From positions 288,001 to 352,000 of the forward strand of contig CALSNU010000004.1 of assembly GCA_943787795.1 (NCBI GenBank): DNA of 64,000 nt, in the 5' to 3' direction. This document shows positions 1 through 64,000 of the stretch, piece after piece. Origin of the DNA: an uncultured bacterium. GTDB taxonomy: Bacteria; Planctomycetota; UBA1135; GCA-002686595. Position 1 is the first letter of the stretch. Every line of letters starts with the position of its first letter. The notes under the pieces were generated by a model. It was given only the letters and a program-made list of their open reading frames with translations. It was not told the origin of the DNA and ran no database searches. A program made the position numbers and the translations under genes.

Positions 1-2
1 CC

Positions 3-2000
3 TCGCCTCACGCCGACACGTTCGGGTACTCGATGCCGCCCCCCGGTCTCCTGAGGCTCGGGGGAGCGCTTCGGGACGCCAACCACGACGTGGCCCTCGA
101 GGACCTTGCCTTCCGGCTGGGAAGCGGAGAGCTCCCCTCAGGGGACGGCCTCCCCGCCGCAGCCGCGGCGCTCCTGGCGAGCCGCGGACGTCCAGACGTG
201 GTCGGCCTGTCGGTCATGGGCGCCACCTTGCCCGTCGCCCTGCTGATCGCTGAGCAGCTGAAGGAGGCCTGGCCAAAGGTCCCGATCGTGCTCGGCGGCC
301 CAGGAGTCCACGGGGTCGACGTGGGCCTCCTCGAGCGCTTCCCGGCGATCGATCTCGTGGCCCGAGGCGAGGGTGAGGTCACCGTGGTCGAGCTCTGCGA
401 AGCGCTCACCAGCGGCCTGGAGGCCGCCGGCGAGGTCGACGGCATCACTCACCGGACCGCTGGCGAAGTCCGCCGCACTCCAGACCGAGCCATGCTCCGA
501 GACCTGGCGGCGCTGCCCGCCTACGCCTGGGACCTGCTGCCCCCCATCGCCAGGTACAAGGAGATCACGGGCAGCGCCGACGGCCTGGTGCCCATCGACT
601 CCGGTCGCGGCTGCGCGTACGACTGTTCGTTTTGCTCGATCGGACGCACCTGGCGCCGGCGATCCCGCCCGCTCCCGGCCGCCCGCCTCGTCGACGAGAT
701 CGCTTCCCTGCGGGGCATCCCCGGAGCGCGCCGCGCCTACCTCTGCCATGACCTCTTCGGCGCCGACCGAGGCCACGCCATGGCGCTCTGCGCCGGGCTT
801 CAGGAGCGCGCGATTCAGGTGCCCTGGGAGGTTCGGGCGCGCGCTGATCACCTCGATGCCGAGCTCCTCTTGAGCATGGGCAAGGCCGGCTGTGACCGCG
901 TGCTCCTCGGGATCGAATCCGCCTCCGCCGCGGTCCGGGCCGCCAACCAGAAGGGCATGCGCGATGATGTCGACCTCCTGCAGGTGGTCGACGATTGCGC
1001 CGCGGCCGGGGTGACCCCCATCCTGTCCCTGATCCTCGGCCTGCCGGGCGAGGGCGACGGGGAGCTGAACGAGTCGCTCGAGTTCTGCGCCTCGGCTGCG
1101 CTGCGAGCGGGGGTCAACCTCTCCCTCCATCTCGTGAATCCGCAGCCCGGCTGCGCCCTCGGAGAGGAGTTCGGAGCCGCGTCAAGTCCAGTTCCAGGCG
1201 TACCCCCAGACATGGCGCTGGGAGCCGGAGAGACCGCCGCAGAGCGAGCCCTGATTCATGGGCATCCGGACATCTTCTCGACCTGGTCCCTCCTGCCCTA
1301 TCCCGAGGAGAAGCTCGCGGAGCTCATGTTCCTGAGCGGGGAGTTCGGCGAGACGCTGATGCGCTACCCCCGAGCCGTTGGTGCGCTGGCCGCCGCCACG
1401 GGGCTCTCGATTCTCACGCTCGCGCGTGAACTCCGCGCGGACGGCCGGACCTTCGAGACGTTCGCTCGTCAGCGCGTGGCCAGGTCAGACGGGCGCCCGA
1501 TCCTCGACGCCCTCCTGCGCTGGGAGAACGCCTTGGTTCGCATCGCCGCCCGGGGGCCGCGACCGGCCCGGGATCATCGCTGGACCCTGGGCGCCGAGCT
1601 GATATCGACCTCGCTGGACCTCGGCGCCGCCGTCGAGACCCTCATCAGCCGGCGCCGCGGCGCGCCGCCTGGCCCCGCAGTCGAACCAGAGGCCAGCCCG
1701 TTGCTCCTCAGTCAAGAAGAGATGACCTTCGCAGTGGTCGCTCCCACCCCGTCCCCTGGGCGCCTCGCCGGCGTCCGGACGGTGCGACTGTCCAAGGGCT
1801 CTGCCAAGCTGGCCCAGGCTATGGAGCGCGCGCGCACCGACGAGGAGCACGCGCGCATCACTGCGGCCCTCGAGGCCCCCGGCGTCCGAGGCGCCGCCGC
1901 AGGGCTGATCGAGTCCGGCGTCCTCATCCCGCCCAGAGGCGCGGGCACCTCCACCCCGAGCTCCCACGCTCGGCAGAACTCACCGACCACGGCGCCATGA
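3..2000 (+). CDS. Cobalamin (B12)-binding radical SAM protein 1, 5'-truncated by the window edge
   Basis: Frame is open from position 3 (SPHADTFGYSMPPPGLLRL...). B12-binding Rossmann segment PDVVGLSVMG...PIVLGGPG; CxxxCxxC motif GRGCAYDCSFC at 612-635; LLGIESAS and LILGLPGE radical SAM motifs; long C-terminal extension. Confidence 0.9.
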   Translation, partial: SPHADTFGYSMPPPGLLRLGGALRDANHDVALEDLAFRLGSGELPSGDGLPAAAAALLASRGRPDVVGLSVMGATLPVALLIAEQLKEAWPKVPIVLGGPGVHGVDVGLLERFPAIDLVARGEGEVTVVELCEALTSGLEAAGEVDGITHRTAGEVRRTPDRAMLRDLAALPAYAWDLLPPIARYKEITGSADGLVPIDSGRGCAYDCSFCSIGRTWRRRSRPLPAARLVDEIASLRGIPGARRAYLCHDLFGADRGHAMALCAGLQERAIQVPWEVRARADHLDAELLLSMGKAGCDRVLLGIESASAAVRAANQKGMRDDVDLLQVVDDCAAAGVTPILSLILGLPGEGDGELNESLEFCASAALRAGVNLSLHLVNPQPGCALGEEFGAASSPVPGVPPDMALGAGETAAERALIHGHPDIFSTWSLLPYPEEKLAELMFLSGEFGETLMRYPRAVGALAAATGLSILTLARELRADGRTFETFARQRVARSDGRPILDALLRWENALVRIAARGPRPARDHRWTLGAELISTSLDLGAAVETLISRRRGAPPGPAVEPEASPLLLSQEEMTFAVVAPTPSPGRLAGVRTVRLSKGSAKLAQAMERARTDEEHARITAALEAPGVRGAAAGLIESGVLIPPRGAGTSTPSSHARQNSPTTAP

Positions 2001-4300
2001 TCAAGCTCCCCAGCAACGACTTCCCCGTCACCCTCGCGTTCCCTCCGCAAGGACACTGGACCCAACCTCACCTGGCGCTCCCCTGCCTGAAGGCGTGGCT
2101 GCAGGCGAGCGGCTACGGGGATGTTCAGCAGATGGACCTCTCCGTCGAGGCCTTCGACCACTTCCTCACTGCGGAGTCATTGACGCGAGCCGCGGCCAAG
2201 GTCGAGCAGCGACTCCCCCTGGATCGCTTCGAAGGAGACCGCCTCCCCCTCGGCCAGATGCGAGCCTGGCGTGCCGCGGCCGAGAGCGCGGCCTCTGCGG
2301 CGTCGCTCATCAGCCGCGTCGAGTCCGCGAAGGCCATCCTGAGGGGGCAGGACCACCCAGTGGAGGGCGACCGTGGCTTCTGGGACCCCGACCGCTATGT
2401 CCCCGCCGTTCGGACCCTCTACCACGGGCTTCGGCTGGTCTCTGCGGCCCACTACCCGAGCGAGCTCACCCCCCACAACTTCACGATGTCCTACTCGAAC
2501 GACTCGAGTGAGGAGGTCCTGGCGGCCACTCTGGACGAGGAGCAGAACCCCTTCATCGAGTTCTACCGTGAGGAGGTGATGCCGCGGCTCCTCGAGCGTA
2601 AGCCGCGGCTGCTCGGGCTCTCGGTCCTCTACGGCAGCCAGCTCATTCCGGCGCTGACCCTCGCGCGGATGGTGAAGGCCGCGCTCCCCGACTGCCACAT
2701 CACCATGGGCGGCGGCTTCCTCGCTTACATCGGGGACAAGGTCATGTCAGCCCCGGGTATGGCCGAGTGCTTTGACTCGATGGTGTTCCATGAGGGGGAA
2801 CGACCCCTCCTGATGCTCTGCGAGGCGCTCCGGCTCGGCGAGCCCCTCCACGACGTGGGGAGCCTCTCCTGGTGGGACCGCGCAGACCCGCAGCACCCAG
2901 TGTCCGTCAAGAACATGGCCGCGCACCCGATCAAGCTGGACGACGCCCCGGCCCCGGATCTCGACGGGCTGCCGATGGACAAGTACTTCTCGCCAGAGGT
3001 GGTCATCCCCTACGACGTGAACCGGGGCTGCTATTACGGCGAGTGCACGTTCTGCACCCTCCCGACGGTCATCGGCCCGGGATACCGCACACGCTCCTCG
3101 GAGACGATCGCGCGCCACGTGGTCGAGCTGCGCGACCGCTACGAGTCGACCCACTTCAACTTCATCACGGACTGCATGCCCCCCGGGATGATTAAGGAGC
3201 TGCCCGAGCGGTTGATCGAGGCGGAGGCTGGCATCACCTGGTGGGCGGACGCCCGCTTCGAGCCCAAGGCCTATGACGCAGATGGCGCGAGGCGGCTCTT
3301 TGAGTCAGGGTGCCGCAAGCTCCTGTTCGGCTTTGAATCCGCGACCAAGCGGATCCTCAAGATGATGATGAAGGGCCAGAGCCTGAAGTCCGTCGTCGAG
3401 GTCGCCCGGAACTGCACCGAGGCGAACATCAGCGTGACGTTCTACGCGATGGTGGGCTTCCCCACGGAGACCCGCGAGGAGGCGCGCGCGACGCTGGAGT
3501 TCATCGAGCAGCACGCCGACATCATCCGCGAGGTTTCCTTGCAGACCTTCCACATCGACGAGGTGGCGAAGACCTACAAGGAGCCCGAGCAGTTCGGGAT
3601 CCGCGTCCTCGACGCCCCAGGGGACCTCGCCCTCTACCACGACTATGTGGCCGACGTCGGGATGACCCAGGAGGAGGCCGCGGAGATGTTCGAGGAGATG
3701 ATGGCGTCCTTCCGGCGTAACCTCGCGATCTTCTCCGGTGACAACATCTTCTACTTCATGCAGAAGAGTCACTACTTCCTCCACCTCGCCGCGGGTGAGA
3801 CCCCCCAGGGGTTCTCCGGGCGCTGCGCTGACCGCACGGCCGCTAGAGCGGAGCGGGTGGCTGACCCCGAGCTGACCGTGAGCCAGGGACTCGTCAGCGT
3901 CCCCCTCAGCTTCAGCCACTCGGACGCGGTGCGCACCCTCGGAGACCCCCTCGCCCGCGCCGCCCGTCCGGACTTCCTGACCGGGCGTTACGTCCGGGAC
4001 GCGGACCGGGTCGCCGAGGAGACGCTCCCTCCCCTCGATCCAAAGGAGCGCTTCCTGCTCTATGACCCCGAGAACGGCGAGTTCGTTGAGCTCCGCGATG
4101 GCGGGGTCCGCGTGCTCTCCGCCCTGCGCGAGCACGGTACCCTCGGGGCGCTGGTAGCGGCTCAGCGGCGCGCCGGCGCCTCGGCTGCAGCCATCGATAG
4201 ACTCGAGCAGTTCGCCACCGAACTCCACCGGCTCGGAGTGCTCCGCGCCGCGGCCCCTCTTTCCCCCAACGCGCCTGTCCTCGCCACCGCGCGGGGTTGA
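1997..4300 (+). CDS. Cobalamin-binding radical SAM protein 2 with C-terminal PqqD/RRE-like domain
   Basis: ATGA overlap with the upstream stop. N-terminal FPP...PHLALPCLKAWL, B12 domain (LLGLSVLYGSQ...ITMGGG), cluster motif NRGCYYGECTFC (CX4CX2C), LLFGFES and MVGFPTET motifs. C-terminus FLLYDPENGEFVEL...FATELHRLGVL resembles an RRE. Confidence 0.9.
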   Translation: MIKLPSNDFPVTLAFPPQGHWTQPHLALPCLKAWLQASGYGDVQQMDLSVEAFDHFLTAESLTRAAAKVEQRLPLDRFEGDRLPLGQMRAWRAAAESAASAASLISRVESAKAILRGQDHPVEGDRGFWDPDRYVPAVRTLYHGLRLVSAAHYPSELTPHNFTMSYSNDSSEEVLAATLDEEQNPFIEFYREEVMPRLLERKPRLLGLSVLYGSQLIPALTLARMVKAALPDCHITMGGGFLAYIGDKVMSAPGMAECFDSMVFHEGERPLLMLCEALRLGEPLHDVGSLSWWDRADPQHPVSVKNMAAHPIKLDDAPAPDLDGLPMDKYFSPEVVIPYDVNRGCYYGECTFCTLPTVIGPGYRTRSSETIARHVVELRDRYESTHFNFITDCMPPGMIKELPERLIEAEAGITWWADARFEPKAYDADGARRLFESGCRKLLFGFESATKRILKMMMKGQSLKSVVEVARNCTEANISVTFYAMVGFPTETREEARATLEFIEQHADIIREVSLQTFHIDEVAKTYKEPEQFGIRVLDAPGDLALYHDYVADVGMTQEEAAEMFEEMMASFRRNLAIFSGDNIFYFMQKSHYFLHLAAGETPQGFSGRCADRTAARAERVADPELTVSQGLVSVPLSFSHSDAVRTLGDPLARAARPDFLTGRYVRDADRVAEETLPPLDPKERFLLYDPENGEFVELRDGGVRVLSALREHGTLGALVAAQRRAGASAAAIDRLEQFATELHRLGVLRAAAPLSPNAPVLATARG

Positions 4301-4314
4301 CCCAAGGACCAGCC

Positions 4315-4491
4315 ATGAATCAGAACAAGGATCAGCGAGACGACCTCGAGAACGAGGAGGCCCCGGAGAAGAGCGCCGAGGCGAGCCAGGCCGCAGGCGG
4401 CGAAGCCCTCGACCTCGAGGGGCTTGACCTCACGGTCGAGACCGTCGAAGAGCGGATCAGTCCGAGCGAGACCAACGTCTTCGACAAGTGA
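4315..4491 (+). CDS. Putative RiPP precursor or scaffold peptide, 58 aa, acidic
   Basis: AAGGA RBS at 4304-4308 and ATG at 4315. Sequence MNQNKDQRDDLENEEAPEKSAEASQAAGGEALDLEGLDLTVETVEERISPSETNVFDK, with host-like codon usage, directly after two radical SAM genes. Confidence 0.75.
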   Translation: MNQNKDQRDDLENEEAPEKSAEASQAAGGEALDLEGLDLTVETVEERISPSETNVFDK

Positions 4492-4593
4492 GCTGGCCTA
4501 GGCCGGGGGCCGACCGCGAGGGTGGCCACTCGGCCAATGCTCCCGCCAGAGGAAGGCCGCCGGTCGCAGTTCACCCGCTCGGAAGTCGCCGCT

Positions 4594-5874
4594 CTAGACC
4601 GTGACGCCGAGGTGCGTCGCCGTGTGCCCGGGGAAGAGCGGTCCGGCGTCCGGGCTCCCGAGCCGTCGCTCGGCCACCTCGGCCAACACGTCCCGGTAGT
4701 CGATGGTGACGTCGAGGTCCCCCTCGTTGAGACTCGACGGGGCGAGCCCAGGCCATTGGGTCATGACCCGGCCGCCGGCGATCCCGTCCCCCATGAGGAA
4801 CATCGCGTTTCCGAACCCGTGGTCGCAGCCGTCGCTGAGGTTCGGCGCGATCCGGCGCCCGAACTCCGAGTGCGCGACGAGGGTGTACCTGATCCCTGAG
4901 TTCCTAAGGTCCAGATAGAAGGCCTCGAGGGAGCGGGCGAAGGTGTCGAGCATGCCGGCGTAGGTGCCGCTCAACGGTCCCATCTGGACGTGATGGTCCC
5001 AGCCGTCGATGTCGACGACGCAGCACTCGAGGTCGAGGCCCGCCTTGAGCATGGTCGCGACGGCCCGGAGGCCGCCGCCGAAGGGGCCGCCGGGGTAGAC
5101 CGCGCCGTTCGACGGGGTGTAGCCGAAGAACTGAACTCCGCCCACCTGGTCGAGGGCATCGAGCGCGCTGACGGCCGCGGGGCCGAGGGGAGCCGGCTGG
5201 GGCCCGTACATGTCGGCCAGGACCTGCCGCCTGTCGGTCGCGGTGGCGGCCTCCCCGGGGAACGAGAAGGTCGGCGGGACGGCGATCGGGATCGACCCCG
5301 GCGCACCGGTGAGCGTCCATGGCAGCAGCGCCGAGAGCGAGAGCGCCCGGACCGTCCCGCTACCCAGGGGCTGAATCGTATCGAGGTGCCGCGAGACCCA
5401 GCCCTCGGAGAGCGGGAGCGCGCTCCCCGCCGGCGTCGCCGTCTCCCAACGCCGCATGCCGTCGAAGTGCGAGAGCGTATGAACCGGTGCGCCCGCGGCG
5501 TGGACCACCAGGAGCTTGCCGTCGGCGTAAGGGGTGTGGAGCGGCGCGGCCGAGGGCGAGAGACAGAAGGTCCCGTCCAGGTCCACCGAGCCGTTCCCAG
5601 ACGAGGGGCCAGGGATCGCAAGCGGACCGCGCGACGAAGCGTAGTCCGGGTCGCCGTAGGGGACAACGGCGCTGAGGCCGTCCATGCCTCCACGGAGGAA
5701 CACGTTGACCAGGACGTCTCGCTGCACTCCGCCGCCGCTCCCGCGGTTGGCGCTGAAGGCGATCCGGGGCATCGCCGAGGACACAGCGGCGCCCGCCGCC
5801 GCTGTCCTCAGGAAGCCTCGCCTGGAGAGGTTGGCGTACTCGGAGCACGCCGCACGTTCACTTCGTCGTGTCAT
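4594..5874 (-). CDS. DUF1501 family protein with Tat-like signal
   Basis: SRRGFL twin-arginine motif; VFLRGGMDGLSAVVPYGDPDY, GWDHH, SEFGRR, DHG and DYRDV motifs typical of DUF1501. Confidence 0.85.
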   Translation of the reverse strand: MTRRSERAACSEYANLSRRGFLRTAAAGAAVSSAMPRIAFSANRGSGGGVQRDVLVNVFLRGGMDGLSAVVPYGDPDYASSRGPLAIPGPSSGNGSVDLDGTFCLSPSAAPLHTPYADGKLLVVHAAGAPVHTLSHFDGMRRWETATPAGSALPLSEGWVSRHLDTIQPLGSGTVRALSLSALLPWTLTGAPGSIPIAVPPTFSFPGEAATATDRRQVLADMYGPQPAPLGPAAVSALDALDQVGGVQFFGYTPSNGAVYPGGPFGGGLRAVATMLKAGLDLECCVVDIDGWDHHVQMGPLSGTYAGMLDTFARSLEAFYLDLRNSGIRYTLVAHSEFGRRIAPNLSDGCDHGFGNAMFLMGDGIAGGRVMTQWPGLAPSSLNEGDLDVTIDYRDVLAEVAERRLGSPDAGPLFPGHTATHLGVTV

Positions 5875-5889
5875 GGTGTCGTCACCGGA

Positions 5890-7395
5890 TCAATAGAACT
5901 GATAGCCCGGGCTCGCGGCGAGGAGCGCGGCGGCATCCCTGAGGACCTGGTCCGTGAAGGGCCGGGCCCCGATGTACTGCTGGACTCGCGCGACCTCGGC
6001 CTCGGGAATCAACCCGCCCGCCATCTCTGCCGCGAGCCGCTGGGCCAGGGACGGGTTCGGCGCGGATCCGCGCAGGGCCGTCAGAGCCGAGGTGGAGATC
6101 GTCAGCCCTGGAAGGCCGCCGTTCAGGAGGTTGGTGGCGTACGCCCAGCGACCGTTCACGTCGCTCCCCCACGCCAGCAGCGTGTCCGGATATCCGTCCG
6201 GCGTCCCCCAGACATAGGGCCGCTGGCCGACGAGCTCGAAGATCCGCGCGGCGCCGAGGAAGTCGTCCGACGTGACGGCGCTCAGCTGCCGCAGGAGCCC
6301 TATACCGAAGTGGAAGGGCCGCTTCAGCTTGAGCCGCGTCGTCGCGGCACAGAGCCGGAGGACCTCGTCCGAGAGGGCCTCGCGGACGATCTCCCGCAGG
6401 TCGCCGTTCGTCGCCTGCCAGACGGCGATCACCCGGTCCACCGCCGCCTGCGGGGGCTCGATGCCCGACAGCCAGCCCACGAGCTTGCGGGAGACGTAGT
6501 CAAGCGTCTTGGGGTGCACCGCCAGCATGTGGAGCATGTCCAGGCCATCCTGCACGCCCCCCCCGCCCGGGAGCTGGACCCCGAGCACGGTCTTGGGGCC
6601 GAAGTCGTGGTCAGCGGCGTCGAAGTAGAAGTCGCCCGGGTTGGCCTCGTGCCAGTACTCGTACCGCCAGCCGGTGAAGCAGCGGCTGATCTCCTTCACG
6701 TCATCCTCGGTGTACGGCCCATCCACCCCCAGGGTGTGAAGCTCCATCACCTCTCGGCCGAAGTTCTCGTTGGCCGCTCCCACGACGTTCACGTCGCCAT
6801 CGAGATAGGCCGACATGGCCGGGCTCTTGGCCACGGAGACGAGGAGGTCCTCGAAGCGCCCGAGGGCGTGCTGCCGGATGGTGTCCCGGTCGTAGGCCGT
6901 GAAGAAGAGTCGGCCTCGAATCGTCTCGAGCTGGTCGACGTTGAAGTGGTCGTGCCAGAACTCGACGACGCGCTCGAGGAGCTGACGTTCGCTGAGTACC
7001 GAGCGCGCCACGCAGACCTGCTGCAGGTGCTCACACGGCACGAGCGCGGAGTTGGCGAAGTTGGCGTGCAGGTCCGGCAGCGACATCGAGACGCTGGGAA
7101 ACCGCGCGACAAAGGCGTCCGCCACCGGGTCCGGAATCGACTGGGGGTTGAGCTGCGCATCCAGCCAGGCGGCGCGGCCCGCGCTCCGGATGTCCAGAAG
7201 GGTGGCCCGCGTGAAGCCCTGGGTCGCCCGGTGCGCGAGGGCCAGATCGAGGTCCTGTCGGCCAGCGGCCCCGGGCGCGGCAGCCTGGGGTCCGACGGGC
7301 GCGGTGGCGCTCGAGGATGCGGGCAACGTCGTGGGCACGCCGAGGATCGAGCGGCGCGAGCGCGACCTTCGGATGGACGGCCGTTGAGATTGCAT
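5890..7395 (-). CDS. DUF1800 family protein
   Basis: ERVVEFWHDHFNV, SPAMSAYLD, NENFGREVMELHTLGV, SRCFTGW and PDGYP motifs; lies upstream of DUF1501 as usual. Confidence 0.85.
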   Translation of the reverse strand: MQSQRPSIRRSRSRRSILGVPTTLPASSSATAPVGPQAAAPGAAGRQDLDLALAHRATQGFTRATLLDIRSAGRAAWLDAQLNPQSIPDPVADAFVARFPSVSMSLPDLHANFANSALVPCEHLQQVCVARSVLSERQLLERVVEFWHDHFNVDQLETIRGRLFFTAYDRDTIRQHALGRFEDLLVSVAKSPAMSAYLDGDVNVVGAANENFGREVMELHTLGVDGPYTEDDVKEISRCFTGWRYEYWHEANPGDFYFDAADHDFGPKTVLGVQLPGGGGVQDGLDMLHMLAVHPKTLDYVSRKLVGWLSGIEPPQAAVDRVIAVWQATNGDLREIVREALSDEVLRLCAATTRLKLKRPFHFGIGLLRQLSAVTSDDFLGAARIFELVGQRPYVWGTPDGYPDTLLAWGSDVNGRWAYATNLLNGGLPGLTISTSALTALRGSAPNPSLAQRLAAEMAGGLIPEAEVARVQQYIGARPFTDQVLRDAAALLAASPGYQFY

Positions 7396-7608
7396 GGTGG
7401 ACGTTGGAGGCTGCTGGGGACGGGCAGAAGCGGGTACCCCTGAGGATACCCTCCTCCTCGTTCCCAGGGCCGTGAGTCCCCGCGCACCTCACGGACCCGC
7501 AGCTCCTGCCCACGTTGGCGGGCTCAGGGTCGGAACCTAGGACGGACCGTCGCGGCGGCATGATCCGCCCAGCGCCTCATTCTGAGCCACTGGGACGACC
7601 ACGGCGGC

Positions 7609-9534
7609 TCAGCTCGGCGTCGGCGCAGGCTCGGGCTCGCTCGCGCCCGGTCCCGTCTCCGCGCGCTCGGCCGACCCCACGGTCGGGATCCGGAGCTTGA
7701 TACTGGAGCCGGCGCCCGGTCCCTCGCTCATCACGCCGATCGCGATCCCGAGCTCCTGACAGACGTTGGCCGCCATGTGAAGCCCCTCTCCCGCGTGCCC
7801 TTCCTTGCTGGTGAACGAGGAGGTGAAGATCTGGTCCAGCGAGCCAGGGTCGATCCCGCACCCTGTATCAGTCACCTCGACCACGACTCGGCGATCCTCC
7901 GTCCCGTAGACACGGAGCACGATCCGCCGCTCACGCAGGTCCGGACCCTGCAGGGCCTCGAACGCGTTCACGATGACGTTGATGAGGACGCTCTTGAGTC
8001 GGTGCGAGTCCGTACGAACGAGCGGAGCACCGTCAAAGTCACGCTCGATCTCGACACCAACGACGCTCGGCAGAGACGTGGTCGCGACCTCCAGGGCACG
8101 CTCCACGACACCGGAGAGCTCGACCTCCTCCTCGATGCTCGGCCCGACGGCGTACTTCTCCTGGCTTCGGATCAGATCGATGGCCTGGCTCAGCCCCAGA
8201 TCAAGGGACTCCAACTCGACGATGCAACGGGAGCGGAGGTCCCCCACCGCATCCGCCATGGCAATGATGAAGGGAACGAGGAACTTGCCGTTCTCGTTCT
8301 CCGTGATGTAGGTCGAGAGGTCCTCCGAGTGCTCCTCGAGCTCGCGGGCGAGGCTGTGCATGTCGGTCACATCCACGGCCGCGACATCGCGCAGCAGGAG
8401 CTTCGTCGAGACATTGATGCTGTTCAGGATGTTGCCTGCGGCGTGCACGACTCCCATCGAGACATCCGACATCCCCGCACGGCGGGCGTCGTGGACCACG
8501 GTTTGCCGGTCGACGGCGACCTTGTCGATCATCCCCATCAGGGCCTGATCTAGCCGCTGGAACTCCAGCGCGTCCCACCTATGCAGCCGGGACTTGGCCT
8601 TGGAGGAGGCCGTGAGCTGGGTCACGTGGCCGTGGATCTGATGGAGCGGCTGTCGCACAAAGCGGATGAGGAAGCGCAAGGCGACGAGAGCCGCAATCCC
8701 GGCAGCCAGGAGCTGGAAGATCACGATCTCCCGCGCGACCGCGAGGATCGAAGCTGCCGCGGACGGGACCTGAGTGGCCGAGACCACGAGACCCGGCCGC
8801 CCCATCCCATCCCGGAAGAGCTGCATCCCGACCGCGCCGCCGCCGCTTCGGGCGGACACGGTGCACGGCGAGACGGCTCCCCCCGATGCAGCATCCTGCG
8901 GCTCAGCGTCCCGCGAGACCCCGCCGCCCTTTGTCAGAAGCTGGTCCAGCGCGCCCGCGACGTGATTCGGCGGGGATTCGCCGTTGAGGTCGTGGAACGC
9001 AAACTCCACCTCCGGGTGCAGAGCCCGCACGAGGCGGAGATCCAGTGGACGGACCAGGACCGACCTGGAGCCTTCGCCGCCGACGTGGTCAGCCGCAGCG
9101 ATCACCCAGGGCTCACCGTCGACGGCCACCACCGCGCTGCTCGGAAGGTGCGCCCCCGTGACGCCTGCGACGGAGGCAGAGCGGATCATCTCGACCAGCT
9201 GAGAGAGGACCCCAGGCGCCTCCCCACGGGCGACTCGCTCTCTCAGGTCCCCGTCAAACTCGAGGATGACCGAAGCGGGCCCGCCACGGTTGCTCGTGGC
9301 ACCCTCGCCGTCTGATGCTCCCTGCTGCGCCGCGAGCATCGCTCCGTCGAGAGCGGCGTCCCGTTGTCGCCCGATCTCCCAGGCCACCTCTTGCACCGCG
9401 AGTCCGACTCCCTCATCGGCTCGACGGACCGCCTCGCTGTGGAAACGGAAGGCCTGAATCCCCATCGAGACCACGAGTGCAACGAGGCTGCCGACGAGCA
9501 GCTGCAGACCGAGGATGGTGTTGAGGGACTTCAT
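7609..9534 (-). CDS. Membrane sensor histidine kinase
   Basis: Two hydrophobic segments, HAMP-like linker, H-box GMSDVSMGVVHAAGNILNSI, N-box LINVIVNAFEA, G1 DTGCGI, F/G2 FTSK..GEGL. Confidence 0.85.
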   Translation of the reverse strand: MKSLNTILGLQLLVGSLVALVVSMGIQAFRFHSEAVRRADEGVGLAVQEVAWEIGRQRDAALDGAMLAAQQGASDGEGATSNRGGPASVILEFDGDLRERVARGEAPGVLSQLVEMIRSASVAGVTGAHLPSSAVVAVDGEPWVIAAADHVGGEGSRSVLVRPLDLRLVRALHPEVEFAFHDLNGESPPNHVAGALDQLLTKGGGVSRDAEPQDAASGGAVSPCTVSARSGGGAVGMQLFRDGMGRPGLVVSATQVPSAAASILAVAREIVIFQLLAAGIAALVALRFLIRFVRQPLHQIHGHVTQLTASSKAKSRLHRWDALEFQRLDQALMGMIDKVAVDRQTVVHDARRAGMSDVSMGVVHAAGNILNSINVSTKLLLRDVAAVDVTDMHSLARELEEHSEDLSTYITENENGKFLVPFIIAMADAVGDLRSRCIVELESLDLGLSQAIDLIRSQEKYAVGPSIEEEVELSGVVERALEVATTSLPSVVGVEIERDFDGAPLVRTDSHRLKSVLINVIVNAFEALQGPDLRERRIVLRVYGTEDRRVVVEVTDTGCGIDPGSLDQIFTSSFTSKEGHAGEGLHMAANVCQELGIAIGVMSEGPGAGSSIKLRIPTVGSAERAETGPGASEPEPAPTPS

Positions 9535-9561
9535 GGCAGGTTAAAGGTTGAGCGCGGCAGA

Positions 9562-9864
9562 TCAGCGCTCCCGGCCCCCCTCTTCGGAGTCGATGAACTT
9601 GAAGCCCAACCCCGCCTTGCCCCCCGGCAGCGACTGAGAGCGAACCAGCTGGACCCGGCGTGTGCGGGCCTCACCCTGCAGCTTGATCTCGAACTCGAGA
9701 CCACGGTCCACAACGGCGAAGAGCCCGCCCGTTGAGACGTTCTCGACCGTCAATTCGAGCGGGCCGGCAGCAGGGAAGAGCGCCGCGGGCTCGCAGAGGC
9801 CCCCTCGTCGTTCATCGCGCCGCTCTTCCGCCGCGGTGGGCCGATTTCCTTCTGAGCTGTTCAT
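9562..9864 (-). CDS. Stand-alone PilZ domain protein
   Basis: RxxxR (ERRDERR) and NxSxGG (ENVSTGGL) c-di-GMP-binding motifs; C-terminal GLGFKF strand. Confidence 0.75.
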   Translation of the reverse strand: MNSSEGNRPTAAEERRDERRGGLCEPAALFPAAGPLELTVENVSTGGLFAVVDRGLEFEIKLQGEARTRRVQLVRSQSLPGGKAGLGFKFIDSEEGGRER

Positions 9865-10350
9865 GGTGACACGCGCTGCGGGAAACCACTCGGGCGTCCA
9901 CGCTTAGGATCTATCGTCCGTCGAAATGCAGGCGCTTGAGCCTCGCCCCCCGGCGGAACCAAAGGGGCTTTGCCGCAGCCCTCTGAAGCCCAAGATTGAG
10001 ACCGTGCGACCCGGTAAGCACCCCCGTTAGGGCGACTGCGGGCCCCTCGCCACCGGGTCCCGACCTCTGCCGGCCACGCCGGTCGACCCGCGCCAACTCG
10101 ACCCGAGCACCAGCGCTCTCGAACCGGCCTGGATTGGACCGGCAGGAGCCAGCCCTTGCCTGCCCCCGCGAGATCGAAACGGGCTGCTCACCCGTACCCG
10201 AACCTTCGCAACGTGCCCCACAGCGCCCGAAGGGTAAGACAGTCGCTGGGGTGTAGACGGGGCAGCCCCAGGCCCCACAGCTTCGCGCTTCCACCCGGCC
10301 AACAGCGCGAGATCCTCGCGCCTGGCTCGCGGCCCCGATGAGCCCGAGCG

Positions 10351-10560
10351 AATTCGACGGTGTCAATTCGACGGTGTCAATTCGACGGTGCCAATTCGAC
10401 GGTGCCAATTCGACGATGCCAATCCGACCGGGCCTACTCGACCGGGCCTATTCGAACGGGCCTACTCGGCCGGGCCTACTCGGCCGGGCCAGTTCGACCG
10501 AGCCTTCTCGAATGGGCCTTCTCGAATGGGCCTTCTCGAATGGGCCTGCTCGAATAGGCC
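10351..10560. repeat. 15 x 14-bp tandem repeat with progressive sequence drift
   Basis: Contiguous 14-bp units changing from AATTCGACGGTGTC through TACTCGGCCGGGCC to TTCTCGAATGGGCC. Confidence 0.9.
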
Positions 10561-10604
10561 AAGCAGGCAGGATCAATCAGGCAGGGTCGATCAAGGGCGG
10601 CCGA

Positions 10605-11933
10605 TCAGAAGGAGCCGCGCAGCCGCGCGATCACTTCCGCGCGCGGGACCTCGACCCCCTCCTTCGCGCGGAGATCCTTGACCTGGCAGGTCCCGGCCTC
10701 GAACTCAGTACTGCCCGCGATCACGGCGAAGGCGAAGCCACGTCGGTCGGCGTATTTGAGCTGCGCCCCGAGCTTCCTGGGCTCCGGATACAGCTCGACC
10801 CCGATCCCCGCGGCGCGCAGCTCCTCTGCGAAGGCGAGGTAGTCACCGAGCCGGTCGCCCTCGAGCATGGGCATGAAGACCGGGCACGGAGCCGCCTGCG
10901 CCTCGATCATCCCGAGCTCCTCCATCGCAGCGAGCAGGCGGTCGACCCCCAGGGAGGCGCCGACCCCCGGCAGGTGCTGCTTGGTATAGACCGTCGCAAG
11001 GTCGTCGTATCGACCCCCGGAGCAGCAGCTCCCGATCCCCGGGAGGTCGTCGAGGAAGGTCTCGAAGATCGCCCCCGTGTAGTAATCCAGACCACGGGCG
11101 ATGGACGGATCCAACTTGATCCGATCCAAGGGGATCCCGGCGGCGGCCGCCGCCTCGAAGAGCCCGGCGAGCCCGCTGTGCCCCGCGGCCCCAACGTCCG
11201 AGCCCGAGACGAGGGGTTCGATCGCCTCCAGCAACTCCCCCGGAGCCCCCTTCAGCTGAGCGAACTGGAGGACCGCGCTGACCTGCGAGTCCGAGAGCCC
11301 AGCCCCTTCCTTGAGCTCCGCGCCCACCGCCTCCGCTCCGGCTTTGTCCAGCTTGTCGAGGATGCGAAGGACCGTGGCCTGGCGCTCCACCAGATCGATC
11401 GACTCGAGCAGCCCGGTCAGCAGGCGGCGGTCGTTGATCCGGATCGTGAAGCGCTCGAAGCCGATCGCGGAAAAGAGGTCGTGGATCACGAGCGCGGCCT
11501 CGACATCACTCGCCGCGCTGGTCGTCCCGATCGTGTCGAAGTCGCACTGGATGAACTCCCGGTAGCGGCCGCGCTGCGTGTTCTCACCTCGCCAGACCGG
11601 CCCGACGTGATAGCGCTTGAAGGGGGTGCCCAGCGAGCCGATGTGCTGCGCGGCGAAGCGCGCGAAGGGCACGGTCAGGTCAAACCGCATGCCGACGTCG
11701 CGGCCGCCGTGATCCGTGAACCGGTACATCTGCTTGTCCGACTCGGCTCCCCCCTTGCCGAGCAGCACCTCCGTGTACTCGAGCGCGGGGGTGTCGATCG
11801 GGCTGAAACCAAATGACCGGTACACGCCCTTGGCCGTGTCGATCAGCCGCTCACGGGGGATCATCGCCGCGGGGAGGAAGTCGCGGAAGCCCTTGAGGGT
11901 CCGCGGCTGGATCAGCTGGTTCTTGCTGGACAT
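10605..11933 (-). CDS. hisS: Histidine--tRNA ligase
   Basis: KGFRDF, RFDLTVPFARF, WRGENTQRGRYREFIQCDFD, ARGLDYYTG, SGGRYDDL, and anticodon-binding domain (QLKYADRRG). Confidence 0.97.
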   Translation of the reverse strand: MSSKNQLIQPRTLKGFRDFLPAAMIPRERLIDTAKGVYRSFGFSPIDTPALEYTEVLLGKGGAESDKQMYRFTDHGGRDVGMRFDLTVPFARFAAQHIGSLGTPFKRYHVGPVWRGENTQRGRYREFIQCDFDTIGTTSAASDVEAALVIHDLFSAIGFERFTIRINDRRLLTGLLESIDLVERQATVLRILDKLDKAGAEAVGAELKEGAGLSDSQVSAVLQFAQLKGAPGELLEAIEPLVSGSDVGAAGHSGLAGLFEAAAAAGIPLDRIKLDPSIARGLDYYTGAIFETFLDDLPGIGSCCSGGRYDDLATVYTKQHLPGVGASLGVDRLLAAMEELGMIEAQAAPCPVFMPMLEGDRLGDYLAFAEELRAAGIGVELYPEPRKLGAQLKYADRRGFAFAVIAGSTEFEAGTCQVKDLRAKEGVEVPRAEVIARLRGSF

Positions 11934-12019
11934 GTCTGGGAGGTGGAGGGGTGCGGCGGGAGATTAGCAGCCCCGAGAACGCGGTCGCCGGAATTAGCCG
12001 CCGTAGGGCGCGGAATCCC

Positions 12020-13309
12020 TTACTGAACGACCGCGCCGCTCTTGATGACTCGCTGGACCGGATTGCGCCCGAGCTCGTAGGTCAGGTGGGAGTGGTTGGG
12101 CAAGTCCGTCAGCACGAGGTCAGCGCGCTTGCCGACCTCCACGGATCCCAGCTCGCCCCCCAGGCCGAGGCTACATGCAGCGTTCAGGGTTGTCCCCGTC
12201 AGCGCTTCCGCAGCGCTCATGCCGTAGCGGAGAGCGGCCCAGCTCATGACCTCGAAGAGGCTCATGCAGTAGCAAGAGCCCGGGTTGAAGTCGGTGGAGA
12301 GCGCCGGCGCGCAGCCCGCCTCGATCATCCTCCTCGCGGGTGCCTCCTGGGCCTCCCCGAGATAGAGCGGAACCAGGGGGCAAAGCACCGGCTGGACCCC
12401 GCGCTCCGCCAGCGCGGCGATGCCGTGCTCGGAGACGTGCTCAAGGTGATCCGCGCTCGAGGCGCCGAGCTCTGCGGCGAGCTCGGCCCCACCGAGGGAG
12501 GTCAGCTGGTCCACGTGCATCCGGATCCCGAGCCCCTGCTCTCGCGCGGACTCCATCAACCGCCGGGACGCGTCCAGGCCGAAGACGTGACTCTCGGTGA
12601 AGACGTCGGCGAACGAGGCCTTGGCGGCCGCCGCAGGCCAGAGCTCCGCGCAGACCACTTCGATCCAGTCGCCCGGACGCCCCTTGAACTCCGGCGGCAC
12701 GTCATGCCCGCCCAGGCAGGTGGGCACGAGTTCCACGGCGTGCACCTGGTTGGCCGCAGCGATGACGTCGAGGCCCTTGAGCTCGTCGGCGACCGTGAGC
12801 CCGTAGCCTGTCTTGGCCTCGATGGTGGTGGTTCCGAGCTTGAGGAAGCGATCCAGCCGCGGCATCAAGACCTCGACCAGCAGCTGCTCGGTGCTCGCCC
12901 GGACCCCCTCAAGGCTCGAGCGTATCCCGCCCCCAGCGGCCGCGATCTCCACGTAGCTGAGCCCCCCGACTCGCTGCTCGAATTCGCCCTCACGGGTCCC
13001 GAGGAAGACCGGGTGGGTGTGGGCGTCCACGAGTCCGGGAATCGCCAGCCCGCCCCCGGCGTCGATCCGTTCCCGCCCACGGAACCTGGCCGCGATCTGA
13101 GCCTCGTCACCGATGGCGACGAAGCGCCCGCCATCGCAGGCCACCGCGACGTCACGGCGTGTGGACAGCTGCCCCATCGCTCCCCCCGCTCGAGGCAGCC
13201 GGCCCTCCGGAGTCGCCAGCTCTCCGATGCCCACCACGAGGAGATCCACCTCCTTCAGCGGCTCTTCTCGGCGCTCATCTCCCGCGGCCGTTCTCGCCTG
13301 ATCACTCAT
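12020..13309 (-). CDS. hutI: Imidazolonepropionase
   Basis: PGLVDAHTHPVF, GGGIRSS, GTTTIEAKTGYGL, MHVDQL, SADHLE and STDFNPGS motifs. Confidence 0.95.
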   Translation of the reverse strand: MSDQARTAAGDERREEPLKEVDLLVVGIGELATPEGRLPRAGGAMGQLSTRRDVAVACDGGRFVAIGDEAQIAARFRGRERIDAGGGLAIPGLVDAHTHPVFLGTREGEFEQRVGGLSYVEIAAAGGGIRSSLEGVRASTEQLLVEVLMPRLDRFLKLGTTTIEAKTGYGLTVADELKGLDVIAAANQVHAVELVPTCLGGHDVPPEFKGRPGDWIEVVCAELWPAAAAKASFADVFTESHVFGLDASRRLMESAREQGLGIRMHVDQLTSLGGAELAAELGASSADHLEHVSEHGIAALAERGVQPVLCPLVPLYLGEAQEAPARRMIEAGCAPALSTDFNPGSCYCMSLFEVMSWAALRYGMSAAEALTGTTLNAACSLGLGGELGSVEVGKRADLVLTDLPNHSHLTYELGRNPVQRVIKSGAVVQ

Positions 13310-13407
13310 GGGGCACCAGACTACGGAAAGGCCCGAGGGAACCGACCCCCCAGGCCACAGATCACGCCGTCACCCTGGAGGCGCCCCCCCAGGGAAGAGA
13401 TCCCGGC

Positions 13408-14125
13408 TCAGGCGATCAGTCGGGCCCGATGGCCCACCTGCTCCACCGGCCCTTCAACCGAAGAGTTCGCCGGGGCACCAAGGGCGGAGTTGACGAGCCC
13501 CTGGAGGCGCTTGCGGGCCCGGAAGACGACCATCTTCGTGTTGGAAGGCTCGGTGCCCAGGAACGCGCCCAACTCAGCGTAGGAACGGCCCTCGACCTCC
13601 ACCATTCGCAGCGCGGCCTGGTCACGCTCGGACAGACGCTCGAAGCACGCGGCGTAGTGCACGAGGAGCAGGGCCAGCCCTGAGCGGGCGGTCGTCGCCA
13701 TCTCGTCCAGGGACGCCGCTGCGGAGGGCTCGAGGCGGCCGTCTCCCCGCTCCTGCGCGCGCTCGCCAATCTCACTCTCCAGGACCGGGCGTCGTGCACG
13801 GGCCCGCCGCGTGCGGCGCAGCGCGTTGCCCGCGATGGTCCGCGCCCAGGCACGGAACCCGCCCGGCGCGGCGGACTTGAACGAGCCCGCGTAGCGATAG
13901 ATGTTCAAGAAGGCGTCCTGGAGCGTCTCCCGAGGGTCCCCCCCCGTGGAGGCGCTGAGCGTGGAGCCGGGTGATCCAGGTGAGCAGCCCAGGGGCCGCT
14001 GCTCGGTAGAGCGCCTCGAAGGAGCGGTGATCGCCCTTGGCCTGGAAGGCCACCATCAACTCGGTCTCTTGTTGCGCCTGAGAGAGCGGGCACGCGGTCG
14101 CCACAGCTGCGGATTGGATAGCCAT
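13408..14125 (-). CDS. ECF RNA polymerase sigma-70 factor, apparent +1 frameshift in a G8 run (C8 at 13938-13945 on +)
   Basis: Removing one G joins ORF 13772..14125 (GDHRSFEALY) to ORF 13408..13908, giving DPRETLQDAFLNIYR...FRAWARTIAGN (region 2) and LSERDQ...SYAELG...KMVVFRARKRL (region 4). Confidence 0.8.
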
Positions 14126-14554
14126 CAGGCACCCTTAGGCGAGCGCCGTGCCAGGGCGCGAACAGGCCGCCCGATCTTCGACCTAAGAGTCTACACATGA
14201 GCAACTAAGGACGGATCCATCCGGACCCATCGGATCGTTCTACGCTGAGTGGCGTTCCGTCCTCGTAACGACCTCGGCCTGGCCTGTGACCCTCTGTCGC
14301 GCCAGGTTCCGGGGATCCAAGAGTTCGCTCCCCCTGCCCCAAGCGCTCCCCCCTCAGATTGGCCCTGGCTCGACCCTCGCGCTTATGATCGCGGATCCGG
14401 CCGACCACCGCGCATTCCATTGCCCAGCTCCCTCTCTTCTCCCGACGCCGAGCTCGATCTCGAGCCTCCGCCAGCCGAGGCCTGGACCGTCTCCGTGGGG
14501 CCCCACGCGAGCGCCCTTGAGGCCGGCCCCGTCGCGGTCGCCTGGCCCTATCCC

Positions 14555-15913
14555 ATGGCGGGCCCCCTGAGCCTCCTCGCGCTCCTCCTCGGCGCAGGCT
14601 TGCTCGCCATGCTGGCAGAGGCCATCGAGCGCGCTGTCCCCCGCGCTGGTTCGTCGGGCGATGACGACCTGCCGCTGGATCCGATGGCGGACTACGTCGA
14701 GCGGCGCGAGTCGCTCGGCGCCTCCGCCAGCCTTGGCGCTCAGCTGTGCCGGGTCGCCGCCACGCTGGTGCTCCTGTCGCTGCTGACCGAGCCCGCACGA
14801 TGGACCGTGACCGAGGCCGCCGTCCTCACGCTGGTCCTCGGCGCGCCGCTCCTTCACCTGACCACGCAGACGCTCCCCGCCGCGCTCGCCGGCTCGCGTG
14901 GGGACGCCCTCCTGCGAGCCGTCCTGCCGTGGTTCGCGCGACTGTCCGCCCCCATGCTCCCCCTGGTGGGCCTCCTGCGCATCATCCGCCGGGCCATCCT
15001 CCGAGGAGTCCGATCCTCGGAGGCCGACGAGGGCACGCGCCGCATGGTCGAGGGCTTCCGCGCCATGGTCGAGAGTGCCGAGTTTGACGGCGACCTCGCG
15101 GCCGAAACACGGGAGCTGATCGCCAACGCCATCGAGTTCGGCGAGGTGGACGCGGCTGAGGTAATGACCCCGCGCACCGAGATCTTCGCCATCGAAGAGG
15201 ACGCGGCCCTCTCGGACGCGGTCGCCGTGTTCGCCAGCGCGAGCTTCTCCCGGATCCCCGTGTACGAGGGCACCATCGACACGATCATTGGCACCCTCAC
15301 AGCGCTGGAGGCCGCCAAAGCCGTCGCTGAGGGGCGCCTGGAGACCACCCGCATTCGCGACATCATGCGGCCCCCCCTGCTCGTCCCCGAGACCGTCCGG
15401 GTCCCCGACCTGCTGAACCAGTTCCGGGCGAACCGCCAGAAGATGGCCATCGTCGTGGATGAGTACGGGGGAACCGCTGGACTCGTCACGCTTGCCGACG
15501 TGGTCTCCGAGATCGTGGGGCACGTCAGCGACGAGTACGAGGAGGAGAACACCGCGTTCCGCAAGCTCGACAGCGGCGCGGTGGAGGCTGATGCCAGCCT
15601 CCACGTCTCCGATGTCAACGAGGCGCTCGACCTCGAGATACCCGAAGAATCCGACTACGAGACTCTCGGCGGGTTCGTGCTCTCGGAGGTTGGCCGCTTC
15701 CCGTCCTCCGGAGAGAGCTTCACCTCGAATGGCGTCACCTTTCGGGTCAGCGAGGCCAGCGATCGCCGCGTCCTGCGGGTCGTGATGGAACGGCCCGGGG
15801 GCCTCGAGCTGCGCCGCGAGCCCGGAGCTCCCTCCCCATCGCCACGCCTCGCCCCATCGACGTCTCGAGGCCGCGCCGGCAAGGACGAGGGACTCGAGCG
15901 CCGCGGCGCCTGA
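14555..15913 (+). CDS. Hemolysin/CNNM-family protein (TM domain + CBS pair + CorC/HlyC domain)
   Basis: Hydrophobic N-terminal half; EVMTPR, FSRIPVY, MAIVVDEYGGTAGLVTLADV and DYETLGGF. Start uncertain; the frame is open from 14249. Confidence 0.85.
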   Translation: MAGPLSLLALLLGAGLLAMLAEAIERAVPRAGSSGDDDLPLDPMADYVERRESLGASASLGAQLCRVAATLVLLSLLTEPARWTVTEAAVLTLVLGAPLLHLTTQTLPAALAGSRGDALLRAVLPWFARLSAPMLPLVGLLRIIRRAILRGVRSSEADEGTRRMVEGFRAMVESAEFDGDLAAETRELIANAIEFGEVDAAEVMTPRTEIFAIEEDAALSDAVAVFASASFSRIPVYEGTIDTIIGTLTALEAAKAVAEGRLETTRIRDIMRPPLLVPETVRVPDLLNQFRANRQKMAIVVDEYGGTAGLVTLADVVSEIVGHVSDEYEEENTAFRKLDSGAVEADASLHVSDVNEALDLEIPEESDYETLGGFVLSEVGRFPSSGESFTSNGVTFRVSEASDRRVLRVVMERPGGLELRREPGAPSPSPRLAPSTSRGRAGKDEGLERRGA

Positions 15914-15926
15914 GCCCCACCACCCC

Positions 15927-16784
15927 ATGCCCCGCTCACGCTCCGTCAGTCGTCGTCCGGCCTCGCGCGCCAGCGACCGGGGAATCATGCTGCGTCGGAC
16001 GCCCTTCGGAGAGACCTCCCTGGTCGTCCACGTCCTGACACCCAACCACGGGCGGGTCGAGCTCATGGCGAAGGGCGCCCACCGTCCGCGCTCGAGGTTC
16101 TTCGGCGTCCTCGACTGGTTCGACACGCTCGAGTTGTCCTGGGTCCGACGTGGTGACTCCGAGCTCGGCACGCTACGCGAGGGAGAGCTTCACATCCGGC
16201 GGCGCCAGCTGACGCGGTCGCTGCGGAGCTATCGCGCCGCCCAGACGGTCGTCGAGCTCGCCGACCTCGTCACACGAGCTGGGTTCTCGGACCGTGAGCA
16301 GTTCGCGCTGGCTGAGGGTGCGCTCGACGCGCTCGACCGCGCCCAAGGTCCCCCCTCCGCCCTGCTGGCTGGCTTCGAGCTGAAGCTGCTGGAGCAGCTC
16401 GGGCTCGCGCCAGCTCTGGTCACCTGCGCCACCTGCGGCGCGCCGGCCGCGGCCGTGGACCCCGGCTCCGTGGAGCCCAGAGCCCCCTTCTCCACGGCTG
16501 TTGGAGGCCGCCTCTGCCCGATCCACGCGAACGAGGCTCACGCCTCGGGACTCCGCGTCGGTACCCTCCCGGTCTCCATCCTCGAATCTGCCCAGCTCGC
16601 CCTCAGCGCTCCTCTCGAGGAGCTCGACCGAGCCGGATGGCCCACGGATCGCTCGATCCGCGTTCTGGACTTCGCTGGCCGATTCCTGGATCACCACCTG
16701 GAGGCACGACCCAAGAGCCACGCTCGCTTCCTGGCGGCGCCAGATCGAAACCGACGCCCCGCATCACGCCCCGACGCCCCTTGA
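15927..16784 (+). CDS. recO: DNA repair protein RecO
   Basis: GIMLRRTPFGETSLVVHVLT..HGRVELMAKGA OB fold; FELKLLEQLG.AP; CATCG and GGRLCPIH zinc site. Confidence 0.88.
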   Translation: MPRSRSVSRRPASRASDRGIMLRRTPFGETSLVVHVLTPNHGRVELMAKGAHRPRSRFFGVLDWFDTLELSWVRRGDSELGTLREGELHIRRRQLTRSLRSYRAAQTVVELADLVTRAGFSDREQFALAEGALDALDRAQGPPSALLAGFELKLLEQLGLAPALVTCATCGAPAAAVDPGSVEPRAPFSTAVGGRLCPIHANEAHASGLRVGTLPVSILESAQLALSAPLEELDRAGWPTDRSIRVLDFAGRFLDHHLEARPKSHARFLAAPDRNRRPASRPDAP

Positions 16785-18047
16785 CGCCCCCCATCACCAC
16801 AAAGTCCCCCTTGCTGCCCGGCCTCGCACTCCTCGCGCTCGCCAGCTGCAGCTCGAGCCCGATCGCCTCGGTGTCTCCCATGGACCCCGACCAGGTCCCG
16901 GCGACGCTCATGGCCGCGCAAGCCTCGACAGCCGACCAGCTGGCAGATGGGCAGCTGGTGGACACCGTCGCGGACCTGCTCTCGGCGAACAAGGCCCGTG
17001 GACTCGACACGCGGACCCGGGTGGAGGTTCGCACCGCGCTCGAGCTCTACGCCCAGGAGCTCGCGGACCGCGGTGAGAACCCGCGAGCCCTCGAGGACCT
17101 CTCGGAGACCGACCTGCCTGCCCGGATCTCCGTGCCGGCTGGGATTCGTTCCGCGACCCTCTACCTCGCCCGTGAGGATCGCAAGGACGCGTTCAAGACG
17201 ATCAAGAAGCTCGACACCCGGTACCCGTCCCACGGTCTCCGTGACGAGGCCGGCGACTTGCTCATGGAGATCGGCAACAGCTACTACTTCGACAAGCGTC
17301 GCAAGTTCTTCCTGTTCCCCTACTCGAGCAACGCGCCGCAGGTCTACGAGTACTTGAGCACGGAGTACCCCAAGCACCCCGAGACCGATGACGCGCTGAA
17401 TCGGCTGGCCGATACCTACGCCAAGAACCGGCAGTACAGCTTCGCCATCGAGAAGCGCGAGAACCTCATCCTCTGGTGCCGGGACTCTCCCTATCGAATT
17501 GCAAGCGAGGCCGCGGTGCCGGAACTCCGTCTCGCCGCGCTCGATGGGCCGGAGTACGACCGAGCCGCCATGTTGATCGCCCTCACGGAGCTGGAGACCT
17601 GGATCTCGAGGTACCCCCGACAACGAGCTGCGCCCTGACGTGGAGAGGACCATGATCGACTGCCTGCAGCGCCTCGCCGATAACGACATGGTCGTCGCCC
17701 GCTTCTACCGCACCGTCCTGAGCGCAACGGGCGCACGCCAGCACGCTGCCCGGGCGCTGGAGTTCGCGAAGCGAGCGGGGAACCCGGAGCAGCTGGAGGA
17801 GATCCGGACGTTCCTCGCAGCCGTCGATGAGATCGAGTCTCTCGGGCCGCCGAGGGAGATCACCCAGGGAGCGGAGTTCGAGGGCATCCTCCCGCTCGGC
17901 GCTGAGTTCGACCAGCTGGGACCCGCCGAGTTGGCGCCCGGCTCCGAGACGCCGGAGGCCGACCGAAGAAAGCGCGACGTCGACCAGAGCGATGAGTCCC
18001 CGCCTGCTCCTGCCTCCAGCTCGGAGAGCAGCGGAGGGACGCTGTGA
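16781..18047 (+). CDS. BamD/YfiO-like TPR lipoprotein, apparent +1 frameshift in a C5 run (17614-17618)
   Basis: Lipobox LALASC; repeated TPR-like YP motifs. Deleting one C gives ...SRYPDNELRPDVERTMIDCLQRLADNDMVVARFY, resembling the BamD C-terminus, and joins ORFs 16637..17638 and 17640..18047. Confidence 0.7.
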
Positions 18048-18619
18048 GCTCCGTGCGACGGCGCCTGTCGGCTCTCCTTGTCCTCGTTGCTGGCCTGGTC
18101 CCCGGCGCAGGCCTGGCCCTCAGCGCTGGCCTGCTCGGGGGGTGCGGATATCAGACGGGCCTGAGCCCGACGATGCCCGACGGCCGCACCGCCGAGTCGA
18201 TCGGTATCGAGATCTTCGGCAACGAGAGCCTGCTACCGAATCTCGAGCAGCCCCTGCACGCCGCCACGACCAAGTCCGCACGCCGCTTCCTGGACCTCGA
18301 GCTCCGCTCCCCCGGCCGCAGCGACCTGGTCCTGCGGGGATCGATCAAGGACTTCCAGCGACTGCCCGGCGCTCGGACCCCCGACAACCTCTTCGTCGAG
18401 ACCAGGGATGTGATCGTGATCGAGGCGACCCTCGTGGATCGCGCGCGGGGCGTGGAGCTCGGGACCACCGTCGTGGAGACGGTCGTTGGGTCCGCTATCG
18501 ACATCCCCGGCCGAGAGCCCGTGCAGCGCGAGCGCGCCCTCAAGGTCGCCGCGGACCAGATCGTGCTCTCACTCGTCGCCGAGCTGCAGTATCGCGACAC
18601 CCCACCACCCCTGGACTGA
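18044..18619 (+). CDS. LptE-like lipoprotein
   Basis: Lipobox LLGGCGY; IEIFGNES..PNLE, DLVLRGSI and terminal helix ALKVAADQIV; follows the BamD-like gene with a GTGA overlap. Confidence 0.65.
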   Translation: MSSVRRRLSALLVLVAGLVPGAGLALSAGLLGGCGYQTGLSPTMPDGRTAESIGIEIFGNESLLPNLEQPLHAATTKSARRFLDLELRSPGRSDLVLRGSIKDFQRLPGARTPDNLFVETRDVIVIEATLVDRARGVELGTTVVETVVGSAIDIPGREPVQRERALKVAADQIVLSLVAELQYRDTPPPLD

Positions 18620-18630
18620 CCTCCCGTAAG

Positions 18631-18650
18631 CCCCCGATGAAGATCGGGGG
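18631..18650 (+). terminator. Hairpin downstream of the lptE-like gene
   Basis: CCCCCGAT-GAAG-ATCGGGGG perfect 8-bp stem; no clear U-tract. Confidence 0.4.
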
Positions 18651-18823
18651 TCAACGCAGAGGCGCTGGCCCCGATGGCCTACACTGCTCCGAGCACGTCG
18701 ACCATTCCGCTCTGCCGGCCCTGAAGGGCCATCGCGGGCGCTTCCAGCTTCCCAGGCACGTCTCTCGCGTCCTGGCGGTTTCAGGGGCTGGAGAATCACT
18801 GACGACGGGCCGATAACCAAGCT

Positions 18824-21166
18824 ATGGCCGATTCACAGCCCCAGGGGGACAAGGCGCGCAAGCCCCGTCCCTTCGGTTCGTTCCTCCTGTTCCTCACCGT
18901 CATCGTGGTGGTGCTGGTCGCGTTCAGCGGCAGCAGCCTGCGCAAGACCGAGGAGTTCACGCAGGATGTCTTCCTGCACGCGCTCGTCACGGGCACGGTC
19001 CAGCGCCTCGAGCTGAAGGGCCAGACCGACGTGGAGGGCGTCCTGACCTCCGGGAAGTCGTTCCAGACGTCCTTCGCCAGCGTCGCCGAGCACGAGGACT
19101 ACTGGCGCGACGTCAAGGCGCGCGCGAGGTACACCAGCGTCCAGCCCGGCCCGCTCCTGACCGCGCTGTCCGACGGGACCTTCCAGCCGACCGAGGTCTG
19201 GCAGGTGACCGAGGTCTCCGTGGAGTCGACGCGAGCCCCTGAGGCGGACGAGGTCCCCACGGTGCCCCGCACCCGCCAGACCGACCGCCTGTACGTCTTC
19301 GGCGTGGCCACCCCGGGATCAGGCTTCACCCCCACCGACGGCACGGTGGGCGAGGGGACCAACGGAGAGAAGGGCGACTACGAGATCGCCCTGAAGGTCG
19401 GCAACGTCGCGCCGCAGCTCACGGAGATCCGGGAGGCGCTGGTCGCCAAGGGGGCCACGCTCAAGCCGTGGTCCTTCGACCTGACTCCCAACGGGGGCAC
19501 CGTGCACGGCCCCCCCGACGGGTCGTTCACGCTCATGCTGCTGACCTACGGTCCGTGGATCCTCATCTTCGCCATCTTCATCCTGTTCATGCGCCAGATG
19601 CGCAGCCAGGGCTCAGGTGCGGGCGTCATGAGTTTCGGACGCAGCCGCGCGCAGATGTACACGAAGGAGAACCACACTGGCGTCACCTTCGAGGACGTCG
19701 CCGGAGCCCAGGAAGCCAAGGCCGAGGTGCGCGAGGTCGTCGAGTTCCTCAAGAACCCCGGTAAGTTCACGCGCATCGGCGGCCGCATCCCCCGGGGCGT
19801 CCTCCTCGTCGGGTCACCAGGCTGTGGCAAGACGCTGCTCGCCAAGGCGATCGCCGGTGAAGCTGAGGTGCCCTTCTTCTCGATCTCGGGCTCCGACTTC
19901 GTCGAGATGTTCGTGGGTGTCGGCGCGAGCCGCGTCCGGGACCTCTTCAAGCAGGCCCGCGAGAACTCGCCCTGCATCATCTTCCTGGACGAGATTGACG
20001 CCGTTGGCCGCAGGCGCGGCAGCGGCATGGGTGGAGGGCACGATGAGCGTGAGCAGACCCTCAACGCGATCCTCGTCGAGATGGACGGCTTCAGCACCGA
20101 CGAGGGCATCATCGTCGTGGCCGCGACCAACCGCCCGGACGTGCTCGACCCCGCGCTGCTCCGCCCCGGCCGCTTCGATCGGGAGGTGACCATTGACCTG
20201 CCCGACCTCGACGGACGTGAGGCGATCCTCGGCGTGCACCTCAAGAAGGTCCGCGTGGCCAAGGGGATCGAGGTCATCGACCTCGCCCGAGCCACGCCCG
20301 GCTACTCCGGCGCCGACCTCGCCGCCATCGTGAACGAGGCGGCCATCATGGCCGTGCTTGACAAGAAGGACGAGATCGAGATGCCGCACCTCGAGGAGGC
20401 GGCGGCGAAGGTCCGCTACGGGCGACAGAAGATCGCCCGCAACGTCGAGAAGGAGGACCTCGAGATCACCGCCTACCACGAGGCGGGTCACACCATCGTG
20501 GCTGCGAAGCTCGAGGACCAGGTGGACGTGCCCCACAAGGTCACCATCGTGCCCCGCGGGCGCGCCCTCGGCGCGACCATGATGCTCCCGGAGAAGGAGA
20601 GCTACCACACCCAGCGGCGCCGGCTGCTCGGCCAGCTCGCCATGCTCTACGGAGGTCGAGTCGCCGAGGAGATCTTCTGCGGCGACATCTCCGCCGGCGC
20701 CTCAGATGACATCCGGAGGGCCACCGAGCTGGCGCGCGCGATGGTCACCGAGCTCGGCATGAGCGACAAGGTGGGTCCCATCAACTTCGCGGAGCGCCAG
20801 GGCTCGGACTTCCTGGGCACGGAGCTCATGAGCGGCAAGTGGCACTCCGAGGAGACCGCTCGCGAGATCGACGAGGAGATCAGGCGCATCATGCGCGAGG
20901 CCTATGAGCTCGCCCGCGACCTCGTGGGAGAGAGCCGCGAAGCGATGGAGCGCCTCACCCAGGGGCTGCTGCTCTACGAGACGCTGGACCGCGAGGAGAT
21001 CGCAAAGCTGATCGACGGCGAGGCACCCGAGAGCCTCCGGGAGAAGACCGCCGAGGAGATCCGCGAGGAGCGCCGCTCGGCCAAGCCCTCCCCCCCTCCC
21101 GTGGCAGCGCCCGAGCTGGACATCGACGGCGACAGCGGCTCCATGCCCGGCCTCTCGCCGGCCTGA
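18824..21166 (+). CDS. ftsH: ATP-dependent zinc metalloprotease FtsH
   Basis: Two TM segments, Walker A GSPGCGKT, Walker [32 protein letters not shown], and HEAGH zinc motif. Confidence 0.98.
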
Positions 21167-21175
21167 CGGTCGACC

Positions 21176-22165
21176 TTGAGCGCCGTCGCCCCCCACGGCC
21201 AGGGGCCGCCCCGCCCCTGGCCCCTTGATCCTGAGCGCGGCTTCGCCCCCGGGTCGCGCACGCCCTCCATGATGGGCGTGGTCAACGTCACCCCCGACAG
21301 CTTCTCGGACGGCGGACGGTTCCTCGATCCGGATCGCGCCATCGAGCACGGCCTCCAGCTCATCGACGAGGGCGCCGACGTGCTCGACGTGGGCGGCGAG
21401 TCCACCCGTCCCGGGGCCGACCCAGTTCCTGCCGAGGAGGAGCTACGGCGCATCCTCCCGGTCATCGAGGCCCTCGCGGCGCGAGGCTCCGTCCCGATCT
21501 CCGTGGACACCACCAAGGCCTGCGTGGCCCGTCTCGCGGTGGAAGCAGGCGCTCGCATCGTCAACGACATCAGCGGGGGGCTCGCGGATCCAGAGATGAT
21601 CCCGACGGTCGCCCAGCTCAGAGAGGACCATGACCTGTTCCTGGTCCTCATGCATCGACAGGGCGCGCCGGAGTCCATGCAAGCGGCCCCTCGGTACGGA
21701 GATGCCCTCTCAGAGGTTCGGCGGTGCCTCCAGGAGCGGATGGAGGCCGGCCTCGAGGCAGGGATCCCCGCTGACCGGCTGGCCCTCGACCCGGGGATCG
21801 GCTTCGGGAAGAGCCTCGAGCACAATCTGCAGCTCCTTCGGGGCCTGACCGAACTGCGCGCCGTGGGCTCGCCACTGCTCCTCGGCGTCTCCCGGAAGTC
21901 CTTCATCGGGCACATCACGGGCCAGGAACGCGCCGCCGACTGGGAAGAGGCTGCCCGCCGACGGGCGCCTGACCAGCGGGAGCGGGTCGGGGGCACCGCG
22001 GCCGCGATCGCGCTCGCGGTCTCAACCGGCAGCGCAGACATCCTGAGGGTGCATGACGTGGCGATCATGCGAGAGGCCGTCCTCGTAGCCGCGGCCATCG
22101 GCCCCTGCCAGGGAGGGACCGCGTCGAGCCCCTCCGAGAGGACCGGCCCACAAGCTGCGGATTGA
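21176..22165 (+). CDS. folP: Dihydropteroate synthase
   Basis: MGVVNVTPDSFSDGG, DVGGESTRPG, SVDT, NDISG, LDPGIGFGK, GVSRKSF and LRVHDV. Confidence 0.96.
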   Translation: MSAVAPHGQGPPRPWPLDPERGFAPGSRTPSMMGVVNVTPDSFSDGGRFLDPDRAIEHGLQLIDEGADVLDVGGESTRPGADPVPAEEELRRILPVIEALAARGSVPISVDTTKACVARLAVEAGARIVNDISGGLADPEMIPTVAQLREDHDLFLVLMHRQGAPESMQAAPRYGDALSEVRRCLQERMEAGLEAGIPADRLALDPGIGFGKSLEHNLQLLRGLTELRAVGSPLLLGVSRKSFIGHITGQERAADWEEAARRRAPDQRERVGGTAAAIALAVSTGSADILRVHDVAIMREAVLVAAAIGPCQGGTASSPSERTGPQAAD

Positions 22166-22358
22166 CGCGAGGGAGGCCGCCGGGCCGCCGCCCGAGAACA
22201 GGGCTTCACTCCAGCCCCCTGGACCGCCGATCCAGGGAGAGGGCGCGAGCCGGCCACGGACGACCGTATAGGGATGCGGCGCGTGCTCACGGACCTCTTG
22301 GGCGATAGTCTTGGGGTTCGTAGCGGCCGATCGCGCCAGAACCGCACGCCACCCAAAG

Positions 22359-24345
22359 ATGCCCCCCGACCCCAAGACAATCGCTCAGGTCTTCATCCTG
22401 ACGGTCGGGATCCAGCTGTTCCTGTCCTTCCTCACGACCGCGCGTAGCAGCCGGATGATTCGAGGGGCGGCCCTCGCGTACTTCTTCCTGTACGGGGTCC
22501 TCCTGAGCGTCGCGGAGCAGGCCGACCTCGTGGAGCTGGAGGTCATCGTGAACAGCGTGACGGGCTTCGCCGTGGTCATCCTGGCGGTGGTCTTCCAGCC
22601 GGAGCTGCGCCGCGGGATCGTGAGGATCGGGGACACCCCCCTCCTCCGCCGCTTCCTCGGGCGCCAGTCCTACGACGCCGTGGATGAGGTCGCCGAGGCA
22701 TGCATCTCCATGGCGAAGCGTAAACAGGGGGCGCTCATCGCCTTCGAACGCCAGGCGACCCTCGACTCCTACACGACCAACTCCGTCAAGGTCGACGGCA
22801 ACGTCCATCGGGACCTGCTGGACAGCATCTTCCACACCGGCGGCGCCCTGCACGATGGGGCCGTCATCCTCCGGGAGGGCCGGGTGCTCTGCGCCATGGC
22901 GATCCTCCCGCTGTCAGAGAACGATCAGCTGGCGAGCTCGGTGGGCACCCGACACCGGGCGGCCCTCGGCCTCACCGAAGAGACCGACGCCGTCGTCGTC
23001 GCCGTCTCCGAGGAGACGGGGCTCATCTCGGTCTTCCAGGGTGGAACGATGGAGCGGCGCGTCCTCCGTGATGAGCTCGGCGATGTGCTCCGCGCGCGCC
23101 TCGGCGGGGACGACCTCGCCGCCCCCAGTCGAGCCGAGCGGCGCCCGCTCCTCGGGCGGCTTGCGAAGATGGCCTTCGGAGACCCTGGCGGGAAGCTCAC
23201 GTCCCTGCTCCTCGCCGTCTTCATCTTCTCCCTCGCGGGCCGCGCGGTGATGGGCGAGCAGACCTTCACGGTCGAGGTGCAAGTCGAGGCGGGATCAGAG
23301 GCCAACACCATTCCGACCCGCGGCGTCCTGACCGTCGTGCTCCCGAGCGAGGGTCTGCACCTCGCCAACCCCATGGACGGGGCCCGCCTTGAGGTACGCG
23401 CGGAGGCCTCCGAGGCGCAGCTCGACATGATCCGAGGGGGCCTCGGCGGCGTCCTGCTCGTCGACGAGGGTTGGGTGGGCAAGGAACGCCAGGTGGAGCC
23501 CTCGGACCTCTCATGGGGACTCGGGCGGGTTCTGGGGGAGCTGGAGGTTCAATTCGTCACGCCGGAGGCCCTCGTCCTGAAGGTCGAGCAGTACGCCAAC
23601 GATGAGATCGAGCCCTCGATCGCCTCCCTGGCCACCTCACCGGAGGCTGCTGCGGCCGGAGACTTCGCGCTGATCTCCCTCCCCCAGGCCTCGGGCCTCC
23701 TCGCCGAGTCCCTCGAGTTCAACCCGTCGCGCGTGGGGGTCCGCGGCCCGGCGGACGTGATCGAGTCCATCTCCGCCGACCCCTCGATCCTCGCCTTCGA
23801 GCCGATCGACCTGTCGGCCTATTCGGGGCGAGGCTTCGTCGAGCGCGTGCGGATCGATCGCACGAAGCTGCCGGAGATCGAGATCGACGGGGAGCTGTTC
23901 CTGCGGGGAGAGCTGGCCCCGAAGGAGATCCTGATCACCACGCTGGAACTGGAGGTCGCCCTGGTGTCCTTCGACGCGGCGCGCCTCACAGGCGACATCC
24001 CTTTCCTCCCCCCCCACCGAGCTGGTCAAGGTCCAGGTGATGGAGCGCGGGCTCTTTCCTGAGGGGCTCCCCGAGGCCACACGGACCCAGATGCTCCAGG
24101 AGGTCCTGCAGTTTGCCAGAGAGAACGCGCGGGTCTTCGTGGACGTGGACCGTGCCCTCCGTGAACCGGGTAACCGAGCGCCGGTGGAAATTGATGCCCT
24201 CGACCCGCTCTGGCGCCAGCGGCTCGGCCCCTACTTCAACGAGGCCAAGGCCGACCCGGCGTCCTCGCTCCGCCTCATCGTGGATGATTCCACGAGCTCC
24301 ATCGCCCTTGTCCGCGAACTGCCAGATGACGACCAAGAGAAGTGA
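22359..24345 (+). CDS. dacA: Diadenylate cyclase CdaA/DacA fused to a CdaR/YbbR-like extension, apparent +1 frameshift in a C8 run (24008-24015)
   Basis: Three N-terminal TMs, FQPELRR, LHDGAV and GTRHRAA catalytic motifs, VSEETG. Then a TM (KLTSLLLAVFIFSL) and a beta-rich region with PSRVGVRGP. Deleting one C joins ORF 24037..24345. Confidence 0.85.
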
Positions 24346-25723
24346 AGGCCCGATCTTTGGGACCGACGGGATCCGCGGCCGCGCCCTGGAGGGGTGGCTC
24401 ACGACAGCAGCGGTGGAGGCCCTCGGGCGCGCCGCAGGGGCGGTGCTCAGCCGCGACTCCGACGGCAGCGAAGGCGAGGCGCTGATCGCCCACGACGGCC
24501 GCGCCTCCGCCGCTCCGATTCAGGAGGCGCTGGCCCGCGGCCTCGCCCAGTCCGGGATCCGCGCGACGACCGCGGGGCTCCTTCCGACGCCGGGCCTCGC
24601 CTGGCTGACCGGGTCGAGGCCTGTGACGCTGGGAGCCATGATCAGCGCCTCCCACAACCCCGCGGAGGACAACGGGATCAAGCTCTTCGCCGGGGGCGGC
24701 AACAAGCTGACCGACGCAGAGCAGGCCGAGATCGAGGTCCGCCTGCGAGATGAGTTGGAACGGGTCGACCCGGACGCTGAGTCGAACGAGCCGGCCGGGC
24801 CGGCCCTGGCCCGAGACGAGTCCCTGCACTCCGCCTACGCGGATCACCTGGTCGCCCTCGGCACGGAAGGGGACCCCCTGGACCTCAGCGGCCTCAACAT
24901 CGTCGTGGACGCGGCCAACGGGGCCGCGAGCTCGGTCGGCCCCGATGTCCTCCGGCGTCTCGGCGCCGAGGTCACCGGCCTTCACTGCGCGCCCGACGGG
25001 CTGAACATCAACGCCGACTGCGGCTCGACCCACCCGGAGTCCCTGCAGGCGCGGGTCCTTGAGACCGGCGCGAGCCTCGGCATCGCCCTGGATGGCGACG
25101 CAGATCGCTGCCTGCTCGTCGATGAGCAGGGGCAGCTGGTCGACGGGGACGCGATCATGACCATCATCGCTCGCGACGCCGCCCAGAGAGGCCTCTGGAA
25201 GGACCCGCGTATCGTCGCCACCGTGATGAGCAACCGGGGCCTCCACCGGGCTCTCTCCCCCAGCGGCATCGGGGTCCATGAGGTCGGCGTCGGCGACCGG
25301 CAAGTCGTCGAGGGCCTGCGCTCGGAGGGCCTCCGCCTCGGCGGCGAGAAGTCAGGGCACGTCATCTTCGGCTCGGAGAACGGCTTCATCGGCGACGGGC
25401 TCTTGACGGCGCTGCACGTGCTCGGCGTGGCCGTACGTAACCAGGCCACCCTCTCCAGCCTCGCCGCCCCGTTCATCCCCTTTCCGCAGGTCTTGCTCGG
25501 GCTCGTGGTGTCATCCAAGCCTGACCTGGAGACCCTCACTGAGTTCCAGGCCCTCCGCGCCCGCTTCGAAGAGGAGCTGGGCGCAGACGGACGCGTCAAC
25601 GTCCGTTACTCCGGTACGGAGCCCAAGGCGCGAGTGATGATCGAGGGGCCTGACGAGCAGCGAATCGAACAGATGGCCGTTCAGCTCTCCGAGGCGCTCG
25701 CCCGGGAGATCGAGCGCGGATGA
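24326..25723 (+). CDS. glmM: Phosphoglucosamine mutase
   Basis: IFGTDGIRG, MISASHNP, DGDADR, ATVMSN, GGEKSGH and RYSGTEP. Confidence 0.96.
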   Translation: MTTKRSEGPIFGTDGIRGRALEGWLTTAAVEALGRAAGAVLSRDSDGSEGEALIAHDGRASAAPIQEALARGLAQSGIRATTAGLLPTPGLAWLTGSRPVTLGAMISASHNPAEDNGIKLFAGGGNKLTDAEQAEIEVRLRDELERVDPDAESNEPAGPALARDESLHSAYADHLVALGTEGDPLDLSGLNIVVDAANGAASSVGPDVLRRLGAEVTGLHCAPDGLNINADCGSTHPESLQARVLETGASLGIALDGDADRCLLVDEQGQLVDGDAIMTIIARDAAQRGLWKDPRIVATVMSNRGLHRALSPSGIGVHEVGVGDRQVVEGLRSEGLRLGGEKSGHVIFGSENGFIGDGLLTALHVLGVAVRNQATLSSLAAPFIPFPQVLLGLVVSSKPDLETLTEFQALRARFEEELGADGRVNVRYSGTEPKARVMIEGPDEQRIEQMAVQLSEALAREIERG

Positions 25724-26427
25724 ACGACAGGTCACGGGAGAGGGTCCGCGAGACACCGAGGCTCGTGGTGGCGCTGGAGACCTCCACCCGCCCGGCCTCC
25801 ATCGCCGCGCGTGGGCCCGAGGGTCAACGCGCTGCGCTCACCCTGGAGGAGGACCGCCGGCACGCGAGCGATCTGCTCGGCGCCCTCGGTGAGCTGGTCA
25901 AGCAGGTCGGCGCGACACCCTCGGACCTGGACCTCGTCCTCGCCGGCACCGGCCCAGGGAGCTACACCGGCCTGAGGGTCGGCGCCTCCACTGCCCTTGG
26001 CCTCATGCGCGGCTCCGACGCAGAGGTCCTCGGGCTGCCCTCCTTTGACGCCATCGCTGCCGACGGCCTCGCCGCCGGAGAGCGCGGCGCCGTACTGCGC
26101 AACGCCTTCGGAGGACACCTCTACGTCGCGGTCTACGAACGCCCGGAGGAGGACGTCCTCCAGCTGGAGGAGCCCACATGCCTGCAGCCAGCCGCGAGTC
26201 TCGAGCTGCTCGCCGACGTGCCCGTGCTCCTGGCCGACGGGGCGGCGTTGAAGGCGCTCGCGGCAGATCCTCCGGCCTCGATGGAGGTGCGGCTGGCTCC
26301 CCGTGCGAAGGCAGAGCATCTGCTCGACCTCGGGCTCAAGCGGCTGGAGGCCGGCGCAGTCCCTGGCGCAGAGACCCTGCGGCCGCTCTACCTTCGCCCC
26401 TACGACGCGAAGGTGCGCCGACGCTGA
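25720..26427 (+). CDS. tsaB: tRNA threonylcarbamoyladenosine biosynthesis protein TsaB
   Basis: VALETST, HASDL, GTGPGSYTGLRVG and C-terminal LRPLYLR. Confidence 0.9.
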   Translation: MNDRSRERVRETPRLVVALETSTRPASIAARGPEGQRAALTLEEDRRHASDLLGALGELVKQVGATPSDLDLVLAGTGPGSYTGLRVGASTALGLMRGSDAEVLGLPSFDAIAADGLAAGERGAVLRNAFGGHLYVAVYERPEEDVLQLEEPTCLQPAASLELLADVPVLLADGAALKALAADPPASMEVRLAPRAKAEHLLDLGLKRLEAGAVPGAETLRPLYLRPYDAKVRRR

Positions 26428-26506
26428 CCGCGTCGCGCGAACGGGTGAGTCCACCCCGGGATCCAATCCAAGGTCTATCCCAGGACCCAATCCAACGGAA
26501 CGCGAA

Positions 26507-26539
26507 GAGCCGCTCCCCACCATCGGTGGGGAGCGGCTC
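26507..26539. terminator. 15-bp perfect hairpin between convergent tsaB and histone genes (probable bidirectional terminator)
   Basis: GAGCCGCTCCCCACC-ATC-GGTGGGGAGCGGCTC, followed by short T stretches on both strands. Confidence 0.7.
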
Positions 26540-26597
26540 CTTCATGCTCTGGTTCGGCGAGAGGACCGTGCCGCGAGGCACGCCTCCCGCCGAGGGA

Positions 26598-26861
26598 TCA
26601 GAGGTCCTGCGGACGCAGGGTACGGCGGTTGTTCGCGTCGGCCCGCGCCTCGGCGCCGGCGATCATCTCGCGAACCTTTTCGTCCAGCGCGGCGTAGAAG
26701 TCACCGGAGACGTTGATCGACGCGCAGGCCTTGGTGCGGCTCTTGCTGATGATCATGTCGACGGCGCCCTTCTTCTTGCTGGCCTTCTTCTTGGTCTTAC
26801 GGGCGGGGGCCTTCTTGGCGGCCGCCTTCTTGGTGGCGCGCTTGGCTTTTTTCTTTGCCAT
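26598..26861 (-). CDS. Bacterial histone-fold protein with Lys/Ala-rich N-terminal tail
   Basis: MIISKSRTK...INVSGDFYAALDEKVREMIAGAEARADANNRRTLRPQDL matches the short prokaryotic histone fold with RxTxxxxD; residues 1-31 are a basic tail. Confidence 0.85.
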   Translation of the reverse strand: MAKKKAKRATKKAAAKKAPARKTKKKASKKKGAVDMIISKSRTKACASINVSGDFYAALDEKVREMIAGAEARADANNRRTLRPQDL

Positions 26862-27050
26862 GACTCGATGCCCCGAAAGTGGGGCTGGGAGGGTCTGGGT
26901 TTGGATTCAGTGCGGTGAGAGAGAGGATTCCGTAACGCTTCGGGGAGAGTGACGGTCGCGCGAGGCGATGTCAACGGCCAGAATCACCCGAGATGGGCCT
27001 AAATAAAGCCGATCCAGGAAGCGGGCCCCCCGCAGCCTGACCAAGTCGAG

Positions 27051-30000
27051 ATGAAGGACACCGCTGAGGATCTTGAGACGAGAGCGCTGCGACGCTCCCT
27101 CCGGGCGCGGCGACCGCTGGCGGTCGCCGCTCGGGCGGTCGTCAGCCTGGCGGGATGGGTGTGCTTCGTGGGGATCCTGGTGGCGCTGCTGGCGGAGAAC
27201 CACCCCGCCCTCGAGCGCTGGGTCGCCCAGGTGGTCCGAGACCGAGTCGCAGGTGCCCTGACCCGCTCCGTGCAGGTCGACGACGTGGACTTCCGGTGGC
27301 TGGATCGCTCGGTGGCCTTCCGGGGTATCGCCCTCGGGCCGACGGGGCGTGAGCTCCAGCTCGATGAGCTCACCTTGCGCATCGGCTGGAACCCCGAGCG
27401 AGGCCTGCACCTCGACCGAGTGGTCCTCGAGGGCGGCGTCCTCGAGCTCTCCGAGGCGCTCGCTGTGGACATGGAGAAGGTCGGCGAAGGGGACCAGACC
27501 ACCCTCGATTTCCTCGCCAACAGCCCCGAGGTGGTCGTCCGAGACCTCCGCGTGCGGGTGGTCCCGCCGCAGAGCAGCACCATCGCGCTCGGGTCCGTCG
27601 ACCTCTGTATGACCCGACTCACGGACGAGCTGGCGTCGATCTACGGTCGCCTCGTGCCCGCGCTGGGCAGCACTCCGGGCGGCGCCGGGGTGGTGTGGCT
27701 GAACGGGACCCTCGACGCCAACAGGGTCGCGCGCGTACGGGGAGTCGCGCGCAGCCTTGAGCTGGGCAGCGCGCTGCAACGCCGCGCCCTCTCGAACGGC
27801 CTCCTCCCCCCCGAGCTCCTCGCCCTCGACCCCAGCGCGAAGATCGACCTGGTCGCCCACGCGAGCTATGAGATTGGCCGTTCGCTCCTCCCGGACGTGA
27901 ACGGGACGCTGCAACTCTCCCAGGGTGCGCTGGAGCTCCCCTGGATCGAGGACCCGTCCAAGCGGACAGCCACGGACATCGCATTGCTGGTGGACGGGCG
28001 GTTCAACCCGGAGGATCCCGACCACCCGTTCGACCCCGAGGCCTGGCAAGGGCGAGGCGTCCTCGAGGGGCGTATCGGTGGCGTCAAGGCGGCGGCCGGA
28101 TTCCGCCTCGGAAAGGACGCTCCGCTGGGCTCTTCCCTGGAGGTCTGGGCCGACGTTCCCGCCGCCCCGCTGGGCGAGGAGCTGATGGTGTTGATCGGAA
28201 ATGAGCAGAGCCTCTCTGACGTCCACGAGATGCTGGCCAGCCAGGGACAGGCAGACATCAGCCTCGGGGTGCGACTCCGGACCGACGGCGACCCCGGCGG
28301 CGAGCTGGTCGACAACCTCGAGAAGTTCGCCCTCGTCCGCCCAACCGGCGGCGCAGCCCTCGCATACCACGGGGTCGTCGATCCGCGGACCCGGCGGCAG
28401 GGAACCGGATTTCCCGTTCCGGTGGAAGGGGTCATGGGCGACGTCACCTGGAGCGTGCGCACCGAGGGTGAATTCCGCGGACAGCTGGCGTTCTACGACG
28501 TGACCTGCTTCCAGGCCGGCGGCCCGCTCGAGGTCCAGGGGTCGCTGCACTTCACCCCCACTCCGCCGGGTGAGTTGCCCGAGAAGGAAGATCGACCCCC
28601 TGCGCCCTTCCACCTGATCGTCCAGTCCAACTCGCTCCCGGTGGACTCTGCGTTCAGGGCGTCCTTTGACTCGCTCCGCGACGTGGACGCAGCACAAGAG
28701 ATCGTGCCGACCTGGGGTCCCGACGGCGGCGCGCTCGACTTCAAGCTGGAGCTATGGAGGGGACCGGACGATCTCCACATGATCACAGCGATCGACGCCC
28801 AGCTTCGAAACGTCGGCTTCACGTGGGATGCGTTGCCGGTGCCGATCACGGATACGAACGGGCAGCTGCGCATCCGCACCCACACCCAGGGGGAGCGCTC
28901 CTCCCTCCAGCTTCAGGCGACCGCCAGGTCCCCCATCGCTGCCAGCCCAATCCAGATCGAAGGCCGAACGATGAGCGCGGGCACCGACCGCGGGCTTGAG
29001 TGGTTCGAGGTCGACCTGGGCGGCCTGAATCCAGGGCACGAGGCTCTCCGGTCGAGCCTCGTGCAGAACGGCTCGGAGGCCTTGGCTGCCCTCGATGGCT
29101 CGGGGCTCGCGGGGTCCGTCGACGTGAAGGCCACGGTCACACGGGCCATCCCCTTGGCTGACGCCAGAGCCCTCGGTGGCGAGGGGAGCGCTGTTGGCAC
29201 AGGGTCGAACGAGGAGGCTTACCTCGGAGGGCCCGAAGCCTGGCTCGAGTTCCGCCCCACCGATTCCCGCAGCGGGGTCCAGCTTCGCCCCTCGGCGCCC
29301 GGGATCACCACCCGCGAGACCCACGGGAGCGTCCGGGCGTGGACCATGCTGCCCTCCGAGCCCGCCCTGGCGGGAGGAGGGGCTCCGCAGCCGCTCACCT
29401 GGGTCCAAGGGCGCGTCCAGGGCCGGTGGGCCCAGGACGGCCCTCACGTCCCCGTGGTGGCCTTCCTCGAGACCGGCCCAGCCCGAGCGCCCGAACTACG
29501 CGCCTTCGGCGCCGGGCTCGACCTCGCTGACGACAAGCTGGTCTCCGCTCTGACCAGCATCGCCCTGCCCGATGAGTCCACCGGACCCTCCTTCGCCGAT
29601 CAGCAACTCGAACTGCAGGGGCGCGCAGACTTCGAGACTCGACTGCGGCTACCCGAGGAGCCCGGCGCCCCGGTCGAGGACCTCGAGGTCTCCGTGGAGA
29701 CACGCCTGGATCGACTTGGGTTCGGAGACGAGAAGCGGCTGAGCGAGGTGTCCGCGCACTTCAGGCTTGAGCCCGGGACGGGGCAGTGGATCGGAGAGGA
29801 GATCAACGGGCGCCTCGCTGGGACTCCGGTGCAGCTGTCTGACTTTTCATGGGCCCCTGGCGAGGACCGCTCCACCTTCCGCACCCGGATCTCCGCCCCG
29901 AATCTCCCCATCGATGAGGAGCACCTGAGGTTCTTCCTCGACCCCGGGACCCTTCGGACGGTGCTCGATGACCTCAAGGCGAGCGGGCGCTTCGCCCTCG

Positions 30001-30953
30001 AGGACACCACCCTCGAGATCACCACGGAGAAGGACGGGTCCACGGAGGTCTTGCTCGAAGGGGACGTCGCCATCGAGGAGGTGTTCCTGCTGCTCGGCGT
30101 CCCGATCGAGGTGGACAACATCGACCGGATGCGGCTCAAGCTGGCGCATGAGGGGAGCGGACTCCGAACCCGCGCCACCATCGAAGGCCTGAACGGCGCG
30201 CTCGCCGATCGCCGCCTGAAGGAGGCAACGCTACAGCTGAGCTATGTGGAGCCACGCCTAGTCATCGAGGCCTTCGAGGGCGACTTCGAGGGAGGCCGGC
30301 TCCTGGCGGTGGGCAGCGATGAGGCCGCCGCGGCCCCCCTGCTCGTGATCGACCTGGCCCCGCCATTCCCCTTTCAGCTGGCAGCAGAGATGCGTGACGT
30401 TGACGTCGGCCAGTTCCTGCGGGGACTGTTCGACTCCGACTTCGCCAACCGTGGCCGGATGGACATGACGCTCCGACTCGGGGGCGACTTCGAGCACCTG
30501 ACCGCCATGACCGGTGGAGGTGAGATCGAGCTCCGTGACTCGGCGCTCTGGGCCATCCCGGTCTTCCAGGCCCTCTCCGTGGGGCTCGGCATCGACACCA
30601 CCGTCCTCTTCCGCGAGATGTACGCGCGCTACACCATCGCTGACGGTGTGCTCGAGATGGACCGCTTGCGCGTCAACAGTGACCTGCTCTCCCTCGTCGG
30701 CGCGGGGACCGTCAGCTTCGAGGGGAATGTCACGAGCGACCTCGACGTTCGTTACTCGCTCGTTGATCGACTGGGGCCATTCACGCAGCTGGTCTACTGG
30801 ATCCAGGAGAGCCTCCTGCGCGTCTCCATCCGTGGGACCGTTGAACGGCCGGCGGTCGTGCTCCGGGGACTCGCCTCCAGGTTCTTCACTCCTGCCGAAG
30901 ACCGCGACCGCCTTCCCCTCCCCGGCTTCTCTCGCAGGCCGAGGCGCTTCTGA
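27051..30953 (+). CDS. Large AsmA-like (YhdP/TamB-type) membrane-anchored protein
   Basis: 1300 aa, single N-terminal TM, repetitive amphipathic beta strands, and an AsmA-like C-terminus (GGGEIEL...GAGTVSFEG...RVSIRGTVERP). Confidence 0.7.
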   Translation: MKDTAEDLETRALRRSLRARRPLAVAARAVVSLAGWVCFVGILVALLAENHPALERWVAQVVRDRVAGALTRSVQVDDVDFRWLDRSVAFRGIALGPTGRELQLDELTLRIGWNPERGLHLDRVVLEGGVLELSEALAVDMEKVGEGDQTTLDFLANSPEVVVRDLRVRVVPPQSSTIALGSVDLCMTRLTDELASIYGRLVPALGSTPGGAGVVWLNGTLDANRVARVRGVARSLELGSALQRRALSNGLLPPELLALDPSAKIDLVAHASYEIGRSLLPDVNGTLQLSQGALELPWIEDPSKRTATDIALLVDGRFNPEDPDHPFDPEAWQGRGVLEGRIGGVKAAAGFRLGKDAPLGSSLEVWADVPAAPLGEELMVLIGNEQSLSDVHEMLASQGQADISLGVRLRTDGDPGGELVDNLEKFALVRPTGGAALAYHGVVDPRTRRQGTGFPVPVEGVMGDVTWSVRTEGEFRGQLAFYDVTCFQAGGPLEVQGSLHFTPTPPGELPEKEDRPPAPFHLIVQSNSLPVDSAFRASFDSLRDVDAAQEIVPTWGPDGGALDFKLELWRGPDDLHMITAIDAQLRNVGFTWDALPVPITDTNGQLRIRTHTQGERSSLQLQATARSPIAASPIQIEGRTMSAGTDRGLEWFEVDLGGLNPGHEALRSSLVQNGSEALAALDGSGLAGSVDVKATVTRAIPLADARALGGEGSAVGTGSNEEAYLGGPEAWLEFRPTDSRSGVQLRPSAPGITTRETHGSVRAWTMLPSEPALAGGGAPQPLTWVQGRVQGRWAQDGPHVPVVAFLETGPARAPELRAFGAGLDLADDKLVSALTSIALPDESTGPSFADQQLELQGRADFETRLRLPEEPGAPVEDLEVSVETRLDRLGFGDEKRLSEVSAHFRLEPGTGQWIGEEINGRLAGTPVQLSDFSWAPGEDRSTFRTRISAPNLPIDEEHLRFFLDPGTLRTVLDDLKASGRFALEDTTLEITTEKDGSTEVLLEGDVAIEEVFLLLGVPIEVDNIDRMRLKLAHEGSGLRTRATIEGLNGALADRRLKEATLQLSYVEPRLVIEAFEGDFEGGRLLAVGSDEAAAAPLLVIDLAPPFPFQLAAEMRDVDVGQFLRGLFDSDFANRGRMDMTLRLGGDFEHLTAMTGGGEIELRDSALWAIPVFQALSVGLGIDTTVLFREMYARYTIADGVLEMDRLRVNSDLLSLVGAGTVSFEGNVTSDLDVRYSLVDRLGPFTQLVYWIQESLLRVSIRGTVERPAVVLRGLASRFFTPAEDRDRLPLPGFSRRPRRF

Positions 30954-31390
30954 TGGCCCCACATGACCCGAAGCGCGTGGCCCTGGGCGTGGACCACGGC
31001 ACACGCCGGACCGGCTTCGCCGCGGCCGACGCCTCTCGGATCCTGATCTCCCCGCTCGACCCGGTGCAGGGCGGCGATGCAGAGGCGCTCGACGCCATCG
31101 CAGCCCTCTGCGAGGAGCGCGATGTGGGAGTCCTTGTGGTGGGGTATCCGCTCCACATGGACGGCGCCACTGGACCACGGGTCGCGGAGGTCGACGCCTT
31201 CATCACCCTCGCCGAGCAGCGCTTCCCCGAGCTGGGAGTGGTCCGGCAGGACGAGCGCCTCACCACCCGTGAAGCCGAGGAGCGGCTTCGGGAGGCCGGC
31301 TATCACGGCGCTCAGCGAAAGGCCCGCAAGGACTCCTGGAGCGCGATGATCCTCCTGGAGGACTGGATCAGCGCCGGCGAGCCTCGATAG
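30953..31390 (+). CDS. ruvX: Holliday junction resolvase RuvX / YqgF
   Basis: LGVDHGTRRTGFA, VVGYPLHMDG, DERLTT and DSWSAMILLE. Confidence 0.92.
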   Translation: MAPHDPKRVALGVDHGTRRTGFAAADASRILISPLDPVQGGDAEALDAIAALCEERDVGVLVVGYPLHMDGATGPRVAEVDAFITLAEQRFPELGVVRQDERLTTREAEERLREAGYHGAQRKARKDSWSAMILLEDWISAGEPR

Positions 31391-31391
31391 C

Positions 31392-31497
31392 CCGCGCCGA
31401 GCCCCTGTGGCCGCACCGAGCTTCTGTGGCCGCACCGAGCCCCTTTGGCCGCACCAAGCCCCTGTGGCCCCGCCGAGCCTCTGTGGCCTCACCAAGC
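31392..31497. repeat. About 5.5 x 19-bp tandem repeat (consensus CCGCACCGAGCCCCTGTGG)
   Basis: Contiguous imperfect units starting just after the ruvX stop. Confidence 0.85.
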
Positions 31498-31608
31498 GTC
31501 GGTCGCCCCACCCCCGGCGGAAGCCCGGTCAGCGACGGCTCCCCGGCGGCTGCTCCCCGGACACCCGCCGGCCTCAGCTGCGGGCCCGACCCCGGCGCCC
31601 CGACCCCG

Positions 31609-31648
31609 GCGCGCAGGGTCTCGCGCGCAGGGTCTCGCGCGCAGGGTC
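31609..31648. repeat. About 3 x 14-bp tandem repeat GCGCGCAGGGTCTC
   Basis: Read directly; lies just downstream of the hydrolase stop codon. Confidence 0.8.
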
Positions 31649-31654
31649 CAGCGC

Positions 31655-32548
31655 TCAGGACCCTGTGTTCGAGTCGAGGAAGCGCACGATCCGCTCGCGG
31701 ATCTCTGCGCTCTTCGAGTCATGCAACGGATGGTGCCGCTGTCCCTCCACCACCAGGACCTCCACGGTGCCTCCCTCCTGCGCGCGACTCCAGTCGGGGC
31801 TGCTGATCGGGTCGTCGCTGCCGTGCACGATGAGCACAGGGATGTCGAGCTCAGCGACGCGCGCGAGGTGCTCCCCGGAGCTCCGCGCGGCCTCGTCGAT
31901 GGCGCGCTGGGTGATGACCTCGTGCGTGAGCTCGGAGGCGGACCATGCTGTCGCTTGCGCGGCGGCGGAGGTCAGGTCATCGGGCCCGTACCCCGTCGAG
32001 CCTTCGGACTGCGGCGTCACCTTCTTGAAGAACTTCGAGAGCCCCCTGGGCGGCTCTGGCGCGATGAAGCGCGGCGTGTGAAGCGGAGCGATGAGCACCA
32101 GCGCGCTGACCACCCCCGGCGTCTCGAGCGCGTACATCGCCGCGTAGTTGGCCCCTAACCCGACGCCGACGAGGACCTTGGGGACCTCTGGCATCCGATA
32201 GGCCAGGTGATCCTGGATCTCCTGGATGTCGCGCGCCACCTCGCGCAGTCCGTTGGAGTGCCCGCGGGGCCCCTCCGTTCGGCCATGCCCCCGGAGGTCC
32301 GGTAGCGCAACCGCCCAGCCTCGCTCGGCGAGATCCGAGGCGAGGGTCCGGTAGCGCTCGCCCGTATCCCCCGCGTCGTGAATGACCGTCACCGCGCCGG
32401 TCGGCTCGCCGCGGGCGGCGAGCTCAAGGACCGTCAGCAGGACCATTCCCTTCATGGAATCATGGGAGAGCCCCGAGGCCACCTCTCCCGTCTCGGTGGA
32501 GTCCCGCAGCTCGAGGTTCGTCAGGAAGAAATCGTCTTCGATCGCCAT
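31655..32548 (-). CDS. Alpha/beta hydrolase-fold protein (lysophospholipase-like) lacking the nucleophilic Ser
   Basis: DLRGHGRTEGPRGH, PVLIVHGSDD and C-terminal His are present; the nucleophile elbow reads GVGLG instead of GxSxG. Confidence 0.8.
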   Translation of the reverse strand: MAIEDDFFLTNLELRDSTETGEVASGLSHDSMKGMVLLTVLELAARGEPTGAVTVIHDAGDTGERYRTLASDLAERGWAVALPDLRGHGRTEGPRGHSNGLREVARDIQEIQDHLAYRMPEVPKVLVGVGLGANYAAMYALETPGVVSALVLIAPLHTPRFIAPEPPRGLSKFFKKVTPQSEGSTGYGPDDLTSAAAQATAWSASELTHEVITQRAIDEAARSSGEHLARVAELDIPVLIVHGSDDPISSPDWSRAQEGGTVEVLVVEGQRHHPLHDSKSAEIRERIVRFLDSNTGS

Positions 32549-32597
32549 GGATTCAGCTCGTTGGTCGTTCCGGTCACCCGCAGTCTTGCGCGCGCGA

Positions 32598-32603
32598 TAT
32601 CAT
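32598..32603 (+). promoter_or_regulatory. Candidate -10 element for rnpB
   Basis: TATCAT located 7 nt before the 5' strand of the P1 helix. Confidence 0.35.
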
Positions 32604-32610
32604 GCCCGAC

Positions 32611-33010
<400 letters not shown>

Positions 33011-33655
33011 ACCTATCACTTTCCGACGACGAGATGAGCGAGCGTGAGGCGAACGCTCTCTCTACCACCGGTGGTGTGGGTCCAGCGTGCAGGCGGATTC
33101 GCGTAACGCATGCGAAGGTCGATGCTTAGTCGACGGGAACCACGACATCTTGCGTGGGCAGGTGATTTCCACGCTCGATCTCGTGCTGCGCACCTTGACG
33201 GATTCCGGGGGCGCCTCCATTCTCGCACTTGTCGGCCCGGAATGAGCCGGTCGCGATTCTGGGGGCAGGTCCTGCTCGACCCACCACCCCCACTGCGCGC
33301 CCGCCGAGCTTCCAACCCGCGTGACGATGGAGGGCTCGCCCCTGCTCTGCCTCGCGGTTGCCACGAGCCGACGCACCGCTCTCGAACCCGCTCCCCTCAC
33401 CTGCCGTCCCTGCGCACATCAGGGGCGCCCGGCGTCTAGGCCCCCTGGGGCCTTGGTCCTCCGGACAACGTCCCGCACTGCCCCCGCACCCAGGCCGGCG
33501 ACGACCAGCAAGGACGTCGCGGACCTTCCGCAATGGCTCGGCTCCGCCGATCAGATGCCCCGGGTCCTCGCGAGGTCAGACCACTTGTCTCAACCGCTGA
33601 CCCGTGTGACCGACCGCGGCACGTCGATCCACCGTCCGGCGGCCCCCTCCCCACC

Positions 33656-34393
33656 ATGGAATTCGTCTTCGTCGTTCCCCGCACCGCGATCTTCCCTGAG
33701 TTCGCACCCCACGGTCTCTCCGCCTTCGGCGAGGAGTTCTCGCACGAGCGCTTTCAGCGCTGCGTCGAGGAGGAAGGCTTCTTCGTGGAGCGGGAATACG
33801 CCGAGAAGACCCCGACGCTGAAGCAAGTCATCCCGTACACCCTGGTGACCCGCGGCGAGGAGATCCTCCTCCTGCAGCGCACGAAGGGCGGCGGAGAGGC
33901 TCGCCTCCACAACAAGTTCACCATCGGCGTCGGCGGTCACGTCAACCCGGTGGACGCGGTCTCCGCGGAGGAGGGAAGCGCCCAGGCGCGACTCCTCGAC
34001 CCGCTCCCCGCGGCCACGCGCCGGGAGGTCATGGAGGAAGAGTTGATCGTTGAAGGCGAGACCCGCCTGACCTCGATCGGTCTCCTCAACGACGACAGCA
34101 ACGCCGTCGGGGCGGTCCACGTCGGACTGGTCCAGACCCTCGAGCTCCTCGGGGGCGACGCGCGCATCCGCGAGGTGGATCAACTCCGCGGCGAATTCGT
34201 CCCCTGGCGACAGCTGCCGCAGCAGCTCGCCGAGGGCGCCAACTTCGAGACGTGGTCCAGCCTGCTGGTCCCCCACCTCGAACAACTCCTCCATCCAAGT
34301 TCATCGGTCGCGGACGAGGTCCGCGAAGCGCCGGAGGGCAACGTGCCCACCGCCACATCCCGCGAGGAAGCGGCGTCCACCGCACAGCCCTGA
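33656..34393 (+). CDS. NUDIX-fold phosphoesterase (YmaB-like)
   Basis: KQVIPY, GEARLHNKFTIGVGGHVN, RREVMEE and NDDSNAVGAVHVG; start taken at ATG 33656. Confidence 0.8.
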   Translation: MEFVFVVPRTAIFPEFAPHGLSAFGEEFSHERFQRCVEEEGFFVEREYAEKTPTLKQVIPYTLVTRGEEILLLQRTKGGGEARLHNKFTIGVGGHVNPVDAVSAEEGSAQARLLDPLPAATRREVMEEELIVEGETRLTSIGLLNDDSNAVGAVHVGLVQTLELLGGDARIREVDQLRGEFVPWRQLPQQLAEGANFETWSSLLVPHLEQLLHPSSSVADEVREAPEGNVPTATSREEAASTAQP

Positions 34394-34451
34394 GCTCGCT
34401 CAGGGTCGGACGTCCACCACTCGTATTCACCGCACCCAACCCACAACCACC

Positions 34452-34700
34452 ATGGCATTCACCGCACCCGCACCCGCCTCGGTCCGCAAGGCCCGTCAGA
34501 TGACCCAGGAGAAGATCTACGACGCTCTCCAGGGCGCCCGCACGGCGGACAAGGTCACCGTCTACTTCAAGAACGGGCGCGCAGCGACCGGCGCCCTGAT
34601 CTTCAACCCCTTCAAGGGCAGCGGCCGCGTCATCGACGTGGACAAGGAGTCCTCCATCGACTTCGCCATCGAGGACGTCCGCGAACTCAAGCTCAGCTGA
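34452..34700 (+). CDS. Small protein with possible Sm/Hfq-like fold
   Basis: 82 aa with strong host codon bias; helix followed by KVTVYFKNGRAATG (Sm1-like) and short beta strands; has its own terminator. Confidence 0.6.
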   Translation: MAFTAPAPASVRKARQMTQEKIYDALQGARTADKVTVYFKNGRAATGALIFNPFKGSGRVIDVDKESSIDFAIEDVRELKLS

Positions 34701-34723
34701 GCGCGACCCAACGACACCCTCCT

Positions 34724-34757
34724 GACCCCGTTCGGCCCCGGCCGGACGGGGTCTTTT
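34724..34757 (+). terminator. Rho-independent terminator
   Basis: GACCCCGTTCGGCC-CC-GGCCGGACGGGGTC stem followed by TTTT. Confidence 0.85.
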
Positions 34758-34805
34758 CGTCCACGCGGACTCACTCGCGCCCTCCTCCTCCCGTAGGTTC
34801 ACGCC

Positions 34806-37436
34806 ATGATCGCAGCAAGCGCCTGGCTCGCCGCTCTCGCGGCCTTCGCCCTCCCCACCTCCGAGGACCCCCTCTTACCGCCCGCAGTCGAGGTCGGCGG
34901 CCCCGACGGGAGCTGGACCTGGCTGTCCGTGCCCCGGGACGGCGACGTGCACGTGCTCGCCCTGACCGCGATCTCACCGCTCATGCCGCGCGCCGAGGTG
35001 AGGCGCGGCGCGACCACGCCGGTGACGCCCGGACCCGCCCTCAGCGCCCAGGTGGAGGTCGCCCTGCGCGCCGGGAACCGTCCCCTGGACTGTGCGCCGC
35101 GTCTGACGGCTGTCGTCCACGGGGTCGACGAGGAGCTGCTCCTCGTGGCGGGGGCGCCGAGGGTGTTCCGCGACGCCCGCCCCCCCGCCGCCGCGGCCTC
35201 CAGCGCCGGCGCAGACCTGGCCCACCTCCTCCGACGGGACGACGAGGTCGTCGCGGGCGGGACCGTCTCGCTCGAGCCGCCGGCGTCCCCCCACTCCCAC
35301 GTCCTCCTGTTCGGCCTCCACCCGGGCGTCGTGCGGGCCGCCCCCTGGCCGATCGAGGTCGACGGCGAGCCGCACCTCCTGCACCCTGGCGCCACCCGCC
35401 CCCTCGTGCTCCCGGCCACCGGCGCCCCCATGGAGGTGAAGCTCGGCGACGCGCTCCTGGACGCCGTGCAGTTCGCGACCCTCGTCCAAGGCGACCTGGC
35501 GGAGTTCGAGGCGTTCCTCCACCAGGTCTCCCAGGCGGACGTACACGTCACCCGCGAGGACGGGTCGAGGTCCTTCAGATGGACCGACGCCGCGGGGCTC
35601 TCCGAGGACCGCCGCGTCGTGCCGGCGGGGCACCGGCGCGCCTACCGCTTCGCCATGGAGCCGCCGGGGCGCCTGCTCGAGGAGGGCGAGACCCTGGGCT
35701 TCGTGCTCCGGCCGGGCGTGCGGGGACGAGCCGCTGATCCCGCCCCCGTCGCGACGGCCCGGTCCCGCGACCACGCCCCGCGAGCCCTGGTCCGCCGTCC
35801 AACGGTCGACCTCACGCGGTTCACCGCGGCCGACTCCCCCGAGTCCCTCGTCGAGGTGACTCGCGGCGCCGGACTCGCCGCGTACACCCACGCCGAGGGG
35901 CCGCGCGAGCAGCTGGACATTCGCCCGACCATGGGCCCTGGCGCCGCCTGGGGCGACGTGAACGAGGACGGGGCCCTGGACCTCGTGCTCCTCCAGGGCG
36001 CGGGCCGCGAGGGCTGCGAACCTCTCTCGGACCGGCTCTTCCTCGGGCGCGGCGACGGGACCTTCGAGGACGGCACCGCGCGCGCGGGCCTCGGCCGCGG
36101 GGACGCGGGCATGGGCGCCCTGCTGGTGGACCTGAACGGGGACGGGCACCTGGACCTCTACTGCGCCAACTATGGTCGGGACCGCCTGTTCCTCGGCGCG
36201 GGGGATGCGACCTTCATTGAGGCGGAGGGCGTGCTCCCCGCGCTCTCCCTGTGGAGCGCCAGCGTCATCGCCGGCGACCCCGACGGGGACGGCGACCTGG
36301 ACCTCTACGTCACGAGCTACCTGGACTACGACCTGGAGAAGATGCCCCCCGCCGATGAGCTGGGTCTCTACCAGCGCGAGGACCCGGTCGAGATGCTGCC
36401 CTTCGCCTTCCCCGGCCAGCGGAACGTCTTCCTCCGCAGCCGGCTGGCGGACACTGGAGCCCTCGGGTTCGAGGACGCCACCGAAGAGCTCGGCCTCGCG
36501 GACGTCCAGGGCCGCGGGATGCAGGCGGTGTTCTGGGACTTCGACCTCGACGGAGACGAGGACCTGTACATCGCGAACGACGTCTCCTTCAACGTGCTCT
36601 TCCGCAACGAAGGGGACGGCACCTTCAAGGACGTCTCGTTCTCGACAGGCCTCGACGACCCGCGGGGCGGGATGGGCCTCGCCATCGGCGACGTGGACAA
36701 CGACGGGGATTCCGACGTCTTCCTGACCAACTGGCAGCTGGAGACCAACGCCCTCTACACGAACTCCGCCATCTCCAGCCTCACCCGAAAGCGGCGCCGC
36801 TCGACATTCCACGACACGACGGTGAAGAGCGGCTTCGGCCCCTCCGGCATCGGCAAGACCTCCTGGGGTGCGGAGTTCTTCGACCTCGAACTCGACGGCG
36901 ATCTCGACCTGTATGTGGCCAACGGTTACACGAGCCCTGACTACGAGAGCACCGGGACCTGCGTGGGCCAGACCGACCAGCTCTTCGTGGGTGACGGCAC
37001 GGGCAAGCTCAGGGAGGCCTGCACCCTCGGGCGCCGCGCCTTCAGCATCTCCCGAGCCTCACGGGGCGCGGTGGGCGCGGACCATGACCGCGACGGCGAC
37101 ATCGACCTGCTGGTGACCGCCAACAACGGCGGCGTCACGCTGCTCCGGAACGACGCGGAGCGCGCCGGACGCTGGCTCGGAGTCCGCCTCCGCCAGCCCG
37201 GCCTCAACCCCCACGCCATCGGCGCCCGGGTGGCCGTGGCCGCCAGCGACGGCTCACGGCGCCAGCAGGCCCTGCGCGCCGGTACCGGCTACCTGACCGG
37301 CAACGCCCCCGAGCTCCACTTCGGGCTAGGGCCCGTGGAAGAGTTCGTGGAGATCCAGGTCACCTGGCCCGACGGCGAGGTGTCGCGGCACATGTACGGC
37401 GCGGACGCGTGGGTGGTCATCGAGCGGGAGGGCTGA
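34806..37436 (+). CDS. CRTAC1-family protein (FG-GAP/VCBS repeats + ASPIC/UnbV domain)
   Basis: Signal peptide; repeated DxDxDGDxDL motifs; C-terminal NPHAIGARV...GTGYL...LHFGLG...VTWPDG. Confidence 0.9.
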   Translation: MIAASAWLAALAAFALPTSEDPLLPPAVEVGGPDGSWTWLSVPRDGDVHVLALTAISPLMPRAEVRRGATTPVTPGPALSAQVEVALRAGNRPLDCAPRLTAVVHGVDEELLLVAGAPRVFRDARPPAAAASSAGADLAHLLRRDDEVVAGGTVSLEPPASPHSHVLLFGLHPGVVRAAPWPIEVDGEPHLLHPGATRPLVLPATGAPMEVKLGDALLDAVQFATLVQGDLAEFEAFLHQVSQADVHVTREDGSRSFRWTDAAGLSEDRRVVPAGHRRAYRFAMEPPGRLLEEGETLGFVLRPGVRGRAADPAPVATARSRDHAPRALVRRPTVDLTRFTAADSPESLVEVTRGAGLAAYTHAEGPREQLDIRPTMGPGAAWGDVNEDGALDLVLLQGAGREGCEPLSDRLFLGRGDGTFEDGTARAGLGRGDAGMGALLVDLNGDGHLDLYCANYGRDRLFLGAGDATFIEAEGVLPALSLWSASVIAGDPDGDGDLDLYVTSYLDYDLEKMPPADELGLYQREDPVEMLPFAFPGQRNVFLRSRLADTGALGFEDATEELGLADVQGRGMQAVFWDFDLDGDEDLYIANDVSFNVLFRNEGDGTFKDVSFSTGLDDPRGGMGLAIGDVDNDGDSDVFLTNWQLETNALYTNSAISSLTRKRRRSTFHDTTVKSGFGPSGIGKTSWGAEFFDLELDGDLDLYVANGYTSPDYESTGTCVGQTDQLFVGDGTGKLREACTLGRRAFSISRASRGAVGADHDRDGDIDLLVTANNGGVTLLRNDAERAGRWLGVRLRQPGLNPHAIGARVAVAASDGSRRQQALRAGTGYLTGNAPELHFGLGPVEEFVEIQVTWPDGEVSRHMYGADAWVVIEREG

Positions 37437-37461
37437 CCCCTCCCCCCCCGCCCTCCACCGA

Positions 37462-37947
37462 TCAGAGCGCGGCTTCGATCGCCGCGGTCAGCTCGGGCGC
37501 GGCGGGGTCCGTCGTGGGCTCGAAGCGGGCGAGCACCTCGCCGTTCTTGCCGATGAGGAACTTGCCGAAGTTCCACTGGACGTCGCCGGGCCCCTCGGGG
37601 CTTGTGGGCTGCTGGGTGAGCCAGGCATACAGGTCGTGGCGGTCAGGACCGTTCACGTCGATCTTCCCGAAGAGCGGGAAGGTCACCCCGTAGGTCGTGC
37701 TACAGAAGGTCTTGATCTCCTCGGCGGACCCGGGCTCCTGCCCCTTGAACTGGTTACAGGGGAAGCCGAGCACAACGAGGCCACGGTCCCGGTACTGCTC
37801 GGCGAGCTTCTCGAGCCCTGCGTACTGCGGGGTCAAGCCGCAGCGCGAGGCCACGTTCACCACGAGGAGGACCTTGCCGCTGAAGGAGTCGAAGGAGCAG
37901 TCGGCGCCGTCGATGGTCGGCACGCTGAAGTCGTGGAAGGTGGTCAT
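37462..37947 (-). CDS. Glutathione peroxidase family protein (Cys type)
   Basis: VNVASRCGLTPQY, LGFPCNQF..QEPG and WNFGKFLI; start at ATG 37947. Confidence 0.93.
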   Translation of the reverse strand: MTTFHDFSVPTIDGADCSFDSFSGKVLLVVNVASRCGLTPQYAGLEKLAEQYRDRGLVVLGFPCNQFKGQEPGSAEEIKTFCSTTYGVTFPLFGKIDVNGPDRHDLYAWLTQQPTSPEGPGDVQWNFGKFLIGKNGEVLARFEPTTDPAAPELTAAIEAAL

Positions 37948-38067
37948 AGGATCGAACTCAACGTGCGGGGAGGGGCCGCCGCTGCGGCCGCGAAGGAGCT
38001 TGAAGGCGAGTTTCTGGATGCGTCCCATGCCAACAGACTGACGTCCGTCCGTCGGGCACACCAGGGT

Positions 38068-39033
38068 TCAACGGGAGGCCAACCAAAGATCCCGGAAGCG
38101 CGCCGCGAAGCGCAGGGGGAAGTCGTCGGCCTGATCCGCGCAGTGCGGGGAGACGAGGATTCGCGGGTGACGCCACAGGGGATTCAACTCCGGCAGGGGC
38201 TCCTCCTCGAACACATCCAGCCAGGCCCCCGCGACGTTCTGGTCCAGCGCCCTCAGCAGCCCCCCCTCCGAGAGGATCGCACCCCTCGCGGCATTCAGCA
38301 CGAGCGCCCCCTCGGGGAGCCACGCGAGCTCCTTGGCGCCGATCCATCCCCGCGTCTCGGGGGTCAGCGGTAGGTGAATCGAGAGGACGTCCGCGCGGGG
38401 CAGGAGTCCGGCGAGCGCCCTCGGCTCGTACATCTCATCCGCCTCCTCGTGGGCGGCTCCCGAGCGGTTCACCCCGAGCACCCCCATCCCCATCGCCCGC
38501 GCCCGCCGCGCGACCTCTGCGCCTGTCCTGCCGAACCCGAGCACCAGCATGGTCCGACCCGCGAGCGGCCGGAACCGCGTCGGGGACCAGCGAGCCTCGC
38601 GCTGCTCACGGAGGTGCTCGTTCAGCCCCGTCCCCAGGGTGAACAGGCCCGCCATGACCCGCTCGGCGAGGAAAGGCGCGAGCACCCCCTTTGAGTCTGT
38701 GACCGTGACCTGCGCGGGATCCCAAGCCGGCAGGTGGTCCCGTCCGGAGCCGCCCACGTGAAACCAACGGACGCTCTTCCAGCGCAGAGCCTCGCCATGG
38801 CTCGGTCCCGAGAAGCTCGCCGTCTTGATGGAGAAGACGACCTGGGGGTCATGCTCCACGAGGCACCGGGCCACCTCGCCCGGCTCACCTGCTGCCGCCC
38901 ACTCGAGGCCAGGGCAGTCGCTCAGCGCCTCCAGCACCTCCCCCGGCTCGGAGTGAAGGAGGAGCGCTCGGAGAGGGCCCTCCCCCTTGGTCGAAGGGGC
39001 GGAGTCGCTGACCGGACCGTGGGCCGCGTTCAT
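38068..39033 (-). CDS. D-2-hydroxyacid dehydrogenase family protein
   Basis: LGFGRTG Rossmann motif, HLPLTPET, LNAARG, AWLDVFEEEPL and VSPH. Confidence 0.9.
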   Translation of the reverse strand: MNAAHGPVSDSAPSTKGEGPLRALLLHSEPGEVLEALSDCPGLEWAAAGEPGEVARCLVEHDPQVVFSIKTASFSGPSHGEALRWKSVRWFHVGGSGRDHLPAWDPAQVTVTDSKGVLAPFLAERVMAGLFTLGTGLNEHLREQREARWSPTRFRPLAGRTMLVLGFGRTGAEVARRARAMGMGVLGVNRSGAAHEEADEMYEPRALAGLLPRADVLSIHLPLTPETRGWIGAKELAWLPEGALVLNAARGAILSEGGLLRALDQNVAGAWLDVFEEEPLPELNPLWRHPRILVSPHCADQADDFPLRFAARFRDLWLASR

Positions 39034-39617
39034 CGGGCCGGCCTCGGTGGCATCTCAGGTTCGAGCTCGACGTCGACGCCGTCGGCGATCCGGTTGATGT
39101 AGTTGAAGTAGGCCGTCACCTGGATCAGGTCGTGGATCGCCACGTCGTCGAAGCCTGCACGCCTCAGCCCCTCGATGTCGGCCTCCCGCATGGCGCCAGG
39201 GCTCCGCGTGAGCTTCTCTGCGTAGGCCGCGAGCGCGCGATCCGCGGCGTCCAGCTCGCCCTCGCGCCAGTCCGTCGCCACCGCGGTGACAAAGCGCTCC
39301 CGCTGCTCCTCACCCAGCCCCTTCCACTCCTCGTGGACCTCGGCACGGAGGTCCGCCTCATGGCTGAGGGTTCAGTAGTGGCAGTCGTTGGCGCGGCTGA
39401 CAATGGTCGCGACCATCTCTCGCTGGCGCCGGCTGAGCCCCTCCGGCGCATACATGATCTTCTGGTAGAGGCCGAGCGAGGCGTCGAGGACCGCCGGCGC
39501 GAGGCTCTGGGCGCGGACGATGCCGAACACTCGCCCAGCGCGAGCCACGGCGGCCTCGTAGCTCCTGGCGAGACGGCCTGTGGCCTCGGAGATGGAGATG
39601 GTGCGAATCCAGGGCAT
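39030..39617 (-). CDS. AhpD/CMD-family peroxidase-related protein, probable selenoprotein (in-frame TGA at 39372-39374)
   Basis: ORFs 39372..39689 and 39030..39281 share a frame separated by one TGA: REMVATIVSRANDCHY-U-TLSH...YAEKLT..P...AYFNYINRIADG. Confidence 0.85.
39335..39354 (-). promoter_or_regulatory. Candidate bacterial SECIS hairpin
   Basis: mRNA GGACCUC-CGUGCC-GAGGUCC: a 7-bp stem whose loop starts after a 24-nt spacer from the UGA, with G at loop position 2. Confidence 0.65.
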
Positions 39618-39725
39618 CTTGGTCTTGGCGTTGGGCCCGGAGATGTGGTCAGGACCGTGAGGAGAGAGCGGAGCCGGACGGAGCGGCACGCTCTGCGAGG
39701 GCCCCGGGCGCCGTGCGCGCGAAGG

Positions 39726-40232
39726 TCAGAGCCTACGGTCCCGTCTGCGGGCGAGGTTATCCACCCAGGCGCCCAGGATCATCGCCCGGCGTTGCTTCAC
39801 CAGCCTCAGCTCCTCGAAGGCAGCCGCGCGCTCATGGTCGCCGAGCCGAACCAGGAACTGCGCGTAGTCCCCATACCACCGGCTGACGGTCTCCTCGGCG
39901 CTCCGGACCAGCCGTAGGGCGGGGCGCGCCCCGGTCACCCAGGTGCTCTGGACCAGGAGGCGCGCCAGGATCCGGCGCCGAAGACTGGTCCGGCGCGGCC
40001 GCCCCCCCATCCCACGCATGAGCTCCTGAACGATCGCCACCAGGTCCACGCCCTCACGATTCAGCTCGGTGGCGAGGCCGGCGAGCTCGGGGTCGCGGGC
40101 ACGTCGAGCGATGTGATCGTAGACCGCCCTCGCGCCAATCTCACTCAGGAGCGTGCGACGGAGATCCTTCAGCAGCGAGCGGTAGGCCCCCTGCTGCTCC
40201 ACTGGAATCACCTTGAGCCCGCGCAGCTCCAA
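39726..40232 (-). CDS. Ferritin-like four-helix bundle protein (degenerate di-iron site)
   Basis: SEIGARAVY and AEETVSRWY helices have ferritin/Coq7-like spacing; ExxH motifs are absent. Start uncertain. Confidence 0.55.
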   Translation of the reverse strand: MELRGLKVIPVEQQGAYRSLLKDLRRTLLSEIGARAVYDHIARRARDPELAGLATELNREGVDLVAIVQELMRGMGGRPRRTSLRRRILARLLVQSTWVTGARPALRLVRSAEETVSRWYGDYAQFLVRLGDHERAAAFEELRLVKQRRAMILGAWVDNLARRRDRRL

Positions 40233-40236
40233 GCGA

Positions 40237-41451
40237 TCAAGCGTCCCTTGCTGGACGCATCTTCACGAAGCCCTCGAGCGTTCGTTCGGGGTCGAACTCC
40301 ACCTCGCTGGTCAGGCCCTCGCTGGTCAGGCCCTCGACGGGCACCTGAAAGAGCTCCCTGCGCCGGGTGACCTCCAGCGTCCGCTTCAGCAGCTCGCCGC
40401 CCTCGACCTTGATGGTCACCGGGAGCGTGAACGCGTAGGCCGGGGCCGCGCCCGGCGCCACGCGCTGCAGCTGATCCACGCGGAGGAGCAATCGACCTCG
40501 CGCGGCGTCAACCCTCCACGAGGTCTCCACGAGGGGGCCGCCGGGGCCCCTCAGCCAGCTACGAACGAACGCCTCCCCCTGACCCCCGAAGGCCGTCGCG
40601 ACCTCGTCGATGCCCTGCGGCTCGCCCCCGACCCCCGCGTCCACCACGGCATGGAGGGCGCTTGTGAAGTCGAGCTCCCCGAGCACGTCCCGGAGGCGCA
40701 GCCAGCGAGGTACTGCCCAGGCCGCGTCCGGAGAAGGCCGATACCACCCCTCCGCCTCGAGCTCCGAGGCACCTTCCGCGTCCTGCTCCCGGAACATCTC
40801 AAAGAGGAGGTCGGCGAGGGTTGGGATCACCGGGTGCTCTTCATCCATCCGCGGCGTCACGAGCAGGCCGAACCAGGCGCGCGCGCAGGCTCCGGCCAGC
40901 GGCTGGCCTGCAAGCGGGTCCCGATGAAGCAGCTGCTGTTCGGCAAACGCGATGAAGGACGCCCTCGCGGCAGCTCCCACTCCCTCATCTGCCACCAGCC
41001 CGAGGGCAACGTCCCGCGGATCAATGGCCTGGAGCGGGAAGGCCCGAGGGGTCTGCCACGCGAAGGCGCGGTCTGCCGTCTCCACTTCAGCGACGATGCG
41101 AGCCCGGCTAGAGGGGTCGAGAGGCCTGGGTAGCCAGGTCTCGCCCTCGACCAGTACCAGGTCGCGCGCCGAGAGCCGACGCAGGTCACCGGAGGGCCTC
41201 GCCGGGTCGACCACCGCCACGGCGATGGACCCGGCCACGTTCTGCGCGCTGTCCACTCCGAGCGAGTAGCGCGCCTCCGCCACCACGACGCTACGGCCGC
41301 CAGCCTCTCGAGGCGACGGTTCGAATTCCACGCCGGGGGACGATGCGCACCCGACCAGGATCAGGCCAGGAAGAGACCGGCTGCCCCGGAGTACGGCGAT
41401 CGCTAGAATCCTCGCTCGCGAGGCATTGGGTTGGCCTTGGTTCTGCTCCAT
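40237..41451 (-). CDS. Hypothetical lipoprotein; C-terminal part resembles the post-catalytic region of M1 aminopeptidases
   Basis: Possible lipobox LILVGC; FVRSWLRGPGGP...LRVDQLQ...AFTLPV...FDPE; no HExxH. Start uncertain. Confidence 0.5.
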   Translation of the reverse strand: MEQNQGQPNASRARILAIAVLRGSRSLPGLILVGCASSPGVEFEPSPREAGGRSVVVAEARYSLGVDSAQNVAGSIAVAVVDPARPSGDLRRLSARDLVLVEGETWLPRPLDPSSRARIVAEVETADRAFAWQTPRAFPLQAIDPRDVALGLVADEGVGAAARASFIAFAEQQLLHRDPLAGQPLAGACARAWFGLLVTPRMDEEHPVIPTLADLLFEMFREQDAEGASELEAEGWYRPSPDAAWAVPRWLRLRDVLGELDFTSALHAVVDAGVGGEPQGIDEVATAFGGQGEAFVRSWLRGPGGPLVETSWRVDAARGRLLLRVDQLQRVAPGAAPAYAFTLPVTIKVEGGELLKRTLEVTRRRELFQVPVEGLTSEGLTSEVEFDPERTLEGFVKMRPARDA

Positions 41452-41505
41452 CGGATTGGCCCGAGGCGTGAACCGCGGGGCCCAGATCGTAGCGTCGCGC
41501 GCCCC

Positions 41506-42279
41506 ATGGACTTCCTCCTCGAATGCATCGGTTTCCCGCCATCGGTCACCGAGGACGAGATCGTCGCCCTCGCACGTGAACGTGGAGAGCCGACGCCGTG
41601 GCGGGGAAGCGCCGATGACCATCGGATGCTCCCCCTCGGCGGTGGGCTTCAGGTCCGTGCCGATAGAGATACTGCGCGCGGGTACTGGACCCTGGCGCCG
41701 TTCTACGACGTCCCCCATCGCCTGAGGCTCTCGGTGGAGACGGTCGTCAGGCCCCCGGAGTCCCCGCACGACGCGCTGCTCACCGGATGGGCTGCTCCCC
41801 CGCCGCCTTGGTCCGAAGAGACGGAGCCCGGCGCGTACCGTCTATCGGCCTGGATCTCCGACGCCAGGCGGCTGGGACGGCGCGTGGAGGCCGGAAGGGT
41901 CCTTGCCGTCTCCGTGGCCGGCTTCGCGCTGACCGTGGACCGAATCACCCCGCCAGAGCGCCTCCCGGGGGAGCGTGAGCCGGAGGCCTCGACCACCGCA
42001 GACATCCGACCGATCGGGGGCGCCGGGTCGCCGGGAGGGTGCTGTGACGTCTCCCTGCGCGTCCAGATGGTCCGACGCATCGCCAACGAGGTGACCGGTG
42101 AGCCGGTCGAGATGGTGGTCTGCGCAGCCCCGGAGCGACCCCTGGTGCTCTTCCTCTCACGCTGGCAACTCGAGCGTGACGGGCTGCCAGCGCCACGGGC
42201 CGGCTCGTGGATCGAGGGGACTTTCCTGATCAGCGGGCGCCTCTCCGGCGGGCTGCAGCCCGCCCGCCCCCGGCCCTGA
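41506..42279 (+). CDS. Hypothetical protein
   Basis: Protein-like ORF MDFLLECIGFPP... with a beta-rich C-terminus (GSWIEGTFLISG); fills the gap between neighbours. Confidence 0.65.
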   Translation: MDFLLECIGFPPSVTEDEIVALARERGEPTPWRGSADDHRMLPLGGGLQVRADRDTARGYWTLAPFYDVPHRLRLSVETVVRPPESPHDALLTGWAAPPPPWSEETEPGAYRLSAWISDARRLGRRVEAGRVLAVSVAGFALTVDRITPPERLPGEREPEASTTADIRPIGGAGSPGGCCDVSLRVQMVRRIANEVTGEPVEMVVCAAPERPLVLFLSRWQLERDGLPAPRAGSWIEGTFLISGRLSGGLQPARPRP

Positions 42280-42398
42280 GCATCGAAGGGGCGACGAATA
42301 GTCCGGCTCCAACCCGCCCATGTGGCAAACTCCCCTGCGCCCGGGCGCTCCCCGCACGCTGCCCGAGGCCGTTCGTCCCGCATCCCCCCAGGAAGTTC

Positions 42399-44087
42399 AT
42401 GCGTCATCTCCTCCGCCTGACCCTCGTCGCCCTCGCTGTTGCCGGGCTGCTCTTCTCCCCTGCGACCGCCCAGGATGCCGCCCCCGAGGGCGAACTGCAG
42501 AGCGGGGCCGCGATGGAAGCTCCGCCGGAGAACCCGCCTACAGACGAGGCGCACGACTGGCAGGCCTCGATCGACCAGCGCATGAAGTCGGTGAACAAGG
42601 CGGTCGGGAGCGTCTTCTTCTTCCCGATCCCCGTGCCCGGTACGGTCAACACGGACGCGGAGGGAAACTCCGTCACGACCACGCTGCCCTTCATCGAGAG
42701 CGATGTCACCACGCTGACGATCCCCTTTGCGGTGCTGTGGCTGGTCCTCGGCGCGGTGTTCTTCACCTTCCGAATGGGCTTCGTTCAGTTCAAGCTCGTC
42801 TGGCACGCTATCCAGGTCACCCGCGGCAAGTACGACGACCCGGACGACGAGGGTGAGGTCTCCCACTTCGAGGCCCTCACCGCCGCCCTCTCCGCGACGG
42901 TCGGGCTCGGCAACATCGCCGGGGTGGCCATCGCCATCTCGATCGGCGGACCCGGCGCCACCTTCTGGATGATCCTCGCGGGCGTCCTGGGCATGGCCTC
43001 CAAGTTCACGGAGTGCTCCCTCGGCCAGATGTACCGCCACGAGCGCTCGGACGGCAGCGTCATGGGCGGCGCCATGTACTACCTCTCGGACGGGCTCCGC
43101 GACCGCGGCCCGTTCCTGGCCACCCTCGGCAAGGTCCTGGCGGTCATGTTCGCCATCCTCTGCATCGGCGGCTCCCTCGCGGGCGGCAACAGCTTCCAGG
43201 TCAATCAGTCCAAGGACGCCCTCGCCGAGGTGGTCCCCTTCCTGAAGGACAACGGCTGGGCCTATGGCGCGGTCATGACCCTCGCAGCGGGCGGCGTCAT
43301 CCTCGGCGGCCTGCGGCGCATCGCCGACGTGGCCTCGAAGATCGTCCCCGCCATGTGCGGCCTCTACGTCGCCGCCTGCCTGTTCGTGATCCTCTCCAAC
43401 GCCGACCAGGTGGTCGGCGCCTTCGGGACGATCATCGAGGGCGCGTTCAACCCCCAGGCAGGGCTCGGCGGCATCGTCGGCGTCCTGATCGTCGGCTTCA
43501 AGCGCGCCGCCTTCTCCAACGAGGCGGGCGTCGGCTCGGCGGCCATCGCGCACTCGGCGGCCAAGTCCCACTACGCCGTCCGCGAGGGCATCGTCGCGCT
43601 GCTCGAGCCCCTGATCGACACGGTCATCGTCTGCACCATGACCGCGCTCGTCATCGTGATCACCGGCGCGTACGTCGCGGTGGACCCGGTCACCGGGACG
43701 GAGACGGTCTTCAACGAGTACATCGCCGGCGGCAACGGCGCCGGGCTGACCTCGATGGCCTTCTCCACGGTCATCCCCTGGTTCAAGTACGTGCTCGCCG
43801 TCGCGGTCGTCCTCTTCGCCTTCTCCACGATGATCTCGTGGTCGTACTACGGCGAGCGCTGCTTCTCGTGGCTCTTCGGTGATGGCTACAGCATCGTCTA
43901 CAAGGTGCTGTTCCTCTCCTTCAGCTTCCTCGGGTCGGTCATCACGGCGACCGCGGTCCTCGACTTCGGTGACCTGATGATCCTCGGCATGGCCATCCCG
44001 AACGTGCTCGGCGTCTTCCTGCTGAGCGGGAAGGTCAAGGTGAAGCTCGACGAGTACATGGAGCTCAAGCGCTCCGGCCAGATGTGA
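42399..44087 (+). CDS. Alanine/glycine:cation symporter (AgcS/AlsT family)
   Basis: ALSATVGLGNIAGVA, GGPGATFWM, GGAMYY, RAAFSNEAGVGSA, DTVIVCTMT and STMISWSYYG. Confidence 0.95.
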   Translation: MRHLLRLTLVALAVAGLLFSPATAQDAAPEGELQSGAAMEAPPENPPTDEAHDWQASIDQRMKSVNKAVGSVFFFPIPVPGTVNTDAEGNSVTTTLPFIESDVTTLTIPFAVLWLVLGAVFFTFRMGFVQFKLVWHAIQVTRGKYDDPDDEGEVSHFEALTAALSATVGLGNIAGVAIAISIGGPGATFWMILAGVLGMASKFTECSLGQMYRHERSDGSVMGGAMYYLSDGLRDRGPFLATLGKVLAVMFAILCIGGSLAGGNSFQVNQSKDALAEVVPFLKDNGWAYGAVMTLAAGGVILGGLRRIADVASKIVPAMCGLYVAACLFVILSNADQVVGAFGTIIEGAFNPQAGLGGIVGVLIVGFKRAAFSNEAGVGSAAIAHSAAKSHYAVREGIVALLEPLIDTVIVCTMTALVIVITGAYVAVDPVTGTETVFNEYIAGGNGAGLTSMAFSTVIPWFKYVLAVAVVLFAFSTMISWSYYGERCFSWLFGDGYSIVYKVLFLSFSFLGSVITATAVLDFGDLMILGMAIPNVLGVFLLSGKVKVKLDEYMELKRSGQM

Positions 44088-44276
44088 GTGGAGCGGGACC
44101 GGACGGGGGCCTCCTGGCCCCGCCGGCCCCTCATCCTCCTCCCTCGAGAGTTGAGCCACCGCCCATGGCTCGGCCTCTCTTCCCGGTCGGCGGGGCCCTC
44201 CCCGGTCGGCTGGCTCATCCGGCTCGGCCCTCCAGAACAGGTGCCTCCGCTCGGCCGGATGACCCGGCTCCTCAGC

Positions 44277-44327
44277 CCTGGCCTCAGCGGAGCCCTGGCC
44301 TCAGCGGAGACCTGGCCTCAGCGGGGC
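44277..44327. repeat. 3 x 17-bp tandem repeat CCTGGCCTCAGCGGAGC
   Basis: Read directly; intergenic. Confidence 0.75.
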
Positions 44328-44462
44328 TCTGGTCCAGGCCGAGCCCCCGCGATGGCCCCCGTGATAGCCCCAGGACCGTCCCGGTGCCCCGATCGGAGTG
44401 ATGGCTCGGGATTTATGCTCGGTGCCATCCAACGAAGCCCGTCCACGTCCGATAGATCCCCC

Positions 44463-45521
44463 ATGAAGCTCTCTTCGCTGATCCTGCCCCTCGCGATCTC
44501 CGGGCTCGCTGCGGCCTCGGCTGGAGCCACCCTGGTTCAGGAAGGCCGGGGCTCGCGGAGCCAATCCGCGGCGCGTCAGACCCCGAGACGCACGCCTGCT
44601 GCGCGCAGTGCCCCTGCACGCAGTGCCCCTGCACGCAGTGCTCAAGAACGAAGCGCGACGGAGCGCAGCGTCACGGAGCGCGGACCGGCAGGAGGCAGGA
44701 CCAGCGGCGACGGGGCCGCGGACGCCGTCCCCGCGGACGACGGCGTCGTCCAGCGAGCCATCGGCGCCCTCCCGCCCCAAACGCAGCGCCAGTACTTCTC
44801 CATGGCCGACGCGAACGGGTCGGGGTGGATCTCATTCTCTGAGGCCGACGCGACCATGCGCTTCGATGCCGCGCGCTACCGCATCTTCGACACGGACAAC
44901 GACGGCCGCCTCACCCTCGCGGAGTTCAGCGAGTTCGTGAACATCGAGGCCACCGCCGGGCGGATCGTCGGGGAGCCGAACGTGCCTGCGGGCATGGTCA
45001 AGCCGCCGGCCCGCAACGCGGAGCAGCTCCGGACCGCCTATGACATCGACCTGGACGGCGCGATCAGCGCCCTCGAGCTGGAGCGACTCCTGATCGACTA
45101 CCAGGGGAGCTCCCCCGACAGGCTCGACTCGGCGACAACCCTGGATCGCCACGACTCTGATGGATCGGGCCTCTTGGAGCCCGATGAGCTCGATCGGATT
45201 GCGACCCTGCTCAACCCCCGCCAGGTGGGTGAGCGCCCGGCCGAGATGGAGCCTGCCGGGCGATCGGTGATCGACATGTTCGGGCGCCCGATCGAGCGGG
45301 GGGAGAGCCTCCCGCCTCGGATCAAGGGCCCGGTCCCGCCGTTCCACCGTCTCGACCTCGACCGCGATGGTTTCGTCAGCCTCCGGGACCTGGAACGGCT
45401 GGAGGGGACGACCTTCGCGCCCGTGCGGCTCTCGAGCGTGCTCGCGACCCTTGACCTCGACGGAGACGGACGGATGAGCGAATCAGAGTTCGTCTCCTCG
45501 ATGTCTGCGCCGACCAGGTAG
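44463..45521 (+). CDS. Secreted multi-EF-hand calcium-binding protein
   Basis: Signal peptide MKLSSLILPLA...; six EF-hand loops (DANGSGWISFSE, DTDNDGRLTLAE, DIDLDGAISALE, DSDGSGLLEPDE, DLDRDGFVSLRD, DLDGDGRMSESE). Confidence 0.85.
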   Translation: MKLSSLILPLAISGLAAASAGATLVQEGRGSRSQSAARQTPRRTPAARSAPARSAPARSAQERSATERSVTERGPAGGRTSGDGAADAVPADDGVVQRAIGALPPQTQRQYFSMADANGSGWISFSEADATMRFDAARYRIFDTDNDGRLTLAEFSEFVNIEATAGRIVGEPNVPAGMVKPPARNAEQLRTAYDIDLDGAISALELERLLIDYQGSSPDRLDSATTLDRHDSDGSGLLEPDELDRIATLLNPRQVGERPAEMEPAGRSVIDMFGRPIERGESLPPRIKGPVPPFHRLDLDRDGFVSLRDLERLEGTTFAPVRLSSVLATLDLDGDGRMSESEFVSSMSAPTR

Positions 45522-45583
45522 GGCCGACCAGGTAGGGCCGACCAGGTAGGGCCGACCAGGTAGGTCCGACCAGGTAGGGCCGA
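45509..45583. repeat. About 5.3 x 14-bp tandem repeat GCCGACCAGGTAGG
   Basis: The first unit contains the TAG stop of the EF-hand gene. Confidence 0.9.
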
Positions 45584-45726
45584 AGCGCGCCAAGGCGATC
45601 GCGCCGCCCCGCCGCCAGCGGCGTCCTCGGATCGTCATGGCCTGCGCCGGGTGAGATGGCAACCGCTGGCTAGGACGCCGGAGTCTGCCCTCTCGCTGGC
45701 TCCGGTCGCCCGCCCTTCCAGGGAGA

Positions 45727-47529
45727 TCACCCCTCGGGGTTCGCGGCGCCTTCAGGCGTCGGCGCCACCGGGACCACAAGCGGCTCAACCTCGGGCAGCG
45801 CCTCACCCGCGGTGAGCGCCTTCAGCCAGAAGCGCGCTCCACGGAACCACGCCTTCCAGAGCTCCTCCGCCTCAGGTCCTGCCTCCTCCCGAACGACGGC
45901 GTCGAGGCGCACGCGGCGCTCCAGGTTGAGCGTGTCGAGGTGTCGCTCGAGGTCGACCGGACGGGCGTCCGCCACGGCCAGGGCCGCGGCCCCGACGGCG
46001 ACTGCGGTGCGCCTGAGCTCGTCGGGGTCCACCATGTCCATCCGGTCGAGGCTCGTATGAAAGGTGAAGTCCGTGAAGTGCCAGAAGAGCGAGGAGGCGA
46101 CCCCCTCGACCAGAAAGCTCCCCTGGTCTCCCCCACCCTCCCAAGGGTGCTCACCGGTCGTCCATGCCTCTCCACCGCGCGCTAGCTCGGCGTAGCTCAC
46201 GTCGATCAGCGCCTCACGGCAGATGATCGACAGCCCGTGGGGCACGATCGAGCCGTCAGGCACGGTCATCCCTGTGCTCCACGGCGTGTGCTTGTCTGGC
46301 GGGAGCGGGAAGAGGCTCGCCGGATCCCACCCGCGCTCCAGGAGGCACATCGCACCGGTCTCATCGGCGTCAGCCGCGATCATGTCCGCGACAATCGCGG
46401 CGACCGGCGCTCCGCGGCTCTCCTCCATCGCCGTCACGCCCGCGCCCGTCTCGGTCCCGAAGACGAAGCAGATCGATCGGCGCGGCCGATCCAGGGCCCC
46501 TCCATCGATCAGGCGCTTCATCGACAGCGCGAGCTCGACCACGCCCGCGGCGCCTGCGGCGTTGTCATTGGCGCCGGCACCGTCCACGTGCCCGAGGATG
46601 AAGACGACCTCGTCCTTGAGCTCAGCGCCCTCGATCGTTGCGAGGACCGTTCGCAGCGGGCGCTCCTCCCGCCGCACCTCGGCCTCGAGCTTGACGCGAG
46701 TCCCCACCTGGGCCGCCGTCCGGAGCGAGGCGCCGATCCGCTGCGACACCTGGAAGCTCGGGATGGACGAGCCTGGCCTGACCTCGTCGTAGAAGACCGC
46801 GTCGTAGTCGCGCTTGTCCCCCGTTGGGTCCACGCAGTACGGGAAGACGTAGTCCGAGATGATCCCTATCGCGCCAGCCTCGGCGGCCGCCTGCTCGACC
46901 GCCTTCAGCGGGCGGTCGGTCAGCAGCACGCGGCCCGGCTCCAGCTGCTCAAGGCCGAGCCCGAGGGGCCCCTCCACGCTGCAGCTTGGCGCACCCAGCG
47001 GGAGCATGACCCGGTGGAGGTCGCGCTCGCGGTCAAAGCGCATGAGCTCCACCTCTCGACCGGACCCTGCACGGCGCTTCACGCCCCGCTTGCTGGCCTC
47101 CTGGATCGCACGGTCGCCGGCAACAGCGGCGAGCCTCGCCGAGACCGGGGTCCAGGCCGGGGCGCCCATCGAGCGCCTGGGGGTCGAGAGCTCGTAGCCC
47201 TCCGTCGCCCCGAAGCCCGCCCCATAGAGGGCGGCGAGGACGCGCTCGATGGACTCCTCGTAGCCCTCGCTCGCGGGTGCCCGATAGAAGCCGTCCAGGA
47301 AGGTCGCGACGCCCATGGCCGCCTCGGCGTCATACACGTCCAGCAGTCCGTGGACGAACCGCGCGCTGCCCGTCTGCCCCTGATCCACGGGGGGGCCGTC
47401 ATGGGCCCCGGCGACGGGTGAGCGCTGCTCGAACTTCTCGGGGAGCGGCGGCCCAGAGGAGGAGGCGCACCCCCCGAGGTAGACCGTCGGCGCGCCCGCA
47501 AGGAGACAGAGGACGGGGGTGAGCCTCAT
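45727..47529 (-). CDS. M28 family metallopeptidase, probable lipoprotein
   Basis: LGGC lipobox-like motif; GHVD, GANDNAAG, ADM, GGGDQ and FHTSLD; PA-like insert. Confidence 0.8.
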   Translation of the reverse strand: MRLTPVLCLLAGAPTVYLGGCASSSGPPLPEKFEQRSPVAGAHDGPPVDQGQTGSARFVHGLLDVYDAEAAMGVATFLDGFYRAPASEGYEESIERVLAALYGAGFGATEGYELSTPRRSMGAPAWTPVSARLAAVAGDRAIQEASKRGVKRRAGSGREVELMRFDRERDLHRVMLPLGAPSCSVEGPLGLGLEQLEPGRVLLTDRPLKAVEQAAAEAGAIGIISDYVFPYCVDPTGDKRDYDAVFYDEVRPGSSIPSFQVSQRIGASLRTAAQVGTRVKLEAEVRREERPLRTVLATIEGAELKDEVVFILGHVDGAGANDNAAGAAGVVELALSMKRLIDGGALDRPRRSICFVFGTETGAGVTAMEESRGAPVAAIVADMIAADADETGAMCLLERGWDPASLFPLPPDKHTPWSTGMTVPDGSIVPHGLSIICREALIDVSYAELARGGEAWTTGEHPWEGGGDQGSFLVEGVASSLFWHFTDFTFHTSLDRMDMVDPDELRRTAVAVGAAALAVADARPVDLERHLDTLNLERRVRLDAVVREEAGPEAEELWKAWFRGARFWLKALTAGEALPEVEPLVVPVAPTPEGAANPEG

Positions 47530-48434
47530 CAGGCGTCCCCCGACTGCCCCAGGGGCCGCTCGAGCAACAGGCCGAGGCGGAGGCGGGCCTCCTCACTGAT
47601 GGCCGAGGGCGCCGTGAGGATCGCAGTCTGAAGCGCCGTATGGCAAGCGCAGGGGCCGAGCCCAGCCACCCTTGGCGCCGCCAACCGGACCGCCTCGCGG
47701 GCGTGCCCGACGTTCTTCGACATGACCTCGAGGATCGCCTCGACGGTCACGTCGTCGTGGAGCGGGTGCCAGCAGTCGTAGTCCGTGGACATGGCGAGCG
47801 TGGCGTAGCAGAGCTCCGCCTCCCGGGCGAGCTTCGCCTCCTGGAGGTTGGTCATGCCGATGACGTGAGCGCCGAGCCCGCGGTACATGTGCGATTCCTC
47901 GCGGGTGGAGAACTGCGGGCCCTCCATGCAGACGTAGGTCCCTCCGTCGTGAACCCTCACCCCGGCCTCCGCGGCGGCGTCATGCAGCACGCCGCGCACT
48001 CCGCCGCAGACCGGATCTCCAAACATGACGTGCGCCACGACCCCGCCCTCAAAGAAGGTGTCGGCCCGGTGGCGCGTCCGATCGATGAACTGATCCACGG
48101 CGACGAAGTCACCCGGAGGAATGTCCTCCCGGAGCGACCCCACGGCTCCGATGGCCAGGATGCGGTTCACACCCAGCCGCTTCATGCCCCAGATGTTCGC
48201 CCGGTAATTGATCTCCGACGGGTTGATCCGGTGGCCGCGCCCGTGCCTGGGGAGGAAGACCATGCGGACGCCGTCGAGGCATCCCACCACGAAGGCGTCG
48301 CTGGGGTCACCGAAGGGGGTGGAGAGCACCACCTCCTCGATCTCAGTGATGCCGTCGATTTCGTAGAGGCCGGAGCCGCCGATGACCCCGACAGCGGGCT
48401 CCTCGGCAACGGATTCAGAGGGGAGGTCAGACAT
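47529..48434 (-). CDS. mtnP: S-methyl-5'-thioadenosine phosphorylase
   Basis: IGGSGLY, TPFGDPS, LPRHGRGH, NYRANI, EGPQFSTREES, GMTNLQEAKLARE and TDYDCW. Confidence 0.95.
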   Translation of the reverse strand: MSDLPSESVAEEPAVGVIGGSGLYEIDGITEIEEVVLSTPFGDPSDAFVVGCLDGVRMVFLPRHGRGHRINPSEINYRANIWGMKRLGVNRILAIGAVGSLREDIPPGDFVAVDQFIDRTRHRADTFFEGGVVAHVMFGDPVCGGVRGVLHDAAAEAGVRVHDGGTYVCMEGPQFSTREESHMYRGLGAHVIGMTNLQEAKLAREAELCYATLAMSTDYDCWHPLHDDVTVEAILEVMSKNVGHAREAVRLAAPRVAGLGPCACHTALQTAILTAPSAISEEARLRLGLLLERPLGQSGDA

Positions 48435-48510
48435 GCGTCGGATCATACGACGCGGGCCGTCTCGACGTCATGAGCACTCTGTGCCTCGACCCCTCAAGGC
48501 CGCACAGACG

Positions 48511-50328
48511 TCAGCGACGACGGGCGCCGCCGCCGCGACGAGAGCCGCCTCTCCCACCGCCGCCGCGCGCCCCGCGCCTCGTGCCGCCGCCGCGTCGCCT
48601 GCCGCCACCGCGTCGGGTGCCGCCCTGGTCGCCTCCGCCGTGGTCTCCACCGTAGCCTCGACCTGAGCCGCCACCTGAGCCGCCGCCCCCGTACCCACCA
48701 TCGCCGCTCTCCCGACGAGTCCAGGATCCGCCTCCGGACTCCTCTCGGTCGCCCTGGCGCACAAACCCGCCGCTGCGACGAGCGCCGCGTCCGCCCCGCC
48801 GACTCCCGCCGCCGCGTCCGCTGCCCCGTCGACTTCCACCGCCGCCGCCGTAACCATCACCGCCAAAATCACCGCGGCCCTCTCGGCCGCCGTAGCCCTC
48901 GCCGTGGCCCTCGCCGTGGCCCTGGCCACGGCCCTCGCCGTAGCTCTCGCCACGGTCGTCACGGCTGAAGCCTCGACCCGCGCCGCGCCGGCCGCCCCGC
49001 CGCGAGCCTCGCCGGCCGCCACCACGGCGGCCACCGCCACCCCGGTCGTCTCCGTATCCCTGGCGCTCGTCCCTGCCCGTGAACCCGCGTCCACGGCCTC
49101 CCCGACGACTCCCCCTACGCGGCGCATCGTCCTCGTGGGCGTGGTGCCGTTCGACCCCGCGGCTCTCCGGCCCCACGAGGCGCCGCAGGACCATGGTCGC
49201 GTAAGCGCCCCTCGGGAGCCCAAAGGAGAGCCGCAGCATCTTCCGACCGCGGAACTCGTTGTCTTGCTCGGCAGGCCGGACCCGAAGGTCCATGGGCCGC
49301 ACGATCACGGGGCGCGGCTCTGGCTTCAGCTGGAAGCCAGGGACGTCGGGCAGCTGGAGGTCCTCTGGGCGCAGCTCCATCCCCTCGAGGACGCGCTCGA
49401 AGAGCGCTCTCTGCTCGGGATCCTCCACACCGTCGAGTCGCTCACCCGGCAGAACCAGCGACTCGTGCCAGTGCGCGGGCAGCGGGAGCTCTCCCTTGGG
49501 CAGCGACAGCCTCCCCTCGATGCCCGGAAGGCCGAAGCGATCGGCGCAGTGCTCGTCGATCCAAAGGGCGAGGGCCCGGTTCCAGAGGTGAGACTGGAAG
49601 GCGTACAGGTGGATCAGGCGCTCGCGTGTCCCCACCCGGCCGAAGGCGCCGGCGAAGTCGTCGCCGTAGCGCTTGAGATGCTCGAAGACCGAGTGGTAGC
49701 GGCCCAGCTTGCCCGCGATCGAACGGCACGCGGACCAGTTGCCCCAGCTGCGCCAGAGGGCGTCCTTGAGCCCCCTCTTGGCGGGCGGCTCGTAGGGTGA
49801 TGGGCTCGCGATGAGCCGCTGCAGGGCGCCGCTCACGTCACCCTGGACGAGGTCGAGGACGATCCACCCCTGTCCATGCCTGACGTTTCCGAAGCGCTGC
49901 TCATCGAAGTAGTTCGGCAGCCCGTGCTCACGGACGGGATCGAGGGCGTCACGAACCCTGTCGCAGTCCGCCCCGTCGAGGTCACGCACCACGATGCCGA
50001 ACTCGTTCCCGATGGAGGCGCTGGAGTCCAGCGGCGCCGCCGTCCACCCGACCGTCTGGATTCCCAGGGCCCTCTGCTGAACGCTGACCGAGGGGCCGCG
50101 CTCGATGCTCATGTACTGGGTCGTCACGCCCTGGCGGTCCTTGAGGCCCGCCATGGAGATGTCCGCCGGGGTCACGCCCACGAGGTTCGCCAGCTCGGTG
50201 GCGGCCTCCATCGAGGTCAGCTTCTCCTTGCGCACACGGTAGAGCCGATGCGGGCCGGAAGACTCGAGCACCTCGGGGAGGAGGCGTTCAGTGACCTTGA
50301 AATCTGTGGGGCGGACTTTGAGCTTCAC
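48511..50328 (-). CDS. truD: tRNA pseudouridine(13) synthase TruD with a long Gly/Arg-rich C-terminal tail
   Basis: PTDFKV, AGLKDRQGVTTQ, GNEF, PNYFDEQRFG, AFQSHLWN and FGLPRGAYAT. Confidence 0.9.
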   Translation of the reverse strand: MKLKVRPTDFKVTERLLPEVLESSGPHRLYRVRKEKLTSMEAATELANLVGVTPADISMAGLKDRQGVTTQYMSIERGPSVSVQQRALGIQTVGWTAAPLDSSASIGNEFGIVVRDLDGADCDRVRDALDPVREHGLPNYFDEQRFGNVRHGQGWIVLDLVQGDVSGALQRLIASPSPYEPPAKRGLKDALWRSWGNWSACRSIAGKLGRYHSVFEHLKRYGDDFAGAFGRVGTRERLIHLYAFQSHLWNRALALWIDEHCADRFGLPGIEGRLSLPKGELPLPAHWHESLVLPGERLDGVEDPEQRALFERVLEGMELRPEDLQLPDVPGFQLKPEPRPVIVRPMDLRVRPAEQDNEFRGRKMLRLSFGLPRGAYATMVLRRLVGPESRGVERHHAHEDDAPRRGSRRGGRGRGFTGRDERQGYGDDRGGGGRRGGGRRGSRRGGRRGAGRGFSRDDRGESYGEGRGQGHGEGHGEGYGGREGRGDFGGDGYGGGGGSRRGSGRGGGSRRGGRGARRSGGFVRQGDREESGGGSWTRRESGDGGYGGGGSGGGSGRGYGGDHGGGDQGGTRRGGGRRRGGGTRRGARGGGGRGGSRRGGGARRR

Positions 50329-50336
50329 GGGCGCGA

Positions 50337-51338
50337 TCAGTGGCGGGAGGGGCGGACCTTGCGCAGCTGCTTCAGGACACGCTCGAGGTCGCGCGGCACG
50401 GGGGCCACGATCTCGAGCGGTTCTGTCCGCGCGCCGAGGGGAGGCAGCACGACCTCGTGGGCGTGCAGCGTGAGACGATCGATCAGCGGGCGCTCGGGCA
50501 GGCCACGCTTGGGTCGGTAGCCGGCCTTGAACTCGGAGAGCTTGAACTCCGAGCGGCGACCGTAGAAGCGATCCACGACGAGGGGGAACCCGTCGTGGCT
50601 CAGGTGGACCCGGATCTGGTGCGTGCGTCCGGTGATCGGCTCGCAGCGCAGGAGGGTGTAGCCGTCGAACCGCTCGGCGATGCTCACCCGGGTCTTCGAG
50701 GGCTTGCCGTCGTTGGCGACCTGCATCCGGCCGCTCTTGCGCAAGACAGGGCCGATCGGGTGCTCGATCAGCATGGTCTCGCCGTCCGAGAGGTACGGCT
50801 CCCCCTCCACGAGCGCCAGATAGGACTTTCTGATGGTGCCCGCCTCGAAGGCCTGGCGCAGGGCGCGCTCGGCCTCCAGGTTCTTCGCGACGACGACCGC
50901 GCCCGTGGTGTCCTTGTCGATCCGGTGCACCAGCCGCGGGCGGAAGCTCAGCCCCCCGTCACCCGCATCCTCACGCTCCTCGACGATGTGCAGCAGGGCA
51001 CCCGCGAGGGACCCCAGCTCTCGCATCCATCGCTCCGGCTCGACCGCGAGGTTGTGGGGCTTGTTGACGATCAGCACGTCCTCGTCCTCATGGAGGACCG
51101 GGATCTCGACCCCGGGAGCCACCGGCCTCTTCGGAGCGCGCTCCCAGTCGATCGTGGCGATCACAACCTGGTTGGGCCGCAGGCGCTTGCCCGGGACCAC
51201 GTCCATTCCATCCAGGAGGATGTTGCCCGCGGCGATCTCCTGCCTCAGGAAACCCTTCGAGAGGCCGGGGTACTGCAGGCAGAGGAACTCGTCGAGCTCC
51301 AGCCCAGCCCGCTCGCCCGCGACGACGAACGTGTCCAT
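50337..51338 (-). CDS. RluA/RluD-family RNA pseudouridine synthase with S4-like domain
   Basis: LDEFL..., VNKP, HRIDKDTTG, TGRTHQIRVHL and LHA; start at ATG 51338. Confidence 0.92.
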   Translation of the reverse strand: MDTFVVAGERAGLELDEFLCLQYPGLSKGFLRQEIAAGNILLDGMDVVPGKRLRPNQVVIATIDWERAPKRPVAPGVEIPVLHEDEDVLIVNKPHNLAVEPERWMRELGSLAGALLHIVEEREDAGDGGLSFRPRLVHRIDKDTTGAVVVAKNLEAERALRQAFEAGTIRKSYLALVEGEPYLSDGETMLIEHPIGPVLRKSGRMQVANDGKPSKTRVSIAERFDGYTLLRCEPITGRTHQIRVHLSHDGFPLVVDRFYGRRSEFKLSEFKAGYRPKRGLPERPLIDRLTLHAHEVVLPPLGARTEPLEIVAPVPRDLERVLKQLRKVRPSRH

Positions 51339-51342
51339 GGCT

Positions 51343-51924
51343 TCAGCTCGCCGTTGGGAGGGAAGAATCCGAGCCGCTGGCGGCCGCGTAGATCTCGGGC
51401 TTGAGGACGCCCACGTAGGGCAGGTTCCTGTAGCGGCCAGCGAAGTCGAGCCCGTAGCCCACCACGAAGAGGTCATCGACCTCATGCACCCGGAAGTCTG
51501 GGTCGAGGTCGACGCTACGGCGGCTCGGCTTGTCGAGGAACACGCACGTTCCGACCTCCGCCGCTCCCCGCTCGAGGAACTCGGCCTTGAGCCGACTCAT
51601 CGTCTTCCCGGTGTCAAGGATGTCGTCGACGAGCAGCAGGCGACGCCCTTCGATCTCTCCCGTGGGAAAAAAGCTGATCTCCAGCTCCCCGGAGGTCGTC
51701 CGATCGCCGTAAGACGACGCCGAGACGAAGGCGAGCTCGAGGGGGATCGGGATCCGGCGGATGAGGTCCGAGGCGAAGATACACGACCCCTTCAGGATCG
51801 AGACCACGGTCAGATCTCCTCCCTCGAAGCGCTCGGTGATCGCCGCGGCGACCCGCTCGATCCCCTCGACGATGGAGGCCTCGTCGAAGAGGACGCTGTC
51901 GATGTCTTGGTGCACGCTGGTCAT
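51343..51924 (-). CDS. hpt: Hypoxanthine phosphoribosyltransferase
   Basis: ILKGS, SSYG, LLVDDILDTGKT, LDK and FVVGYGLDFAGRYRNLP. Confidence 0.95.
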   Translation of the reverse strand: MTSVHQDIDSVLFDEASIVEGIERVAAAITERFEGGDLTVVSILKGSCIFASDLIRRIPIPLELAFVSASSYGDRTTSGELEISFFPTGEIEGRRLLLVDDILDTGKTMSRLKAEFLERGAAEVGTCVFLDKPSRRSVDLDPDFRVHEVDDLFVVGYGLDFAGRYRNLPYVGVLKPEIYAAASGSDSSLPTAS

Positions 51925-52211
51925 TTGGGCCGAAGAGGGTAGATCAGCGGGGGCCCCCGCGGCGGACGCCTCGGCCGAATTTGCCCCTGCGCCTCGACCG
52001 GCACGCATCCTGAGGCAACCCTGGGCCGCCTGCGGCCTGGCGATGGTCGGGATAGCTTCCCAAGCCGAGGGCGGCTGGTAACCTGTCCCGCTCGCCCCGG
52101 ATCCCCCCGGAGCGGCCCCCCGCCGGCACGAGGCCGGCCGGAGAGCCCACCCTGGGCCTCCACGGGCCTCCCCAGGCACTCTCCGATCACCGATCAGCCG
52201 CCGCGCGTCCC

Positions 52212-52493
52212 ATGAGCGCGCCATGCCCCCCGAAGATGTCGAGCACCAAAGCTAGCCGCGCCCGCCGGTCGGAGGACGAGATGATCTCCGACCTCGAGGC
52301 CAAGATCCGCGAGGTCGAGTCCCGCATGAAGCGCAAGGAGCAGCGGGACCAGCCCGTTCACCGCAGCTTCACGAAGTTCAAGAAGCAGGCGGCCGCCTTC
52401 GCGCAGACCGCGCTCGACGACCAGCGCACCGACGTCGCCAACACGGTCATCGGCATGCTCGGCGTCGTCCAGCGCCAGCTCGGGGACGACTGA
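52212..52493 (+). CDS. Small helical/coiled-coil hypothetical protein
   Basis: Host-like codon bias; RRSEDEMISDLEAKIREVE. The start may be 52236. Confidence 0.65.
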   Translation: MSAPCPPKMSSTKASRARRSEDEMISDLEAKIREVESRMKRKEQRDQPVHRSFTKFKKQAAAFAQTALDDQRTDVANTVIGMLGVVQRQLGDD

Positions 52494-52578
52494 GTCTGCT
52501 CCGGGGGCAACTGGGTCTGCTCGGGGCAACTGGGCCTGCTCGGGGCAACTGGGCCTGCTCGGGCAACTGGGTCAGCTC
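52490..52578. repeat. About 4 x 19-bp tandem repeat GGGCAACTGGGCCTGCTCG between convergent genes
   Basis: Units at 52505, 52524, 52543 and 52561 plus a partial upstream unit; the array ends overlap both stop codons. Confidence 0.85.
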
Positions 52579-53570
52579 CCGAACGACTGAGGGCCTGCCG
52601 CGAGGGAGACCAGGTGGGCGAAGCCCCCTTGCCCGGGCTGCCGATGGCCCCTTACGTCGAGTCTCACCAGGGCGCCGCAGGCCGCCAGCCATACCCCGCC
52701 TCCCATGGTCTTGGGTATGGCCAGAGCGTCCTCCACGCCGTCGGCCCCCTCGAGCGTCACGTCACGGAGAACGGCGCCAGACCGGGCGACCAACCGTGCC
52801 TGCGCGACTCGGTCTCCAGCGATCCAGACGGCGCCCTCCACAGGTGCGAGCGCTCTCGCTGTGAAGGGGAGCGGCGAGGACATCCTCAGCACCCAGTCGC
52901 CTCGGCCTCGCCCCTGCTGCCCCTTCCCGATCCCTCGACTCCTCCCCTCTCGCGGCTCGGGCAAGTCCTCTCGGTCGGGCAAGGCTACACGGTCGGGTGA
53001 GGTCAATCGGTCCGGCAGGGTGACTCGGTCCGGCAGGGTGACTCGCTCCCACCGCTCGATAGCGATGGGCGCGGAGCCGCCCCGCAGGACCCAGGCTTCA
53101 TCACCGCCCGCCGATCGCCGGATCGTGAGGGTCTCGTCAGGCTCCCGCCGAAAGGGGGCGCTCGCCTCGACCCCAGGGAGGCGGAGGCCCTCGGGGACCT
53201 CTCGGAGCCCTGACCCCGTCCACTCCAACCACCTGGCAGGGCCCGCGCAGCACCGGTCCAGCGCAGAGAGCACGAGACAGCCCCCGCCGCGTGAGGTCCT
53301 CACCTCCAGGGGCGCATCGACCTCGATCCGCCGGAGCACGGCGCCGTCTGCCGCCAGTGCGTAGAGGGCGTGCCCGGCGCGGTCCGCCGCCCAGAGCGCC
53401 GGGCGCTCCGACTCGCGGCCCAGGAGACCCCAGCCACGATTGGCCCGGCCAGCCCTGGGAGTGCCCCCCAATCCCACCAGCCCCGCCGTGAATCCAGCGC
53501 CGAGGGCACCCAGGCCGAGACCCATCTCGGCCAGCCGGCGTCGGTTCAGCATCACAGGCCGCACGTCCAC
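52572..53570 (-). CDS. Hypothetical exported protein with an internal (LPDRVT)n insertion
   Basis: N-terminal RRR plus hydrophobic stretch; beta-propeller-like LWAAD/VWIAG/VWLA strands; 18-bp in-frame repeats at about 52965-53045. Confidence 0.5.
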   Translation of the reverse strand: MDVRPVMLNRRRLAEMGLGLGALGAGFTAGLVGLGGTPRAGRANRGWGLLGRESERPALWAADRAGHALYALAADGAVLRRIEVDAPLEVRTSRGGGCLVLSALDRCCAGPARWLEWTGSGLREVPEGLRLPGVEASAPFRREPDETLTIRRSAGGDEAWVLRGGSAPIAIERWERVTLPDRVTLPDRLTSPDRVALPDREDLPEPREGRSRGIGKGQQGRGRGDWVLRMSSPLPFTARALAPVEGAVWIAGDRVAQARLVARSGAVLRDVTLEGADGVEDALAIPKTMGGGVWLAACGALVRLDVRGHRQPGQGGFAHLVSLAAGPQSFGS

Positions 53571-53701
53571 GTGAACGGACGGCGCACCGACAGGTGTCGG
53601 CCACCCGGGCCTGTCACCAGCGCGCCATCGCCCTCCCCTGGGGTCCGAGGCCCGAGAGCCGCCCCTGCGCCGACCTCAGACTCGCCCCCCCACCCCGGGC
53701 T

Positions 53702-53742
53702 CCCCTGCCGCGGTCACCCCTGCCGCGGTCACCCCTGCCGCG
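53702..53742. repeat. About 2.7 x 15-bp tandem repeat CCCCTGCCGCGGTCA
   Basis: Read directly; intergenic. Confidence 0.7.
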
Positions 53743-53822
53743 ACGCCTCGAGGGGAGCTTGCGGGCGGACGACGGGACACGCCGGCCCTCCGCCGACTCG
53801 CCTGTCGACCCGCCCGACGTTC

Positions 53823-54947
53823 CTAGGCGGGCGGCGGATTGAAGGGGTAGAGCACCAGGTAGACCAGGACACCCGTCAGGGACACGTACATCCAGATGGG
53901 AAGCGTCCAGCGCGCGAGGCGGCGGTGGCGATCCCAGTCCTGCTTGTGGGCGAGCCAGAAGACGCGCAGCACCATCGGGAGGTTCACCACCGCAAGGACG
54001 ACGTGGGTGAGCAGCATCAGCAGGTAGGCCACCTTCACGGCTCCCTCCCCGTTGAACTTGGTCGGTCCGCCGCTGATCGGCAGCACGGCGAAGTGGTAGT
54101 AGAGGTAGCAACTGAGGAACGCCGCGCTCACCACGAAGGCCGACTTCATCAGCGCCTCATGGAGCTTCTTGCGTCCGCTGAGGATCGCCACCAGCCCGGC
54201 CAGGAGCAGCGTGAAGGCCACCCCATTCAGGCTTGCGTTGACCAGCGGCAGGACCGACCGGCCGGGGAGCGGCCACTGATAGTCCAGGCCAGCGATCGCG
54301 CGGGCCCGGGCCACGATGAGCCCGTAGCGACTCGCGAGGATCCGCTCGGCCTCGACCAGCTCTTCACCGTTCTCTCCCTGCGCCGGGTCACGCAGCTCGT
54401 ACCAGCCGGCGACCTTACCGTCGCCGTCGATGACCGGCATGCGGGTCCCGTGGGTGATCGCGAGCCCCGGCGCAGCCTCGGCCTCGTCCCTCACAACGGG
54501 GACCAAGAGGCCCTCGTTCATGAAGCGGTGCATGGCCTCCTCGCTCTCGGAGCGCACGAACAGCCAGCGGGCGGGGTCCGCCTCGAAGAGGTCCGCGTAC
54601 TCCTGGAGCGCTGCGGCGGTATCGACCTCGGGATCGAGGGAGAAGGAAACCACGCGAACGGGCGTCCCTTCGAGCGCCGGGATCAACCGCTCGGCGATGT
54701 CCCGAGAGACGCTGGGGCAAGGCCCCATGCAGCGCACGAAGAACGGGACGGCGATCCACGGCGCACCGAGCAGGTCCGCGCGGGTCACTGGACGCCCCTG
54801 GCTGTCCTCGAAGCTGAAGTCCGGGACGTCGGCGAAGCGCTCCAATGACTCGGGCGGCGGCTCTCCCTGAAGCCCCTGGGCGGCGGCGCTCGCGGGTACC
54901 GCGAGGGCCAGGAGCAGGCCAAAGAGCAGGGCGGCGACTCGGGTCAT
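53823..54947 (-). CDS. SCO1/SenC copper chaperone fused to a DUF420 membrane domain
   Basis: FFVRCMGPCP (CxxxC), SLDPEVDT and ITHG; then LPLVNASLNG...H..LM..AF.VS..FL.CYLYYH...HRRLARWTLPIWMYVSLTGVLVY. Confidence 0.85.
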   Translation of the reverse strand: MTRVAALLFGLLLALAVPASAAAQGLQGEPPPESLERFADVPDFSFEDSQGRPVTRADLLGAPWIAVPFFVRCMGPCPSVSRDIAERLIPALEGTPVRVVSFSLDPEVDTAAALQEYADLFEADPARWLFVRSESEEAMHRFMNEGLLVPVVRDEAEAAPGLAITHGTRMPVIDGDGKVAGWYELRDPAQGENGEELVEAERILASRYGLIVARARAIAGLDYQWPLPGRSVLPLVNASLNGVAFTLLLAGLVAILSGRKKLHEALMKSAFVVSAAFLSCYLYYHFAVLPISGGPTKFNGEGAVKVAYLLMLLTHVVLAVVNLPMVLRVFWLAHKQDWDRHRRLARWTLPIWMYVSLTGVLVYLVLYPFNPPPA

Positions 54948-54993
54948 GGTGCGGTGCTTGAGTGGGCGGTGATTCCGTGGAAGCGGCGCCCGG

Positions 54994-55935
54994 TCAGACC
55001 CCGCGGAGCACGGGGTCGACGAAGAGCAGCGCCATCAGCGCGGGGAGGTAGATGATCGACGCGAGCAGGAGCCGCCGCGCGGTCTCGTGGGACTCCTCCC
55101 GAGCGAAGGCAATCGACGGGATGATGTAGAGCGCCCCGAGCAGGAGCGCGCCCACCACGTACACCGGGCCAGCGAGCCCGCTCATGGCCGGCATGAGGGT
55201 CACGGGCACGATGCTCAGCGAGTAGATCACCGCGTACCTGCCGGCGACCCCTTCGGAGTCCGGCTGGTTGGGGACCATCCGGTGTCCCGCGCGCGCGTAG
55301 TCCTCACGGTAGAGCCAGGCGATCGCCATGAAGTGCGGGAACTGCCAGGCGAAGATGGTCGCGAACAGCGCCCAACCCAGGGGACCGATCTCACCCGCGA
55401 GGGCGGCGTATCCAATCAGCACAGGCGCTGCGCCAGGCACCGCGCCGATCACGGTGTTCAGCGTGCTCACCCGCTTGAGCGGGGTGTAGATGCAGACGTA
55501 GACCACCAACGTCGCGAGGACCAGGACCGCCGAGAGCAGGTTGAACGACAGCGCCAACCCTGCGGTCCCTCCGGCCCCCAGGACCACAGCGAACACCACG
55601 GCCTGGAGCACCGTGAGCTCCCCTGTCACCAGCGGCCGATGGCGGGTCCGCTCCATGAGGCCGTCGGTCTCACGCTCCACCACCTGGTTGATGATGCTGG
55701 CCGCACCCGTCACGAGGAGGATGTAGAGGCCGGCCTCGGCGCACCGAAGGAGGTTCAGGATGGCCAGGTCACGCGTGGCCAGCCACCCACCCAGCGCGGC
55801 GGTGAGGAACACCATCGACGCGACTCGCAGCCGAAGGAGCTCGAGCCAGGGCGCCAGGGGGCTGCGCCCCAACTCGGGTGCCAACTGGGGTGCCAACTCG
55901 GGTGCCACGGCGTCCGGCTTGTCGGGCCCGCTCAC
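54994..55935 (-). CDS. ctaB: Protoheme IX farnesyltransferase (heme O synthase)
   Basis: NQVVERETDGLMERTRHRPL, YTPLKR, GAVPGA and WQFPHF..AW.YREDY; GTG start overlaps the ctaA stop. Confidence 0.93.
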   Translation of the reverse strand: MSGPDKPDAVAPELAPQLAPELGRSPLAPWLELLRLRVASMVFLTAALGGWLATRDLAILNLLRCAEAGLYILLVTGAASIINQVVERETDGLMERTRHRPLVTGELTVLQAVVFAVVLGAGGTAGLALSFNLLSAVLVLATLVVYVCIYTPLKRVSTLNTVIGAVPGAAPVLIGYAALAGEIGPLGWALFATIFAWQFPHFMAIAWLYREDYARAGHRMVPNQPDSEGVAGRYAVIYSLSIVPVTLMPAMSGLAGPVYVVGALLLGALYIIPSIAFAREESHETARRLLLASIIYLPALMALLFVDPVLRGV

Positions 55936-57050
55936 GCCGACACCTCCTCGGCGACGAGGGCGCGGCGCGAGAACATGGCGCCTACGACCACGGAAGAGAG
56001 CAGGACCGCACCCACGAAGACATGGGCCGTTGCGAAGGCCACCTCGCCCACGGACACCTCGGCCTCCATCCCGCCCGAGATGAAGTAGATCGCGATGGTC
56101 GCGAGTACACCGAGGGTGAACTGGGCGATCAGCGACCAGAGCTGGAGCCGTGAGAGGAATCGAAGGGAGGCGCGATCCGCACCCCGCTCGGCCCCCTCGC
56201 TCGCCGCGTCGCCGAGGATCTTGGAGAAGGTCAGGACGAGGGCGACCACCGCGAGGGCCAGGGTGCCGTGAACCAGCAGCGCCGACGTCTGCCCCTGGTG
56301 TCGCAGCCAGGCGCCCAGCGCAATCTGGCCGTACACCGCGCCCGCGGTGAGGCCGCCGAGGACCCGGAGGCCGCCAGCGAAGCGCGAGGGCGACGGGGTC
56401 AGGTTGCTCCAGGTCCGGCTCGCGGTGACAGAGAGCGCCACGATCAGGGCCACCACCAGCTGGGCGAAGGCGCCGTGGAGGAACGCGAGGTTCTGGCTGT
56501 TCTCGAGGACCCTTGTCCCGCCCAGGAGGCCCTGCCCGATAATGGCCATGAGCACGACCCAGGACATGACCGTGACGCCGCGGCCTGCCCGCTGGATGTA
56601 ACAGGTGAGGAGCACACAGATGGCCACGAGCCCCAGGGCGGTGGCCCACACCCGGTGAGCGTGTTCGAGGGTCACACCGTGGCCCTCGGACAGCATCTCG
56701 CTGAACGGATAGGTCCACATGTTCTGCTGGAACGTCGCAGGCCAGTCAGGGACGGCCATGCCCACGCGGTAGGTCGTCACGCCCCCGCCGATGACGACGA
56801 GGACGGCCACGAACCCCACAAGCACCCGGCTCGCGCCGCGCGGGGTCAGGAACAGAAGCGGGATCGGCAGCAGTGGCTGCCAGACGAGCTGCGGGTCCCT
56901 CGACCACGCGAGAGGCACGCCCACCGCCAGCAGGAGCAGGAGAGCATTGCGGAGCAAGACTCGCGGGCCGGCGGCGGCCGACGCCGGCACCGGAGGTGCC
57001 TGCGTCGGAGCGTCCCCGGTGAGGGAATCGGCTGTGGTGGTGGAGACCAT
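55932..57050 (-). CDS. ctaA: Heme A synthase (COX15/CtaA family)
   Basis: GGGVT...GMAVPDWP, EHAHR, QGLLGG.RV, HGAFAQ, QIALGA, VHG and TAHV; multiple TMs. Confidence 0.85.
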   Translation of the reverse strand: MVSTTTADSLTGDAPTQAPPVPASAAAGPRVLLRNALLLLLAVGVPLAWSRDPQLVWQPLLPIPLLFLTPRGASRVLVGFVAVLVVIGGGVTTYRVGMAVPDWPATFQQNMWTYPFSEMLSEGHGVTLEHAHRVWATALGLVAICVLLTCYIQRAGRGVTVMSWVVLMAIIGQGLLGGTRVLENSQNLAFLHGAFAQLVVALIVALSVTASRTWSNLTPSPSRFAGGLRVLGGLTAGAVYGQIALGAWLRHQGQTSALLVHGTLALAVVALVLTFSKILGDAASEGAERGADRASLRFLSRLQLWSLIAQFTLGVLATIAIYFISGGMEAEVSVGEVAFATAHVFVGAVLLSSVVVGAMFSRRALVAEEVSA

Positions 57051-57449
57051 GCGCTGGAGATGGGGCGTCGCCCGCAGGTTATTAGGCACCGGCGGCGCGA
57101 GGTGGAAGCGTCGAATTCGACCTAGCCTTCAAGACGGGCGACTCGTCGCACCTTTCGGGCGAACAAGATACTCGCGCGCTTCGAGGCGGCGCGCGTTGAG
57201 ACACGGGAACTTGGTCTCCGCCCCTCCTCCTGCCCCTTCCCGGCCTCCCTGCCCGAGACCCCTCTCCAGGATCCCCCTCTGGCCCCCAGATCGCCCGTTC
57301 CATCGCCCTTCGAGACAGCGACCGCTGCGCGACGTTGCGCCCCGACGGCTGGGGCCTAGGATTCGGCTGCTGACTGGATCCCGAGCTCATGCGACCCGAC
57401 CTCGGGTTGGAGCTGCTCCGACAACACCCGCCCCGCCCAGGCCCACCCC

Positions 57450-58514
57450 GTGCGCTCCTCTCCCCTCCTCCCCTCCCACCAGAAGTCCGGCGCCAGGCTC
57501 ACCTCAGCCGAGGCGGGAGGCGAGGTCATCACCTACGGCGCCGCTCCGGCGGAGTACGCCGCGGCCGCAGAAGAAGGGTCGCTGCTCCTCGATCGCACGA
57601 CCCGCGGGCTCATCACGGTGACGGGAGGCGACGCGCCCGACTTCCTGCACCGCATCCTCGCCAACGACGTCAAGGGGCTCGCCCCTGGGCAGGGCAACCG
57701 CAACCTCCTGCTCACGGGCAAGGGCAAGGTCGTCCACGTGTTCGACCTCGCCGCGCTGGGCGAAGGGTTCCTCATCTCCACCGAGCCGGGTGAGGCTCCG
57801 GCGCTGATGCAGGCGCTCGACATGTACCTGTTCACTGAGGACGTCGAGCTCACCGACGAGACCGAGCTGCACGCTCCCATCGAAGTGGTTGGCCCCGGCG
57901 CGGCAGACCACCTTGCCGCGGTGGTCGGGGAGCTCGAGACGGAGGGCGTCGCGGCCCACTCCTTCCAGCTCTGCCCCTTCGGCGAGGCGGTGACCCGTAT
58001 CACGCACCTCGCGGTCGCAGGCAAGCCGGGTTGGCGTCTGGAGACCGAACCCGGGCAAGCCACCGCGCTGTGGAGTGCGCTGGTCGAGGCCGGCGCGACG
58101 CCGGGCGGCCTCGTGGCCCTGGACAGCCTCCGCGCGGAGACCCTCTGCGCGGCCGTGGGTCGCGAGGTGACCGAAGAGATCTACCCCCAGGAGGCCCGGT
58201 TGGACGACGCCTTCTCGCTCACGAAGGGCTGCTACATCGGTCAGGAGGTGGTCGCGAAGATCGACACCTACGGCGGCCTCAACAAGCAGCTCTTCCGCCT
58301 CCGGGTCTCCCACGATGAACCCGTCGCGCCCGGCACCCGGCTCACGCGCGAGCTGGATGGAGAGGTCCGAGACCTCGGCGTCGTGACGAGCTGGGCGTAC
58401 TCGTTCGCAGCAGATGGCGGCGTCGTCCTCGCCTACGTGAAGCGCAAGCACCAAGAGCCAGGCACCGAGTTCCGGCTCGGCGACTCCGATGCCACAGCCA
58501 CCCTCGAGGGATGA
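57450..58514 (+). CDS. ygfZ: YgfZ/GcvT-like folate-binding protein
   Basis: KGCYIGQEVVAK signature; GGDAPDFLHRILANDV. Confidence 0.85.
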   Translation: MRSSPLLPSHQKSGARLTSAEAGGEVITYGAAPAEYAAAAEEGSLLLDRTTRGLITVTGGDAPDFLHRILANDVKGLAPGQGNRNLLLTGKGKVVHVFDLAALGEGFLISTEPGEAPALMQALDMYLFTEDVELTDETELHAPIEVVGPGAADHLAAVVGELETEGVAAHSFQLCPFGEAVTRITHLAVAGKPGWRLETEPGQATALWSALVEAGATPGGLVALDSLRAETLCAAVGREVTEEIYPQEARLDDAFSLTKGCYIGQEVVAKIDTYGGLNKQLFRLRVSHDEPVAPGTRLTRELDGEVRDLGVVTSWAYSFAADGGVVLAYVKRKHQEPGTEFRLGDSDATATLEG

Positions 58515-59014
58515 GTCGCCCGCGCGGCCCAGAGGGCGGCCCAAAGGACGCGGCCCCAATGGACGGCGACGACCGCTACGTCTCGCGTCCAGGGGATGAG
58601 GTGGTCGAGCCCCTGTTCGGGGCCCTCCGCTCGGATCCGGATCCAGGCGCCGAACCACGCCAGGGGCCCTCGCCCGGCCTCCTCGCCCGTCTACGCCAGA
58701 TGCTCCGCGGAAAGCCCGCCGCAGGGCGCCGCGACTGGTTCGTTTGCCCCGTCTGCGGTGCGGAGGTTGAGGTGAGAGCCCCCTCCTGCCGGGAGTGCGG
58801 CTCGGACGAGCGCACCGGCTGGTCCGAGGCCACGGCCTACGATGACCTCGACCTGCCCACGCCGGAGGGTCCGGAGATCCCCGACACCTTCGAGGAGTTC
58901 ACGCAGGCCTCGTCTCCCCGCCGCGGGGTGCCGCCTCGACTCCTGCTCGGCTTGCTCGCCGTCGCGCTCTCGCTCATCGTCGCGCGAGCCGCGCAGCTGA
59001 TCTTCGCGAGCTAG
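58511..59014 (+). CDS. Zinc-ribbon protein with C-terminal TM helix
   Basis: CPVCG...CRECGSDERTGWS; hydrophobic C-terminus; ATGA overlap with ygfZ. Confidence 0.7.
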   Translation: MSRPRGPEGGPKDAAPMDGDDRYVSRPGDEVVEPLFGALRSDPDPGAEPRQGPSPGLLARLRQMLRGKPAAGRRDWFVCPVCGAEVEVRAPSCRECGSDERTGWSEATAYDDLDLPTPEGPEIPDTFEEFTQASSPRRGVPPRLLLGLLAVALSLIVARAAQLIFAS

Positions 59015-60054
59015 TCGCGCCACTCGGCGATTTGCGCCTCGGCGAGGCGGATCGCGACCCGCGCAGGCGCGTCATCTTCCTCGAGGGCGCAATCGAGAAT
59101 GCGCTCAGCCACCGCGCCGATGCGCTTGCCGATGGCCTCGACCGGCTCACGACGGCGCTCGAGGTGGAAGATGGTCCCACGCACCAGCGCCCCCGCGTTG
59201 ATGACGAAGTCCGGTGTGTATAGCACCCCCATGTCGTGCAACTCATCCCCCACGAGCATTCGCGCCAGCTGGTTGTTGGCGCCCCCCGCGACGATCTTGC
59301 ATCGCAGCCGGCTAAGGGACAGGTCGTGAAAGAGCCCGCCCAGCGCGTTCGGGCTGAACACGTCACAGGGAATCTCCAAGGCGCTGCCCGGGTCCACGAT
59401 CTCGATGTCGAGCTCGTCGGAGACGGCGAGCGCGCGAGCCTCGACCACGTCGCAGCCCAGGACCCGCGCGCGGAGCCGTCTCGCGCGCCGCGCCACCCCG
59501 CTCCCCACGGCGCCGAGCCCCTGCACGACGATGGTCCGTGACTCCCACTCCTCGGCCCCGAAGCGCGAGCGGAGCGCGGCGGCCATGCCTTGAAAGACGC
59601 CCTCTGCGGTCGCCTCGGCGAGCTCCCCTGGGCCAGCGTCTCCAGGGTCCGTCACGTAGGTGGTCTGCTCCGCGACCGAGGCCAACTCCTCGGCCCCCGT
59701 ATTCACATCGGGGCCGGTGTAGAAGGTGCCCCCGAGCGTCTGCACCACGTCTCCGATATGGCGATAGGCGCGGGGCCAGTCCACCCGCTCATCGTCCATG
59801 AGGACGATCTTCCCGCCACCAGCCGGGAGGTCGAGGAGCGCCGCCTTGTGGGTCATGGCCCGGGACAGCCTCAGGCAGTCGAACAGGGCCTCACGCTCAT
59901 CCCGGTACTCCCGACGGCGAATCCCCCCGAAGGCGGGGCCACGGACCGTGTCATGGATCCCGAGGAAAGCCCGAAGCCCAGACCTCCGGTCATGGATCGC
60001 TGAGACCTGCTCGAAGCCCTCCCGGGCCATGGCATCAAGGACGTGGACAGACAT
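59011..60054 (-). CDS. Leu/Phe/Val dehydrogenase family protein
   Basis: IHDT.RGPAFGGIR, LSRAMTHK, GGGK, TGPDVNT, VQGLGAVG, GGANNQL and PDFVINAG. Confidence 0.92.
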   Translation of the reverse strand: MSVHVLDAMAREGFEQVSAIHDRRSGLRAFLGIHDTVRGPAFGGIRRREYRDEREALFDCLRLSRAMTHKAALLDLPAGGGKIVLMDDERVDWPRAYRHIGDVVQTLGGTFYTGPDVNTGAEELASVAEQTTYVTDPGDAGPGELAEATAEGVFQGMAAALRSRFGAEEWESRTIVVQGLGAVGSGVARRARRLRARVLGCDVVEARALAVSDELDIEIVDPGSALEIPCDVFSPNALGGLFHDLSLSRLRCKIVAGGANNQLARMLVGDELHDMGVLYTPDFVINAGALVRGTIFHLERRREPVEAIGKRIGAVAERILDCALEEDDAPARVAIRLAEAQIAEWRD

Positions 60055-60180
60055 TGGCGCGTGTGAGGTTAGCGGCGGCGGGCAACGTGCGGCCCCGTAT
60101 CATCCGGGAAGCTATGGTTGCCGGGAAGAAGCCCCGGGAAGCGTCGTCCTGCCCTCCCCCGCCCCCCCCGATCTCCGACC

Positions 60181-61140
60181 ATGCGATTCCTCCTCAATGG
60201 CGCCCTGTGCGCCGCTGCCGCCGCGCTCGCCGCGTGCAACTCCCCCGGTGAACAGCAGACACCTGCCACCGGTCAAGAGGTCGAGTGGATCGGACCGGAG
60301 GGTCCCGAGCCCTACGACCCCAACCTCACCAAGGACCGGCGCTTGGCCGGCGACATCCTGGCGGACATCGACAAGTCCCTGCAGATCTGGGTCAACATCA
60401 CGCTGACCGGGAACCCGGCGAAGGACGGATCGACGCTCAACATTGTCGAGGCAGATCTCCGTCGAAAGGTCAGAGCCAAGCTCCCCGTGATCGTGGAGCA
60501 GCTCGAGACCGGCCCCCCGATCAACCGTCAGATCTCGGCCGCAGCCCTCGGATTCAGTGGGAACCCGGAGGCCCTGGGCCCCCTGCTCGCCGCACTCGAC
60601 GATGACTCCGCCGACGTCGTCGCCAACGCGCTCCTCGGCCTGTCGATCCTCGCCGACCCTGAGACCCCGAGGATCCTCCTGGCGGCCGAGTTGGAGAACG
60701 TGGACCAGCCCTTCAACGTCCGGAGTCAGGCCGGTCGTGCGCTGCGAGCTGTGGGCCTCTACGACCTCGGTGAGGCAGACCGCGCAGCCGTGATCCGCGC
60801 GGCGAGGGCCGCGCTCGGTGACGCGAACGAGGGCCTCCGCCCCAGCGGAGCGATCATCCTCGCCGAGGTGGTCGACACCGACTCCGTCCCGGAGCTCGCC
60901 AGGGCGCTGATGGACCCTACCCCGCTCGTGGCGCGGGCGGCCTCCCGTGCCCTCGCGCGGATCGGTAGCGTGGATCGCAAGTTCGAGGGACAGGCCGCTC
61001 GCGCGCTCACCGCAGCCCTCGAGGTCGTCGATCAGGACACCGTTCGGCCCGCGATTCTCAGGGATCTCCAGGCCCTCGCCGGGAAGAACTACGGGGACGA
61101 TGTGGAAGAGTGGGTCAGGTACTCCCAGAAGCTTCCCTGA
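60181..61140 (+). CDS. HEAT-repeat lipoprotein
   Basis: Lipobox ALAAC; repeats such as SAAALG...ALGPLLAALDD..ADV.ANALLGL and LARALMDPTPLVARAASRALARIG. Confidence 0.8.
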   Translation: MRFLLNGALCAAAAALAACNSPGEQQTPATGQEVEWIGPEGPEPYDPNLTKDRRLAGDILADIDKSLQIWVNITLTGNPAKDGSTLNIVEADLRRKVRAKLPVIVEQLETGPPINRQISAAALGFSGNPEALGPLLAALDDDSADVVANALLGLSILADPETPRILLAAELENVDQPFNVRSQAGRALRAVGLYDLGEADRAAVIRAARAALGDANEGLRPSGAIILAEVVDTDSVPELARALMDPTPLVARAASRALARIGSVDRKFEGQAARALTAALEVVDQDTVRPAILRDLQALAGKNYGDDVEEWVRYSQKLP

Positions 61141-61199
61141 TCGACCCTGCCCGCCGGCTCGATCGAAACCTCACCGGAGTCGGGAGGTACGTCCCCAAG

Positions 61200-62771
61200 A
61201 TGCGACCCCTGACGCGCGAGAGGAGACGAGAGCCACGCACGCTCCAGCACGGCCCAGCACGCCTGCCTGCGATCATCTTGGTCGGGCTGCTGGCTGCCGG
61301 GAGCGCCGCGCGCGGGAGTGACCCAGTCGAGATGGGCCCAGGCAAGATGGGCCCAGTCGAGATGGGCCCAGTCGAGATGGGCCCAGTCGAGATGGGCCCA
61401 GTCGAGATGGGCCCAGCCGAGATGAACCCAGCTGAGATGGACTCAGCCGGGAGTTCGGCAAGCGGCAGCGATCCCAGCGGCAGTCATCCCAGCGGCAGTC
61501 ATCCGGGCGGCGGTGATCTGGGCGGCGGTGATCCGGGCGGCGGTGATCCGGGCGGTAGTGATCTGGGCGGTAGTGATCTGGGCGGCAGTGCCGCCCCCCC
61601 CCACCAGGCGGCATCGACAGAGGACCCGCTGGACAAGGCTGCGGCCCGAGCGCTGCGTGAGGCGCCGCCTCGCGCGCGGATCGGGAAGATCCGCGGTGCG
61701 AGGTTCCTGTCCCGGATCGACTTCGACGATCCCGAGGCCGGCCCGCACGAATTGAGCTTCAGCGCGGCCTTCCCTGGACGCTCAAGGCTGGTGCTCTCCC
61801 GCGACAGGTGGAGCGTCGAGCGCTTCCAACTCGGCGACGCGTGGTTCGGGCTGGATCGCTCGAACGAGAGATCGGAGTCCGAGCCGAAGAGCGTCCTCCT
61901 CACCGGATCGACCCTCGACTCCGCACGCTTCGACGTCGCCATGAGGAGGACCCTCTTCTTCTGGCCAGACGCGGGCGGCCTCACCGGAGAGGGCTTCACC
62001 AGGACCGCGAAGGTCGCGGACAACGGGATCCTCATCGCCACCCTGGACCGGGAGAGCGGCCGACCCAGTGGCCTGAAGGCCTTCGGCAAGGATGGATCCG
62101 CCCAGGCCGAGTTCCGCTCGATCACCTGGCGTGAGGCCAGGGGCCGTTGGTGGCCATCACAGTTCGAGCTCCACGTGGACGGGCGGCGAGTCTGGCAAGA
62201 GACCGTGGAGAAGGTCGAGGACGGCTGGAACTTCACCGACCTGTGGTTCCTGCCCGTGGATCGCTCCAGGGGCCTCACCGGCCAGCCCAATGACGCGCGG
62301 CTTCGGATGATCCCCTCGCCGCCGGCCTGGGTCCGCGAGTCTCCCGTCTCGGCGGGCGCTGACCTCGCGGCGTGCCGCCGAGCGGGGCAAGAGGCGCTCG
62401 CCAAGGCCAAGCTCGAGCTCGGCGAACTGGGGCTCAAGGTCAGCCCTCGGTTCATCGTGATCCTGGACGACGAGCGCCGTCCAAGCGGGCTGCTGATTCA
62501 GGCGATCCGCCCCCAGGCAGGAGAGGAGCGCATCCGGGAGCTGGAGGGCTGGAGGCCGTCTGCCGCCGCCCTGACGTGGACGTTTGCTGCGGGGAGCACC
62601 CTCCCCGAGGGCGCGACCTTCGAGGCCGTGGAGAGCGCTGTCGCTTCGAGCGGCGACCCGCTGGGCCGTCCCGGCCTGGTCCTCGAAGCTGACCCGCTCA
62701 CCCCCATCACCGTCTTCCAGGCGTTCCGGGTGCCAGAGTCTGAGCTTCCCCCGTCGCCGCGGACCCCTTGA
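61200..62771 (+). CDS. Hypothetical exported protein with in-frame pentapeptide tandem repeats
   Basis: Hydrophobic signal-like segment, (GPVEM)n and (GGGDP/GGSDL)n repeats, then a beta-rich domain (...GRWWPSQFEL...) loosely resembling LolA-like folds. Confidence 0.6.
   Translation: MRPLTRERRREPRTLQHGPARLPAIILVGLLAAGSAARGSDPVEMGPGKMGPVEMGPVEMGPVEMGPVEMGPAEMNPAEMDSAGSSASGSDPSGSHPSGSHPGGGDLGGGDPGGGDPGGSDLGGSDLGGSAAPPHQAASTEDPLDKAAARALREAPPRARIGKIRGARFLSRIDFDDPEAGPHELSFSAAFPGRSRLVLSRDRWSVERFQLGDAWFGLDRSNERSESEPKSVLLTGSTLDSARFDVAMRRTLFFWPDAGGLTGEGFTRTAKVADNGILIATLDRESGRPSGLKAFGKDGSAQAEFRSITWREARGRWWPSQFELHVDGRRVWQETVEKVEDGWNFTDLWFLPVDRSRGLTGQPNDARLRMIPSPPAWVRESPVSAGADLAACRRAGQEALAKAKLELGELGLKVSPRFIVILDDERRPSGLLIQAIRPQAGEERIRELEGWRPSAAALTWTFAAGSTLPEGATFEAVESAVASSGDPLGRPGLVLEADPLTPITVFQAFRVPESELPPSPRTP
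61322..61590 (+). repeat. In-frame 15-bp tandem repeat arrays
   Basis: About 8 x CCCAGTCGAGATGGG followed by about 8 x GGCGGTGATCCGGGC-type units. Confidence 0.9.
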
Positions 62772-63000
62772 GAGGTCATGTGAAGCGTCCTCCTGAGTGG
62801 ACGCACGACGACCCTCCTCCGACCTGCCCGGCCTCATATGACTCACTATGAGACACTTCGTCGATCCCTTGCCCGCCTAGGATGCCGTTAGAGGACCGCG
62901 AGAGCCGTTAGGCTGCCACTCTGGACCCACGGGCGAGGGTCCGGCACGCCATTTGTTCCTCCTTGGCGTCCCCATACCTCCTCCCCCAATGGAGAAGCCC

Positions 63001-64000
63001 ATGACCTGCCGACCCAGCCGCCTGAACCGCTCCCCCCTTCGCCGAGCCCTTCGCCTCGTTGCCCTCAGCGCCGCGGGCACCCTTCTCGGACTGAGCGGGT
63101 CGCCTGCCCTCGCGGCCACGATGGAGCCAGCCTCGGTGGAGCCTGCCATGGTGGAGCCAGCCACGGTGGAGATCGCCCAGCCTGATCCTGCCCAGCGAAC
63201 GACCCAAAGATCCGCCACGTCCAGGACTTCGAGCTCCCGCTCTGCCTCCCAACGGACCACCACGCAGCGAAGCAGCCCCCAGCGGTCCCAGCGCTCGACG
63301 CCGCAGCGCACGAGCAGCCCCCGACGGACCTCCTCCTCCACGCGCTCCACGCCTTCGCGCGGGAGCTCTTCACCCACACGGACGACCTCGAGGCCCTCCA
63401 CCTCCCGACCGTCCGCGACGCCCTCACGGCCCACCTACACCCCCACCCGCACGTCCACCCCGTCCCGGACCTCCGGCTCGAACTCCGTCATCAGCGGACG
63501 GCCCGCGCCGACGCCGACGCGCACCTCCACTCCGCCTTTGAGCCGGCCCAGCTCCAGCCAGCCGCAGCCCATCGGATCCCCGGCCACGGGCTGGTCGACT
63601 CCCGGCCGCTCGAGCTCATCGGGGAGCCCCGCCACCGTCTCGACGCCGAACCGGAGCGTGCCGACGGTGATCGACTTCGGAGAGGCCGTGGTGCCCGCCC
63701 GACGTCCCTTCCCGACGCCGAGCGCATCGCCGACGCGGGCGACTGGCAGCGCTGGTCGGGGCCGTTCGCTGAACCAGCGGGTCCGGGGCCTCAGCTCGGA
63801 TGTGGACCTCGCCCGCGTTCGCGAGACCGCCGCCTCCACGCCGCGGTCGAAGGGACAGCTGAGCCACTCGGACGTGCTCTCCCGCTATCGCCCGAGCGCT
63901 GCCGCCGCGGCGCCCGCGCCGCGCTCCTCAACCTCTGGCGCCAGCACGGAGGGTTCCACCGCAGACCGGATCTCTGCGGCACGCCGCCAGGCTGCTGCTG
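63001..64000 (+). CDS. Exported Ser/Thr/Arg/Pro-rich low-complexity protein, 3'-truncated (absent from the ORF track)
   Basis: GGAG RBS at about 62991 and ATG at 63001; MTCRPSRLNRSPLRRALRLVALSAAGTLLGLSGSPALA signal peptide; no stop codon before the window end. Confidence 0.7.
   Translation, partial: MTCRPSRLNRSPLRRALRLVALSAAGTLLGLSGSPALAATMEPASVEPAMVEPATVEIAQPDPAQRTTQRSATSRTSSSRSASQRTTTQRSSPQRSQRSTPQRTSSPRRTSSSTRSTPSRGSSSPTRTTSRPSTSRPSATPSRPTYTPTRTSTPSRTSGSNSVISGRPAPTPTRTSTPPLSRPSSSQPQPIGSPATGWSTPGRSSSSGSPATVSTPNRSVPTVIDFGEAVVPARRPFPTPSASPTRATGSAGRGRSLNQRVRGLSSDVDLARVRETAASTPRSKGQLSHSDVLSRYRPSAAAAAPAPRSSTSGASTEGSTADRISAARRQAAA

Follow-up and report, generated by a model that had tools for sequence, protein, structure and literature searches.

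Leader-dependent class B radical SAM enzymes encoded next to their precursor peptide are familiar from PoyB/PoyC and from bottromycin biosynthesis. The locus analysed here, two cobalamin-binding radical SAM genes (rSAM1 and rSAM2) followed by a short peptide gene, also resembles further described systems. With the TIGR03975 enzymes and clavusporin MpcB/MpcC it shares the arrangement of a class B radical SAM enzyme, leader-dependent in those systems, beside a precursor (PMC10849626). The aminopyruvatides (ApyD/ApyA) are similar in that an RRE-containing B12 radical SAM enzyme acts near a precursor C-terminus bearing an aromatic residue and Asp, ApyD beta-methylating a Tyr near that C-terminus (PMC11117315). 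In the biphenomycin-like pbs cluster the B12 radical SAM enzyme PbsB likewise works on a RiPP precursor, forming a C-C cross-link between aromatic rings (PMC12257519). The pearlins (TglA/TmoA/BhaA) offer an acidic, scaffold-like peptide modified at its extreme C-terminus, with TmoD as a B12 radical SAM enzyme acting there (PMC11002830). The unit described below resembles class B radical SAM RiPP systems in its workings, yet belongs to none of these families.

The window, the whole 64,000-nucleotide stretch of DNA that was analysed, opens within rSAM1 (1..2000, forward strand like all features of the unit), a B12-binding radical SAM enzyme of 672 residues whose TTG start lies 19 nt before position 1. 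It is joined through an ATGA overlap at 1997-2000 to rSAM2 (1997..4300), a second B12-binding radical SAM enzyme of 767 residues; the two share 27% identity over their core, and B12-binding and Radical_SAM domains were found in each, in line with the original prediction of two coupled but divergent genes. Fourteen nucleotides past the rSAM2 stop, which ends at 4300, begins a precursor-like peptide of 58 residues (4315..4491, stop codon included), with a ribosome-binding-site-like AAGGA (4304..4308) 6 nt ahead of its ATG, so that the predicted 58-codon reading frame with its own ribosome-binding site was recovered as described. The downstream DUF1501 and DUF1800 genes are convergent on the unit and mark its end, again as predicted. 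The expectation that part of an operon lay upstream, outside the window, was not borne out: in the genome sequence a membrane-protein gene of opposite orientation follows 47 nt beyond the rSAM1 start, which ruled out a larger upstream operon, and the unit is three genes only. Neither did the retrieved sequence contain the protease, transporter, PEARL or YcaO gene that might have been sought upstream; none of these, nor any other tailoring gene, adjoins the unit. A promoter and terminator scan found none, with an outcome about equal to that for shuffled sequences. Four RNA-labelled runs from one study gave patchy, flat cover that included the convergent genes; as DNA carry-over is possible in them, they were set aside as evidence of expression. 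The convergent DUF1800 and Tat-signal DUF1501 pair (window 4594-7395, reverse strand) stands beside the unit in close relatives only. About 2-5 kb upstream of the window lies a gene for a 1134-residue protein (L002:9874-13278, forward strand) that contains an extended low-complexity stretch of (AEKAA)n and KKSxKS, differing in length among relatives.

AlphaFold2 models of the two enzymes (pLDDT 92.9 and 91.6) place a B12-binding domain ahead of a radical SAM barrel with a three-cysteine motif, the class B layout. The [4Fe-4S] motif is CX3CX2C in rSAM1 (C211, C215 and C218; 612..635), invariant in 45 aligned orthologues, and CX4CX2C in rSAM2 (C345, C350 and C353; 3029..3055), invariant in 55. 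The B12-binding domain of rSAM2 scored 31.7 bits against a cut-off of 32.1 in one search and above the cut-off in another. Both models end in a domain of strands followed by three helices. In rSAM2 this domain (4049..4249) is assigned as a PqqD-type RRE from the model and a PqqD match: the window protein scores 21.3 against the Pfam cut-off of 23.4 (E 3e-4); of 49 members, 15 have a PqqD match in the tail, the strongest at E 4.7e-8, and 34 have none; and the tail is the only PqqD-like match in the organism's own genome. The strand-then-helix tail of rSAM1 (1707..1916) matched no Pfam model in any of 35 members, and its designation as RRE-like comes from profile-profile homology to the rSAM2 tail (hhalign 95%). 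A PDB search with the RRE alignment returned nothing significant, with TfuB1 at E 0.37.

We compared both enzymes with the curated models of the described families. The top NCBIfam model for rSAM1 is that of ApyD (NF050148), at 196.7 bits against a cut-off of 750; unrelated B12 radical SAM proteins score 142-209 bits with the same model (five of nine controls reached the listing threshold), the likeness is therefore generic, and rSAM1 was rejected as an ApyD orthologue. The aminopyruvatides are moreover defined as a class by an MNIO (PMC11117315), whereas no MNIO (PF05114) occurs in our unit or, with a positive control, in the organism's own genome (85% complete). The unit also carries no P450 or methyltransferase gene and its peptide, ending in D-K, has no Cys and no CBX2-3G motif, in contrast to the aminopyruvatide clusters (PMC11117315). 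For rSAM2 the top model is the RiPP C-methyltransferase TIGR03975, which matches 55/55 members at E<=1e-20 but gives the window protein only 118.5 bits against a cut-off of 281.85 (rSAM1, 93.9). MpcB carries CX7CX2C in place of the CX4CX2C of rSAM2 (PMC10849626), and our unit lacks the peptidase, transporter and DUF5825 genes of those clusters and offers a short polar end where they have a hydrophobic, multi-methylated core. The pbs system requires an MNIO, an arginase and an aromatic-X-aromatic core, none of which is present here (PMC12257519). In contrast to the pearlins, no PEARL ligase was found, and the modified residues would here be gene-encoded; the short LanB domain (PF04738) was absent from the loci and exceeded its cut-off in 0/151 genomes, a search in which control genomes also gave none. 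The prediction that this is not a described family thus held: no curated family model matched over its cut-off, and we found no description of the unit, its motif or the host lineage's RiPPs in full-text literature, which lies mostly outside subscription journals, while supplementary tables of RRE and radical-SAM mining papers could list such loci. The unit is an undescribed RiPP-like family made of known enzyme types.

The 58-residue peptide has a variable acidic N-terminus, a conserved leader box (LDL-x-V-E-x-V-E-E-R-I-x-P) and the C-terminal end ETNVFDK. Using a pattern on the last five residues, we recovered a peptide ending ETN[VI]FDK in 55 of 57 related genome loci, the two misses being contig ends no more than 172 nt from the enzyme match; with a looser pattern that fixes only the E-E-R-I-x-P box, a peptide was found in 52/57 loci and ended in SETNVFDK in all 52. 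Conservation of the peptide beside orthologues of both enzymes, as foreseen, is thus confirmed. Some of these 57 loci come from the same genomes as the 151-genome family survey below, so the two sets are not additive. Residues up to -9 are nearly invariant in the closest group (type A below), and the N-terminal half varies freely. The end motif occurs once among 81,661 stop-to-stop segments of the organism's own 4.7-Mb genome, and GC3 of the peptide (0.85) is close to that of the enzymes (0.84 and 0.89). Among 92 distinct DNA ends, synonymous codons are used at each position and all three stop codons occur; this set was chosen by the motif and so demonstrates codon freedom, not invariance. By these sequence features the 58-codon reading frame is a genuine gene. 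Its product matched nothing in NCBIfam or Pfam, and the organism's own genome contains no second copy of the precursor and no GQER-type peptide.

A survey of 151 genomes of the family found rSAM2 in 137, almost always as a single copy. Its identity to the window protein splits these into 94 genomes at 55% or above (type A) and 43 at 37-44% (type B), with 14 genomes lacking it; the two types are mutually exclusive among family genomes. Type A peptides end in NxFDK and type B peptides in (F/Y)ED[VMT]ADK, the latter found in 19/19 loci (20 were fetched, and L111, a separate cluster, was left out). Across a phylum sample, 57 of 401 genomes had an rSAM2 match at E<=1e-70, more distant outgroups included, and three further Planctomycetota families contributed type C (f63; peptide end KDRNIFDK), type D (f25) and type E (f93). 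In the last two types a pair of peptides stands in tandem, the one with an EGFxGQER end and the other with an EDIADK end; their acidic leader boxes are similar although the ends differ. In L134, L135, L146-L148, L217, L222 and L227 the EGFxGQER peptide, itself with an acid-base end (E-R), stands directly after rSAM2 and before the EDIADK peptide. A metagenome scan gave a DK peptide in 52/63 loci; nine of the 11 misses are cut within 115 nt, one is cut after the GQER peptide, and one (L192) is a true miss, with 7 kb of downstream sequence devoid of the peptide. Over the locus sets of the rSAM2 clade the peptide end was thus present in 55/57, 19/19, 15/16 and 52/63, against 0/5 outgroup loci.

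The left-out L111 cluster (L111:2316-17518; G001:C99) is RiPP-like in its own right, with three B12/radical SAM enzymes, two of them distant relatives of rSAM2, an acidic peptide of 52 residues ending in RDRGPRQAF, a PrmA/PRMT-type methyltransferase, an alpha/beta hydrolase, an agmatine/peptidyl-arginine deiminase domain and a 2OG-Fe(II) oxygenase. At L244 (G515:C14:7131-7952) the peptide profile gave two weak matches, confined to the leader, immediately ahead of a long reading frame resembling an RRE-containing membrane protein, possibly another precursor pair.

In a FastTree phylogeny of 59 rows, rSAM2 of all five types forms one clade with support 100; types B, D and E group together with support 81, and the tree does not resolve a sister relation between A and C. 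Among 1.84 billion representative sequences, a profile search returned four full-length matches above 960 bits and one protein of 1,411 residues at 838, then dropped to 654 and below, which shows the clade to be narrow. Named relatives are mostly Planctomycetota, and isolate-derived type A records come from Saltatorellus ferox (L054) and Engelhardtia mirabilis (protein P0057). Plasmid sequences yielded no full-length match, and the ESM Atlas only hypothetical-protein clusters, under 0.9. In one genome (G085) about 480 nt is all that remains between the two conserved flanks that enclose the type A cassette in the congener G030; a type B enzyme and peptide are found on another contig, whose flanks match congeners and another genus equally, so that its membership of this genome is putative. 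This arrangement is suggestive of one further event.

Over all five types the peptides share the end [ND]-[VIMT]-[FA]-D-K, fixed in spacing and free of indels; among 134 distinct ends, which were selected by this same motif, the last five residues are NVFDK in 79, NIFDK in 10, DVADK in 28, DIADK in 10, DMADK in 4 and DTADK in 3. The originally proposed division into an acidic leader and a short core of about SETNVFDK therefore stands as regards the variable acidic N-terminus and near-invariant C-terminus, but the family-wide core is shorter. That D-K-stop is the only element common to all types would also suit a peptide that serves as a carrier, on whose end a small molecule (Lys or Asp bearing a methyl group, or an Asp-Lys dipeptide) would be assembled and afterwards cleaved away as a metabolite or cofactor piece, pearlin-like though lacking a PEARL ligase. 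In types D and E the second peptide, too, is acid-base at its end, the system is near-core and single-copy, and a zinc carboxypeptidase-domain gene is convergent beside the unit in 3/3 type D loci. Three of 45 leaders resemble the ammosamide/lymphostin leader model NF033737, but the match is below significance (best E 0.035) and the window peptide gives none. Near-invariance to -9 in type A, together with the tracking of positions -3 and -5 by rSAM1 described below, suggests a longer product, and the PF04738 search given above, in which the control genomes gave none either, speaks against reloading of the carrier. We regard such a carrier as distinctly unlikely.

The two enzymes are not distributed alike. 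rSAM1 is present in 92/94 type A genomes, in 0/43 type B genomes and in 1/14 of the remaining family genomes; it is adjacent in 8/8 type C loci, whose peptides end in NIFDK, and in eight genomes of types B, D and E its profile scored no higher than 214 bits, whereas two controls gave 868 and 728. The predicted coupling of two enzymes accordingly applies to types A and C, but rSAM1 and rSAM2 are not an obligate pair, 43 genomes of the family having a one-enzyme version. This distribution associates rSAM1 with Asn(-5)/Phe(-3) and rSAM2 with the shared D-K end. On these sequence patterns, rSAM2 most likely defines the family and acts on the D-K end, while rSAM1 most likely has an accessory role on Phe or Asn, probably through C-methylation. 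With types A and C not resolved as sisters and B, D and E grouped, the link between Phe/Asn and rSAM1 may represent one or two evolutionary events, and since Phe(-3) and Asn(-5) change together, either may be the residue targeted by rSAM1. Within rSAM2 itself, position 516 holds Gln where the peptide has Asn(-5) (types A and C) and Arg where it has Asp(-5) (types B, D and E), one of four such columns.

These observations bear on whether the enzymes act on the peptide at all. It could remain chemically unchanged, as a binding partner or activator of enzymes whose substrate is something else, for example a lipid or a large protein: maturation and export genes are not clustered with the unit, an invariant C-terminus fits a docking motif too, and many B12 radical SAM enzymes, as judged from the NCBIfam neighbours, act on small molecules. 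This is hard to reconcile, however, with RRE-type tails on both enzymes, with a peptide end that covaries with enzyme content and with rSAM2 position 516, and with the tandem peptides of types D and E, which combine similar leader boxes with different ends as RiPP precursors often do. We therefore hold a non-substrate role to be highly improbable; from its sequence context, the peptide is very probably the enzymes' substrate.

Other neighbours differ between the types. In type B an ASPIC/UnbV FG-GAP protein occupies the place of rSAM1, often overlapping the rSAM2 start (e.g., L096:10782-12518, reverse strand), and has, by eye, a lipoprotein-like N-terminus. An orthologue occurs in 40/151 family genomes, all 40 of them type B (40/43), and five genomes representing type B (f3) and types C, D and E yielded none at the orthologue level. 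This type-B-confined coupling to rSAM2 is a lead on the function of a poorly understood protein family. In type C a beta-propeller sensor kinase and/or a LuxR regulator lies between the enzymes and the peptide in 5/8 loci. A gene for a lipoprotein-like protein of about 630 residues, divergent upstream of 26 type A loci, was rejected as a component, as it occurs in 135/151 genomes whatever their type, including some without rSAM2. This unannotated, near-core protein (L056:220-2103, reverse strand; the organism's own copy G000:C1:1015249-1017144, reverse strand) has a repeated D-x-N-G-D-G-D and no Pfam match. In many type A loci (L049, L055-L057, L064 and L069-L090) genes for a multiheme cytochrome c and a VWA protein, together with a putative nuo operon going by its gene lengths, are found 3' of the peptide; this arrangement is probably synteny.

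As to the chemistry, Foldseek placed cobalamin-dependent methyltransferases at the head of both lists, with TsrM leading for rSAM2 and TokK and CysS for rSAM1. In a wider structural search with rSAM2, AprD4 (Z 22.9), TsrM (22.5), OxsB (22.3) and MgmA tie at Z 22.3-22.9, and because AprD4 and OxsB are non-methylating, the fold does not decide the chemistry. These ties lend some support to a different outcome on the same leader-bound substrate, in which rSAM2 would carry out non-methyl radical chemistry on the last five residues, for instance a rearrangement or a C-C cross-link, with rSAM1 decorating the ring. Such an outcome would suit the fixed, indel-free spacing of the five-residue end and the distance from the nearest curated model (TIGR03975, only 118 bits against 282), and PbsB provides a B12 radical SAM enzyme making a C-C cross-link on a RiPP (PMC12257519). 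The clade also has invariant residues of its own that are rare in 141 outgroup proteins (H20, Y244, W416, D418, E512, D521 and K590 among them), the polar ones (H20, Y244, D418, E512, D521 and K590) lying in or near the barrel; we infer from sequence that the acidic ones may bind the Lys and K590 a carboxylate. PbsB, however, joins two aromatic rings, whereas aromatic residues are absent from the last five positions in types B, D and E, and C-methylation is the usual outcome for the class (PMC10849626). We thus consider non-methyl chemistry unlikely and, given the peptide as substrate, methylation the probable outcome.

We therefore favour, with slightly more confidence than doubt, a minimal RiPP-type unit in which the RRE domains bind the leader, rSAM2 C-methylates the D-K end, rSAM1 adds a methyl group and unlinked proteases release the end. 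The LDL..VEERI box of the peptide would be bound by the C-terminal RRE domains of the enzymes, whereupon rSAM2, with SAM, its [4Fe-4S] cluster and cobalamin, would modify the shared [ND]-[VIMT]-[FA]-D-K end, most likely by C-methylation of Asp(-2) or Lys(-1). On the NxFDK variant rSAM1 would methylate one more position, for which the beta-carbon of Phe(-3) is the likeliest and Asn(-5) the alternative. The short modified C-terminal peptide might then be freed by unlinked housekeeping proteases; TldD/PmbA-domain genes elsewhere in the organism's own genome are candidates by presence alone.

The unit provides two cobalamin radical SAM enzymes, both uncharacterised, along with a target of five residues that is encoded in a gene and possibly new radical chemistry on Asp or Lys, and its natural variants (Phe/Ala, Asn/Asp, one or two enzymes) are a ready-made mutagenesis series. 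As type A occurs in the named isolate-derived records of Saltatorellus ferox and Engelhardtia mirabilis, a direct search for the product is feasible. Patchy distribution is the rule for RiPP clusters, and the single-copy, family-wide occurrence of this one suggests that its product may have a routine role, such as that of a signal, rather than that of an antibiotic. In a bolder and rather doubtful extension, the system would be a lineage-core modified-peptide signal or cofactor of several deep Planctomycetota groups, made by a new cobalamin radical clade through unprecedented chemistry on a C-terminal Asp-Lys, with interchangeable cassettes that pair the Phe variant with a second B12 enzyme and the Ala variant with a secreted beta-propeller partner that may bind the product. 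A RiPP unit present in about 90% of a family's genomes, in alternative versions, would point to a conserved signal or cofactor in marine and freshwater Planctomycetota.
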